From positions 18,228,001 through 18,292,000 of the forward strand of contig OZ365118.1 of NCBI GenBank assembly GCA_977030845.1: a DNA stretch of 64,000 nucleotides, read 5' to 3'. The notes below the pieces were generated by a model. It saw only the letters and a program-made list of their open reading frames with translations. It searched no databases and was not told where the DNA came from. The translations under genes were made by a program, and so were the position numbers. The DNA comes from Fimbriosthenelais zetlandica. Lineage: Eukaryota. Of the stretch, positions 1-64,000 are shown one piece after another. Position 1 is the stretch's first letter. Each line of letters starts with the position of its first letter.

Positions 1-316
1 TTAATCAACCAAGCCAAAATGGCTGCGAGATTCAAGATCCAAGAATCAGCCAATGCCGAGTTATCTCAAAGTATCAGATCTTATTCCAAACTCCCGAGCA
101 TTGACGAATCTCTGGAAACTATAGATAACATCCATGAAAGTATGGATAGCAAAATCACTGAGGAGAAGAGTGTAGGCGAGACAAGTTATAAAGATATTGA
201 CCAAAGTGTTGAGACCCTGTCATCACTTGGTTTAGAGAATGACCTCTCTATTGGGAGTCCTTTATTAAAGGAAGCTCCACACATTTGGGACACCACAATG
301 GACCATATCCAGAAAT
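1..316 (+). CDS. PLK4: Candidate upstream PLK4 exon: S/E/D-rich, non-kinase, open from window start, ATG at 19
   Basis: Stop-free frame over 1-318; donor AAAT|GTTAGT at 316/317 is phase 1 and matches the phase-1 acceptor at 425 (gives ...HIQK-C-ILKHPF). The sequence does not resemble kinase subdomains X-XI, so the assignment is uncertain. Confidence 0.45.
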
Positions 317-424
317 GTTAGTTTGTGTTCATTGTTTACTTTCACCTTTTGTAGGAAATTATATTCTGTTGAAGGTTGGAAATGAAAGTTTATTAGTTTT
401 TAATTTGTTTGTCCTTTCTTCCAG

Positions 425-3400
425 GTATTCTGAAGCATCCTTTCATAGTGAATACAGCAATGGCTGACGAATCCAACATCACTTCTTACTTCAAGGTGAG
501 CCCCCAAACTATTTCTATTAAACGTATTTAAGAAAAAGTACATTTATTAAGTAGGATCTTCCAATGATATTCTTTATTGAATTAAACTATTATTTAATTA
601 AAATTTGTTGACTTCAGGGTACGGAAGGATCTATGGACAGTGGACGGGACACTCTATCAGCGAGTACCATAAACAGCCTAGCCGCGAGTACCGTAAACAC
701 GCCCACCAGCACCCACAAAACTAAACCACTGAGAGTATTCTCATCTCCCATCATTACCACTGCTCCTTCCTCTCTTCCTTCACCTGGCCTCAGTCGAGGT
801 GAGACATTGAGTCGGGTAGAGGAGCAGTCAAGCAGCAGTCTACAACATTACCATACCCAGCAGGACGGTCGGAGTTACCACAGTACTGGTCTCATGAAGC
901 ACCCACCCTCCCCTCCAGTCAGAGACAGGTATGTGCTCAAAATATTCACATTTACCATAGAAAAGTCAGTGGATTTATATTGAGGGTTATTTGAAGAAAT
1001 AGTAACATTTTGCTACTGAAATACTGTAGAACAAATGTAAAATATAAAAAAGTAATGGAAAAAATTGAAAGTATTGGAATATAAAATATTTAAATCAACC
1101 GACAGACATGCCGAATTATGATAGTATAAACAATAAAAAAAAAAAAATTAAAAATAGCCTACAGGCTTTCCATTATATAATATTTATATCCCTTTTTAAC
1201 TATTTTTCAGTGAGCCTACAGTGAGCCACCACCGGTCCCGCTCCCGCCTCGCTCTCCACCACTCAGCACTCCCCTCTAAACCTGACTTCCCATCCAAGCA
1301 CTACAATGCCAAGGCCTACGAGGATATGAGTAGTATATCAAGTATAACCAGGGACCTGCCCCCCCACCAATACCTCCACCATCTCACACCCAGCCCACGC
1401 TTCCACCAACCCGCCTCCCTCGATCTCTCACTCGTCTATGAGACACAAACCCCCAACTTCAGTAACCACGTGGGCACGTACTCTACAAGCACTGACCATC
1501 AAGTGTATGATAATGATAAGAGTATCACCCTGCTGCACTCCGCTGGTTCCCGCAGCAGTCCCGACATTCAACAGGACCTTGCTGTGGCCTCCACCCACCA
1601 CGACTCAGAATCAGCTTCAATCTATCAAAGTCAAAAACACTCCCCGGTGCTTCAAAAAACACACAGTCACAGATCACATTCTCTACCCAGAGATCACCAG
1701 GTGCGATCAGAAGGTCCACGGTCTCCACACACCAGTCACGTGACCTGTGTGAAGGACAAGGAAGGACAGACGCTGAAGGACATGACAGGTCCCATCAACT
1801 CATCCCGGCTGAGGAGCATCAGACAGAAGACGCGCAATGTGGTGGTCAACATCCTAGATGACGGCTACATCTGTCTGGAGTTTATTAAACAGAAGTCAAA
1901 GGAGGACAGGGTGCTGGAGGTGTTCAGGATATCCCAAGATGGCAACAGGGTAAGTGGACCTTCAAAATAATCTATCTACTTTTATATAGTAACACTACCT
2001 GAAAATACTGTACTCGAAATTTGAGAGCAATACCCAAACGAAAAAGCAAATATTTATGGATGTAACTTTTTGTTTTCAGATAGGGATTTACCAGCCTAAT
2101 GGAGGGAAGGGATGCCCTGTGGAGAACAAGCCGCCTGCGCTGCCCTCTGGTGACAGCATCAAGTACTACAGCTTCACGGAGCTACCAGCCAAGTACTGGA
2201 AGCGTTACCAGTACGCAGCTCGCTTTGTGTCCCTGGTACGCTCTAAAACACCTAAAGTAACCATGTACACCAAGCAGGCCAAGTGTATGCTGATGGAGAA
2301 CAGCCCCGTGGCGGACTTTGATGTCATGTTCTACGAGGGTGCTAAACTCAGCATGACGAGTGAATGTACGAGGATCGTACAGACTGATGGCACGACGGTC
2401 AGCATAGAGTCAGAACATGGCGCTCAACACCTGGCACCGCAGGCCAAGGAGATGTGGCTGTATGCCCAGGAGGTACGGCAACTTTACCTTACATAATAAA
2501 CTCATGATTAACACAGAAAACTCATGATTAACACAGAAAGGCAGTTACTTCATTTGTTTCAAAGCGGTATGGATTCCATTTTATTTCTAAATAACTTTGG
2601 TACTTTGACGATCATTACTGATAATATTACGTTTTTCTTTTACAGTGTCATAAGAGATGTATGGAGCTGGAGAAGCTGCTGTCGTCTATGGAGGACGGTC
2701 AGGGTGACTTCTCATACTTCCCTGTGGTGGTCGGTCGCCGGCCTAATGTCACAACCAGCGGTGACCAGAAAACCAGCACACCTAAAACTGACCGAGGTCA
2801 CTCTACATGTACCACCACCATCAACTCTACCGCCACCGTAAGTCCTCTACAGTCTGACTTCTCAATTTAAATGATGGTCTGAACCTAATTTATGAAATAT
2901 TTCATTAAATAAAACCTGTTCTTGACTGATTTTTATTTCGTTTCTCGAGATCGTAAGATCGAGTGAAACTAAATATTCTTAGGTGTTGCGTAACTGTAAC
3001 AAGACCGCCTCGCCCCCGTGACCGCTTGGCGGCACGTGCCCGAGCAGGCGCCGTCAATAACTTGGCCCTCGCGCCGGTATCGCCCGGGATTTTATTTCAC
3101 CTCACTGTTGACACTGAAGTTCAACTTATGATAAAATACATTTCTCCGTGGAATAAATGCATAGAAACTTAATACGACACGGAGTAACATGTGTAAATTT
3201 GCACTGTCTAATTTATTTTTATTTTTAAAAATTATTTATTCGTGATTTATGGCGTTTTATTTGGCCATAACTAGATTTTAACATGTCCGTGTCACAAACG
3301 TTCCATGCGTCTGGCACTGTGCCAAGTTTTTTCTCCAGGAGGACGTGCTGCAAATCCTGCATGGATATTGTTCAGAATTATGAATTGAATGTAAATTAAA

Positions 3401-4516
3401 TATCACCATACTGATTTAGGGATATTTTTCTGAATCCTTACAAGTTTTTATGTGGTTTTGTTAATTATTTGCGATTTGGTGGGGTGTGGAAGTGGAGTGA
3501 TATACTGGTATGTGTCTGAGTTTGTGATGTGAGTGAGGCACCACAGCCTGAACTTGACCATGGAATCACGTGAGCGGGAGCGCGTTGCCATAGAGTAGCT
3601 TCCATGGTTACCGTTACTAGCGCGCCATATGACGACGTTGCTATGAACCTTCTTGAATTGTGTATCGTGTATTGTGTACCGTATTTTGTTTATTTTAATA
3701 CTAGGCTGTTTTCGACAAGTCTAATTCTCTAGCCTAGAAGTAGGCCTACCCGCTACCGGTCTACCTGAAATTTAATTTGAAAATCAAGGAAATTAAATTA
3801 CATCTAAAATGAGAAACGAAATTACTATACATTGTATAGTACGACTTGCACTTGTTGTTTCTATCTGATTACAGCTCCATTCGTTTGAGGGGACCATGAT
3901 GAGTCAGGCTACGTCCCGCGCGTCCGACCGTAGTCACCGTAGTCTCAGACGTACACAATCAGTGGACCGTAGCAGCCACCGTGGCTTCTCACAGCTGAGT
4001 GATGCCGATACTACAGTAGTCTCATCGACATCCACTCAGGTGGCTCAACTCTCACACATGTACTCCAGAACCGCATCCAGCATGGACCGCACTGCCGCAT
4101 CCAGCATGGACCGCACTGCCGCATCTAGCATGGACCGCACTGCCGCATCCAGCATGGACCGCACTGCCGCATCTAGCATGGACCGCACTGCCGCATCCAG
4201 CATGGACCGCACTGCTGCTAATGCTTCATCCTCCAAGCCCACCGTCCTGTGTAAGGTGTTCCTGCCTCATATAGGATGGGGGTTACAGCTTTCTAACGGT
4301 GCAGTCACCGTACAGTTCACAGACAATACTGAGATCACTATACACTCCTCACCCACAGTCGTACGGTTCACGGACAGTCACGGAACTGTTAGAAAATATA
4401 CCGACACAGAAAACCTACCACAGTTGGTGCAGGAGAAGCTGGAACTAATGCCAATAGTGATGGCTAAACTAGAGAAGGCTGGACTCTCAACTCATGTGAG
4501 ACAGAACTCGAGATAA
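425..4516 (+). CDS. PLK4: Polo-like kinase 4 (PLK4/SAK), 5'-partial. Coding exons 425-495, 618-928, 1211-1949, 2080-2472, 2646-2837, 3875-4516 (stop TAA 4514-4516)
   Basis: All junctions are GT-AG and phase-compatible. Translation gives ILKHPF (like the kinase C-terminal VLxHPF), SMDSGRDT (beta-TrCP/Slimb DSGxxT degron position), the cryptic polo box (PINSSRLRSIRQKTRNVVVNILDDGYICLEF...KYWKRYQYAARFVSLVRSKTPKVTMYTKQAKCMLMEN...FPVVVGRRP) and PB3 (VFLPHIGWGLQLSNGAVTVQF...LPQLVQEKL). The kinase domain proper is not in the window. Confidence 0.93.
4073..4216 (+). repeat. Coding minisatellite, 24 bp x 6, encoding (ASSMDRTA)6 in the PLK4 PB2-PB3 linker
   Basis: Unit GCATC(C/T)AGCATGGACCGCACTGC(C/T); only synonymous variation between units. 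Confidence 0.97.
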
Positions 4517-5228
4517 ACTATGAAAGACTTGATGGTTGGGATGAAGCTTAAAGTGCAATATGAACGTCCGGCAGTGCGCTCTCCGGTTGTTGAGTAGAGT
4601 TTGAAACGGTTGGATTTGTTGGCCAAATGTGTGCTTAATACGCAATAGAGAGGCTTATACCATCGTGGTTCTATTGAGACTGGTGCCGCCTAGACCCCCA
4701 TAAATAAACTCGGCTTCCAGTTTCTTACGTTGAATTATGGGGTGATTTTTGCCATATATTTTTTCATTTTAATTCCATTTTAACTAATATAATATATTAC
4801 TTTGGCAGCAAAGTTCTTAGCTTAGAGCAAGAATTTATATTTATTTTATCATTCTTTATATTTCTGTTGAATTATCATAAAAAATATATTACTTTTAATC
4901 CGAATTGAATTTGGAAAGTTTGAACCAAACATTCCCAGTAGGAGGTTGTGTTCTTCTCGCTTGACTGTGGCTTGTAGCTTTGTAAGAGCAAAGTACTAAG
5001 CTAACAAATACTTTTTTTCGGTCATTACAACAAACTGTTGTAGGATTGGTGCTAATTTATTTCCCCTTATTTCTGTATCAGGAAAGCTTGTACTTATATT
5101 CTTTAAAGTAAAATGTAAATAGATTAAATTTCCATAACATCGACTTAAAAATGTTTTTGTCATTGTACATTTCTGCTTGCATATGTTCATCTGTTTATAC
5201 CATTAACTTATTTTGTAGATAGCTGTTA

Positions 5229-5234
5229 AATAAA
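5229..5234 (+). terminator. Likely PLK4 polyadenylation signal
   Basis: AATAAA followed by CA and a GT-rich tract (TTGTGTATGTGTATTT), about 710 nt after the stop. A proximal AATAAA also lies at 4703-4708. Confidence 0.45.
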
Positions 5235-5289
5235 ATTTCAACAATATTATTGTGTATGTGTATTTATTTGGATCGGACAATAGCGTAAA

Positions 5290-5565
5290 AATCCCCGTAA
5301 TTTTCCTATTTGATTTTTATAACTGGAGCCTGGAGGACTCCGGCTGCGGGGAAACCTAAAAAGCATATTTAAAATAGTATCTCCCTATCCTCCTAGCACC
5401 CACCCACCACCCACCTCGAGCCACACTTGCCGGGTGAGCTATTAGCGCTCCACTAAAGGTCCTACTCTAGTAAACCGGGTTATGTCATGTCATCCCCCAG
5501 GTCAGGAGTCGAACCATGGCCTCTCACTTGCCATACGAGTGTGCTAACCACTACACCGACTGGGA
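5290..5565 (-). mobile_element. tRNA-derived SINE-like element (tRNA-like head 5565-5493; 3' boundary approximate)
   Basis: Minus strand reads TCCCAGTCGGTGTAGTGGTTAGCACACTCGTATGGCAAGTGAGAGGCCATGGTTCGACTCCTGACCTGGGGGA (73 nt): A-box-like GGTGTAGTGG, B-box GGTTCGACTCC, intact D-stem, but broken T-stem and a non-canonical anticodon loop, so not a functional tRNA. A GC-richer body follows. Confidence 0.65.
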
Positions 5566-5689
5566 CCACACATACAGATCTCTTGGTACGTCCAGGAATG
5601 AGTTATAACCGCATTCAGTACACTACCTATCCCTTTCAGGCTTTCTGGCGCCAATCTGACCCGCCTTCTTAGTAGATGATCCGTACTTT

Positions 5690-5795
5690 TCCCTCGACCG
5701 GAAGCGTACGGATTCCCATTCAGAGTAGACGGAACGGAAATACACGGGCGGATATCAATGCTGTAAACAGAGGATGTGGAGAAGCGAAAATTTAG
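5690..5795 (+). promoter_or_regulatory. Putative sacsin promoter and non-coding first exon
   Basis: CpG-rich patch with ETS-like CCGGAAG (5698), CGGAAAT and GC-box GGGCGG, then a donor TTTAG|GTAAAT at 5795/5796. The next strong acceptor (CCCTTACAG, 7604) opens the ATG-containing exon. Confidence 0.4.
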
Positions 5796-7688
5796 GTAAA
5801 TATCCATCATTTCTGCGAGTGTCACTCTATATACATGTTGTGCGTGTTGTACATGTTCTATTCATTGGGGATTTTGATGAAAATTGACGTGAAAAGACGT
5901 GTATTTGTGATAGTTTCTGTTTGTCTTGGACCTGGCTGGAGAGCGGAGCACGCCTCCATTAATTTGCATATGACTCGAGACACGAGGTTTTTATACCGAA
6001 ACTTCTGTTCCTCACTGGGTTTCAGAGTGACTTAATGGAATTTTCCAACATAGTTGCAGTCTCCGGTTGCTAATTGAGGAGTGGTGAGTGTTTTGAGTGA
6101 AATAACAGTGGATTTTAGTCAAAAATTGCCGTGTCTGTGGTGCCCTTGTGTGTCCTATGGCTATGCGTTTAGGTCAGCTGTTCCTGTTGACAGTGGAGAA
6201 ATTGAAGGCAGAAAATGGACTAATAGTTCTAATTTCAGGACCAAATGACCATCATATTACAAGGTTATTAACACAGGGGAACGAAACAAAGTAGTGTACT
6301 CGCTGTCATGTTGATTTATGTGTCACAGAGTCAGTTTGGTGAGCTGAATCATTCCTGTTAGTGTTACATCACTTGTCAGACTTGGTCACACAGGTGGTGT
6401 TGTGAAATCCTGTAGGCCTTACTTAAGTTAGGCTAATACTAGTCTGACAGGCCTAATCGGTAGGCCTACCGTAATACATGTTTATAGTTGTATAATGATT
6501 CAGTAGGCCTATAGGGGCCTACTTTTGTGTTGACATGACCAATATGTATTCAGAGTTTTATTCAGAAGTCTGAATGTATGACTAGAAATGTATAGAATAG
6601 ACCTAGAGGCTAGACATATGGAGTGGACCAAATCAATTCCCCTTGATTCTGTAAGCATATAAATCTTAATTAATTCATGATAAATTGTATTGAGTGTCTA
6701 CAAAATATTTACTGTAAACACTATACATTATATAGATTTACAGATAGAGGTTTTGGACAGTAGTGGAATAGGCTTTACTTTTTATTAAGTGAAATATAAT
6801 GCTAAATGATTTGGTAAATTTGGAGGCCCCTCATACGGGTATTACATGCACCCTATACCACATTATAAAGTTTAGAGAGGCCTCTAATGGTAAAGGTTAT
6901 AAATACCTACTTTCAAATCTATACAGGAGTTTATAATACGTGCTAATCCTCGATCATTATCACATGCTACTTTGTAGGCCCTATACCCCCCCCCCCACCC
7001 CCACCCTACCTTATGACTAAGACACTGACCTAAATGCATAGACAAAATATTTTGTAAATAAATACTCATGCAATGACGAATGTGATTTCTAGATCTTTCC
7101 CCATTTGTCAGCCAAACCAAATATATGATTAGCTTATCTCATTTTTGAATGCCAGTGCTTATCTCTAAAACTACAAGAACTGTAAACAGTCTATGTTGTA
7201 TGTACCGTAGATATATTTAGCATAAATAGGACAGTGAGTGCGGAATCTCCTTGCTCTAGTTAATTCAGTGATTGGATTACTCACAATTAATATCCTACTG
7301 AAATGAAATATTGTCAAATATTACTTCCACCTATTAGTAAGTTATACTACAAATAATATCCCCTAAAATATTAATGAAAATTTCAAAGTATTGACTCTGT
7401 ATTTCACAATTTTAGTAAGTTATGATGACATTTCTGTAAAATGATTTAAAACAGGCACTGCTGTTTAGACTTTTTGTCGGGGAGTGACTTAGCATTTTTT
7501 TTTCACTAAAGATTCATGGAGACCTGGAATGAGAGTAAACATGGATGTTATTGACTCATACACCTATATATAAAGCCTGAACCCTGAATCTATCTCCCTT
7601 ACAGATGTAAAGTGAGAGTGGGGGAAGCATGAAGATTACTGGTGCTGCCTTTATTGTCTAGTCAAGAATTGGAATAGAAGAGAACAAC

Positions 7689-10600
7689 ATGGAGAAGAGA
7701 AGGTCCCCTGCCGTGTCCCCTTCATCTAGTGACTCAGGTATGAACTATGAACTTTCTGTAAAGTTACTATATTGATATTGTTTATTGGTATCTATAATAT
7801 TATTGATTTTTGTAGAGTTTATCTTATGGTCATTGATAGAGCTATATACATGTAACGTTACTATCATAAACTATGGTACAGGGGTATTATAAATTAAAGG
7901 TACTCTATCACTTTCTATTTTGCTGGTAATTTATGTGATTAACTTTCTGAGGTTTTGTGAGTGAGGCTGATTGGTGTAAATTTTGTGTGAGGTATTTGTT
8001 AATAATCTGAGTTATTATTTGACTGATGATTCATTGAGTTAATCTTGTATTGATATTGTGTATGACCGTTATTCTAGGCTCTCTAATGGAGCAGGGTTTG
8101 TATTGAAATTGTATTGTGTATGACCGTTATTCTAGGCTCGCTAGTGGAGGAGGATCTTGTATTGATATTATATTGTGTATGACTGTTATTCTAGGCTCGC
8201 TAGTGGAGGAGGATTTTGGTCTCATTCGGCCATCTTTGATGCGCCAGCTGCGCTCTATACTCGACCAGTATCCTGACGATGGGCAGATACTCAAGGTGAG
8301 TTCAATGTGATGTTCAATTCCAGAAGGAAAGACATATTTAAAAAGTATTCAATTATGTCATTACTTGTAGTGAGTAGGGCCAATCTAAACCTTGGATTTC
8401 CTTATACTGTTTTATTTATCAAAATCTTTTAGGATTTAGCATACAATTATTTCTGTGATCGTGCAGAAACATAATGTTTTTTAATAGGAATTCAATTGGT
8501 TATGAGGATATTTCCTAACATTTATTGTAATTTTTTTACAGGAGTTGCTTCAGAATGCGGAGGATGCCCGCGCGACGGAGGTGAAGTTTCTACATGACGA
8601 GCATGTGTATGGATCTAACCCTGCCACCCTCCACCACCCCGGACTCGCCCAGTACCAGGTACTCCGATTACATCATATATTACATCATGAAATAGTAACG
8701 AATTTAATAAGTGAAACCATACCAAATCACACCAGGCGACTGCCGACTTAAGGTGTAAAATTAAATAGTTTAAAAAACAGGTAGATTTTTTTTGGTAAAT
8801 ATATATATAAATACATGTGTAAGTATATGTGTATATATATTTATGGTGTGTATTTGTCTCATCAGGGGGCGGCGTTATACGCCTCTAATAACGCCATGTT
8901 TGAGGAGAAGGACTGGACGGGTATACGGATGTTACAGGACAGTGTTAAGGAGAAGGAACCCATGAAGGTGGGCCGCTTCGGGCTCGGCTTTAAGTCAGTG
9001 CTGCACATGACCGGTATAAATCATACCTCATATATTACATGGTTCAACATGGTGGTTAGAGAGAGAAAAGAGTACAGAAATTAAATACAAATAATTAAAG
9101 AAAGAGAATATATAAGTTATAATAAAGTTTATAATTCTAAATGTCGACCTCAGTTGGAATAACAGTAACTAGAGATAGAAACGAGTACAGAAATTAGGTG
9201 ATAATAATTAAGGAAGGAGAATATGTAAGTTATAATAAAATATACATGTATGTATGTAAGTTATAATAAAATGTTTATCATTCTCTATGTAGACCTCAGT
9301 ATGAATAAGACTTGTTAACCTACAGTTACCTATATCTCATCTTCCTCACACCTTATCATTTGACCAGTTGTAGCGTTTCCATTTCCTCTGTAAGAGTAAT
9401 TTCCATGTTTATGTTGTCTATTTTTTAATTAATCTATAATGTTTATTACAGACTTGCCCAGTGTCATCAGTGGAGACCGACTAGCCATGATTGATCCTCA
9501 TGAGAAGTTCTTCACCTTCCAGGGTCAGGCGACCACGGGTTACAGCTGGAACCTCCAGCAGCGGGCGTCTGATATCCAGGTACACTTCATATTATATTTA
9601 AATTTAAGCATTTTACATTTAAATTTAAGTAATTTGAATAACCCCCACTGTTATAGTTGTTAAGTTAAGTTTTTGCATGAGATATTAGACGATTGCCGAA
9701 ATTACCAATTTTGAAGTCGATATGACACAGGTCTTTACCCTGTCCCTCATTTATTCATCGGAAATTTTGTCCAGAAAATTATCAATATAAAAACCTCACG
9801 AGACAATTATCAATATGAAAACTTCAAGAGACAATTATCAATATGAAATGCCCCTGGCTTGACGTGTTCTGCACTTGGTGCATTACAGAAATTGACGGAT
9901 CAGTTCGCCCCGTTTAAAGGCGTGTTTAACTGCGATGAGAAGTGCTTCAGGTCGGGGCTATATCCAGGCACACTCTTCAGATTCCCACTCCGCCAGGAAA
10001 CCTCCGAGCTGTCTGACACCTTATACGACTCAGATAAAGTGGAGGGACTCTTCCACTCATTCCGGGCTGACGCCCACCTCCTCCTAGTCTTTCTCAAATC
10101 AGTGGAAGTGGTGGAGCTCTACCGGAGGTCACGTGACCAAACCCAGGAGCAGCTCCAGTTCCGAGTGAACGTCAGTCAGTCATGTCTCAAACAAGTCCGT
10201 GAAAAACGCAGAAATTTCCTCTCAATGATTGACCCTGAGAAGTGGATGGATCGACCAGTGTCTGTGAACTATTACCTGGTCCTGGAGACCTCTAACTATA
10301 CTGACGGTAATCTCACCTCACAGAGTGAGTACCGCTACCTAGTCACCGAGTATTACGCCGGAGGTACTGACACGTCTATAGAGTTACGATCACTTCATAA
10401 AGATCCCAGTTTTGCACACATTCCATTAGTTGGTGTGGCCATGGAGATTGGTGAAGAACACCAGAAGCGACCAGAGGAGGATGGAGATACTGGGGTGGAC
10501 AGTGACGAACCTAAAGGCCATGTCTTCTGTTTCCTACCTTTACCCATTGAGCAGAGAAGCACCACCGGTCTACCTGTCCATGTTAATGGTTACTTCTCCA

Positions 10601-13600
10601 TCAGTCAGAACCGGAGACACATTAAATGGCCGACAGCCGGTCAGAGCATCAAATCAGATAAAGCCATACTATGGAACGCCTGCTTACTTCATGAGTTAAT
10701 CCCAAAATGTTATGTCCAGCTCATACTGAGTGCGATACAAATGACTCAACTCAACCCCGACATCCTCACCCCACAGAACGTCATGCAGGCCATCCCTAAC
10801 CTGCTGTCAGTGGATGAGAAGTGGAAGGGCCTGCTGGAGCCCTTCTTCAACTTGTTATTCATGCATCACGTCTTCTTCACTCAGTCTGTGGGTGATGAGA
10901 CCACCTATGGATCACGTCAGGTTTCTGCGCTGCGGGGCCGGTGGATCATGCTGGAGGAGAGCGTGTTTGACTGTATGAAGGAGACTGCCCCGTGTAAGGC
11001 AGTAGTCAAACAAGTCCTCATCGATGCTGGCGTCAAGGTAGTAGAGGTCCCCATGTGTGTCATCCACGCACTTGGAAGCTACGGCTCATACTCCCCTGAA
11101 ACCATCACACCGAACCTGCTCCGAGGAGCCGTCCGCTTCCACCCTGACACTTATAGGAAACTCTCTACCGGTGAACGCCTCACACTACTGGCTTACATGC
11201 TCAAAGATGAAGACTTCCCTGACCTGGAGGGCATCCAGATGCTGCCTCTAGATAATGGTCAGTTTGATATCTTCACTAATAGACCAGTAGCCTCCACCAT
11301 CTACATACCTACCACTGACCACCCGCGTGTCTTACTACCAGGCATGGGGCGGCGCCTCATCATGGACGACCTGGACAAAACCGTGCTGGAGAAATTAAAG
11401 AAACTGGCTCGCGAAGGTATATATTATTAAATCTTACTAAAAAATATTTTCCTTAATAAAATAATATTAGTCTAGGGCTCAAGATTAGAATAGAGTATGT
11501 GAAATTAATTAATAATCTTAGATTAGAATAGAGTATGTTAAATTTATTATATGAATTTAATCCAGAACATTGTACACTTTTTAAAATGTTCTAAATTGAA
11601 CATCTTTTCTAATAGGATTATTATTTTATTTCAGCTTGCTCTCAAGTCCGCCTGCTGCACAGAGAGGCTGTGATAAAGATGCTACCAGATGTCATCCCCC
11701 GAGACTGGATGCAGGAAGATGGTCAACCACTAGTCACCTACGACCCTTCTAACCCGCCCAGTGACACCTACCTCCCCCGGTCATGGTTCAGACATGTCTG
11801 GACCTACCTGCGTCATGAACTGCCTGGTAATCTAAACCCAGTAAACGGTCTACCCATCCTACCCCTGATAGACCGGGAGAACCTGATAGAACTAGTACCT
11901 CTCAACCTCCCCTCCACCACCGTGCTGGCCTCAGCCATGGGTACCTCTCTCACTCCAGACTGTATTAAAATATTAGATGTGAGTGGGCTGAGGGTGGTGA
12001 GAGATCTACCGGACTATGTACAAACCCACGCTGCTGTTATAGGCAACTACGTGAGGCTACCTCTAGCTGAGGACGTACTCGATGCTCTCACCACTGGACT
12101 AAACGCCAAAAAACTCAAACAAACCCAGGAGAAAATCAGAGACCTGACAACGGACAAGGAGAAGAGACATTTACGGTCCCTGCTGTCCAGGGTAGATCCT
12201 AGAAACATTGATGAGAGTCAGAGGAACACTGTTCGCTCCCTACCTGTGTTTCCTCTCTATAATAAAAACCAAGATGGTGAGCAGGTTTTTGTGAGTTTAG
12301 ATGAGGAGAAGCGAGCTGCTCCTCTATACATGCCTCCCATACACATCAGCATGCGACTGGTAGACGTGAAGGAGGACGATGCTAGACATTTAGCTAAAAT
12401 GGTGGGCGTGGTACCCATCCCTCTGTCTGTCTTACTCAAGGAATCAGTGTTGAAGGATTTAGTTGATGGGAAGTACAGCTCGGAGGATATCCAGCCTATC
12501 ATGGCGTTCACCACCCAGCACCTATCTAAACTCGTCATGGAGGATCAAGGTTTTGTGGACTATTTAAAGTCTCTACCCTTCGTCACCACCTCCGAGGGTC
12601 GGTTGGCGAAAGCTTCAGATCTATACAACCCACGGTCTGAGTTCCTACAGCGGCTCTTCTACGGCCAGGACATGTTCCCAGGCAGAGAGTACAGGCTGGA
12701 GATTGCTATAAATCTACTTCGCCAACTTGGTCTACGTGAGAAGAACCAGGTCACCTCAGACGAGCTGCTCCTGTGTGCTCAGTATATAGCCCAAACCTCA
12801 TCCAGCCCTGAGCCGATGGAGGACAATATTAAAGCTGCTCTAACATCAAAGGCTCAGCTCATACTGCAGTGCTTAGATCACAACCCTAACATACTGTATG
12901 AAGATGTCAATGAACTGCCCCTGGTCTGTAGCCTGATTGAGACTCCCTGGGTTCCTACCAATGATGAGAAACCATCACTCTACCCGGACAGTCTACCGTG
13001 GTATCAGTCCCCTGAATACTTCACCAGTCCTAAAGACATCAAGTCCGTGGAGTGGTACCATTTAGTAGGTTCAGTGATGAGTCTTAACACTCGTCAAGTG
13101 AGTCAGGAAGTGGCAGCATCATTCAGCTGGAGCCTTCCTCCGTCTGTATCAGTCGTCATCCGTCAACTTAACATGGTTATTGACAACTATAACAGTAAAG
13201 ACAAGGACAGGTACCTGATCATCATCACTAAAATATACCAGGAGCTGGCTGAGAACAATGTGACTCAACTAAAGCATACCCTGGACCAGCAGGAGATAAC
13301 TGAATGGGTGTGGAACGGTGATGGCTTCACAGCGTGTGATAAGATCTCAGTTCAGGCTCCCTTCATGGGACTTGAACCCTACATGTATTCTCTGCCCTCT
13401 GAGCTCATGAAGTACGAGGCTATGTTTCTAGAATGCGGCGCTAACCCTGTATGTGATGACAGATGCCTTGTGGACATTCTCAGTGCCATCTCTGACAAAC
13501 ATTCCAGTGATAAAGTAGATGCGGCATCCACACAGAGAGACCTACAACTTACCATCGATATACTCAACAAAATACAGAGTGACGAGAGCAGCTCACTAGG

Positions 13601-16600
13601 GGAGGAGCTGGAGGAGTTACTGCTCATCCCTGTAGCTACTGATGGAGTGGAGAAGCTGAGACTAGTACCAGTAACCGAGGCCACGTACTGTGATACAGAA
13701 TGGTTGAGGCAGGGTTTTGATCTAATGGAGTTTGATGAACAGGATGGTATTAACTTCATTCATCCCCTACTACCCACTAAGACGGCCGCGGCTTTTGGTG
13801 TGCCAACACTCATGAGTAGAATGCTTCACGCTGAGGAGTTAAATGTCACTGGATTTGGTCAGTCAGAACCCCTGACCAGTCGACTCAAACACTTACTACA
13901 AGATTACACCGATGGTCTAGCTATACCCAAAGAACTCATCCAGAACGCTGATGATGCTGGAGCCACTGAGGTGGCCTTCCTCTATGATGAGAGACATAAT
14001 TCTGATCACATGAAGTATCTGATAGATGAAGGTATGAAGGAGTGCCATGGACCTGCGCTCTGGGTTCACAATAATGCCCTCTTCTCTGATACTGACTTTG
14101 AGAACATCACTAAGCTTGGTGGGGCGACTAAAGAAACGCAGCCAGATAAAATCGGCAAGTTTGGTCTGGGTTTCAATGCTGTGTACAATGTAACAGACGT
14201 ACCAAGCTTCATCAGCCGTGATTTTATTGTCATCTTTGACCCACACACCACCCATCTGGGTAGAGGAATCCGTGATAGAACCAGACCAGGTATCAAAATT
14301 GAAATGAAGAAGAACAGGACTCTACTGAAGAAACTACCGGACCAGTTCCAGCCCTACCAGGGTGTGTTTGACTGTAATATATCCATGGATAACGACCAGC
14401 CGGCCAGTTATAACGGAACATTATTCAGACTGCCACTGAGAACATTACAGCAAGCTTCACGCAGTGAAATAAGTTCTATTCACTATGACAGAGATGAGAT
14501 GAGGAAACTGATCAAAATGATGATCGCTAGTGGATCCAATCTACTGCTGTACACTCAGAAAGTCACGTCTATCAAGTTCTACCACCTGCCAGCAGATGGT
14601 GAGAGTCCAGCTGATGCTAAGTTAATCTACCACGTGAATAAAGAGCAGGTTAGGGTGAGCAGGCCCTTGACTAACATCGCCACTAAACCTGTGACTACAT
14701 CCAGAAGTGCATTGAAAGTGAGTGTCCAACCAACGACGGCAGAGTTTAATATGTTAAAAGTCGGCAGTAACTTTCTTCAGAGTGTGGCTAAATCAAGGAG
14801 CCGCAAACTGGTGGGTGAATATGACTCTCCTGCCAAATCACTCGTGGTTAAAATCACTTGTGGTATAACAGAAGATGCCAAGAAGCTGCTGGAACTGAGT
14901 GAGAAGTCAGTGGATGATTATTGGTTACTCAGCTATGCCTGTGGCTATGGACAGTCTTTGACTATGGCATTAGAAGCGAGTGCCAAACAGAAGGGACATA
15001 ACACTATGGCTTCTGTGGCAGTGCCACTGAAACATACAGAAGATGGCTTCATACCAGTGGCTCTTGATGAAATACGGAAGAAAGGCATTGTATTCTGCTA
15101 CCTGCCACTACCAGGTACCAGTGGATTACCCGTCCATATCAATGGTTCATTCGCTGTACAGTCGAGTCGCCGATACCTGGCTGATCGGACAGAGGATGAC
15201 AAGGAGAATATCAGCGCTGAGTGGAATGAGGCGCTGATAGGAGATGCTGTATTGAGAGCCTATATACAAGCGATCAGAGACTCACAGTTATTAAGCCCCA
15301 CTGCCACTGCTATTAAATTCTACAGTCTGTGGCCGTGCAAGGCTCATGTAACACCCATGATGGCCACCCTACTACAAGGCTTCTATGATTACGTGGCAGC
15401 AAATCCTAGCATCCCAGCCTGGCATGATGGTTCACAACTTATCACCATGGAAAGGGCTGTATTTCTTGATCCACTCCTCGCCAAACGCCCCACCATCGCT
15501 GAACTAGTCATGGATGCTTTTAAACAGAATAAAAGCATTGCAAATGTGGTCGAAGTTCCACCTTTAATACTAGCAAGTCTAGAGAGCACGGGTCATTCTG
15601 AATTCATCCAAGGCAAAACCTACACCCAGGCGAGATTCTTCAAGGAAATATTCTTCCCAGACATTCAAGTCCTTGGACGAGAAACAAGAGACCCTCTGGT
15701 GCTATATGCTCTAGATAGGAACAACTCAGAGATGGACAATCTATTGAGGAATAACGCATGTATTCCAGTCACTCCTGATGGCAAGCAGCTACGTAAGCCA
15801 TGTGAGCTAGTCCATCCTGTCCTACAAGTGGCCAAGCTATACTCACCGGATGAAGGCTTCTTCCCGTGTGGAAAGGAGTTCATGGTTAGCCAACGTCTCG
15901 CTGCACTACAGAAGTTGGGCATGCAATCACAGGATCTGTCCTGGAACTGTGTCATAGAGAGAGCTCAGTCTATAGCCATCTTACTGCAGACTGATGGAGA
16001 AGCAGCTAAACAGCGGTCAGCACATCTTCTCACATTTCTTGATAGGAAACTGACAGTAAGTCAAAATCTGAAGGAAGAGGAACTGGAGCGAGCTCAGTGG
16101 GCTGGGAGCAAACTGAGACAGATTACATTCCTACCTCTGATGGAGAAACCAAAGGACTTCCCTCTACCCTGGAAGAACGATGAGTATGCACCTCATACAT
16201 TGCTGGCTCCTGATGATGTACAAGTGCGAGATTGGCTCTACCTGCTCTCTTCCACTCAGCCTGTAGTGGACGATGGCAGCATCATGACTCATCGCATCAA
16301 GTGCTTCCTTGGTATGAACACACGCAGGGTTGAAATAGAGCATGTCATGACTCAACTAGAACAAGCCATCAATGTCAACCCTCGATCACTCATTGCCAAG
16401 AAAACACTGGGTTACCTCCAGAAGGCCTGCTTCAAAATATACGATTTCCTACAGATGAAATGCTTAGAAGACGGCGTGACCGCACAGTTTGTGGCAGGGG
16501 CGCTTTCTGAGAGAAAATGTGTGCTAGTAAATGAAGATTTCCTAGCCCCCAAACAGTTGATTTTCGCTCCCTTGGCTGACTGTGCCCCCTACCTCTACAG

Positions 16601-19600
16601 TGTGCCTTCTGACATGGCACACAAGTTTAAGGACTTGTTACAGTTGCTGGGAGTGAGGGACAAGTTCTCAGTGGATGATCACATGTCTGTCATCCATGAG
16701 ATGCATAATAAGTCAGGGACTGAGCCGCTAGACCAGAGAGACCTGGAGCTGGCACTGAGAGCTGTAGCACTACTCAATGGTAGCATGAAGAGGGAAAAGA
16801 AGACAGCTCAACAGGTGGAGGAAGAACATGGTACTATATACATACCTAATGTAGCTGGTGTGTTACAACCAGCCTCGGTCCTCTGTTACAATGACTGTCC
16901 CTGGCTACAGAACACGGGTAATACTAACTTTACACATCAAGACATGACATACCAAGTCTCCACATTACTTGGTGTTAAAACCAAGAGACAAGAAGCCCTC
17001 CAGAAACATGCTCATGGTATCCCATTTGGACAGAAAGAAAGGCTGGCCAACAGCATCAAGAGGATCCTCAACAGCTACCCGTGTGATCATGAGATACTGA
17101 AGGAGTTAATTCAGAATGCTGACGATGCTCAGGCCACGGAGATTCATTTTGTGATGGATGGAAGACATCATTCAGAGAAACATTTATTTGATCGATCATG
17201 GCAGCCGCTACAGGGCCCAGGACTGGTGGTCTACAATAATAAACCATTCAAACAGTCTGACATAGAAGGTATACAGAAACTGGGGGAAGGCAGTAAAACT
17301 AACGACCCTAACAAGACAGGGCAGTACGGGGTGGGCTTCAGCTCAGTGTACCACCTCACTGATGTACCAGCTCTACTCACCGCCAGTGATGATCTCGGTG
17401 AAAATCTCTGTGTATTTGATCCTAACTGTCAGTATGTACCTGGAGCTACAGCAGCAGCTCCCGGTATGCAATACTCAGACATTAAAACATTACGAGAAAC
17501 CTTCCCTGATGTCTTCACCTGTTACATAGAAGATCAACTAGAACTGAAGAACGCCACCATCTTCAGATTCCCCCTGAGAAACGTCGCCATGGCCGCTAAA
17601 TCTGAGATCTCCAAGAAAGCCATCACCATGGCTCAAGTTCAGGGGCTCTTCCTCAAACTGAGGCAAGAAATATTTGACATACTCCTCTTCACAAACCATC
17701 TGACTAAAATCAGCATCTCTAACGTGGAAATAGCTACGGGCAAGATCAACAACACATACACAGTTCAGGCCATCCTCTCTGATGATGACATACAGAAACG
17801 TCATGATTTCTATGAGTATCTCTGCTCTGCTTCCACTAAACTCAAGGCTGGAGAGATTAAAATAGACGAGATCATCTCCCGCTCTATCACCTACAGGGTG
17901 AGAATATTTGACACCTTACAGAGGGAGGAGACATGGGTGGTATCTCAGCACATTGGTCTGGCTGAAGACACCCAGGTACCTGAGTCTATCATGACAGCTT
18001 TTGCTAACAGAGATCTGATGTTGCTACCAAGAGGTGGGTGTGCTGCACTACTGGAAAAACGCCATGAAGGCCAGCTAGTACAAGACAGTCAACCCAGGAA
18101 AGTCTTCTGCTTTTTGCCTCTGCCACTCGAGACTTCCCTGCCTATACATATTAATGGTCACTTTGCACTGGGCTATGAGAACAGGCGGCATATCTGGACA
18201 AATAGAGACGGTCCCGGTTACAAACAGGACTGGAATAACTTCCTGTCAACTGAGGTGCTGGCTCCAGCTTACCTCAACCTGATGCTGGGACTACGCATGG
18301 AGGGACTGAAGGCTGACATGAATGACAATGTGGCAGCTGTCTACTGTCAGAGACAGCTACTAGACAGCGCAATCAAAGCATACCAGTTATACTTCCCTGA
18401 CTTTGATGAAGCCAGACCACAGTGGAATCCTCTAGTCACCAGCTTCTACCAGAAAAGTGCTACCAGTGAAACACCTCTACTCCCGGCGGTCAAGGAAGAC
18501 TTGAGGCAGTTACAGAATGGACCTGCAGGAGCACAGAACAACAGCCAGCAGTGGAACGTGCTGTGGCTGTCACCTAAAGGCCAGGGCAGGAAGAAAGCCT
18601 TCTTCACACAGATGGACAAGTCAGACCCAGTAGAGGAACAGACATCACTTCTTGGTAAATTCAAGAATTACTTCCGCAGCTCGCAGCAGCCAGCTGTTAA
18701 GTCCGAGCATCAGATTCTCAAGGAAGTTTTACTTGATTGTAATTTTAAACTTCTTGAAGCCAGTCAGAGAATCATGGACAACTACCAGATGGCTGAGGTG
18801 GAGATCGACTTCATGTCTCCTGAAGGTGTTCTCCTATTCTTCCAGAGTTACTCCAGTGAGGCACCCATGTGTGACCTCTCTCCCCTCCCAGCTCCACTCC
18901 ACCAAACTCCATTCCGTGATGAAGTCACACTGAAAATAGTCCTCAAATACTGCCAGCAAGATAATCGATTCCTGGAGAAGTTAGACGGCACGCCACTCCT
19001 CCTCACTGGTGACAGTCAGCTGAGAGTATTCAGTGTGGAGGAGCCAGTGTTTTATACTCTCTATAATGATCTCATACCTGAATGTGGAGGCCGCTTTCTA
19101 CACCGCGTCATGCAGACTGAGGTGTTTAATGGAATCAACCCTGATCAGGTACCAGTCTTTACTCCACTCAGTATAGACACTCTCAGCACCATCCTTGAAC
19201 ACCGCCTCTCCACCGAGCAGTACTTTGAGAAGAGTGAGCCAGTAAAATGGTCACGTGGTATCACCCAGCCAGTGAGCACCTCGTGGATACAGAAGGTTTG
19301 GAGCTTCATCCGATCTCAGACAGAGGACTTATTTAAAAGGCGTGACCTGGAGGGGAAAGAACTGAGGAATGAACTCCAGGCCAGACTACAGCCTGTTGAA
19401 GATTGGTCTATCATACCAGCTAAAACACCCACTGATTCTTACCTAGTGTCGCTGAAAAACGCCCACAACATCCTGGACCTGCGGCAGGTAGAGGTGAGCG
19501 ACTACGGACTGAGGGAAGTCCTGCGGCAGATGAAAACACCAGAGCTGGCCTGTGATGTACTCAACATAGAATCAACCAGGAGTTCTGACCTGCTGCACCA

Positions 19601-22205
19601 CATGGTCACCACTCTAGATAGACCATTCGCAGTCTTAAGAATTGTGCATAAAAATGTGACCAATGAGAAGTATGCCATCAATACGAACCCTCGTGATTCA
19701 GAGAAGATACTGCGCTACTTCAGTGAGAATATAGACAAGATGGATGACGCTAGTGAAGCTTTTGATCTGCTATGTGCGCTGCCTTTCTACCGTACCATAC
19801 ACGATGATATGATCAGCATTACAGGCTGCCTGGTCTACACACTCCCACCCAAAATACCAACCAATGACATCGATATCTGGCAGAGCAAGTCAGGAACTGT
19901 CTTCCTGGAACGTAATGACAGACTAGCTCCACTTTATAACTTCCTGAAATGTGCCATGATTAGTACAACTGAGGTTTACTGTCAGTTCATCCTCCAGCAC
20001 TTTGAGTACCTGTCACCTGACGCCAGGACGGTACATCTAAAACATATCTACCACCACTACCTGAGAGACGGACCAGGCACCGACTCTAATCTAACAGAGG
20101 AGGAGAAACAGGAGCTGATGGAATCACTCCGAGGGTTAAACTTTATAGAGGACAGGGATGGAGTGCTTCATCAAGCCAGTGAGTTCTATGATCCAGAGAA
20201 TGTCTTATTCAGAGTGATGCTCACTGAAGAGAAGCTCCCGCCACGCGCTGGCTCTCAGTTCAGGGAGTCAGAGTGGCTCAATCTACTGAGGAAGTTAGGT
20301 CTGCAGAGTGAGGTCACCAAGGAACAGGTGGTCGGGTTCGCTCAGCAGGTGGCTCACGAGGGGAAGCTGGGAGATTCAGGCCATGCTGTAGCCAGGTCTA
20401 AAACACTAACAGAACACCTACTCACCATGCAGAACACATTCAGAGATGAAATCCTAGAGACAGTCTCAGAGGTCCCATTCATCGCCCCAGAGAAAGTCCA
20501 CCGCGATCTAAACGCCATCTACCCTCAGTACGGGGACGCTGGTAATGGTACAATGCCCTTTGTATCTTTTAAAGACAGTTTATCTAGAGATTATGAGAAT
20601 GTAGTGTGGACCAGAGCAAGTCTACTCCCATCATGGGCTGATCCAATGAAGCAGAACCTTCCACAGGAGGACCGCCTGGAGCTGATGGAATGTCTGGGTG
20701 TACAGAAGAAACCTCCCGCCAAGCTAGTCGTCTCTCATCTCATCAATCTGTGTGAACATGTCTCCTCACAGAGAGACCAGTCTCTGCTGGAAGCCCCGGC
20801 TAAAAGACATACACTGAAGACGGCTTATAAAGCGGCCTATCGCTATCTTCAGGACAACGGACTGGAGGACACCGAGGTGAAGGACCGGCTGAAGGATGAG
20901 CCGTGTGTACTGGTGGACGATGGTAGGAAGTTAATGGAGGCTCACTACACTGCCATTAACATGTATGAATCAGAGGAGATCAGACCCTACCTCTATAAAG
21001 TACCCGTGGAACTGGGTGAGTTCCATGTTCTCTTCCAACACATCGGTTCCACAGACAAACCGTCAGTTGACCAGTATGCCTCAGTCTTAGAGAGACTGCA
21101 GAAGAAGTCCGGCGGTCTGAAACTGACACCAAAGGAGCTGATGATCGCGTTTAGAGCAGTGAAGGGTTTATTTACATCACTGGAGGACGCGGAGGGACAG
21201 CGGGATATTAACACACAATGTCTGTACATACCCAGTGAGTCAGGCCATCTCATTGACTCATCATGCCTCGTCTTTAACGATGCTCCACACTTCTATGACA
21301 GAGTCACTGGCTTCGGTCTTCAGTTCTTATTTGATGTAAAGGAATGTGGGATGAAGTTTAGAAACATTGAGGACCTCCTGTGCCGCCTGCCTCAGAAGCT
21401 CCGTCCTGGAGTCCTCAGCAGCTATGTGAAGGAATGCCTGGTGGAGAAAGCCAAGAGAAGCGTGACAACGACAGGCATCGCCGCCGACCTGGCGCAGAGA
21501 CTGACATGTGAAGTGTTCATGAAGGCCGTCATGAGACTGGTACGTCATGAGACTAACCGGTCAGGACGTAAACTGGAGGAGCAGAGTATGTTCGACATCC
21601 TGGACAGACTGTCTACTATACATGTATACGCCGTCACCCAGCTTATGACACACCTCACCTATAAAGGCCGACCCATTAAAGGTAGTCACGTGGATAAAAC
21701 ATGCTTCGTGGAGAAAGTCCTAGGTCGACCTGACACATGGAATGTCTACATACGTGAAGATGCGAAATTAGAGCAGGATCTACTCATACCACTAGCTGAT
21801 GTCATTAACTCTATACTCAACGGTATACTCCGTGACTCGGTCCTCTTCCTCCTCCCCATCCTCGCCTGCCGACTAGATGAGATTGACCACAAACTGGACA
21901 GTCTAAATGTCCGGCTTGACCAGTCACAGGTGACCAAGCGGGTCTCTACCCTGCCCTCCCCCGGGACACCGGTCCACCCTGACCACCTCCTGCTCCTCCA
22001 CCAGGATGAAGATGAGAGTCTGGTGACTGATCAGTATGTAGCTTATAAAGAATCACCAGACTCACACCCCCTCTATGCTAAAGTCATAGAAGGTGGGCTG
22101 GACGAGTATGGCAAGAGTGTGGGTGATATTTACCTCGTTAATCTAGGTGAAGATAAAGACTGTGTTATTGCCTCTAAACAGTGTCTATACAGCCTGGACA
22201 GATAG
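7689..22205 (+). CDS. SACS: Sacsin-like protein, 4213 aa. Coding exons 7689-7737, 8195-8295, 8542-8658, 8866-9013, 9452-9579, 9889-11416, 11635-22205
   Basis: Exon lengths sum to 12642 nt (4214 codons); all junctions are GT-AG and in phase. Three sacsin HATPase-like repeats: [72 protein letters not shown], each followed by GTLFR/FPLR and FCF/YLPLP..GLPV/IHING motifs. Giant 10,571-nt last coding exon. In-frame TAG at 7659 lies upstream of the ATG. Confidence 0.93.
8043..8215 (+). repeat. 58-59 bp tandem triplication spanning a sacsin splice acceptor
   Basis: TGTGTATGAC(C/T)GTTATTCTAG|GCTC(T/G)CTA(A/G)TGGAG occurs three times (AG ends at 8077, 8135, 8194). Confidence 0.9.
9775..9848 (+). repeat. 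Intronic approx. 29-bp tandem repeat x3
   Basis: AATTATCAATAT(A/G)AAA core repeated three times. Confidence 0.8.
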
Positions 22206-22398
22206 ACCACTGTAGATTACAGATAGACCACTGTAGATTACAGATAGACCACTGTAGATTACAGATAGACAAACGACCTGCAGAGATTAAATGCCCTAGA
22301 TTATAGATTAACTATAGAGCCTGGAGAGATAATCCACCATAGATTATAGATTAACTATACAGCCTGGACAGATAGACCATCATAGATTATAGATTAAA
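22185..22398 (+). repeat. Composite minisatellite overlapping the sacsin stop codon
   Basis: 21-bp unit CAGATAGACCACTGTAGATTA x3 (22199-22261) plus approx. 46-bp units; 22185-22209 recurs exactly at 22355-22379. Confidence 0.9.
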
Positions 22399-22489
22399 TC
22401 CTGTATATTAGTGTGAGTACATTCCTATACTAGATCTGTCTTGCCATCAATATGTGATATCACAAGAGGGTAACTAGACGCCTTAAAGA

Positions 22490-23600
22490 GCTTAATGTTC
22501 ATGCAAACTGGCACTTTCTACAATTATAGAAGCTTGTAGAATATTCTAAATATTGTGTAAAAAGTGTAGAGGATTACTGAAAAGACGTATGTAAAAAGGA
22601 GGCGGGGTAAAATACTTACATTTATTTTGAATGACTTGAAAAGTAAAGTGTGATATTGAAGATGTTGTGCCAAGTATTTGACAATGAAGGGTTTACTTCA
22701 CAGTATCTGTTGAAGACTTGGTGAGTAATGTTTAAGTTTTTCTCTTTCATCAGATGGAGGTTTAGAACTTCGTCACAATCATTTCTTCATCCACAATCAG
22801 GAGGTAGGTCGATGATATATACTTGGTTCTGTTTTGTTCAAAGTTTTGAGTTTTGTTCATTTTTAATTTATAGATTTTAAGGTTACTGACACATCAATGG
22901 TATACTGGACCAGAAGTAAACTGGTAATGACATATACCATTTATTATTTTCTTCACGTTTGATTCAATTTTCTCCATGGAATATAGCAAAGGAAATCTTG
23001 AAAAGAAATTTCTCAAGTAATGAGAACGAATCTGGGTGGTTAATTAATTTATTTTAATATTTTGGGCGAGTCGTCGGCTACTATGAAGGGTGAAGAAATG
23101 ATTGTGGCCGAACTAAAAGGCTTGAGTATAGCCAGAGTTGATGGCTTTATTGTCCAATGGCTTCTATGCATTTTAATATGAATCCAGGGCAGGCGCTTTA
23201 TATATTGTCATACAATGTTGAAGCTTAAAACGTTTAGAAGGTCGTAGACTTTACATGCACTTGAGAAGTCTGATCCAGAGTGTAAAGTTTTGAATTAATT
23301 ATCAGAATGCTTTGACTACTTTCTGAGGGCAGAGAGTATTCTAGTTTAGTATCAGTTTCCACAGTGTGGGGTTGGGAGGTCTGCTAAGATAAACTTGATA
23401 TTTTTTATTTATCTAGTCCAAAATTCTTGTACAGAGTGCTATACATGCATATTCCCTTCAATCAGTTATCACAGGTTCTTTGTTCTGATTATTTTATTCT
23501 GTGATATGGGCCTGTAATATTAATTAACATATAAAGGCCTCCCGCATCCTCATAAGCTTATATATGGTTATTCACTGAGAAAATATTGACCTTTACATTA
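22490..23600 (-). mobile_element. Highly decayed L1/Tx1-like LINE ORF2 C-terminal relic
   Basis: Minus-strand fragments occur in the expected order and spacing: AYEDAGGLYMLINI (approx. 23557-23516; cf. DYEDGGLKMxDI), VYDLLN (approx. 23240), WHNIFNITL (approx. 22670), CRKCQFA (approx. 22510; CxxC knuckle). Many stops and frameshifts; motif matching by eye. Confidence 0.45.
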
Positions 23601-24264
23601 TATTGGTTAATATAAAATAAACCCTTTTAGCACCTTATTCAGTACACCCTGTCGAACAATGGCTTACCAACTTCGTACAATACTGTTATTTGTGTGTCAA
23701 TGTACAGACAATAATACTTTGACATTCGTCAATTAAGTCATACAGATTGGTGAAGTTTTCTTAGTTTTCATGGCTTTCTCAGAAATATTAGAAACAAAAG
23801 GCTTGAGGTGCAACAGATGGACATGTTTTAAAACCAGTTAACCTATGATATGAGCTAATGTAGACATTGTTACGTCATTGTTTTTCATCATATTATCTTG
23901 AATAAAACACTTTATTCTAGAGGAACAAAACGTTACTACTTTTACTATCTGCTTTTAGATAGGGTCCAGAATAGATTCTATGGCAGGGATAGTGTGAGCA
24001 TGTTACATGTTTTAACCTGGGTTATCTTATCATAGCGGACGTTAGGCTTTCAAGGTGTCTCACTCTTATCTCGGTTCATGGGTGACTATACTTGATAACT
24101 GATAAGTTGACTTAGATACACCAATCCAAGCTGTTCCATACCTTCTACATTATCATATATACCTATATTTATCTTGAATTAACCGTCGCTTCTTCCTATC
24201 CATGTTTGGTACATATTATGAAAAAATCTTGGATCTTTTTTTAAAGTTACTTGGCATCTAATGA

Positions 24265-25860
24265 TCAAGACTCTTTTTGCTTTGATCCCATGAAAATATT
24301 TCGGCGAATACAACGCCAACATGTTCTTAACAAGATAAAGATGATGGAGATGAGAATGATAAAGATGGTGAATAGAAAGCCTAGGACGTCGACACAGTAG
24401 AGCTGTAGAGTAGACAGGTCAGTCAAGGCGTCACACGTCAGTCTGGCCGCTCCTTTATGCCGCATCATGTACTCAGCGTAGAAGATGAACCGTTGTTTGG
24501 CCGTCAAGGGATGGTCTTTAAGAAGCTGTGAGTTGTACACCGCTCTCTCCTTGTATTTCACCTCATCCAGTACTTGCCTTATTCCATGCTCCAGGCTTGT
24601 ACTGGTCATTGTGTGCATGTCCACGTGCACGCCCATCTGGGCGTTCTTGGTCAGTTTGACGGCGTTATCGTGTTGGTCAAACATGAGGGGAATAGCCACC
24701 ACTGGTACACCATGATGAAGAGCTTCATACGTACCGTGTATTCCACAATGAGTGATGAACACCTTGGTGTTAGGATGAGCCAGGAGATCATTCTGAGGTA
24801 GCCAGTCTAACAGCATGGTATTGTTAGCCAGGTTAGGCGGGGCTACGGTGCTCGCCAGTCGCCAGATGACCCTTTGTTTTAATGTACCAAGCACCCCGGC
24901 TATTAACTCAGTTTTAGACGCGTCCATTTGGTCAATCAATGAACCAAATGAGACGAGAACCACCCCGGCCCGCCCTGCCCCGTCCATGAAGTCTTTTATA
25001 TGTGCCTCCAGTGGTTGAACGTTTGGTACATGCATCCCTCCCACCAGCACCACATTGGGCAGCAAAGGTCGCGAGTCCTCCAGCACAAAATCTGTGTGAG
25101 ACACATACATCTGGTCTGTAAAGGCATTAGTCAGTGACCGTGTGTTTTCACCCTGATTAATGCCATACTTTTGTTGTAGATCTTCAAAAGTTCCTATAAA
25201 CGAAGGCTCAACCAATTCTTTTATAGCGAACATGATACAAAAGTTCTTGACCCTTTGTATAAATGTCATTCTGCTGGTCAATTTGGAGAAAGGAGTTGGG
25301 ACAATGGACGGGAGGTTTGGGAATAAAGCTGGGTCATGTACCAGACCAGTGCTGGAGTAGGCCATGGTAGGTACCCCCAGATAGATGCTCAATACCCGCC
25401 CACAACTCTCAACAAAGTCCACAATGAGCAGATCAAACTGCTCATCTTTGAGTTGCTCCAGTAAAACCTTGTGTTTGAGGAGCTCTTCACACAAGGTGGC
25501 ATGTGCTTCTAGAAGGTTATTAAGAACCTGCGTCATGCTACGCACAGAGCTGTCTGACTTCATAAACTTGTCCTTCCGTGACTGATCGGCAATGAAGGGG
25601 TTCCTTGTTGGTGGTGCTGAGTAAATGTAAAAGTTGACTTTGGGGACCTTCTCTAAATGAACCCTGTCCTCCTGGTTCACCAAAATGGTCACATTGTGCC
25701 CAGCTTCACTGAGATAATAACCCATGTTCCTCATGTCCACCAATCTGCTTGTAAATCCATGGCCATAGGGGAACAGCAGCACCCGACCTGCATTGACCCC
25801 GCTTAAAACGACAGATATTAGTCCTAGAATGGACCACAGTGTCCTCACAGGCCCTGTCAT
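24265..25860 (-). CDS. UGT: UDP-glucuronosyl/glycosyltransferase (GT1, membrane-bound UGT), copy A, 531 aa, intronless CDS
   Basis: Signal peptide, FDLLIVD, VSFGS, full UGT signature WLPQNDLLAHPNTKVFITHCGIHGTYEALHHGVPVVAIPLMFDQHDNA, C-terminal TM (YCVDVLGFL...) and KxKxx ER-retention tail (KQKES). Confidence 0.96.
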   Translation of the reverse strand: MTGPVRTLWSILGLISVVLSGVNAGRVLLFPYGHGFTSRLVDMRNMGYYLSEAGHNVTILVNQEDRVHLEKVPKVNFYIYSAPPTRNPFIADQSRKDKFMKSDSSVRSMTQVLNNLLEAHATLCEELLKHKVLLEQLKDEQFDLLIVDFVESCGRVLSIYLGVPTMAYSSTGLVHDPALFPNLPSIVPTPFSKLTSRMTFIQRVKNFCIMFAIKELVEPSFIGTFEDLQQKYGINQGENTRSLTNAFTDQMYVSHTDFVLEDSRPLLPNVVLVGGMHVPNVQPLEAHIKDFMDGAGRAGVVLVSFGSLIDQMDASKTELIAGVLGTLKQRVIWRLASTVAPPNLANNTMLLDWLPQNDLLAHPNTKVFITHCGIHGTYEALHHGVPVVAIPLMFDQHDNAVKLTKNAQMGVHVDMHTMTSTSLEHGIRQVLDEVKYKERAVYNSQLLKDHPLTAKQRFIFYAEYMMRHKGAARLTCDALTDLSTLQLYCVDVLGFLFTIFIILISIIFILLRTCWRCIRRNIFMGSKQKES

Positions 25861-28529
25861 TGTCCTTTATAGGCGATGTATATGCTTTCTAGTTGCTATG
25901 CCTGTTCCAGGTTGATTCCACACCAAATAATAAGTCAGTATTTAATAATTCCTGAAATTATTATGTCATGGATAGGTGACAAAATAAGAAGAGTCCAAGG
26001 TTCAAGTACACTGGGTATATGAGTTAGCCTGATAATGCTTCAATGGTAGTACCTCAGACCAATGTCATGTGATTCATTTATCAACTGATTTAAAGTAATA
26101 GCTATTATATACATGTAGAGTAATAGCTATATTTAGTACACAGTTGTGTGCTTTTGTTTACGTATAGACCAATTCCTAATGTTAGAGACACGTCTAGGGT
26201 CTGTCTAGACACGTGCTTCGATACAATTGGAAAGTTATATAATTTCTAACAGTAGGTCAATGACTTGAAGCACATAATTAGAATGGTCCCAGGTGAAAAT
26301 GTAGTAACACATGTAAAGTAATAGCTATATCATGGGATCCAAAGGTGATCCATGGCTCACCTTTCTTTGCTGATTCTTTAATATCAGCTGTGGGTCTGTT
26401 CCTGACATATATATCCTTCCTCACAGTGGACTTTATGTTCCCCAGCCCTGATAGATCCTAAAGCGGTGGTAATTCACAGTATGAATGACATGACATGACA
26501 TGTATATATATATCACCCTCCACACCAGCGGTCACCAGATCCAGGTCTCCCACCTATACTTAATCTATTGTTGACTTAGTTCACTGACCCACTTTATTCC
26601 CCACTACCTTATACACCACACAGGTTTTATGAACTTTTTCGTTTCCTGATCATGTTTCCCTGATCATGACCCTTTTCTGCTCTCCCTCACTAGGTTGCAG
26701 CACAAGTTAAATTGTTTCTGAGCGAATGAATGAGTGGCAGGGGTTTTTGGAGGGAGAAAGTAATCTGTGGTGTAACAGTTGGGTATTTTTCAGGGTTTTC
26801 TGACACATGATGTATGACTCTTACTGAATGTTTGACTATATGATGGCCAGGTTAAACTCTACTAGCTTTTTAGGTAGTATTTTTTTGGCAAATATAACGA
26901 AAAGTTTGATCTATTTCTGTACCAATCCATTGTCGAGATCCATGACTTGGATGCTAGTTCCTTCATGGTACCCTCTACCTATAACTAAGGGACCCAGATA
27001 AAGGATTATGATTATGGATTTAGCCCTAATATTAACGTGTTTTCATTCAGCATTAGCCTTGTGCTGACTGAATAACAACAATCTGTCTAGCCAGCCATCA
27101 ACTGTAACATTGGCTTGCCAGGACAAAGCCAGACAGCCCTGTCTTTGTGCACTTTATCTTTTGGGCCCATCCTCACCCATCCCTCCTCTCCCTTCTTTAC
27201 CATCAGAAAGCTGCCACTGAATAAAGAGAGAGTGGGAGGAGAAAAAAGAAGCCGGATTAACAAGAAGTGTGGAGGGAGACAGAGACAAGGTGGCAGGCGG
27301 TTTTGTTTGCTGGTGAGGACAATTTGTTGTCTTTGAGTAGAATGACTGGCTTGTCGCTTCCCATCGCCACCGATCCGCTCCACCCATAGACCGGCACTGA
27401 CAGGGGGAGACGGGGGCCTTCCTAATCACTAAATCACTTTATTTTACTTCTGGAATTGTTCTTCTATTGTCCATCACAGGTATAGAAGGGGCGGGGGAGG
27501 TGCTGGCACGGGCTATTTGCTGGCTTGTCAAGCCTGGGAACTGGCAAGAAAAGGGGGAAAGAATTAAGATGCACCTTTTTCATCTTGGATGATTTGCTAT
27601 GGTCCACGAAAAGTCCTATTTTAACTTTTCACACTTAGTTGATTGAAATTCGTGTGATTCTCCCTCTCCATTGGATTTTACGTACATTTATTAACGGTTG
27701 CTAAAACATACTGCTTTGGATGATGGATATATGATACAGTCAGATCTTATGAACAGAACCATTTCATAATCTACTGTTACTTTATATGTTATGTCATATT
27801 GATGCCTGGCTCAACCATTGGCCACTTTCAGTCATGGTATGTGGTTCCAGGTGAAGCATCTAAGGCAGCTGGTTGATGACTTTACTACAGTGCCCACTCT
27901 ACTAACCCTGACCACTTGTAAAGACCACTCAACTTCCTCTACACTGCTGTTACCTTGGCAACCATCTATCTAATAGAAATATTCCCTCTAGCACGAGGTG
28001 GTTAGATACTGTAAGGACATAGGTCTGCTCATCCCTCTGTTAGCTACTCCAGCATATTGGTCCCCTCTCACAGAACTGTCCCCCAGACTTCACACGTCAG
28101 ATATAGTAGAGCCCGTCAGTTCATGGGTTTGTAGATTACGTTTTGATGACCTCTCTCACAGAGGTAACTAGTCATTATCAATGTACCCAGCCCTGATGGC
28201 CATCACTTAGGTCAATGACCACATGGTCACATTATTTTAATTCCATACAATGCCGTTATTCCAGTGTTGTCATTCATCAATTTATTCAGACAAATATGTG
28301 AACAGAAAGTGTTTTCTTACCAATACACAGAAATGACGGACATAATTTTGTCAGTTTGGGATAAAACGGATAGAATTGATTCAAATTAGGCCCTATAGAC
28401 ATATTATCACTATGTGGAACATTATTCTAGAAAAAGAATTTTATTCTAGAAAAAGTCTAAATACTTTCATATCATGTTTGCTTCTTAATTATAATGCGAA
28501 AACAAATGCTTTTTAAAAGTGTTTCGCCA

Positions 28530-30116
28530 TCAGGCCACTTTTTGCTTTGAACTCTTGTGAAGAACACAACGCCAACATGTTCTAAACAAGATAAAGACGA
28601 TGGAGATGAGAATGATAAAGATGGTGAATAGAAAGCCTAGGACGTCGACACAGTAGAGCTGTAGAGTAGACAGGTCAGTCAAGGCGTCACACGTCAGTCT
28701 GGCCGCTCCTTTATGCCGCATCATGTACTCAGCGTAGAAGATGAACCGTTGTTTGGCCGTCAAGGGATGGTCTTTAAGAAGCTGTGAGTTGTACACCGCT
28801 CTCTCCTTGTATTTCACCTCATCCAGTACTTGCCTTATTCCATGCTCCAGGCTTGTGCTGGTCATTGTGTGCATGTCCACGTGCACGCCCATCTGGGCGT
28901 TCTTGGTCAGTTTGACGGCGTTATCGTGTTGGTCAAACATGAGGGGAATAGCCACCACTGGTACACCATGATGAAGAGCTTCATACGTACCGTGTATTCC
29001 ACAATGAGTGATGAACACCTTGGTGTTAGGATGAGCCAGGAGATCATTCTGAGGTAGCCAGTCTAACAGCATGGTATTGTTAGCCAGGTTAGGCGGGGCT
29101 GCGGTGCTCGCCAGTCGCCAGATGACCCTTTGTTTTAATGTACCAAGCACCCCGGCTATTAACTCAGTTTTAGACGCGTCCATTTGGCCAATCAATGAAC
29201 CAAATGAGACGAGAACCACCCCGGCCCGCCCTGCCCCGTCCATGAAGTCTTTTATATGTGCCTCCAGTGGTTGAACGTTTGGTACATGCATCCCTCCCAC
29301 CAGCACCACATTGGGCAGCAAAGGTCGCGAGTCCTCCAGCACAAAATCTGTGTGAGACACATACATCTGGTCTGTAAAGGCATTAATCAGTGACCGTGTG
29401 TTTTCACCCTGATTAATACCATACTTTTGTTGAAGATCTTCAAAAGCTCCAGTATAAATAGGCTTCACCACCGCCATTGCAACTAACATGATCAAAAAGT
29501 TCTTGACCCTTTCTGTGAAGCTCATTCTGCTGGTCATCTTAGTAATAGGCAAAGGGACTATGGAAGGGAGATTCGGGAATAAAGCTGGATCAGGTTCCAA
29601 GCCAGTGCTGGAATAGACCATAGTCGGAACCCCGAGATGTAGAGTCAGAACCCTACCACAGCTGTCTCCGTAATCCACAATGAGCAGATCAAACTGCTCA
29701 CCTTTGAGTTGCTCCAGTAAAACCTTTTGTTTGAGGAGCTCTTCACACAAGGCGGCTTGTGCTTCTACAAGGTTATTAAGAACCTGCGCCAAGCCACCCA
29801 CCGAGTTGTGTGACTTCATAAACTTGTCCTTCCGTGACTGATCGGCAATGAAGGGGTTCCTTGTTGGTGGTGCTGGGTAAATGTAAAAGTTGACTTTGGG
29901 GATCTTCTCTAAATGAACCCTGTCCTCCTGGTTCACCAGAATGGTCACATTGTGCCCAGCTTCACTGAGATAATAACCCATGTTCCTCATGTCCACCAAT
30001 ATGCTTGTAAATCCATGGCCATAGGGGAACAGCAGCACCCGACCTGCATTGACCCCGCTTAAAACGACAGATATTAGTCCTAGAATGGACCACAGTGTCC
30101 TCACAGGCCCTGTCAT
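28530..30116 (-). CDS. UGT: UDP-glucuronosyl/glycosyltransferase, copy B, 528 aa, intronless CDS
   Basis: Same architecture and signature as copy A, collinear at a 4256-bp offset; tail KQKVA. Confidence 0.96.
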   Translation of the reverse strand: MTGPVRTLWSILGLISVVLSGVNAGRVLLFPYGHGFTSILVDMRNMGYYLSEAGHNVTILVNQEDRVHLEKIPKVNFYIYPAPPTRNPFIADQSRKDKFMKSHNSVGGLAQVLNNLVEAQAALCEELLKQKVLLEQLKGEQFDLLIVDYGDSCGRVLTLHLGVPTMVYSSTGLEPDPALFPNLPSIVPLPITKMTSRMSFTERVKNFLIMLVAMAVVKPIYTGAFEDLQQKYGINQGENTRSLINAFTDQMYVSHTDFVLEDSRPLLPNVVLVGGMHVPNVQPLEAHIKDFMDGAGRAGVVLVSFGSLIGQMDASKTELIAGVLGTLKQRVIWRLASTAAPPNLANNTMLLDWLPQNDLLAHPNTKVFITHCGIHGTYEALHHGVPVVAIPLMFDQHDNAVKLTKNAQMGVHVDMHTMTSTSLEHGIRQVLDEVKYKERAVYNSQLLKDHPLTAKQRFIFYAEYMMRHKGAARLTCDALTDLSTLQLYCVDVLGFLFTIFIILISIVFILFRTCWRCVLHKSSKQKVA

Positions 30117-30389
30117 TATCCTGTGGGTTCAAGAAGCCTTAAAATTGTTGAGAATCTCTTCGGAAACGGCTCTTTTTAACGCAGGAAAAGATTAGTAGTG
30201 AAGTGACTAGCTGGATGAAGTATAGCATTTTATAGTCACATTAGGCCGGGTTTCCTTTCTGATAGATCTGCAGGCAGTCTTATATAATAACCATGGGTTA
30301 TGTTATGGTTGCCAGTAGACCTGCATGGTCTTTTGACGGTCTCACTGTACCTGTTGTCTCTCTGGCTATTGAGTCAGTGAATTAGCCCC

Positions 30390-32300
30390 CCCCCCCTCTA
30401 TGTCAGATGAATTCTTGCTGCTTGTACAGTATAATATATAATTTGAGCCACAAGCCTTACATAGGGCTGTGTCGGTATATCTACGATACATGCGTTCAGA
30501 AAGGCACGTGTCTGTAGTCTGTAGTGTAGTTTGAGATGTGAAATGTCAGATGGGTCTAAAACGCTCCAGTTTGGCCCAACATGCACGCCTCCAGTGTGTC
30601 ACCATCTTTAGGAGCACGCACACACGCCTCCAGTGTGCGTACCTTTCATCTTCTGGTATGCAGCTTGACAATAGACTCATTGTCATCCCGGAGAAGCTCG
30701 TGAGTGGCTCAGTAATATCTCCCGTCTTTGATAACCCCCTCTACTCGCTCTATTACCAGCGATCACTATCGACTAAATAATGCACCGCACACACATGTAG
30801 TCATTAGGACAAATCACCGCAATCTCCCTTGTTCTCTCCAAAACCAGAAGCAATAATCTTCATCAAGTTCTCAAAAGAAGTCAAAATTCAACTGAAGATC
30901 CTTCTAAGGTCCTTCTATACTTTAAAATGCGTCCATCCATCCAACTCTAAGGCCGTAGGGTGCTTTTAGGACAAAGCAGTATGACTTGGAATATCTGAAA
31001 TTTCATAATAATGATATTAGTCATTTTAATCTCTACAAGTACTAATACAAATGTAAGGAGAGCAGCTTGAAACCCTGGTTTTTTCAGACCCCGCATGTAA
31101 TATTGTTATATATCACAGTGGATTATATAAAGAATACATCCAGTCCATACCAGAGTGAGCAGCACAAAAGACCTGACGCTCCCAGCTTATATGGGTGCTG
31201 ATAATGGCTAGCGATAATTGTCCATTTCTCCATGCAGGCGACATAATTGGCCAGCAGACTGACTTACTGTTCCTGTAGTAATAGCTCTGTCAATATGAAC
31301 CAGGCTCTGTCAGCCCTACCTACAGTTCTTTACACGTCCATGCACCGATCCCCGAGGTGTTCCTCTCACTGTATGGTGCACTTGGAATCAGGATATAATT
31401 AAAAGAGATTCATCATTTAAACACTTTTTAATCAAAATCTGGATGGCTAAATTTCCAATATGGAACATAGGGCTTTAGGGCGTATACATAATATTAACTG
31501 TCCTGGTTTACTAGAAATGTCTGCCGGGATATATGGTCCTATAGCAGGGACTCCTGTATAGAACTGTTAAATAAGGTGATAGGGTCGGCCAGTCACATCC
31601 TTCTCTGTGTAGAAGGAAACCCTTGCTATTTTCAGCTCATGTTTAGATTGGGTAGAAAAACTTCTCTACATCAGCCTCCGAGAAGGGTGCCTTACATTAG
31701 TATAACCTTTTCATCTCTTTGAAATTCTAGGATGGATCTATTTGTATAGATCTATGTACTCATGTTTTACACAGTTATACTGGGAGAGTTATATTTATAT
31801 CTTGTCTACAATACGGTTGTTTGATATGAAAGCAATCCTCAGTAAACATCTTTATTCTTGAACGGTTAAAATTTCTGGTTCATTCAGATTCACCTTGTAC
31901 GAATGCCTCTGAAAGTTTATCTTCAAAAGTGAATACTTCTATGTATTCTTTATATGACTATGAGTTTGTAATATGACGATTAATTGTATCGTAATTTCTA
32001 GGGGGATTAATCACCTTAGGCCCCTTTCAACCAATATCACTTCAAAATTGTCACCATTTCCCCTTTACATCTTTTAATGACATTTACCCACTTTACACCT
32101 GTTTCTCCTTCTCCCCCTTAATTCATTTACTCCCAAAATCCATCGCAGTAGGAATGGTGTAAGAGGTGGCCGTACCTGTAAGGTTGTCTCTGCCTCCCTC
32201 TGGTCGATCTCAAAGCTCCAGTAAACTTCATTTGTGAAGTCAGAGGCTGACAGAAACATCATGGAATACATTAAACATGGATGAGGAGGGAAGTCAGCTT
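30390..32300 (-). mobile_element. Highly decayed L1/Tx1-like LINE ORF2 relic (RT region to zinc knuckle)
   Basis: Minus-strand fragments in LINE order: PRNYDTIN..SYK (approx. 32000), NFKEMKRLY (approx. 31715), frameshifted LHR-G..GDP-SPYL (approx. 31590-31570), LHYRLQTRAFLN (approx. 30510), TDTALCKACG (approx. 30460). Numerous stops and frameshifts. Confidence 0.5.
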
Positions 32301-32447
32301 AAAGGGCCACCGACAAACGCTATGTTTGTATCGTATATTAAGAAGAAAACTTTTAGGAACCTTATGCAATCACACAGTCACAGAAAAAGTGTAGTATATT
32401 TGGTTGTGTAGTGGGCCCACTATACGGAAATTTGTATATGTTTTGAT

Positions 32448-32548
32448 ACCATTCATTTCATAGTATAAAGTTCCCATATTTCCATTCACTTCATAGTATA
32501 AAGTTCCCATATTTCCATTCACGTCATAGTACAAAGTTCCCATATTTC
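32448..32548 (+). repeat. 33-bp tandem repeat x approx. 3
   Basis: Unit TCATAGTATAAAGTTCCCATATTTCCATTCACT at 32458, 32491, 32524. Confidence 0.9.
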
Positions 32549-35127
32549 TGTAGTATTGTATTTTCTAGAGAGGAAAGTGTAGAAGCTATTGTGGCTTTTA
32601 ATGTCCATGTAGCAGTAAGCCACTGTACGGAGTCTTAAAACGTAACAAATACACCCATTGATACAGCTCCTTCACTCCTCGCTATTACCAATACAATCTA
32701 ATTGCTTCAACAAATTGTATGGCCACATGCCAGAAGTTGATAAGTCATTTCAACCTGCTGTAGATCGGGTCGGGAGGCAGCGTGCACGCACCCCGGACGA
32801 CCCCCAAGCACGGCATGCCTTCATCAGCGCATCAGTTTTTTTTTTGCATTTTCCAGCTGGGAAGGGAAATCTTCATGAAATGTCCAAAGATCTTCCGTTG
32901 CCGCAGGCATCATGAACTGAATAAAAACAGGAGATTTGGCCTAGAATCGTGCCACTAAATACACCTTTATTTGGTGAAATGATCTGAAAGTTGATTAAAC
33001 TGATATTAGCCTACATAACAGGATGGCTATAAAATCATTGTTTATAAAGTAAAATTGAATTTTTACATGGGACCTTTTCTTTTGATTAATTTCAAATTAG
33101 TCCTATATACATGTATGTCTAATCTCATGGTTTGTTTTGACCAGAACCTAGCCAGCCGTATAATCGCTTACCAATTGCCTATTACTAGTTCAAAATAATC
33201 CTATATGGAATTTATTTTTGAACCCAAACCTGTTGTGATTGCTTGTAGGTGAGGAGGCTCAACCCTCGACGGTCAATGTAGGACAAGCTACTTGACTCTG
33301 AGACAAGCTACACCAGACGTCTGCTACAAGGTAGGCATATTATCTATGGAATATTTCATTTCTGACTCATCCTATATTTCTCAGATTGACCGCAGTTTAA
33401 GGCAAGTGTAAAATAAGATTACATTCAGTTATGAGCTAAACTTCGAGTTCAATTGTTAATATATTTTGGCTTTGTTCATCTGTAGGACTCGAACACACTC
33501 AACCACTCAACAAACATGACCAGGTAGGCATCAGTACTCCATAATCTTATCAAATCTTTAGTATTAGAGCAAATGGTCAGAAAATCGATTAAAATTGTTC
33601 TGGTATAGTCTTCCTCAGAGTCTGGTGACTTGGTAATATTTGACGTGAGATGGAGAATGTGACATTTATATTCATCTCTGTGCACCATTACTCTATGATA
33701 GTCATATCCCTGCCCTCAGCCACACCCCACACTTACTAACGAGTCCTATGGGATCATTTCCTCATGCTCCCTGCCCTCACCTATGGCAAATCTGTCACCA
33801 TCATATCCCGCCTCGTACTTGACTTGACAGAAAGCGCATCAAACTACAATCCTCTCACGCTGGTTCATAGCTTTCACATTGAATGACCACCTGAATGTGT
33901 GTGAATTCATGGTCAATGCCTATAATTCATGTATCATTTGTTTGTTAGACTCTCATTTGTTCACCGTGAGAAGGTTATGTTCACATGCTCTAACTCTCCA
34001 CTGTCTGCTCTCATCGATTTTGTAAATTTAAGTACGTTGTGTGAATGTCTGTTATAAAGGTTCTAAATGTCTATTATAAAGTACAGTAGAATGTTCTCAC
34101 CCATTGAGTGGGGGTGTCTGGTGCAGGTCTGAATGATTGATACCCAATGGGCAGATTACAGTATGCTTGTACATTGGATACAAACCAAATTTACTCGCCT
34201 TATACATTGGGTGGTCCTTGGCCAGGTGAGATCGATAGTAGGTATATCAGGTACATTGAGGTAAACCATCTGAAATGAATAGCAATAGATGGGCATATAG
34301 CAGAGGTGTATATCAACATGGGTATATATCAATCATATAGGATTAGAAGGGGATGGTCTCACTCAGGAGATAACTGATGTGTGTTGTCTTTCCCATATCA
34401 ACACTTGTGTATATTTCAATATTGATCTGATTATTGTTATATCTTTGTTGCAAACACCTTGATATCTGTAAGGAGAATGCATCTTCACCTCGTATTATGA
34501 TGGCCTATGTTTTAGTGGCCCATACTGAACCTATTTCTTTCAATCTGATAAGATTTGTAGAAAAATCCTATTTTCTCATATTAAACATGGGCTTAAAAAT
34601 AACAACACAAAGAGAGTATGTGGGTGCCATGTTAGTTTTAATCATGCCATGTAGCATGTAGATGACCAACATGTGATTACCCACCAGCTGGTAATTGACG
34701 TGAAGTAAAAAGCTTCACCAGGAATACTGACAATCATGGAAGTCGCTCATAATGAATCTCAATCACCCCTGCTTTATGGCATGTTATTAACTCTACTCCA
34801 GACTCCAGTAGATGGCTTGAGGTGCGTCAGCCATGCACCTTTAATAAGGTATTTAGCTTAAAAGCCTGGGTGTATTCCACTTTGAAATGATAACTCATAA
34901 CTCATAACTGGCAGCTGATGAGATGACTAGATCTCAAGTCTTGGTAACTTTGAATCATCGTGAAATAACTTGTTCATGTTTGAATGAAATGTCATTATTT
35001 TGGTAGACTTTGGTTGTCTTAGAATTTCACCCATTCAACCATTGACCATTTTATCAGGATGTCATCACTCCCATCTCAGCTGTCATACCCTGCCTGTCAG
35101 ATAACAATCTGTTTCTGTCAAATGTAC

Positions 35128-35247
35128 GACAGACATGGCTGTCATTGCTTGACAGACATGCTGACATTGCTTGACAGACATGCTGGCATTGCTTGACAGA
35201 CATGGCTGGCGTTGCTTGACAGACATGGCTGGCGTTGCTTGACAGAC
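35128..35247 (+). repeat. 22-23 bp minisatellite x5
   Basis: GACAGACATG(G)CTG..TTGCTT units start at 35128, 35151, 35173, 35195, 35218. Confidence 0.92.
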
Positions 35248-38122
35248 CTGGCCTCTTCCCTCACACCTCTTAACCTCGCTTCCTAATAGGCCAGCTCTCC
35301 ATTACTGGCAATCTAGGCCTCGTAAAGTCCACTACAGCGGGCGTCTAGACCCATGCTGGCTTGTTAACGGGTACTTGTATAGATGGTGGGAAGCTGGTGG
35401 GGGACAGGGCCGGGTGGTGGTGGTATATATATGACCCAGTCACTACCCTCCCATCATCACCAACCATGGCGCTATCTAACGGTATTTACCTACCCCAATC
35501 ACCCAGAATTCACCTTTATTCTCATTATTATATATTAAGATTCTTCATTGAAGAATTCTGATAGAAATCATTGATTGCTACAAGTATCTGTTGGACTTTA
35601 TATAGAGAGATGGAGGTGGGGAGGAGAAGACTGGCATGCTAGCCAACAATGCTTAATGACCTTCTAAATCAAGAGCCCTTTTATACAAGGAGGGCAATAT
35701 GGACCTATTGAGCAGTCTGTGCACACCCTGCGCCCTACCATACACCCAGCCTAATGGGGCTCGTTTAAGCTCCTTGTCTGATGCTCTATAAGTTAGCATG
35801 ATCCCGTACCCCCCTCATACCCGGGGACCGTCTCACAGACAATCTCTCCAGGTACAATCAACATATTCTACAGCTTGTATTGTTGATTAATATTCACTGA
35901 GACCTGCCCCCGTCTTGAGGAGGAAGACAGTTCCTCCTCTTACATGTTGTCAGGTTGTTGAGGGAGGGCTGGAGAGTGAGACATGTAGAGGGGCTTGTAT
36001 CAGGATGTCACATTTGGCACCTAGTACCAGTCACATCTCTGGTGCATTCCTTTTAATTCCTGTACCCTTCATCCTGCCCCTGCCTCTGCTGTAATTCCGT
36101 TATCATATTACTAATTACCACTGAGCCAGTCAGATCAGAAAAATTCCGTCTGAAGGTTAAATATTTACAGTAAAGATTGTGAGGGAGATCCGTGGCAACT
36201 GCAGCAGTGAGCGATACAACTCTTTACCATAGGTTAATTTACTTAATTACCCCAGGCCCCTCGTAGGTAAGATATGGGAGTTGAGACTTTGCTGCTAATT
36301 GTCATATTTTCCAGGCGGCATGTCTTCAGACAGACGGGTTGTCCATCATTTAGCTGTATTTTGTCTTGGATGACAACCCTCCATGGAGGATTCCGATATT
36401 TCTTCATCACCGCCTGCTCAACCTATTCCACGCCTCCCAAATGTTTCCTGAGGGATATCTTTTTCTTCATTTCCTATATGGCCACACATAACATTTCCTT
36501 CACTTGAAAAGTGTTCCGGGCCTCACTTTCTCTGCCCTTATCTCCTCCATCTTCCCCCTGCCCCTCCCCCTGGCCCCCTCCTCCCCCTCCCCCTGCCCCC
36601 CTCCTCCCCCTATGCCATCCTCTATGGAACATATTGATGCTGTATGTATACTGATATCAATTGCCCTCTTCCTGTTCCCATCAGTTTTACCGGCTGTAAG
36701 GATTATGTATATTCACTAAAGCTTTCTATCATACCTAAAGCAGCGAACAACGTGCTGCAATGATAAAATGGAAAATGAGACTTCTGTCCTGAAAGCTTTG
36801 AAAAGCTCAAGTAAATGCTCATTTTGTGCTACATTCATATTAAGAATAATAAAGGCATGTATGTCTTATTTATGGGATGTCAGAACTTATTTTTATCCAA
36901 GACCTGATAAGATCATCCCACCTATATGTTATAAAGAGCACATTCCTCTCTCCACGTTCCACATTCCTTCATCAATGCCCCATCAATTTCCCTTTTTTCT
37001 TCAATTCACCAAATGAAGACAAGTTAACCGCGGGAGAATTGCAATCTCGGGATCTATTTTCGCGCAATGCGCTCCTCCTTATAGGAATCAACCTCACTGA
37101 CACCTCTCCCCGCCAGGAGCTGCTCACCATTTCCCGTGACAGTCCGCTGTCCCATCGGTGAGCAATTGAGTGCATCTGCTCCACGGTAATCACCTCTAGC
37201 GGGACTAACCTGGTGTGAGTAGCTCTCAGTACAGACTGACTGGCACATATAGGAGGGCCTCCAGCCATGATGATGTATCATGGGACGCCGCGACAACAAT
37301 ACTGTCAACTTTACCTGATTGACAGCGGGGAATAGATGGGCTGTCAGAGGGAGGGGCTGTCAGGGGGAGGGGTTGGGATGTGGTATTGATATGTTAGCTT
37401 GCGAAGCGAGGCTATCTTAGGCAATGGTGGTTCGGGGGGCTTAGTTTTATGCTAATGCCTTGATAGAAAACTTGGCAGATTGCACTACATACATGTATAT
37501 AAGGTCTAGTGTATCCCCCAAAACAACCAGAAACAAAGCATAAAAGCATGTCATTGTGTGTGCCCACCCCCGGACCCCCCGCCCCCCCACCAGTCTCCTT
37601 GTTCAGGATGGTAATAATGGTTGATGGATGTCACAATGTGTCCAGCCAGTCATGTCTGGTGGAGGAGTGGTGGGGGTATACACGTCTGTCAGCTTGTGAT
37701 GAGTAGATCCCGGCAATATGTGATAAATTACAGCCTAATACGGCCCACCAGCCGCCATCATGTCGTAATGCACCCAGGACGTTTACCTCAGTCTCCGGGT
37801 TGTTTCCTTAAACACCTGACTAATGGTTGTACGTGAAAGCCTCCAAATACGACCAGAATTCTGAGTAATAAAGAACCAATGGCACCACAGATGGTTCAAC
37901 AAGGCACTTTATAGTATAGATATATACTAGCCAGCTCATAGACTGGCTCTGTCAATGATACTTGATGAAGCCAACCATTGATGGCTTCACTTCTCAATGT
38001 GCATGAACTTAGCAAACTGCTGATGTACATGCCACATCTGATGAAAGTTAGTTCACTTAGCATCGAGAGAAATACTCCCTACTTATCACTCACATATACT
38101 CACCTGAATACTTGTTCCATAT

Positions 38123-38154
38123 TTTTGCCGCAGTAGTGCCGCAGCAGTGGAGTA
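38123..38154. mobile_element. Single end of the CTCCACTGCTGCG MITE family
   Basis: GCCGCAGTAGTGCCGCAGCAGTGGAG|TA matches the TIR and subterminal motif of the element at 57654-57826. Confidence 0.4.
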
Positions 38155-39639
38155 CTGTCATCAGACCGGCTGCTGCACAGGGAAATTGGTTTATATCTGT
38201 GTCCTTGATACTTGGCCATATGTCTAGTCTAACCTTCCAAGATATACGAGACCATCAAATGATAATATTGATAATTTTATCTCTCATAGCTGGTGTCTGA
38301 ATGAAAATTTCTTGCTTAATCCACATAGCACCTTTCTATGCAGATCCGTGCAGGATCATAATTCTGTACATAGATTGATCATAATGGTCTGATTCACCTG
38401 GTACATTACTTTACATTATCCTAATGCATTGGTCTAACCCTCCTGATTGAGACAAGAAGCTGTTCAACCCTGAAGTGCACCCTTTATGTGCCTTAAACCT
38501 GGCTGTGATAAGGGTTATCTGGAGGTAGGGAGGCCTCACTGATGGCAGGTGTTCTCTTAATGTACACAGTACAGTGAAGATAGCAGCAGATGAAAGACGT
38601 CCTATAAAAGGTGGCCTCATGTGAGAACCATAGTGTATTAAATCTCCAGGCTGGACGTTCTTATCTTACCCCACCACCTGGCCATCACACACAGCCAAGT
38701 TCTACTGAACTTCACTCATATATAAACATAGGTTTAATATACAAGTAAAACAAGGCCTAAACGCGTTAAAAGTAGACGCTACCATCAATATTGTCTTGCT
38801 ATTGTTTTGGTACATGTGACCAAAGATTTCATGATAGCCACTACGAAACAAATATTGGGAAATGCCAATATTTCAGGACAGAAATGTTTGTAACAAAGTA
38901 TTTCGCTGTGCCGACAGCTTGTTTTCCACTCATCCTGAAAATAAGACTCTCTAATCAAATATATTCGCCCATCTATTTAACTTTAAATTGAATTAAATTT
39001 AAGATCACTTTGAGATCAGAACCCAGTTGTTTCTCCCTCGTAATACATAGAAGAACCTATTCACTTATCGCCACTATTGCTATAAACAGTCGCCTGGGAA
39101 TATAAGTAATATATATATAGACCAGAGTGAAGAAGGAGCCGGTGTTGTAGGGCCTGGAGGTCTGCTGGTTCTATAGCTTCCTCCACCCGCCTGCTCCAGG
39201 CATCCATCCAGGCCTTCACCACCCAGTCCTACACCACCCGGCTATATATCCATCATATCCTCCATGCCGATTGACTGGAAACCTGTAAATGTCAGCCCAT
39301 ACACAGTCATGATCAGCTTCTACCAATCACCCACCATTCAGCCATTTTTGGTGATCATTTCTACAATCCCTCAATTTTACACAGTTTTTTTAAGACCTGT
39401 TGATGGTGACATTGTGTTTAAAAGTCTGATGAGAATATTCAGGATGATTTGGTGAATGTTGATGCTGCAGGATGGTCAGTAAGGTGAGTTCTGTGAACGA
39501 TTGGTGGGACTGACCCATCACCATATAGCCCACTCCTCACAGCCTTTGATGTGAAACAAGCCACGGGGCTGTGTAAGCTGATATAGACCATTTACAGACC
39601 AATAACTGCTGCTTCTTACTCCAGGCAAGCAATACTTTA

Positions 39640-40056
39640 CTCCACACTCACTACGCTTCCTTTCTCCACATGCTAATTAAGCAGTATCGCGCTAATGATG
39701 TTCCCGAATCTAAATATATAGCCTCGTCTGCCTACATCAAAATGATCAAAATGGGTTGTCTTACTTTGATGGCAATGTCAATGACATTTGCATCTGTAAG
39801 AAACCCAGAGGTTCCACAAGAATCAAGTGTCAAAATGTATGATTTCATGCACTGAAGACGAGCCCCCAAAGGTGTGACACATAGGCGACAAGATGTGACA
39901 CATAGGCGACAAGATGTAACACATAGGCGACACAGTGTTTCTCCAATAATATCGCGAACCATTAATAGTTATAAATTGTGGTTTGTAGTGTCAAAGCTGT
40001 GCTCCACGGATGTGATATTTATTATTCTTGTTGTAAAGGAAATCGCACCAGTGGAG
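39640..40056. mobile_element. Probable larger member of the same TA-flanked MITE family
   Basis: Left end TA|CTCCAC, right end TCGCACCAGTGGAG|TA (1 mismatch to the 57.8-kb TIR). Internal GCGACA-containing 21-bp repeat x3 at 39874-39932. Confidence 0.35.
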
Positions 40057-40381
40057 TATGGGCTTTTAATGAAACCTGAGCTTTCCTCATTGCCTTGTTT
40101 CGTCAACTCTGACAGTGAAACACTAACAGTGCTTAGACCAGGGCTGTAATATTGCTTCACCAAGCACCAAGTAATGTGAAATCTTCATCTACTTTTAAAA
40201 ATATTACATTTCTCTGTTTGTTCTTGAAGCACGATTGTGGAAATCGGACGCAGCGAAATCTGGAGAGAACAAACAAACACAAACACCTCTGAAATGACTA
40301 GCGGTTGCCTAGCGACCGGTTAGTAGAAAACATCCATTTGAAGAGTGGGCTTTTTGCCTTGTTTGCCAGCCTCAATCAAAA

Positions 40382-42490
40382 CAATTTTTTCAGGAATTAA
40401 TGGCATGCGGCAATGCTTATAGGTTGGCTTGTTTTAGAGATATTTTCACCTTTTTATATCAGTATAAATGGCTATATACATTCCTGCCCATCATATTTCC
40501 ATTTCCCACTCAAGGAATCTCATTAAAATTCCAGAAAATCCTAGAATCCTGGAAGGCGACCCTCATATGGGTATAATGTGGATGTAGACAGTAAGCCTGT
40601 GAGAAGCTCTATCTCCATTATAACTCTGTCATATGACTCCCGCACAATCACACTATTCTCTCATGTTTACTGGGGTTGTTTAACTCAGGCTGTATTGATC
40701 CTATGATCCTATGAGGGGACATCATAATCATCATCATCCCCCACCCACCCACACACCCTCCCACCCACAGCTCCCAATAAGCCGCGACCACCCACATACA
40801 CCCCTCACCCACCCACCCACCCACCCACAGCTCCCAATAAGCTGCGACCACCCACATACACCCCCAGCCATCAATATGATACTTGCTACACTTTCATCAA
40901 GTGTTCTTTGATAAAACCAGTCCTCCCCTCAACAATTATACTCACTCTATAGATCTGCCTTTATCAAGTAAAAGATCAAACCCTCCACATACACTGTTGT
41001 TTTAATCCCCCATTAAACCCATTGATCTCACATCTCAAGCTCTCCACACACACCCTCCACTTTGTGGAGAGATCCTCCACAAAAGGAGACATACCTAAAG
41101 AGGCATTGCCTGATTACTTTGTATTTCAGATATCGATAAATATTATCTTTCTTTACCCTGACTGCCATGATACCAAAGAATCCAATGAGAAATCCATATC
41201 ATAATCAGCGCCAAGGTTCATTGGAGATCTAAGTGCTTCCTTCTCACATTGTTTCAATGCCTATTATTGTTGTATAGATCTAAGAGCTTTGGCTTCAAAT
41301 CTTTTATTAGCATTTGGTGGTATGTTAAGGGTCGTTCAATGATCTAGGAATATGTACAGTGCACTGAACCTATATTAAAAACCAGGAACTCGTTCAGATG
41401 TCTCCCGCTGAAAGTGACACTGATACATCTTATATTAAGTTAAATCTTTGAAACAACCGGGATTACTTGGCCAATTTTTTCAAGAATTAATGGCATGCGG
41501 CAATGCCTATAGGTTGGCTTGTTTTAGAGATATTTTCACCTTTTTATATCAGTATAAATGGCTATATACATTCCTGCCCATCATATTTCCATTTCCCACT
41601 CAAGGCATCTCATTAAAATTCCAGAAAATCCTAGAATCCTGGAAGGCGACCATGATATGGGTATAATGTGGATGTAGACAGTAAGCCTGTGAGAAGCACC
41701 ATCTCCATTATAACTCTGTCATATGACTCCTGGACAATCACACTATTCTCTCATGTTTACTGGGGTTGTTTAACTCAGGCTGTATTGATCCCATGATCCT
41801 ATGAGGGGACATCATAATCATCATCATACCCCCACCCACCCACCCACCCACCCACAGCTCCCAATAAGCCGCGACCACCCACATACACCCCACTCATCAA
41901 TATGATACTTGCTACACTTTCATCAAGTGTTCTTTGATAAAACCAGTCCTCCCCTCAACAATTATACTCACTCTATAGATCTGCCTTTATCAAGTAAAAG
42001 ATCAAACCCTCCACATACACTGTTGTTTTAATCCCACATTAAACCCATTGATCTCACATCTCAAGCTCTCCATACTCACCCTTCACTTTGTGGAGGGATC
42101 CTCCACAAAAGGAGACATACCTAAAGAGGCATTGCCTGATTACTTTGTTTCAGATATCGATAAATATTATCTTTCTTTACCCTGACTGCCATGATACCAA
42201 AGAATCCAATGAGGAATCCATATCATAATCAGCGCCAAGGTTCATTGGAGATCTGAGTGCTTCCTTCTCACATTGTTTCAATGCCTATTATTGTTGTATA
42301 GATCTAAGAGCTTTGGCTTCAAATCTTTTATTAGCATTTGGTGGTATGTTAAGGTTCGTTCAATGATCTAGGAATATGTGCAGTGCACTGAACCCATATT
42401 AAAAACCAGGAACTAGTTCAGTGGTCTCCCGCTGAAAGTGACACTGATACATCTTATATTAAGTTAAGTCTTTGAACATAATAAAACAAC
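40382..42490 (+). repeat. Tandem segmental duplication, units approx. 40382-41471 (1090 bp) and approx. 41472-42490
   Basis: Long collinear identity with scattered substitutions. Copy 1 has two and copy 2 one CCCACCCACAGCTCCCAATAAGC...CATACACCCC subunit. Confidence 0.95.
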
Positions 42491-44375
42491 CGTATATCAT
42501 AATTTAATGCTATTTAAGACACTTTGAAAGGTGATCTTAACTTGTCATCTGAGACAACTCCCCTCATCCTAATCCTCTCTACCTGACTCAGCCATATATG
42601 AGCAAGAAGAGAAGTCTTCTTTTATTGAAAACTTTTACATCAATAAAGCATTGACAAGAAGCACCGCCAGCTTGATTGATCCTCATACACATTAATCTAA
42701 ATAGGATCCTATTGTTACTTCTGCTCTAATGTCTATTTACCCCTTCCAAACAACTTTAATTGATTTCTTTTGTCAGTTATACGCCATATTATATGGCAAA
42801 CCACCTCATGTAATTGTATAGGAATGCATACATATAGTGATGTGAGCCGGTAACGAGCCTGGCTTCTTACCTACCACCAGGCCTCTATGTAAACCTACAT
42901 TTCCCTGCGGCTAACATCTAAAGGAATGTAATCGATGTTGAGTTAAAGCTTGCACACCCCCGTGGTGCCAGCAGTCTCCTCCTCCCATCACTTTAATCTA
43001 TATTCTCACTCCCATCTAATACACTCAACTATCAATCGACATTTCAATTTGCATCATGGTTTGGCACCGTTTAGCTGGCGTGTCCAGGGTCGCCTGGCAT
43101 CAGCTGGTATGTATGTAAATGCCTGTAGGTCTATATCATATTTGGTCTTCTATCAATGCCAAGGTATACATACGTATTTTCATTTTATTCCTACCAAAGT
43201 TGGTCTATGCGGTGCCAGGCCCAGGCCTTTCAGAGTTTTGAATCTTAAATATATTTTGGGGGTCACAATGATGCACTAGCTTTTCACAGGCCAAAATCCA
43301 AATTCCTGGATGCGCATCTGTACTAATCCACATGGACCAATAAACCGGTTAATCCGTTAACTCACGGAGGGCATACCAAATCTTCTGCCTCCGAATTCCA
43401 TCAAAGTTACTTTAATATCATTGCCATAAGTAAGTAAAGTTCCCCTTTCATGTCGGAAGTTCCCCCTCTTTCACAGCCACCTGAATTTGGCTGCCATTCT
43501 GGCTCCTCCCCGACTTTGCCTTTGACTATGCAGCAATTTGTTAAACCATGAAATGGTTCGATACCTTGCCTCCACCCCACACACCTACAGCAGCCAGCAC
43601 ACCTTACACCTCCCAACTCCCACTCCTCTTTAATGTGCTTTAGCCACCTGACCCTCCCAGCAAAACACCATATCAGATTAACACATACACCCCTCCAGGC
43701 TCAGTGCAAAAAGGTCGCCCAGTCAAGTGAGAAAGCCTCAATTTCCGTTTGTAAATTCCAGTTTGGTCGAGGTGAGGAAATTGAGGTTTGCCGACTGAAA
43801 CCGCGTCGCTGAGACAGTCTTTGATCAGTCGTATTTTGAGGCTAAACGCGCTGAACTCCTTATCTGTTTTCTGGTTTGGTCCTACTTGGAATTCCTGAGA
43901 GATTCCAATGGAATTTCAGGGAAAATACAATAGGTGAACTAAACTTAAAGTTTCTCATGACTTTCTGTTGGTATTTTATTTGTAAAAGTTTATTTCCCAT
44001 TATTCAAACTATGACCTCTGCTACCGATACATTGTCAGTTCACCACTGAGGAGTCCACTCTTCACACTGGAGGTGTCATTCTGTGTTTGAGAACAAATAA
44101 CCAGCAGACATTTCTTCATGAATCTGCTGTGACATGACCACTCAAAATGATCTGTACAAACAGAAAGTTCCTTTCATTCCTGATAATAGAAATTAAAGCT
44201 TTAAAACATGCTGGCCGACTGGGATTACTTGGCCATTGGCGGTTAGCCCAGTGTTAAGCGCATCTCATGGGTCTGAGTGGTGTCTGTGAAATATTCAGAC
44301 TGGACATTCTGAGTGGTCTGTAAAAACACTTCAAACAAAGGCAAGTTTGCAGGCAGACCAGTAGTCTAATTGGTA

Positions 44376-44440
44376 CTCCCACCTCTCCCCTCCCTCCTCC
44401 CACCTCTCCCCTCCCTCCTCCCACCTCTCCCCTCCCTCCT
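44376..44440 (+). repeat. 21-bp C-rich tandem repeat x3
   Basis: Unit CTCCCACCTCTCCCCTCCCTC. Confidence 0.9.
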
Positions 44441-46805
44441 CACGCCAGCCCAATAGGCACCTTTGTTGAAATGATCAATTATTGAAGGCCTACAGACGGT
44501 CCATTCATGATCACCTGAGACTGCCGAGAAAAAAGTAGCTTGAGGGTGGCTACACGAGAGGTGACTAACCGACCTAAGTCACATTGTGGAGCCATTATCG
44601 GCAAAGACAGTTAGTAATCTCTGTTTTTCTTTATGTACGTAAAACTTCTGGAAGAAGATCCAGTTTTAATATGAAAAATAATAAATTGAATATTTCTAAA
44701 TTCAGCCCTGTCATAGGAAGTGATGTAGAACTTATTATATAAACAATAAACGTATATTGAACTGTGAAAGTGTGGATGCCCTAACCCCGCCCCCCCCCCC
44801 GCCCCCCATGGATTCAGCCCTCTGAATTCACCTCTATCATGCCCACTATATAGGGACGTCTCCAGGGTGCCTGAGTCAAACATTGGTTTTAATATTTGAT
44901 TGTTTAACTTGAGATTAAAGCTCTCCATCACGGCTGACAGTTGATGGTAATCCTTGGCCCGCTTCATTCATCACTTTACTACACCCTCACCCCTCACTCC
45001 ATCATAGCCTCGTTATTACAAGCCTCTATCAATATCTAAATACATGTTTTAATTCACCAGAACATGTAACTCTCCTGAGGCTACATCCTATAATCAATTC
45101 TTAAAGGATGCAGACATTGCATTATTGAAGAATGAAACACTAAAGTATTCACGTTCAAAACTATTTTCCATATTAATTCAGACCATATAAAAACGTAATC
45201 ACTGGACATTTCTATAATTAAGTTCATTTGTATCTAGTTTTGGGCACTTTTTTACATCCAAAATGGCCAATTATTTCTGGCCTGTATTAAGATTCTATCT
45301 GCCTCCATCCATTTCCACTCATTGCCGAGTAAGTGAGGGCAGTATTTCCCCATCTTGATACATGACCCCTCCACTATTATCTAGTAATTGGTATTTTTAT
45401 TTAATCCATTTCCATCCATCTACTGACTGGTATATGAGGTTTTCACTGGCCCACCACAATCAGTCTAGAGTATAGACCAGTAGATGTAGACCGTACCTAT
45501 AGCTGTTCCCACTATACGGCTGTAAGGTGATTGCTATTGTTTCTCTGGGGCTTCTTCTAATTGATCTCTTTCTATTGGTTGGCAATGTCTGGCCTGAAAA
45601 ATAGCAATGCGCTGTAAAGTTATGGTCATTTGTAAACCTGGTCATTTTTGTCAAAAATCCGGCAGAAGCGCAAGGTGAATCACCTTCCTGTGGATGAAAA
45701 AGTCAACTTCCGATAGCAATTCATCAGCTATTGCGGGTTGACAACAGTGTGTTGTTGCAACTCAACGATTAGGAAAAAGACTGTCGTCGATGTCAATATC
45801 GATGTCAATAATTATGTTGGTGCAATATGTAAGATTTTTCATTGTTCAGCTAGCATTTATGTCACATATCCACTGAGATAGCGATCCTCATGATCAACTT
45901 TAATATCGTTAAACTTGTCAAAAACTTGACCCGTCTCCCCCTCCCACAGACTCGATAAAAAGCCGGTGAATATTGAGGTGGAGGATATAATCCTGATGAA
46001 GAACACACGGCAAACTTTCATGACAAATCTCCATTCATCTCCCTCCATTAAGTCTTCTTCTATTCTCCCTTTTCCTTTTCCTCTTTTTCTTTGCTCCGCG
46101 CGGGGACTTTTTCCCCCTCCCCCACACCACCCTTACTGTAACGTCTCGCCCCGACTTCTCTTTCTAAATCAATTCCTTTGTGTTGATCTCTGGAAAAAAA
46201 GGTCTTAAGGAAGGAATCTCTTCAGCTTTGGTGATCCATTCACCAATCTTCCTGCCATCCCCGCCCGTCTCCCATCGTAACCATGGATATCTACTAATCA
46301 ATATGTCATTATTCTCTATGTAAGCTAAAGATCCAATCTTCACATGTATATATATAATCTCATATTTCTCATAGTCATCTACGTCTTGTACAGACTGTTT
46401 TTATTAAATGTTTTTAGAGGATGTAGATATAGGTGAACAGTTGCTGGGTTGAAGTTTAGTCAACATTTACTATAGATGTTACGGTATGAAATATAAGGTC
46501 GTAGCCCTGTTATAAACGTGCCTCATCCACGTACCGAGTAAGCATGGAATGGTAAAATAAATCCTCCACAAGGCCATAGAGCGGGCAAAAAGTGAAGCTA
46601 TTTCTCATTGCCATGTCATGGTTCAGATGTAAGAGGGCTTTCAAAGGAAGCGGGAAATGGCCTCATCCGCCCGTCTTCTCCCCTGTTTTTACCATGGATC
46701 ACATGACAGAGTTCACATTTGACAAAATGCTGCCTTTCCTCTTCTGGAATTTTTACATGAGTGGCTTTTTAACATGTGACCAGGAAATTACCGCTGGTTG
46801 AGAGT

Positions 46806-46844
46806 GGTGGGGGGGGGGGGGGGGAGGGGGAGGGGGGGGGGGGG
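46806..46844 (+). other. Long G-tract (G16-A-G5-A-G13), G-quadruplex-capable
   Basis: Read directly from the sequence. Confidence 0.8.
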
Positions 46845-47349
46845 CGCATGGTGATTATGGAAACTTGAATTCACGAAGCGTGCCGTCTGGAGCTCGTAAT
46901 GCTGTTGTAAGATAAATTAAAAGTCTCTCAGCCGTCAGACAGTGATCGGGAAGGACAGGTGTCTGTCCCTATACCCGTCAAGCCTCATCCACCAGACAAT
47001 CCATCGAGCAGAAAAATGTGACAGAAAAACTATTGGAAAACAGTCGAGTGTCTGTATCTCATAGGGAAGCCCTTCCAGGAGGGCTTTATGGCCCTTTTCT
47101 GAAAGGCCCTTCTCCTCCAGTGACTGTTGGCTTGATGTATTGATCGGAACAATTTCACTCCGCTCAGGCTATTTCATTTATGTCCGTTTGATGCTGTTGG
47201 CTTCAAAGCTCGGGCCGGGAAGGATGGCTGACAGTAGTGTGGGCAAATAAAAGGCCATCAACCTTTATGTTAAAGAGATGTGTTCCCATAGTCAGCCCGT
47301 CAAAACACTGCCCCGTGGTTAACCATGCTAACTGGCATCTGAGAGACAA

Positions 47350-47430
47350 GCCATGTCTCCTATTGTCTGTGGTGAGAGGCATGTAAAAGGCCAGCCATGT
47401 CTCCTATTGTCTGTGGTGAGAGGCATGTAT
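47350..47430 (+). repeat. Direct duplication of GCCATGTCTCCTATTGTCTGTGGTGAGAGGCATGTA
   Basis: Two identical 36-bp copies separated by a short spacer. Confidence 0.85.
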
Positions 47431-47785
47431 TTCCTCCTGGAAATTGATGGCTGGGTGGGCTTTAACTAATATTCCATGCTGGTCGAGTTAAACCCCACAT
47501 TCACTGCAAAGGAAGGCGATAAAATAAGTTTAAGAAATGTTTTAAAAAGTGCCAGTACTTTGAGTATTGTCATGTTGTGACCTACCTTGCATGTTCTGCC
47601 TCCACCACCCTGTCCTGGGCTGACAGTTCAGTCCATGTTCCCGTCCCGCGCCATGCTCGCTCAAGGTTCAAGTGCCACCTCATGTTGCTTTCATTTTACA
47701 GTCTGGAGTCTGAACTCCCGAGAAAACCAACAAATCAAATTTGACATGCCTTGGTTCAGTGAGGCGGAAGCCATTGTCTAATTCT

Positions 47786-47863
47786 TGTTGGCAGGGCATG
47801 GCTGATGGTTGTTGGCAGGGCATGGCTGATGGTTGTTGGCAGGACATAGCTGATGGTTGTTGG
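47786..47863 (+). repeat. 24-bp tandem repeat x3
   Basis: Unit TTGTTGGCAGGGCATGGCTGATGG. Confidence 0.88.
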
Positions 47864-48099
47864 GGCGATTTCTCCAGCTTCTATTAATGACTGTGGGAGT
47901 TGTGATTAATGACTGAGTTTCTTCAGCGTATATGCATTCATATTGCTTTTAGAGAGACATATTTTTAGATTCCTCTAAAGAATTTTTGTTCAAAACTCAG
48001 CAAGGCGTTAAATTCAGGTGCAAACTATATCTCAAAATAGCTGCACAAAACGTCAGCTAATATAGGCATCACTCTTTAATAAAATGAGCTCCAAAAGGA

Positions 48100-49250
48100 T
48101 CATTCTTTCACCTAAAAAACTTCTTCCTCACCTGTTGTTGGGCTACGATCAAAAACGGGAGAAGAAAGCTTAGAATGCTGGCGGCTTATTGTGAATGTAG
48201 CAGGCTCATAGCGTCAATAGTATTGGTCTAACTAGCTCTCTATCTGTATTTCTAGACATTTTTCTGATCTTTTGCTTTGCCTTTCGTCACTCTGTCTTGC
48301 GAGGTATACCTTTAGAATGGTATCTATTGATTCTTGTTGCTTATACTCCGGCATTGTCTGTATTGAACTACACTACTCCTTATCTAGAGATGTTTATATA
48401 TAATAAGAAAGAATCTTAGAAATTCTGTTGAACATTTATAGACTAAAGGAAAAATGGAAGAGATATTGAAACCAGTTTATGTGATATGTCTTTATTGATT
48501 TATTAATTTAAATGAATTATAATGAAGATCATAACAGATGTGAGATTGGTAATGAAGGAAGTAATGATATTTTAATGGCAGATAAACTTTTAAGTATTTT
48601 ATACAAATTTCTCCGCTGCTGGACTCCATATATGTGATTGCATTGGCAGAATAATGCATTGAATAATTCAAGATGGGAATATAAACGCTGAATGTGCTAT
48701 TTGACATTTGCATAATCAATTATAGGCGATCTCTCTAACAAGTGATATCTTCTAAAATTGAATTGAAATCATTTGCAATGCATTTATAAATGCATTGGAC
48801 GACATCATTGGCGCAAATTCCAGCTATGCATAATTATAGAGTTAAGATATAAAATATACAAGATAGCGAAGACATGCGTCATTAAAATGTTCTCAATAGC
48901 ATTGATTGGATGACAAAGTTGGTATTACAATGACTTCTTATAGTGCTATGTGTCTAGGTGCAGATCTTAGCAAACCAATTTTGTTATCAAGTTTCACAAT
49001 TTGTTTCCTCAAATTCGATATATTTTCACAGAAATAGTCAATACATAATAGGTTCTGTTAATTTCAACAGTGAGCTTTCCTTCTGTATACAGAGATAGTG
49101 ACGAGTGCTGGGTTGTTTACATCATTCAGTACATCATTCAGTGCTGTCTTAGAAAAGTGGACGATACATAAACATCAAAATTCTCAGATTCTGATAGTTC
49201 TGCTGTGTTGAGCGAGTTAGGTCCCAATGTTATAATCTCTGTATTCTGTA
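48100..49250 (-). mobile_element. Possible decayed LINE endonuclease/linker relic (CR1/L2-like)
   Basis: Minus-strand fragments in order: LDNKIGLLR (approx. 48990), DFNSILED (48770-48747; cf. GDFN), WFN (approx. 48470), RKAKQKIRK (approx. 48280). Heavily interrupted. Confidence 0.33.
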
Positions 49251-50349
49251 ATAGGTTCTCATTATTATCGACCGACATCAGAGTTCACATGGAGAGAAAA
49301 GTCACATGCAATGTTATGTAGTTTAAGACCTGGACCATTAAGAAAAAAGCCTTTAAAATCGGAGTAAAGATGGCATTTTAAGAAATTTTAAGGAAAATGT
49401 GCCTATTATATTATGCAATGAGAAATGGATATTATTCAAGCTTATTTCATAATCCCAACCTTACCCTTTATAGCACATTTATAATGGGTGGTATCTAATG
49501 GTGCTGTATATTATTGAAAGAATAACAGTAAAGGCATGTTGATAGAATCATTAAATTTAGATGTGGAAAAATCATAAAGTTTGACATTATATTAAAACGT
49601 TGAGATGTCCTCGTGTAGGAGGAGGACTAGCCCTACACTGTGCTGCTAGGCTCTCTCTCTAAATCACCAAGTTAACACACTCTAATCAGGACCTACTAAC
49701 CTCTACCCATCACATTCTCTTAATTTGAGGAGGTCAACAAAATATACAGCATTTGTCTCTGTATCTACAAATTCTCTTCACTCTACTGTGAAATCCATTT
49801 GCTCTCATAAAACTCACACGCTCGCCTTACATTCAGTTTTGCATTTCATGTATCTGTGTGCGATGACGATCTATACACATTAAAACTAAGACATTTTCAG
49901 TAAGATTATAAAATCAGTAAAATTACTCATGGATTGTGTGGCATGTCTTGCATTCCCAGCTCTCATATCACAGAAAGGTTACCAATTTCGAACGACGCCA
50001 AATACATTTAAATGTCCAAACATTCCTCAATGATTTTGTGTGTTTTCACAACCTATACTTGAAGCATTTGTCATGAGATTGTGTGTGTTTTTTGTTTTGA
50101 GATTCCACAACTTTCTCCAATTTGGGTTTAAGAGCAATCACACCCATCCGAGCACACCAATTTGAGAATGTAAAGAGAGGGTATAGAGAGACTTGCTCTC
50201 TTCCCCTCGCGAGGCACTCACATTAGAGATAAAGCATTCGCACTTGATGACCTCAGGTAATGACGATGAGATAGCACATCCCTCTATCTCCGGAATAAAA
50301 ATGAACATTGCTAGCCTGAAATGATCTGAGAATGATGGCAATGTTGTTT

Positions 50350-50669
50350 TTAGTCCGATCCCACTGATATTGCAGCATCGTATGAAGGCGGCGAGGATCC
50401 GTCCACGGAGCTGCCCTCGTTGTCACGTGACCCCATCATACCCATGCCCACGCCGATAGGTTTAATACCGCCGATAGGTGGCCAGGGTCGACCGAAATCA
50501 TCGACCACCGAGTGGTCGAGCTCCGGATCCCTATTGCGCCGTCGCCTCCGGATCCATTTAATGAGACAGATGCAAAGTGAAGCGATGATTGTGATGATAA
50601 CGACAAGCACGATGAGGCCGCCGATAACGCCAATAATGAGTATGCCTGATGAGACAGATGCACCTGTAT
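50350..50669 (-). CDS. Terminal exon Y of a single-pass membrane protein: TM helix, RRRRR stop-transfer, DDFGRPWPP and PPSY tail
   Basis: Acceptor TTTCAG at 50670 (phase 1) gives xDTGASVSSGILIIGVIGGLIVLVVIITIIASLCICLIKWIRRRRR...GSSPPSYDAAISVGSD*. Paralogous to exon X with synonymous-only differences in the shared motifs. Confidence 0.8.
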
Positions 50670-51052
50670 CTGAAACGTAATCGGCGATGAAGAGATGAGT
50701 ATGTTTCTAACAGAGCTGCCCCCCTTGTCTACCGCCCGCTGATCTCACCACCCACAGTCAGCACCTGGTTTTATCACCTTGTCTTACAAGGTTAAAACAA
50801 GGTCCTAATCACAGGTCATCAGCGCACGTTAGAGTGAGTGGCCAATGTTTACTAGGGCTGATGATCTCTTACTTTACATTATTACCCATAAGCGGGATGG
50901 AGAGCAAAAGCTGGGGTGAAGGAGGAGGGGTTGTAGATATAGAAGGTGAAATATAATCATTCTATATTAAAATCACTCACTTTGGAGGTGAGAAATATAT
51001 TTAATTCCAACCCCTGGTCCTCATAAAATGACATCTTATGATAAATGACATC

Positions 51053-51375
51053 CTAGTCTGATCCTGCTGACATTGCTGCATCATAAGAGGGTGGAGATGA
51101 TCCTGATATTGAGCTGTCGTCTTTGTCGTGAAGACCCATTAAGCCAATGGACACACCTTGACCACCGAGAGAGGTGATACCGGCGACAGGCGGCCAAGGC
51201 CGGCCGAAATCATCAACTGGTATACCATCTACATACTCGCCTGGGGTGTGCTCTTGGTTCCAGTTGGTTTTCCACCGTATGATACACACGCATATTGAAA
51301 TGGTGATTACTACTAAGAGAACTACCAAGGCAATGATAAGGACATCAGTGGGAATGGAAAGATCCGGAAGGGTGT
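51053..51375 (-). CDS. Terminal exon X of a single-pass membrane protein, paralog of exon Y
   Basis: Acceptor CTTTCTGCAG at 51376 (phase 1) gives xDTLPDLSIPTDVLIIALVVLLVVITISICVCIIRWK...DDFGRPWPP...GSSPPSYDAAMSAGSD*. ATTAAA lies approx. 50 nt past the stop. Confidence 0.8.
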
Positions 51376-54300
51376 CTGCAGAAAGCAACACATACAGTCA
51401 ATGTTAAACAGGAAGTTATTCTAGATCAATCACACAGTCAGCACAGAGTCTATAGTTCATAACAATGAGCCAACGAGAGATAGTGAGAGACAAGGTTGTT
51501 AATATGTGCCGCTGCTGCCTTCATGTGATCAGGTGCCAGCTGCCTTAGTCAGTGATCTCAGCTTTATATAATATTTAAATTTTTTAATTAGATTCATTTT
51601 TTGAATTAAATTTAATACATTTAAGAAACAATTTAATTTAACATTGTAAATAGTCTGTCCAAGATTGACTTAGCAAGATTGTTTTATCAGTTAGAATGAT
51701 TTCATTAGAATGATTGGTAACCAGGAATTTGAACATTTGATTGAATTTAGCGACGAGAAATGCGGTATAAGCTTTTTGGCCAGGAGTACGACTAGTTTCT
51801 AATGTTGATCCAAAAACAGTTTACAACGTAAGTCAGGAGGGAGTAAGCTGTGTCAACACTGAAGCCACACACTGAGTAAACCAGCTGGTCACACTGTCCT
51901 CATCTAATCTCTAATCTCTACATCATCTCACTAATCTCACCGTGTTAATCTGAGTATAAGCTTCATCTCAACCTATTAGTAAGCATTGTGTCAAAGCTGG
52001 TTTAGTAGAGGTATGCAGTTATTGAGGCATGTGGCAAAAACAGGGTGCAGTAAAGCAAATGTGGCAAATCTGGTGCACATATTCACATAAAATGAGGCAC
52101 AGTTAGTAGCTATTTACATTGTATATTAAACGTATTCCCATAGAAAAGAAATGAATGGGAATGGAAACCGAAGAAAATGTAACTCAAAGATGGAACAAGT
52201 GTGTGTTTCAATAGGTTTGGGTTCAGTGAAATGGAAATACATTTTTACGGTAGATATATTGTTTGCTGTAAGTGCTTGAGTGAGTTAAAATAAGAGTGGG
52301 TTTGGATTCATGTTGGGCATTGCCTTTGCTTGTTGCACCCCCTATAGTCATACCAGCTCCATATTGTACGGGGTGCACCCAGTACAGTAATCAAGCATTC
52401 CTATGTTGTTTATTAACCTAAGTGGTTCTCCTATGCAGTCTAGATTGGGATCTCAAAAAATGCTGCTTTCTTTCATGAATTTGTACTGGGACTTGTGGCT
52501 AATCCATACTCATGGTTTTGAAGTGAACATTTGAGAACAAAACCCAGATGCATTGAGATTGCGTCCACTGTGGCGGTGATGAGGGTCATATATATGATAA
52601 TAATTCCACCTCTTGATTTAGAGATTATAATCATACAGACCATGTTAATCACAGCCGGGCTGTGATCATCATCAGCTGTGATTTCACCGATCAGTGAGCA
52701 CGCCAATGATAGGATAATAGGGTAGGAGAGCGTGCTGATGATATCATATCATAATCTCATCTAATGATATCCTATCAGTACATTAAGAAGCCAAACACTA
52801 GCTTGGATCTCCATCTACTGATCCAATTAGTCGCCTGTAGAGACATATAGCATCTTAATCCTCTTTGAATAATCAATACCTGGAGTGAGGCAGGCATGAA
52901 GTATAAACTCTGTCACGGTGCCCGCCTCTACTATAACCAGGCATTATATCTCGTTAAGTGACTTGCTGTAGTGTGAACCTATTAATAACCTGATTATAAC
53001 TGCCCCGTATGTTGCCAACAAATACCCCTGGTCTTTAAAAGTTCAAAAAGTTCATCACAAATACCCATATCCTCTGGTCCGCAGAGTCCAAAAAGTTCAT
53101 CCCAAATACTCATATTCCCATGTCCGCAAGAAGTTCATCCGAACCTAAATATCCCCCATTAGAAATAGTCATCAGATGCATGTATTTTGTCTTGAGCTAT
53201 CTTGATTTGAATCCTCGGGGTTGGGGGCTGTGATCGGTATTTAAAGTTTTAACTGAATGATAAATGCTGGATTACTCTGCCCTCTCTCAACAGCTGAGAC
53301 CTCCTAGAAAGCCGGCGCTATTTTATAGTAGGCTGGCTTAAATATGCCCGGACCCCAGGCCCGGAATATGCGTTTAAATTGTCAGCTGTGTACAGGAAGT
53401 GTAGATGTTATCAGGAATAGGAGTTGAAGATTCTTAAGAAGTATATAGAATGGGTAATTGGTACCAGGGTACAGTTTGAGTAGTATATGAAATGGGGAAT
53501 AGTTCGTGTAGTATATGGAATGTTTTATTATTTCCAGGTTAATCAGGATATTATACCCAACTGTCCTGTTCTATTGACCTGTTTATATACAATATATACA
53601 TTCCGAACATACCTCTACATAATATATCACTGACGATGCCTATACACACAATACTATTATTGTATTGTATTGTCTTATCGATTATTTCTATAAGGAGGAC
53701 TGTATGGATTGTTTTATGCCAGGCTTCAAGGCCCGCCCGTTTAGAAGTGTTGAACTGTTGCCAGCAAATCTCAGCTATGAGGTAACGTGTGATGTTGCTG
53801 GTAACATCTAGGGTTTATTTGGGGCGGGTTCTAGAGGTCTGTTACCTTGCTTGAGGCCATGGACGTGTAGGGTGTGCGTTGTAGCACCCGCATGTTAATC
53901 ACTTTAAATATAGACTTTGGCGGAGATGGCAGATGATATCTTAACAATCCCAACGACACTTGATTATCAAAATGTAGTAATATCCAATCATCTATTTGTT
54001 TTTCCAGAACAAAGAATATAATTATACCCTCAAGAAACATCCAACCCATTCTACAAAGAATATCAGATATAGACAGCTCGAGATCTTGGGAAGTGAGTTG
54101 AAAGGATTTATATCATTTTTGATCTATTTTTAGTTTTTGTTATCTCTGTTGATACTTATTGATTATGTGGTATTATAAGATGTTTGCATGGTTTTTGAAT
54201 CTTTAATGTTTCCAGCGTACAAGGCCAAACAAAACTTTCCTCTTGTTTTTGAACTTTTTCGCCTTTATCTCCAACAAAAACATGGCCACTCCGGTCATGT

Positions 54301-54998
54301 AAACATTGTGTTAGTGATTTCCTATCATGTCTTCCGTCACTTCTCCAACTCCCCTTTACATCCATGCACCCATCCATAGTCCTGACAAAAATAGTGAACC
54401 TTTTAAAAGGAAAGGCTGACATAAAGTTGTAACATGAAGACCTGTTCTGTTCGTAGTCACGAAATAAAGACAGTGACTACTGTGAGCTGCTCAACTCGTG
54501 CTCTCAATCACTCGTGCTCTCATTCACTCCAACTCGTGCTCTCAACTCGTGCTCTCGTCCACTCTAACCGCTGACATCCCATTCATGTCTATTGGAGACA
54601 CTATCAGACCAAACCTCAGTCAGATCTCTGCCAAACTCCTGGCCTTCACAGCAGATGATGGTGTTGTAAATACCTGCCCTTGCCCTGCCCCCCCCCCCCC
54701 CCTGTCCCCTCCCCCCTGCCCCCTGCTCCTCACATGAATCGCTACCCACCCCCGCCCCCGCCCCATCATAGTCTTTCACCACATTGATTTGCTCAGAGAT
54801 TCCCAATCGAGAGCAGCTCTCTGACATCTAAAGCCTGCACGTTGATAAATACCACTGACCGCCGGGGTCAAACGTGGGTGCTAACTGCCCTCTTGAGCCC
54901 TCAATCTTTGCTGCCGGGGCGTGAAAAATAAATAATTCTAGAGGCAATTTAGCGGCGTTGGTGTCAATACAGAGTGGTGTCTAGTTCCTAATCACGGC

Positions 54999-55088
54999 CT
55001 CCCACCTCCCCTCATCCCGCTCCCACCTCCCCTCATCCTGCTCCCACCTCCCCTCATCCCGCTCCCACCTCCCCTCATTCCGCTCCCA
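54999..55088 (+). repeat. 21-bp C-rich tandem repeat x4
   Basis: Unit CTCCCACCTCCCCTCATCCCG. Confidence 0.92.
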
Positions 55089-57653
55089 TGTACTCATTGC
55101 TTTCCACCAAGCTGCTTTTCAAAGTTGTGATTAGACAGTTTTATTTCCAATGAGGTTTCTTTTCACAACTTCCGCCGCCCTGTAGATTTGACCTCTGATT
55201 TCTTCTACCAGAATAGAATGGGGCTTTTTCTAACCATCTCAATGCCTATAGAGAATCGGGTGGTACCATTCAGGGATTATTTTCGCTCAAATAATACAAT
55301 TTTTTGGGCAGCTTTTACAGAAATATCATGGAGATCCAGTGAAATTTTCTCATTTAGAAAACACTTCTGTTTGAGGCCTGCCTGATAAAGTATGTCCTTA
55401 CAGTCCTACTCCATGCCCGCCATGTCTGAGTACGTTATGATTACCTTCAGTTTGTCCACTAATCCGGAGTAACTCATTCCTGGAACCCACCCCCCACCCC
55501 CGGTATTAGTCAATGAGATGGTGATTAATCTGCCGCGTGTTTAATTGACATGTACAAACATCACCGCCGCCGGTGATTGTAGTCATTAATATGTCTTTTT
55601 TTCCTGCCTGTTTTTTTTGTTCGCAGTGTCGGACACGACTCAGTCCACATATGGCAATGGGCATTTATGACGAACGACTCAAAAAACATTAATAACCCCA
55701 GGCTCAGCGACCGTTACATTGAGAAAACCAAGAATAAAACACTGCAGCAAAGTAAAGTGGCGTTAAAAACCGCCACCCAGCCCATTATTGTCGCTAGTCG
55801 CCTGCGCTGAGCCGGGCTTTTTGTTGTTTGAAGTAAATCAAGTTGACCAGACTCATAACCACGATTTACACAACTTCCGAAACACTTCACTCGTCCCAAT
55901 CATAAAGTAGGAAGTGAAATAATTAATAGTGTTAAAAATGAGATTAGGTATGCCAATGTAATAAGGTGTTCACTGGATCATGTGACTGTACTTCCTCCAT
56001 CCATACATCGCATGTCATTCCGCTTACTCCCAGTATAGAAGCTCTCAATGACTGGTAATTAGCTCAAAATGTTCATAACTTAATGAAAGCAAAGTTTCCA
56101 GATGGAACTTAGCTATACATGCAACATGTATAAATACTCTATAGTCAGGAGCCTGAGGTAATGTTCCACTGGCTGGTCAATGCTGGTCTAAAACAGTCCA
56201 CCTTTATAATGCGTCACATTATACCATCTAACAGGCTGATCTATTATTAAAATACACTTTATACTCTGTAATGGCTCTGTGGCCATCAATATATGAGATA
56301 TTGGAGCCATGTAGAAAGTTAGGAGCTGCTCCTATCATCAAAGGCTTTGACACAATCAGAGTCCTGTTGAACCATAACAAAATTCAACCCGTTTATGATT
56401 GCCATTCCATTCTATCAGGATTTACCCGGACTTTAAGTATGATAAATGAGTGTGAGGAAGTAGCCATGCATATTGATGGGGGAGTAAGTAGCGGTAAATC
56501 TGATATAATAGATAAGGTCCTTCAATGTGTGCTAACCCCGCCAGCCTGCCCACTTCCTTCTTCTAATCTGACATACTCGAGCCCAGCTCTCAGCCTTATT
56601 TGTGCGACACTTTGTGTAAATGCCTCTTCATGCTTCTCCTCAAATCTGCTACTGCTAACTGGCATATGAAAGGCCAGCCTCCCACTGCCTGCTTGTAAAC
56701 AACCATTGCTGCGTGCAGACCATTTATTGCCAACAGCATGTTTTCTTTTCGTCCTTAGAAAAGACCATACAACCATGTTCATGTGCGAAATTGTTTAGCC
56801 GTGGTTAAACATGTCTTTATTCCCAAAAATGTTGTGTAAGAGCTTTGAAACATTGGTGTAAAGTGTAGTAATAATATTTATAAATATCTCACCCCTCCAC
56901 TCGCCTCCAGTGACAATCTAATCTTGTTTGCGGACAAACACGTACTTCCTTTAGAGCTGTCACGTGATAAATGCCCGCCATGTTGGGGGCCAGCTAATTA
57001 GGAAATTGGCAAATGATTTGTGCTGTAATTAATTACACGGTTTGCATACATTTGCAAAACAAAAGAGCCGTGAAAATATGGTCAGTGTTATTCCAATTGA
57101 CTGGAGCAATAAGGAGACACTGGCTCACACATTAGTCAATGTATTCAGTCATGGTCAGCCATTACTTGCTGCAATTATCTGCTCCAGACCTTTTACAAGT
57201 AATTGGAGGTATATTTGATTAATCTGGATGGCTCTTTTTAGCTCTAACATTGTGCACCTCCCTCAAAGGCAAGACTCAATGTTCTGATACTTTCTTAGAG
57301 TCAGTAGAGCAGACCATTTTTTTCCGACAGTGTGTTTCCAACTTGCCCTGAAATGGCTAACAAATTGGTGACCTCATTGAACAATTATCTATTCACTCTA
57401 TTCACTAATATCAAGTGAACCGACTGCATTCAAATTTGAAAACTTAACATATATGAACAGTTTCAGTCTAGTCAAGTTTCAAAGTAAAAATTCAACTGAA
57501 AAGTTATCTCTCAAGAAGCAGGTAGAGGGAGGTTTTTCTCTATGAAGTTTGAGACGCTGGCACCATGGTCTGTGATGAGGTTAGTCACCTTACAGCCAGA
57601 CACCTTGTACCCTGTCTAGTCTACTTTACTCTCCTCCCACCATTAAGGCACTC

Positions 57654-57826
57654 CTCCACTGCTGCGACTCTGCTTGCGACACTACTGCGACAAAGCTGAT
57701 GTTTGTGTCGCAATAAAATTGATAAATTGTGGTCGAAATGTCCAATGCCCAAAGTCTGTCCTCCACTGGCACGTTTTCCATTGCGACACGAGCATTTATA
57801 CAATCAGTTTCATCGCAGCAGTGGAG
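57654..57826. mobile_element. 173-bp MITE with perfect 14-bp terminal inverted repeats
   Basis: CTCCACTGCTGCGA (57654-57667) and TCGCAGCAGTGGAG (57813-57826). Right flank is TA, left flank TC (1 mismatch to a TA TSD). Internal (T)GCGACA motifs on both strands. Confidence 0.65.
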
Positions 57827-58459
57827 TACCACCTTTACTCCCCCAGCTCAATAATCTCCATATACACCCTCTCTCCTCTAACCCTTCACTCCCTATCTAT
57901 ACCTTATATATAAACCGCACCTTCCACCTCTGCTCCTAAAAGCCAATAATTATTGAAGATAAAACTCTAATAAACCAGTTCCAGGAAGTAGCTCTTTTAT
58001 TAGGGGACTCAGCAAGTGACTTATCTAAGTCAAATTAATTTCCCTTTCCATTAGATTAGCTGAGGCTGTGTGCCGGGACGCTGACTTGAATGTTAGTCAG
58101 TTCACCAAGCAATTGGTCCCTGGAGATGGAAGCCGCTAAAGCTGGTCTTTCACGACAATTGGAATGTCACCGTGCTATTATTTCTGCATACATCTTAGGT
58201 CTTTTAAATCAAGATTCCAGATAACAATGGGTACTAACTAGGTTGTTGTGCTCAAGATTTCTGTGGTAATTCATTTTACCCCATGTTACTATGGAAATTG
58301 AAAAAGAAATCCATATTCATTTACCATGAAGGTCATAGAAATGTTGGGGATTGTAGTTTCATTACTGTATCATCAATATGATGAAAGGTTAAGATGATGA
58401 CATCGATCACTCACCTGGTCATCAGGTAAACCTTGTCCTTCCCATCAGTATGAACAATA

Positions 58460-58473
58460 GTTACCATAGCAAC
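58460..58473. promoter_or_regulatory. Perfect-consensus RFX X-box
   Basis: GTTACCATAGCAAC fits GTNRCC-N(0-3)-RGYAAC. Motif match only; function unproven. Confidence 0.4.
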
Positions 58474-58783
58474 CCTAACATTGACAGGTACACGTGACAT
58501 GAGTGATATAGGGGGGACCTTCACCGCTATGTGTCAATATAGGTCTACTCATTCCATACATAATGTCCACCACCTATAGCAAAAATAGGCTTTAGTGTGG
58601 TCGGGAGAGATTGGTGAATCTTCCTAGCGAGGTCTTATCTCGGTCTCACTCATTAGATCCCTCTTAAACTATTGGAAATAGTGGGAATATTTGTCGTTTA
58701 TCTGGACGTTTCAGCCGTGGCATTGAATCATTACTTTATTGATTCTATTACAATAAATGCTCGGCTCGTGATAGTGCCCGGTG

Positions 58784-58883
58784 CCTGATAATGCCCGCTC
58801 CTTATAATGCCCGATGCCTGATAATGCCCGCTCCTTATAATGCCCGATGCCTGATAATGCCCGCTCCTTATAATGCCTGATAA
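58784..58883 (+). repeat. 33-bp tandem repeat x3
   Basis: Unit TGCCCGATGCCTGATAATGCCCGCTCCTTATAA. Confidence 0.92.
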
Positions 58884-59978
58884 TCCATGGATCACATTGC
58901 CCTGTTAGTTGACAGTAGGGATCTGCTATATAGCGGGGTTTAACAGATGACCATGGCCTCTCTACAGTTAACTGTGAATGTTTTATCTCCTCTCAGCGCC
59001 CCCGGTAAGCCCCGTCCCATTCATTCAGCCATGACTGATGGCCATATTGGACTGTTCGCTTCTTTGCTCTCAAAAATTGCTTTCACTTGACATGGTGGTT
59101 GTAGACAAGTGGTGAATATTCCACTAAGAGGTCCTCTACTTTGTTACCGGTGGTGGTCACAAAACATGTTACACATGGTAACATCCATGTTATGGTCATG
59201 ACATGGTGCATCAACTACCAGTGGCGGTCCAGGATATAGTAAAGGGGTCAGGTTTTGTGTCCCAGAAGCAACAAAAGTTCAGAAGAGGATAGGTCCGGAC
59301 CTCATGGATCCACCATCCCCAAATCCCCTCTCAACCCCGAATAAAACTACCCAACATATAAAGGACACATCTCAATATTAACTGAATGACAAGTAAATGC
59401 CCACTTTAGAACATACAAAGCATTGAGTGGCCGGCGGGCGGAGTGGCTGGGTAAGTGTGATTGTAGATGAGAGGCTATTAGAGGCCAGGCCTGGCCTCCT
59501 TACTATGGTCAGTATGAATAAAGACACGCCGCCACACAGCGATAAAGCATGGACCTCCACCTCTCACAGGCTTATTAGGCAAGAAGCAATCCCTAGAGAG
59601 TAACTGGTCGTTTCCTCTCCTTAAAGGTCGGCCAAAGGTTAGAGAGGAAAAAGCTGATCTGGTCTTTAATTTAACTTATGACTGGGTCATGTCCTCCACC
59701 CATCAAACCTATACTCTCAGGCCGCTCATGGCCTTTGATATGGGACTCTCGTCATGTAAGGTAAATTGACATCATTTACACTGAATTATCTCAGAATCTG
59801 GCTGTAGGTTTCGGGTCTTGTAGACCAGTTCCATAGCCTACTGTTGCCTGTACACATTCCACTTTCTGGTATAAGTTTTTCTTAAAAGTCTACTGAGAGT
59901 TTATGAAACGATCCTGATCTGTCGTAAGTTCCAACACTACGCGCATGTGGTTCTGGAATGGATTCAGGCGAGTAGCTC

Positions 59979-60242
59979 GTGACAGGTGACTGCCTTGTGA
60001 CAGGTGACTGGTTTGTGACAGGCTTGTGACAGCTACAAGTACTTGTACAATCATGTCACCGTGCTGTCACTATATGCTGCCTTGTGACAGCTACAGTACT
60101 TGTACAATCATGTCACCGTGCTGTCACTCTATCATGCCTTGTGACAGCTGCAGTAGTTGTAATTATGTCACTGTGCTGTCACTCTATCATGCCTTGTGAC
60201 AGCTGCAGTAGTTGTAATTAAGTCACTGTGCTGTCACTCTAT
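59979..60242 (+). repeat. 55-58 bp minisatellite x4 with internal inverted repeat, preceded by short GTGACAG repeats
   Basis: Units start at 60023, 60081, 60138, 60193; each has GTGACAGC...GCTGTCAC arms. Confidence 0.92.
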
Positions 60243-60941
60243 CCCCTGTTTTCCCAGGGTTGCCCGTGGTAGACTCCAGCTCCCATGATGGACTCACATT
60301 TCACTGAGTACGGCGTGGAGAGCAGCTCACATATCAACATATAACTCACCTTGTGACTGAGGTAGACAGAAGGTCTACAGGTTTGGAGTCCACTTTACCT
60401 TTTCAGCACATGTATGAAATAGAATTAGACTGGAATTCAGTCATTGACTCGGCCAGTGATATTATCTGACATACTTGAGTTGCTAAAGAAATATGTCAGC
60501 ATTTCATTTTAAAGATGGAGAGAGATGGTGTTGATTAAGTTAGCATCATTTAAGGGAGATATAGGTGTAGATGGGGGATTGAGCTGTCCTCACCCAGACC
60601 TCCCAGGTCTGATTCCTTCAGCAATAGTCCAGCTTTAATCTCATTGCCTGTGTACCTACCTCTCTACGCCACTCTACACAAACCTAAATTGGATCAAGGA
60701 AACATGGCCCCAATATCCCAGCCTCATATGGCCACGTGTCTACTTGTCTTCTCCCTGTCTCTCCCTCATTCTCTACCTATCTGTCCCTGTCTCGTTTCTC
60801 TCTCTGCTCTCTTCTCCCCTCTATCTTCTGTCCTCCCCTTTCTTTCTCCCCCTCTCTTACCTTCTCTCCCTCTCCAATGCCATCTGTCTTTCTCCTTCTC
60901 ATATATTCTCTTTCTCCCATGCCATCTTCTCTCTCCTCTCT

Positions 60942-60944
<3 letters not shown>

Positions 60945-60994
<50 letters not shown>
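60945..60994 (+). repeat. (CT)25 microsatellite within an approx. 270-bp polypyrimidine tract
   Basis: Read directly; tract spans approx. 60745-61015. Confidence 0.97.
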
Positions 60995-60999
<5 letters not shown>

Positions 61000-63900
61000 C
61001 CCCATCTCTCTCTGATCTAGACGTGATTATTTGTCTCGGTGCTGTGGTGACGGGGGAATGTGGGCCATGGTGGTCAATGATGGCTGTTATATCTCTGATA
61101 TTGTTGAGAGACCATGAGGCTTGTCTCGTGTCTGGGTCAGCCACTATAGGCAATGACTAGACCGCCATATGTAGGCCTATTATTATATATCATTTATTGC
61201 ATCAAATAATATTTCCCTTTTCTAAACAGCTAAATTTAAACCTCATTTGAAAAAGGAAAAGTTTAAGGAACAAGAGGTAAGATTGTTTTGGGTTCATTTT
61301 GAAAAGGAAGTCTACAAGGAACTACAATAACCCTTTCCAATAACCGGTACCCAAAAACATTCCCAAACCCAGGCTCAGTTAGCTGTAATTAATACCCCAA
61401 CAGTCCTGTTATCTGGAGAAAGATCAGAATAAAGGAGATCACATTTCTTCATTTGGTAACTGTAGGAGAAGCTTGTTAATGAAGCCTTTGTTCAACTTCT
61501 CGCTACCTCATCGTATAGCGTGTGGATTTCACCCATTTCTTGGACACACTCCCCATGGAGAGTCTATGTGGCAGCGCTTGGACATTTGATTCAGCCTCAC
61601 AGTGGCCCAGTGGTCCATTGACTGTATTCAGGGCTTTCTCTAGTCATGAGTCATGATGCCCTACTGACAAAACGTATATATATATATGGAGAAATACATT
61701 TCTAAATTCCTCAAATATGCTCCTAGAATGGCAAATGGGGAGCAATTAGAGAGGCAATTGTGTCCCCCAGCGAGGTAAAATGTGTATGTTTCTGGTCATA
61801 ATAAAACCACATTTGACTACCAGGTAGGAGTGACTGCCAGGTACGTTTTTGTGGGGAGGGTATTTGAGGTGGTGTGAATGTAGCAGGTATACATGTGACT
61901 CGGCTAATGAGCTGCTCTGTAGGTGTTCAATATTGATCACCTCGACCCACCACTAGTACCACCTGTTGGTAGACCCGGGTAACAGCATTATCTCATCCTC
62001 CAGTACAGTTAACCCATGTGGTGCTGGGGAAGCCCGGACATACAGCCTCAATGTCCAAAGCTCTCCAAAGCTTTTTTCCCAGGCTTTGAGCTCCGGGAAA
62101 GCTTGGTAGACGCATTGTATAGCATGGCTACAATCCCTGGATGTAACTGGAGCTTGTGAGTCCTACATCTATAGGTCTATGAAAATCCTATAAATCTACT
62201 CCCTATCTATCATCCACTTGCTGCATAATATGATATATATAGCGAATTAATTTTCCTGATAAATGTTCAGAAATGACACCTGCTGTTAATCTAAAATATT
62301 ATAAGGAAACTATAAGTGTATTTTGTGTGGATGTACATGCTGAGTTGGTACATCTTGTCTGAGCTATATCTCAATTGCCCGCGGCCCTGAGGGCGGTAAT
62401 AGACTGTGTAAATTGTCCCCGATGATTGGGAATCATCTCCCTGTGGCCGCACGGTCAGTCCCTAATTCACCATGATTTATAATGTCTGACGTCTGGAGGC
62501 ACATTACCAGAAATGTGACTTATACAGGCGTGACTGGGGGCCGTCAGACGGAGTGATGGTTAGTGGTGGTAATACAGAGACAGTATATCAGCATATCACT
62601 GATGGCCATGTGATAACATGTATTATATCACATAGCATGAAGCTTTTACATGATGTAATATGACAACCACTGACAACCTGCTATAGCCACTCTCATGGAC
62701 CCCATGTCCACCCCAACACTGAACATATTTTATCTATAAAATCATAAATGGTCTTGTCCGTTCATATCTGCTCCGAGCCTCTTTGAGTTAAGTACCCAGG
62801 CACAGAATCGATTCATATCTTGTACAAATCGCTTTGAGTTAAGTGGCCCTGCATAGAGTCTGTTCCTACCCTGTACAAATGGTTTCCAGTTATATTAAGA
62901 GCCCAGGATTATCTTCCATTGGAAGAACGTTGTCATGTGTTGGAAAAGTGAACAAAATATTGTTTGTTTGAAATTAATTCATTAAAAATATAATACGATT
63001 TCCTCAGCCCTCTCGTACTGCATTTCCCCACATTTATTTTACCACAAAATAAGAACTGGACGGAATTAACAGCCCTGAGCCTAATGAAAACCGATCTGGT
63101 GTTAATTGATACCTTTGTAGGGAGACATTCCACACCCTTCCCCCAGATTGAATTTGACTTTTAAGGCGGGGTATAAATTCCCTGCCCTAACATTACATTA
63201 GTTTGCTCATCGGCTTTCTCTCATGTTTTCTCCCCACCTCTGTTTCTGAAATGATTGGCAAAGAATTGGGTGAGAACAAGCGTTCGTCATTTCTATGTTA
63301 AGCACACGGGCCCTTCTCACGTCCTCCTATGAATATGTGAATGTATGATTAACCCATTCATCGTCAACACTGAGCCCCTCAGAGCCGCTCCTTTCCTTTG
63401 CTCGCCGACCTTGGCGAGACCTTGGCGAGTGTTAGCTATTGGCGAGGTCGGCCTTTATTGCTCCAGGTGTGACCTTTGACACGTCTCTCTCCTGTGACAA
63501 TTGATTTATGGCGATTTTTACACAAGACAGGAGCGGAAAATGTTTCTGCTTTCTTTAATGTTCATTCTGACGTAGTCAGGTAAAAGCAAAAGTTTAGATT
63601 TTTCCAGCTTCTGAACACTCGATACTTCCATGCACTGCTTAGCAATGTTATCTGACGAGAAAAACGAAACCGAAACTTGGTGAAATAACGTCACTATTCC
63701 ATGGATGCCATGTTGTAATTGCAGCATTAGATTGACGGGGTAAGAATGATTATTGTGTCTATTTAAGGAGTCATTTCCCGGCATTTTTCACCGGTGGCTG
63801 TTGGGGAGTGAATGAATGACTGGTATTGAGGGATGTAATGGTGGTTTAACCATCGTCTTAATCAGGTTATCTGCCGTGTTAATGAACATAATCCATTTAT

Positions 63901-64000
63901 CTGCCAACTTAATGGAGCTCACTGAATGGAGCTGGTAGCAACAACCACTTCTTGTAGTGCTCTGTCATGACTGGAAGCTGAAGACCAACATTGAGGCTTG

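Follow-up and report, generated by a model that had tools for sequence, protein, structure and literature searches.

The stretch of Fimbriosthenelais zetlandica DNA analysed here (hereafter: the window) comprises 64 kb without N and belongs to an assembly of 447 Mb in 79 contigs. Two intact intronless open reading frames (ORFs) for UDP-glycosyltransferases (UGTs, family GT1), which are detoxification enzymes, are located on its minus strand, 2.7 kb apart, and these two, UGT-A and UGT-B (A and B), were the only UGTs recovered within the window by tblastn:

24265..25860, minus strand: UGT-A, an intact intronless ORF of 531 aa that adjoins sacsin
25861..28529, no strand: spacer, unique save for one interspersed repeat at 26129-26301
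28530..30116, minus strand: UGT-B, an intact intronless ORF of 528 aa, 2.7 kb upstream of A and in the same orientation

As delimited by blastn, the homology between A and B is confined to positions 24264-25866 and 28529-30122, respectively, and begins some 5 nt ahead of the ATG. An AG lies a short way upstream of each ATG and may be a splice acceptor. No homology was detected between the A-B spacer and the DNA upstream of B, and the 1.5-kb flanks of the two genes gave Smith-Waterman scores at or near shuffle level. Hence, the flanks are unalignable, as an earlier note on this DNA had claimed. For a genuinely recent UGT duplication in the same genome (C11:35.58 Mb versus C1:65.32 Mb), intergenic DNA and flanks are 96-98% identical. 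Based on SACS-UGT synteny (contigs L059 and L062), A is the positional orthologue of the lone UGT in related species. In sp3 (L062), a single UGT is found between MFS and SACS, the MFS neighbour being absent from the 64-kb window; in sp2 (Logan contigs L059-L061), one UGT adjoins SACS and the contig stops 694 nt upstream of that UGT.

A matched the UDPGT profile PF00201 with 343.7 bits (E = 2.6e-102) and B with 333 bits (E = 4.3e-99), at a curated cut-off of 19.5 bits and with the match spanning profile positions 10-498 of 499. The columns of the UDP-sugar signature (W-x2-Q-...-H-x-G-...-D-Q) W353, P355, Q356, N357, D358, L359 and L360, and further H371, G373, E379, P386, P391, D395 and Q396, are invariant in an alignment of 89 UGT sequences, and no difference between A and B falls within this C-terminal signature. 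The AF2 model of A (pLDDT 90.3, pTM 0.88) predicts a GT-B fold with two Rossmann domains, and its top Foldseek matches were TuUGT202A2, YojK and OleD, each with a probability of 1.00. Identity to the nearest named proteins reaches only about 30-33%, and among animal ER-type UGTs the solved structures matched by sequence search were C-terminal domains only. The catalytic His-Asp dyad (H39 and D151 of UGT1A1) is incomplete: D148 is present, but at position 39 A carries Arg and B carries Ile. Arg occupies this position also in sp2, sp3 and several paralogues, His in the paralogue C. The human enzymes UGT1A4 and UGT2B10 lack the dyad His, yet are active N-glucuronidases; loss of this residue in A and B therefore excludes neither membership in the family nor activity.

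Along the two coding sequences (CDS), five blocks can be distinguished:

25555..25860, minus strand: N-terminal homogenised tract, A codons 1-102 (B counterpart 29811-30116)
25420..25554, minus strand: low-dS sub-block, A codons 103-147, with predicted helices 106-128 and 131-140 (B 29676-29810)
25159..25419, minus strand: old island of divergence, A codons 148-234 (B counterpart 29415-29675)
24310..25158, minus strand: C-terminal homogenised tract, A codons 235-517 (B counterpart 28566-29414)
24265..24309, minus strand: diverged cytoplasmic tail, A codons 518-531 plus stop (B 28530-28565; 9-nt indel)

The earlier note had considered a uniform dS along the gene. We found dS not to be uniform, at 0.014 in codons 1-102, 0.034 in codons 103-147, 1.11 in codons 148-234 and 0.005 in codons 235-517. 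In the N-terminal tract, 4 of 306 nt and none of the 45 fourfold sites differ, and residues 1-102 are 97% identical. Codons 103-147 carry a single synonymous and 11 nonsynonymous differences (dN 0.113; 1 of 15 fourfold sites), while the island has a dN of 0.19, an omega of 0.17 and differences at 13 of its 26 fourfold sites. The C-terminal tract, without a difference at its 134 fourfold sites, covers the entire donor-binding domain and the transmembrane helix. Scattered A-B differences, 11 in number, persist inside the near-identical blocks. The last approximately 45 nt of the CDS are diverged, and both tails keep the KxKxx ending. The tail of B resembles that of paralogue C.

The counts of the earlier note were reproduced: 4 differences in codons 1-102, 6 in the 830-nt block 24361-25190 (A nt 671-1500) and, by alignment, 39 of 122 differing residues in aa 103-224. 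Its description of one sharply bounded block applies to the 5′ edge. At the 3′ edge the transition is somewhat gradual, nt 671-731 holding 3 differences, and the variable block is two-tiered, codons 103-147 standing against codons 148-234. Likewise, the dN/dS check proposed for codons 103-224 gave a divided result, with dN exceeding dS in codons 103-147 and the omega of an evidently constrained sequence in codons 148-234.

The heterogeneity is well supported statistically. Fourfold sites differ at 14 of 41 positions inside the variable block versus 0 of 179 outside (Fisher 7.5e-12), and the island compared with the same outside sites, 13/26 versus 0/179, gave P of about 1e-12; over the fourfold-site comparisons made, Fisher P ranged from 2e-12 to 7.5e-12. 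Long identical A-B fragments exceed the permutation expectation (Sawyer-type test, P of about 2e-4), and maximum chi-square breakpoints fall at A nt ~444-670, with 66 differences in the 227 positions between them (71% identity). Altogether, segments of this single ORF pair differ about 100-200-fold in synonymous divergence. Unusual synonymous constraint as the reason for the identical blocks was ruled out, since the A-C dS in these same blocks is 1.5 or saturated.

Paralogue C, at 66% amino-acid identity, is the nearest third copy in a whole-genome protein search that returned at least 81 matches to the UGT family. No third copy closer than 66% (amino acids) or 75% (nucleotides) was found by whole-genome protein search, by DNA search with the island or by tblastn within the window. 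In the tree of the rest of the gene, A and B are separated by 0.02 substitutions per site (clade support 100/99). In the island tree they are separated by 0.53 and are nearest relatives at 76/78, the relationship among A, B and C not being resolved. The relative depth of the A-B split differs about 12-fold between island and remainder. An A-island orthologous to the sp2 gene, i.e. a duplication predating that split, was rejected (p-AU 0.018).

The N-terminal domain of UGTs binds the acceptor, and the C-terminal domain binds the UDP-sugar. According to the AF2 model, the island contains Asp148, a helix (153-161), a strand (165-169), a loop (170-199) and a further helix (200-231). The pocket was mapped from AF2 secondary structure together with an alignment to those UGT1A1 residues that PMC1885805 lists for the pocket. 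By this alignment, residues H39, F153, F170, F181 and F221 of UGT1A1 correspond to positions at which A and B differ, and the island spans Asp148 plus three of the regions that Li & Wu 2007 (PMC1885805) describe as pocket-forming and hypervariable. The omega of the island indicates that both of its versions are constrained, and with both under purifying selection both genes are probably working. Judged from their sequences, A and B thus probably both encode working ER-membrane UGTs with a common donor module and different acceptor pockets.

Flanks, island and 3′ tail are old, while the converted tracts are young, so the conversion postdates the duplication. We consider it somewhat more probable than all other readings that an old tandem duplicate underwent recent interlocus gene conversion from which the island escaped, conversions over the island being selected against. 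Following this scheme, an old tandem duplication of the lone sacsin-adjacent UGT would have given rise to A and B, and the neutral flanking DNA would have diverged past alignment. In one of the copies, codons 1 to ~147 and ~225/235 to ~506-517 would then have been replaced with the sequence of the other by a recent conversion (dS of about 0.01), so that A and B came to share the signal peptide, the first third of the acceptor domain, the donor domain and the membrane anchor. An island of 230-260 nt (codons 148 to 224/234) would have escaped and kept its near-saturated synonymous divergence; in the model it would run from Asp148 through the loop and the long helix walling the acceptor pocket. 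Selection may remove conversions that overwrite the island or adjacent amino-acid differences, and A and B may differ in substrate specificity. The homogenisation of the constant parts by gene conversion, as claimed in the earlier note, is well supported by the dS contrast within one ORF pair and by the unalignable flanks. As such, the mosaic adds a clean case to a process that is well known, and it involves no new mechanism.

The selective part of this history has one main rival, to which we assign a smaller but appreciable likelihood: the same conversion mosaic with a neutral island, in which divergence past the heteroduplex/mismatch-repair threshold stops the tracts at the island edges and the island goes on diverging with no selection for a different specificity. 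Models in which sequence divergence itself lets paralogues escape conversion are established (Walsh 1987, as reviewed in PMC3449122). The island, at 29% divergence, lies under the identity usually needed for conversion, and its omega indicates ordinary purifying selection only. Moreover, the A/B differences sit on columns that are variable family-wide, which is compatible with low constraint as well as with specificity, and many other UGT pairs, some of them on different contigs, show a higher fourfold divergence in the island-equivalent block than in the C domain. However, residues 25-102 are as variable across the family (2.23 bits versus 2.08 bits in the island) and were homogenised nonetheless, which also makes it less likely that low protein constraint alone produced the island.

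The distribution of amino-acid differences is not expected from a mechanical barrier either. The island has 34 nonsynonymous and 34 synonymous differences, against which the 11:1 ratio of codons 103-147 is in excess (P = 0.0097), and the nonsynonymous density of these codons exceeds that of the homogenised parts (P = 4e-7). On their own, codons 103-147 do not reach significance for dN/dS > 1 (binomial P = 0.22), and their age is uncertain because they hold one synonymous difference only. Within the homogenised parts, 8 nonsynonymous and 2 synonymous differences were counted (P = 2e-4 under the long-term omega of 0.09), the catalytic-base position 39 being among them. Selective protection of the island, as proposed in the earlier note, is therefore plausible but unproven: it agrees with the omega and the nonsynonymous excess, and a neutral divergence barrier explains the island equally well.

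An unlikely history is that the whole CDS was homogenised first and that one copy then received a tract of ~230-260 nt from a distant third paralogue that is now lost or unassembled. Single conversion tracts of metazoans are typically of this length, the 5′ edge is sharp and the large UGT family offers potential sources. No island donor was found by DNA search of the 447-Mb assembly, though, as each 261-nt island matched only the other copy (75% identity), and the window holds just the two UGTs. The island tree also keeps A and B together rather than joining A with sp2, and the diverged 3′ tail and unalignable flanks already demand an old A-B divergence.

It is very improbable that the near-identical blocks were created by paralogue collapse or cross-polishing during assembly. 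Paralogue differences of ~1% can be lost when an assembly is polished with multi-mapping short reads. Nevertheless, the few contigs and the lack of N suggest long reads spanning the 5.9-kb locus with its unique spacer, scattered differences survive in the supposedly identical blocks, both ORFs are intact, and other UGT pairs in the genome form a continuum of divergence with several further domain-restricted mosaics. A scenario in which the whole gene was duplicated recently and positive selection then acted in a burst limited to the acceptor block, which the nonsynonymous excess in codons 103-147 might suggest, is hardly credible and is rejected for the island by its near-saturated synonymous divergence and low omega, and by flanks that are unalignable, unlike those of the recent duplicate elsewhere in the genome.

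The other mosaics include at least three clusters (L044/L043, L026/L041 and L027-L028/L030) in which a homogenised C domain (fourfold divergence 4-15%) stands beside a saturated N domain (50-79%). Domain-restricted concerted evolution throughout the family, with conversion maintaining a shared donor/membrane module inside clusters and selection excluding it from the pocket segments across at least 80 intronless UGT genes, is a tentative extension that we regard as rather doubtful at present. If true, the A/B pair would show it most sharply. For annotation and phylogenetics, the pair is a warning, as the whole-gene A-B dS of 0.11 and whole-gene trees would assign a young age to the duplicate at a locus that is in fact old.

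A and B belong to the class of the animal ER-membrane UGTs (PF00201), exemplified by the human UGT2B C-terminal domains 6IPB and 2O6L and by the spider-mite enzyme TuUGT202A2 (8SFW). They share with these proteins the full-length PF00201 match, the 44-residue donor signature, the GT-B fold, a signal peptide, the C-terminal transmembrane helix and the KxKxx tail, but differ from canonical members by the replaced catalytic His (Arg39 in A, Ile39 in B) and by being intronless. As A and B have the same donor domain, anchor and first third of the acceptor domain, they constitute a natural experiment for UGT structure and function, contrasting 39 residues of a single contiguous segment as well as the catalytic-base position.

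In vertebrate UGT1, variable first exons are spliced to the shared exons 2-5. Like A and B, its products combine an identical donor-binding C-terminal domain with different acceptor-binding sequences. The UGT1-like modularity proposed in the earlier note is a partial analogy only, holding for the shared donor domain. Each of A and B is a complete gene of one exon that carries a C-terminal domain of its own, without exon sharing or splicing; only residues 103-234 vary, residues 1-102 with one hypervariable region being constant; and the constancy would be kept by copying at the DNA level. Restricted conversion throughout the family, if it occurs, would be a DNA-level functional analogue of the exon sharing in UGT1.

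Conversion in clustered protocadherins is reportedly restricted by region, sparing the specificity-determining ectodomains. For their variable exons, conversion among physically close tandem members is described (Noonan et al. 2004, as cited in PMC1885805 and PMC2819257). The tandem array and the conversion among close members resemble A and B, but the protocadherin exons belong to one transcription unit and to a different protein family. The closest parallels described in PMC3449122 are the primate red/green opsins (Deeb et al.) and human RHD/RHCE (Innan 2003), in which conversion is combined with a divergent patch maintained by selection. As in A and B, linked paralogues are homogenised there while a short specificity segment or a few codons stay different, and synonymous divergence is heterogeneous. 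A and B differ from the systems of that review by gene family and phylum, by a selective component that is proposed from sequence comparison, and by a contiguous island of ~260 nt with near-saturated dS instead of a few codons. In vertebrate UGT clusters, gene conversion was found not to be predominant and evolution to proceed mainly by birth-and-death (Li & Wu, PMC1885805); in contrast, A and B show gene conversion at work in an invertebrate UGT cluster.

The two tandem UGT genes, UGT-A and UGT-B, are preceded in the window, which has zero N, by a plus-strand sacsin-like ORF of 3511 aa.

24265-25860, minus strand: UGT-A, intact single-exon ORF, 531 aa
28530-30116, minus strand: UGT-B, intact single-exon ORF, 528 aa

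In a global nucleotide alignment, A nt 1-306 differ from B at 4 positions and A nt 671-1500 (window 24361-25190) at 6, and 39 residues differ in codons 103-224, reproducing all counts of the earlier note. The final ~45 nt of the CDS are diverged, including a 9-nt indel. Homology detected by blastn is confined to 24264-25866 versus 28529-30122 and ends ~5 nt 5' of the ATG, and the flanks (1.5 kb up- and downstream) align locally with scores at about shuffle level. In both copies the homology starts with AG|GAYA just before the ATG (25861-25866 and 30117-30122), a motif that could be the 3' splice site of a 5'-UTR intron. An interspersed SINE/MITE-like repeat of ~170-190 nt is located at 26129-26301, 270-440 nt upstream of the UGT-A ATG, with >500 first-look candidates genome-wide and 39 scored copies that are 86-90% identical.

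Both proteins match PF00201 (UDPGT) over the full length, possess the invariant residues of the UDP-sugar signature and, by inspection, have a signal peptide, a C-terminal TM helix (helix 490-529 in the model) and a KxKxx ending. The model of A shows a GT-B two-domain fold (pLDDT 90.3), with TuUGT202A2, YojK and OleD as the best solved structural matches; among solved animal ER-type UGTs, the sequence search gave only the C-terminal domains of human UGT2B enzymes. In this model the variable block comprises helices 106-128 and 131-140, strand 144-148, helix 153-161, strand 165-169, loop 170-199 and helix 200-231. For pocket mapping, A was aligned to primate UGT1A1, with pocket residues as listed by Li & Wu 2007 (PMC1885805). 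D148 of A is the equivalent of the catalytic D151, and the positions matching H39, F153, F170, F181 and F221 differ between A and B. The description "acceptor-binding block" in the earlier note is therefore fair for codons 148-234, on the basis of homology modelling rather than a solved animal N-domain. Codon 39 (A 25744-25746; B 30000-30002), equivalent to the catalytic His39 of UGT1A1, encodes Arg in A and Ile in B. Arg is also present in the related species sp2 and sp3 and at UGT loci L004, L005 and L010, and His in the nearest other paralogue (C), L007 and proteins P0003 and P0004. Ile39 was seen in B alone; besides it, the homogenised N block has just two amino-acid differences. Slightly upstream, within a "PYGHGF" loop, lies a conserved His34 that might act in place of the residue-39 His.

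Divergence between UGT-A and UGT-B by segment (dS and dN after Nei-Gojobori; differing fourfold-degenerate sites counted in codons encoding the same residue in A and B)
Codons 1-102: dS 0.014, dN 0.013, fourfold 0/45
Codons 103-147: dS 0.034, dN 0.113, fourfold 1/15
Codons 148-234: dS 1.11, dN 0.19, fourfold 13/26
Codons 235-517: dS 0.005, dN 0.008, fourfold 0/134

Uniform dS would have spoken against the gene conversion proposed in the earlier note; the values range from 0.005 to 1.11. The variable block has two parts, an old island (codons 148-234, omega 0.17) and a young-looking stretch (codons 103-147) in which 11 of 12 differences are nonsynonymous. Fourfold sites separate the island from the C block (Fisher 2.4e-12) and, in a coarser split, the inside of the variable block from the outside (14/41 vs 0/179; 7.5e-12). 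A Sawyer-type permutation of polymorphic sites yielded P ~2e-4, and in a two-breakpoint maximum chi-square scan divergence was greatest at A nt ~444-670 (66/227 differences). Synonymous-site constraint is ruled out as the source of the A/B identity, since the same "constant" segments are saturated or at dS 1.5 against paralogue C (L003, on contig C38; 66% amino-acid identity).

UGT matches in the assembly (447 Mb, 79 contigs) number at least 81, and almost all of them are single-ORF. When each island version was searched across the assembly, the sole other match was the partner copy (75% identity). In sp2 (Logan contigs L059-L061) the protein P0121/P0001 is 57% identical to A and its gene is convergent with sacsin (SACS), as is A, on a contig ending 694 nt upstream of the UGT. 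In sp3 (ENA contig, L062) P0002 is 49% identical and the gene order is MFS - UGT - SACS; a further UGT is absent within 10 kb. The convergent SACS-UGT pair (window 11670-22205 with 24265-25860) is kept in L059 and L062, with sacsin nucleotide identities of 72% and 65%, and in each of the three species the sacsin-like gene consists of one ORF of ~3500 aa.

Outside the island, A and B group together (100/99), joined by C (100/99) and then sp2 (98/98), at an A-B distance of 0.02 substitutions/site. The distance within the island is 0.53; A+B is weakly supported there (76/78), and neither B+C nor A+C is rejected, whereas A+sp2 is (p-AU 0.018). A and B thus duplicated in this lineage after the sp2 split, about as far back as paralogue C originated. 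Most of the A/B CDS looks ~25 times younger than that depth. As an internal control, L037/L038 (C11:35.58-35.59 Mb) and L040 (C1:65.32 Mb) share 96-98% identity over at least 7 kb, covering two UGT genes and intergenic DNA; the shared stretch is a segmental duplication of recent date, or else a region duplicated in the assembly. In contrast, A and B have nothing in common beyond the CDS.

The mosaic is most simply explained by interlocus gene conversion acting on two old tandem paralogues, which lie 4.3 kb apart in the same orientation. One recent tract would begin at the ATG, where residual homology ends, and extend to ~nt 443, and another would reach from ~nt 671-700 to ~nt 1518; the island and the 3' tail would have stayed unconverted. 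The earlier interpretation is partly supported; conversion together with an island maintained by selection we consider slightly better than an even bet. Several observations count for selection. At omega 0.17 both island versions are constrained. The nonsynonymous to synonymous ratio is 11:1 in codons 103-147 and 34:34 in the island (P = 0.0097), and compared with the homogenised parts, codons 103-147 have 12 times the density of nonsynonymous differences (P = 4e-7) but no higher density of synonymous ones (P = 0.27). From the dS of the flanks, neutrality predicts about one nonsynonymous change in this stretch (Poisson P = 2e-8). In the homogenised parts 8 differences are nonsynonymous and 2 synonymous, a ratio that the long-term omega of 0.09 would not lead one to expect (P = 2e-4); the B-specific change at catalytic-base position 39 is among the 8. 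Moreover, residues 25-102 were homogenised although, across 87 other UGTs, they are as variable as the island (2.23 vs 2.08 bits). Against selection, the excess of dN over dS in codons 103-147 does not reach significance when taken alone (P = 0.22).

That conversion occurred and the island escaped it mechanically, behind a neutral barrier, is the main rival reading and about half as likely. The 29% divergence of the island is enough for such a block, as in the "escape" model of Walsh 1987, in which divergence blocks conversion, reviewed with Innan's RHD/RHCE case and the opsins in PMC3449122. In addition, the A/B differences sit at columns variable family-wide, and fourfold sites commonly diverge more in this block than in the C domain, even for UGTs on different contigs. 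Import of the island from a third paralogue was also weighed, but the required donor is absent from the assembly, and the flanks and tail still demand an old A/B divergence. An artefact of assembly or polishing is unlikely in view of the contiguity of the contigs, the unique 2.7 kb spacer, eleven scattered differences remaining inside the "identical" blocks and a continuum of divergence among other UGT pairs. For the island, synonymous saturation excludes a recent duplication followed by a burst of positive selection.

Three other pair sets combine a near-homogenised C-terminal domain (fourfold 4-15%) with a saturated N-terminal domain (50-79%).

Fourfold differences in other UGT pairs of the assembly
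L044/L043 (C11, 0.65 vs 0.375 Mb, 275 kb apart): N-domain blocks 11/14 and 10/20, C domain 5/117
L026/L041 (C25:28.59 Mb, tandem): N domain 11/20, C domain 8/108
L027 or L028 / L030 (C11:48.51 Mb, tandem): N domain 17-19 of 23-26, C domain 11-15 of ~100

As far as sequence analysis can tell, the A/B mosaic is real. It belongs to a well-described class of process and is not a new mechanism; opsins and RHD/RHCE (PMC3449122) are of the same class, in which conversion homogenises paralogues but leaves a patch that is functionally distinct. We found no report of a mosaic of this type in invertebrate UGTs in the open-access literature. For the vertebrate Ugt1/Ugt2 clusters, Li & Wu 2007 (PMC1885805) reported that gene conversion does not predominate, and they ascribed diversity to birth-and-death evolution together with positive selection on four hypervariable regions of the pocket. 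The A/B pair lends itself well to teaching and offers UGT biochemistry a handy natural chimera. The suggested analogy to vertebrate UGT1 holds for the outcome, the same donor module with a different pocket, but neither for the mechanism nor for the module boundaries; the three pair sets, with the whole N domain variable and the C domain constant, resemble UGT1 more closely than A/B does.
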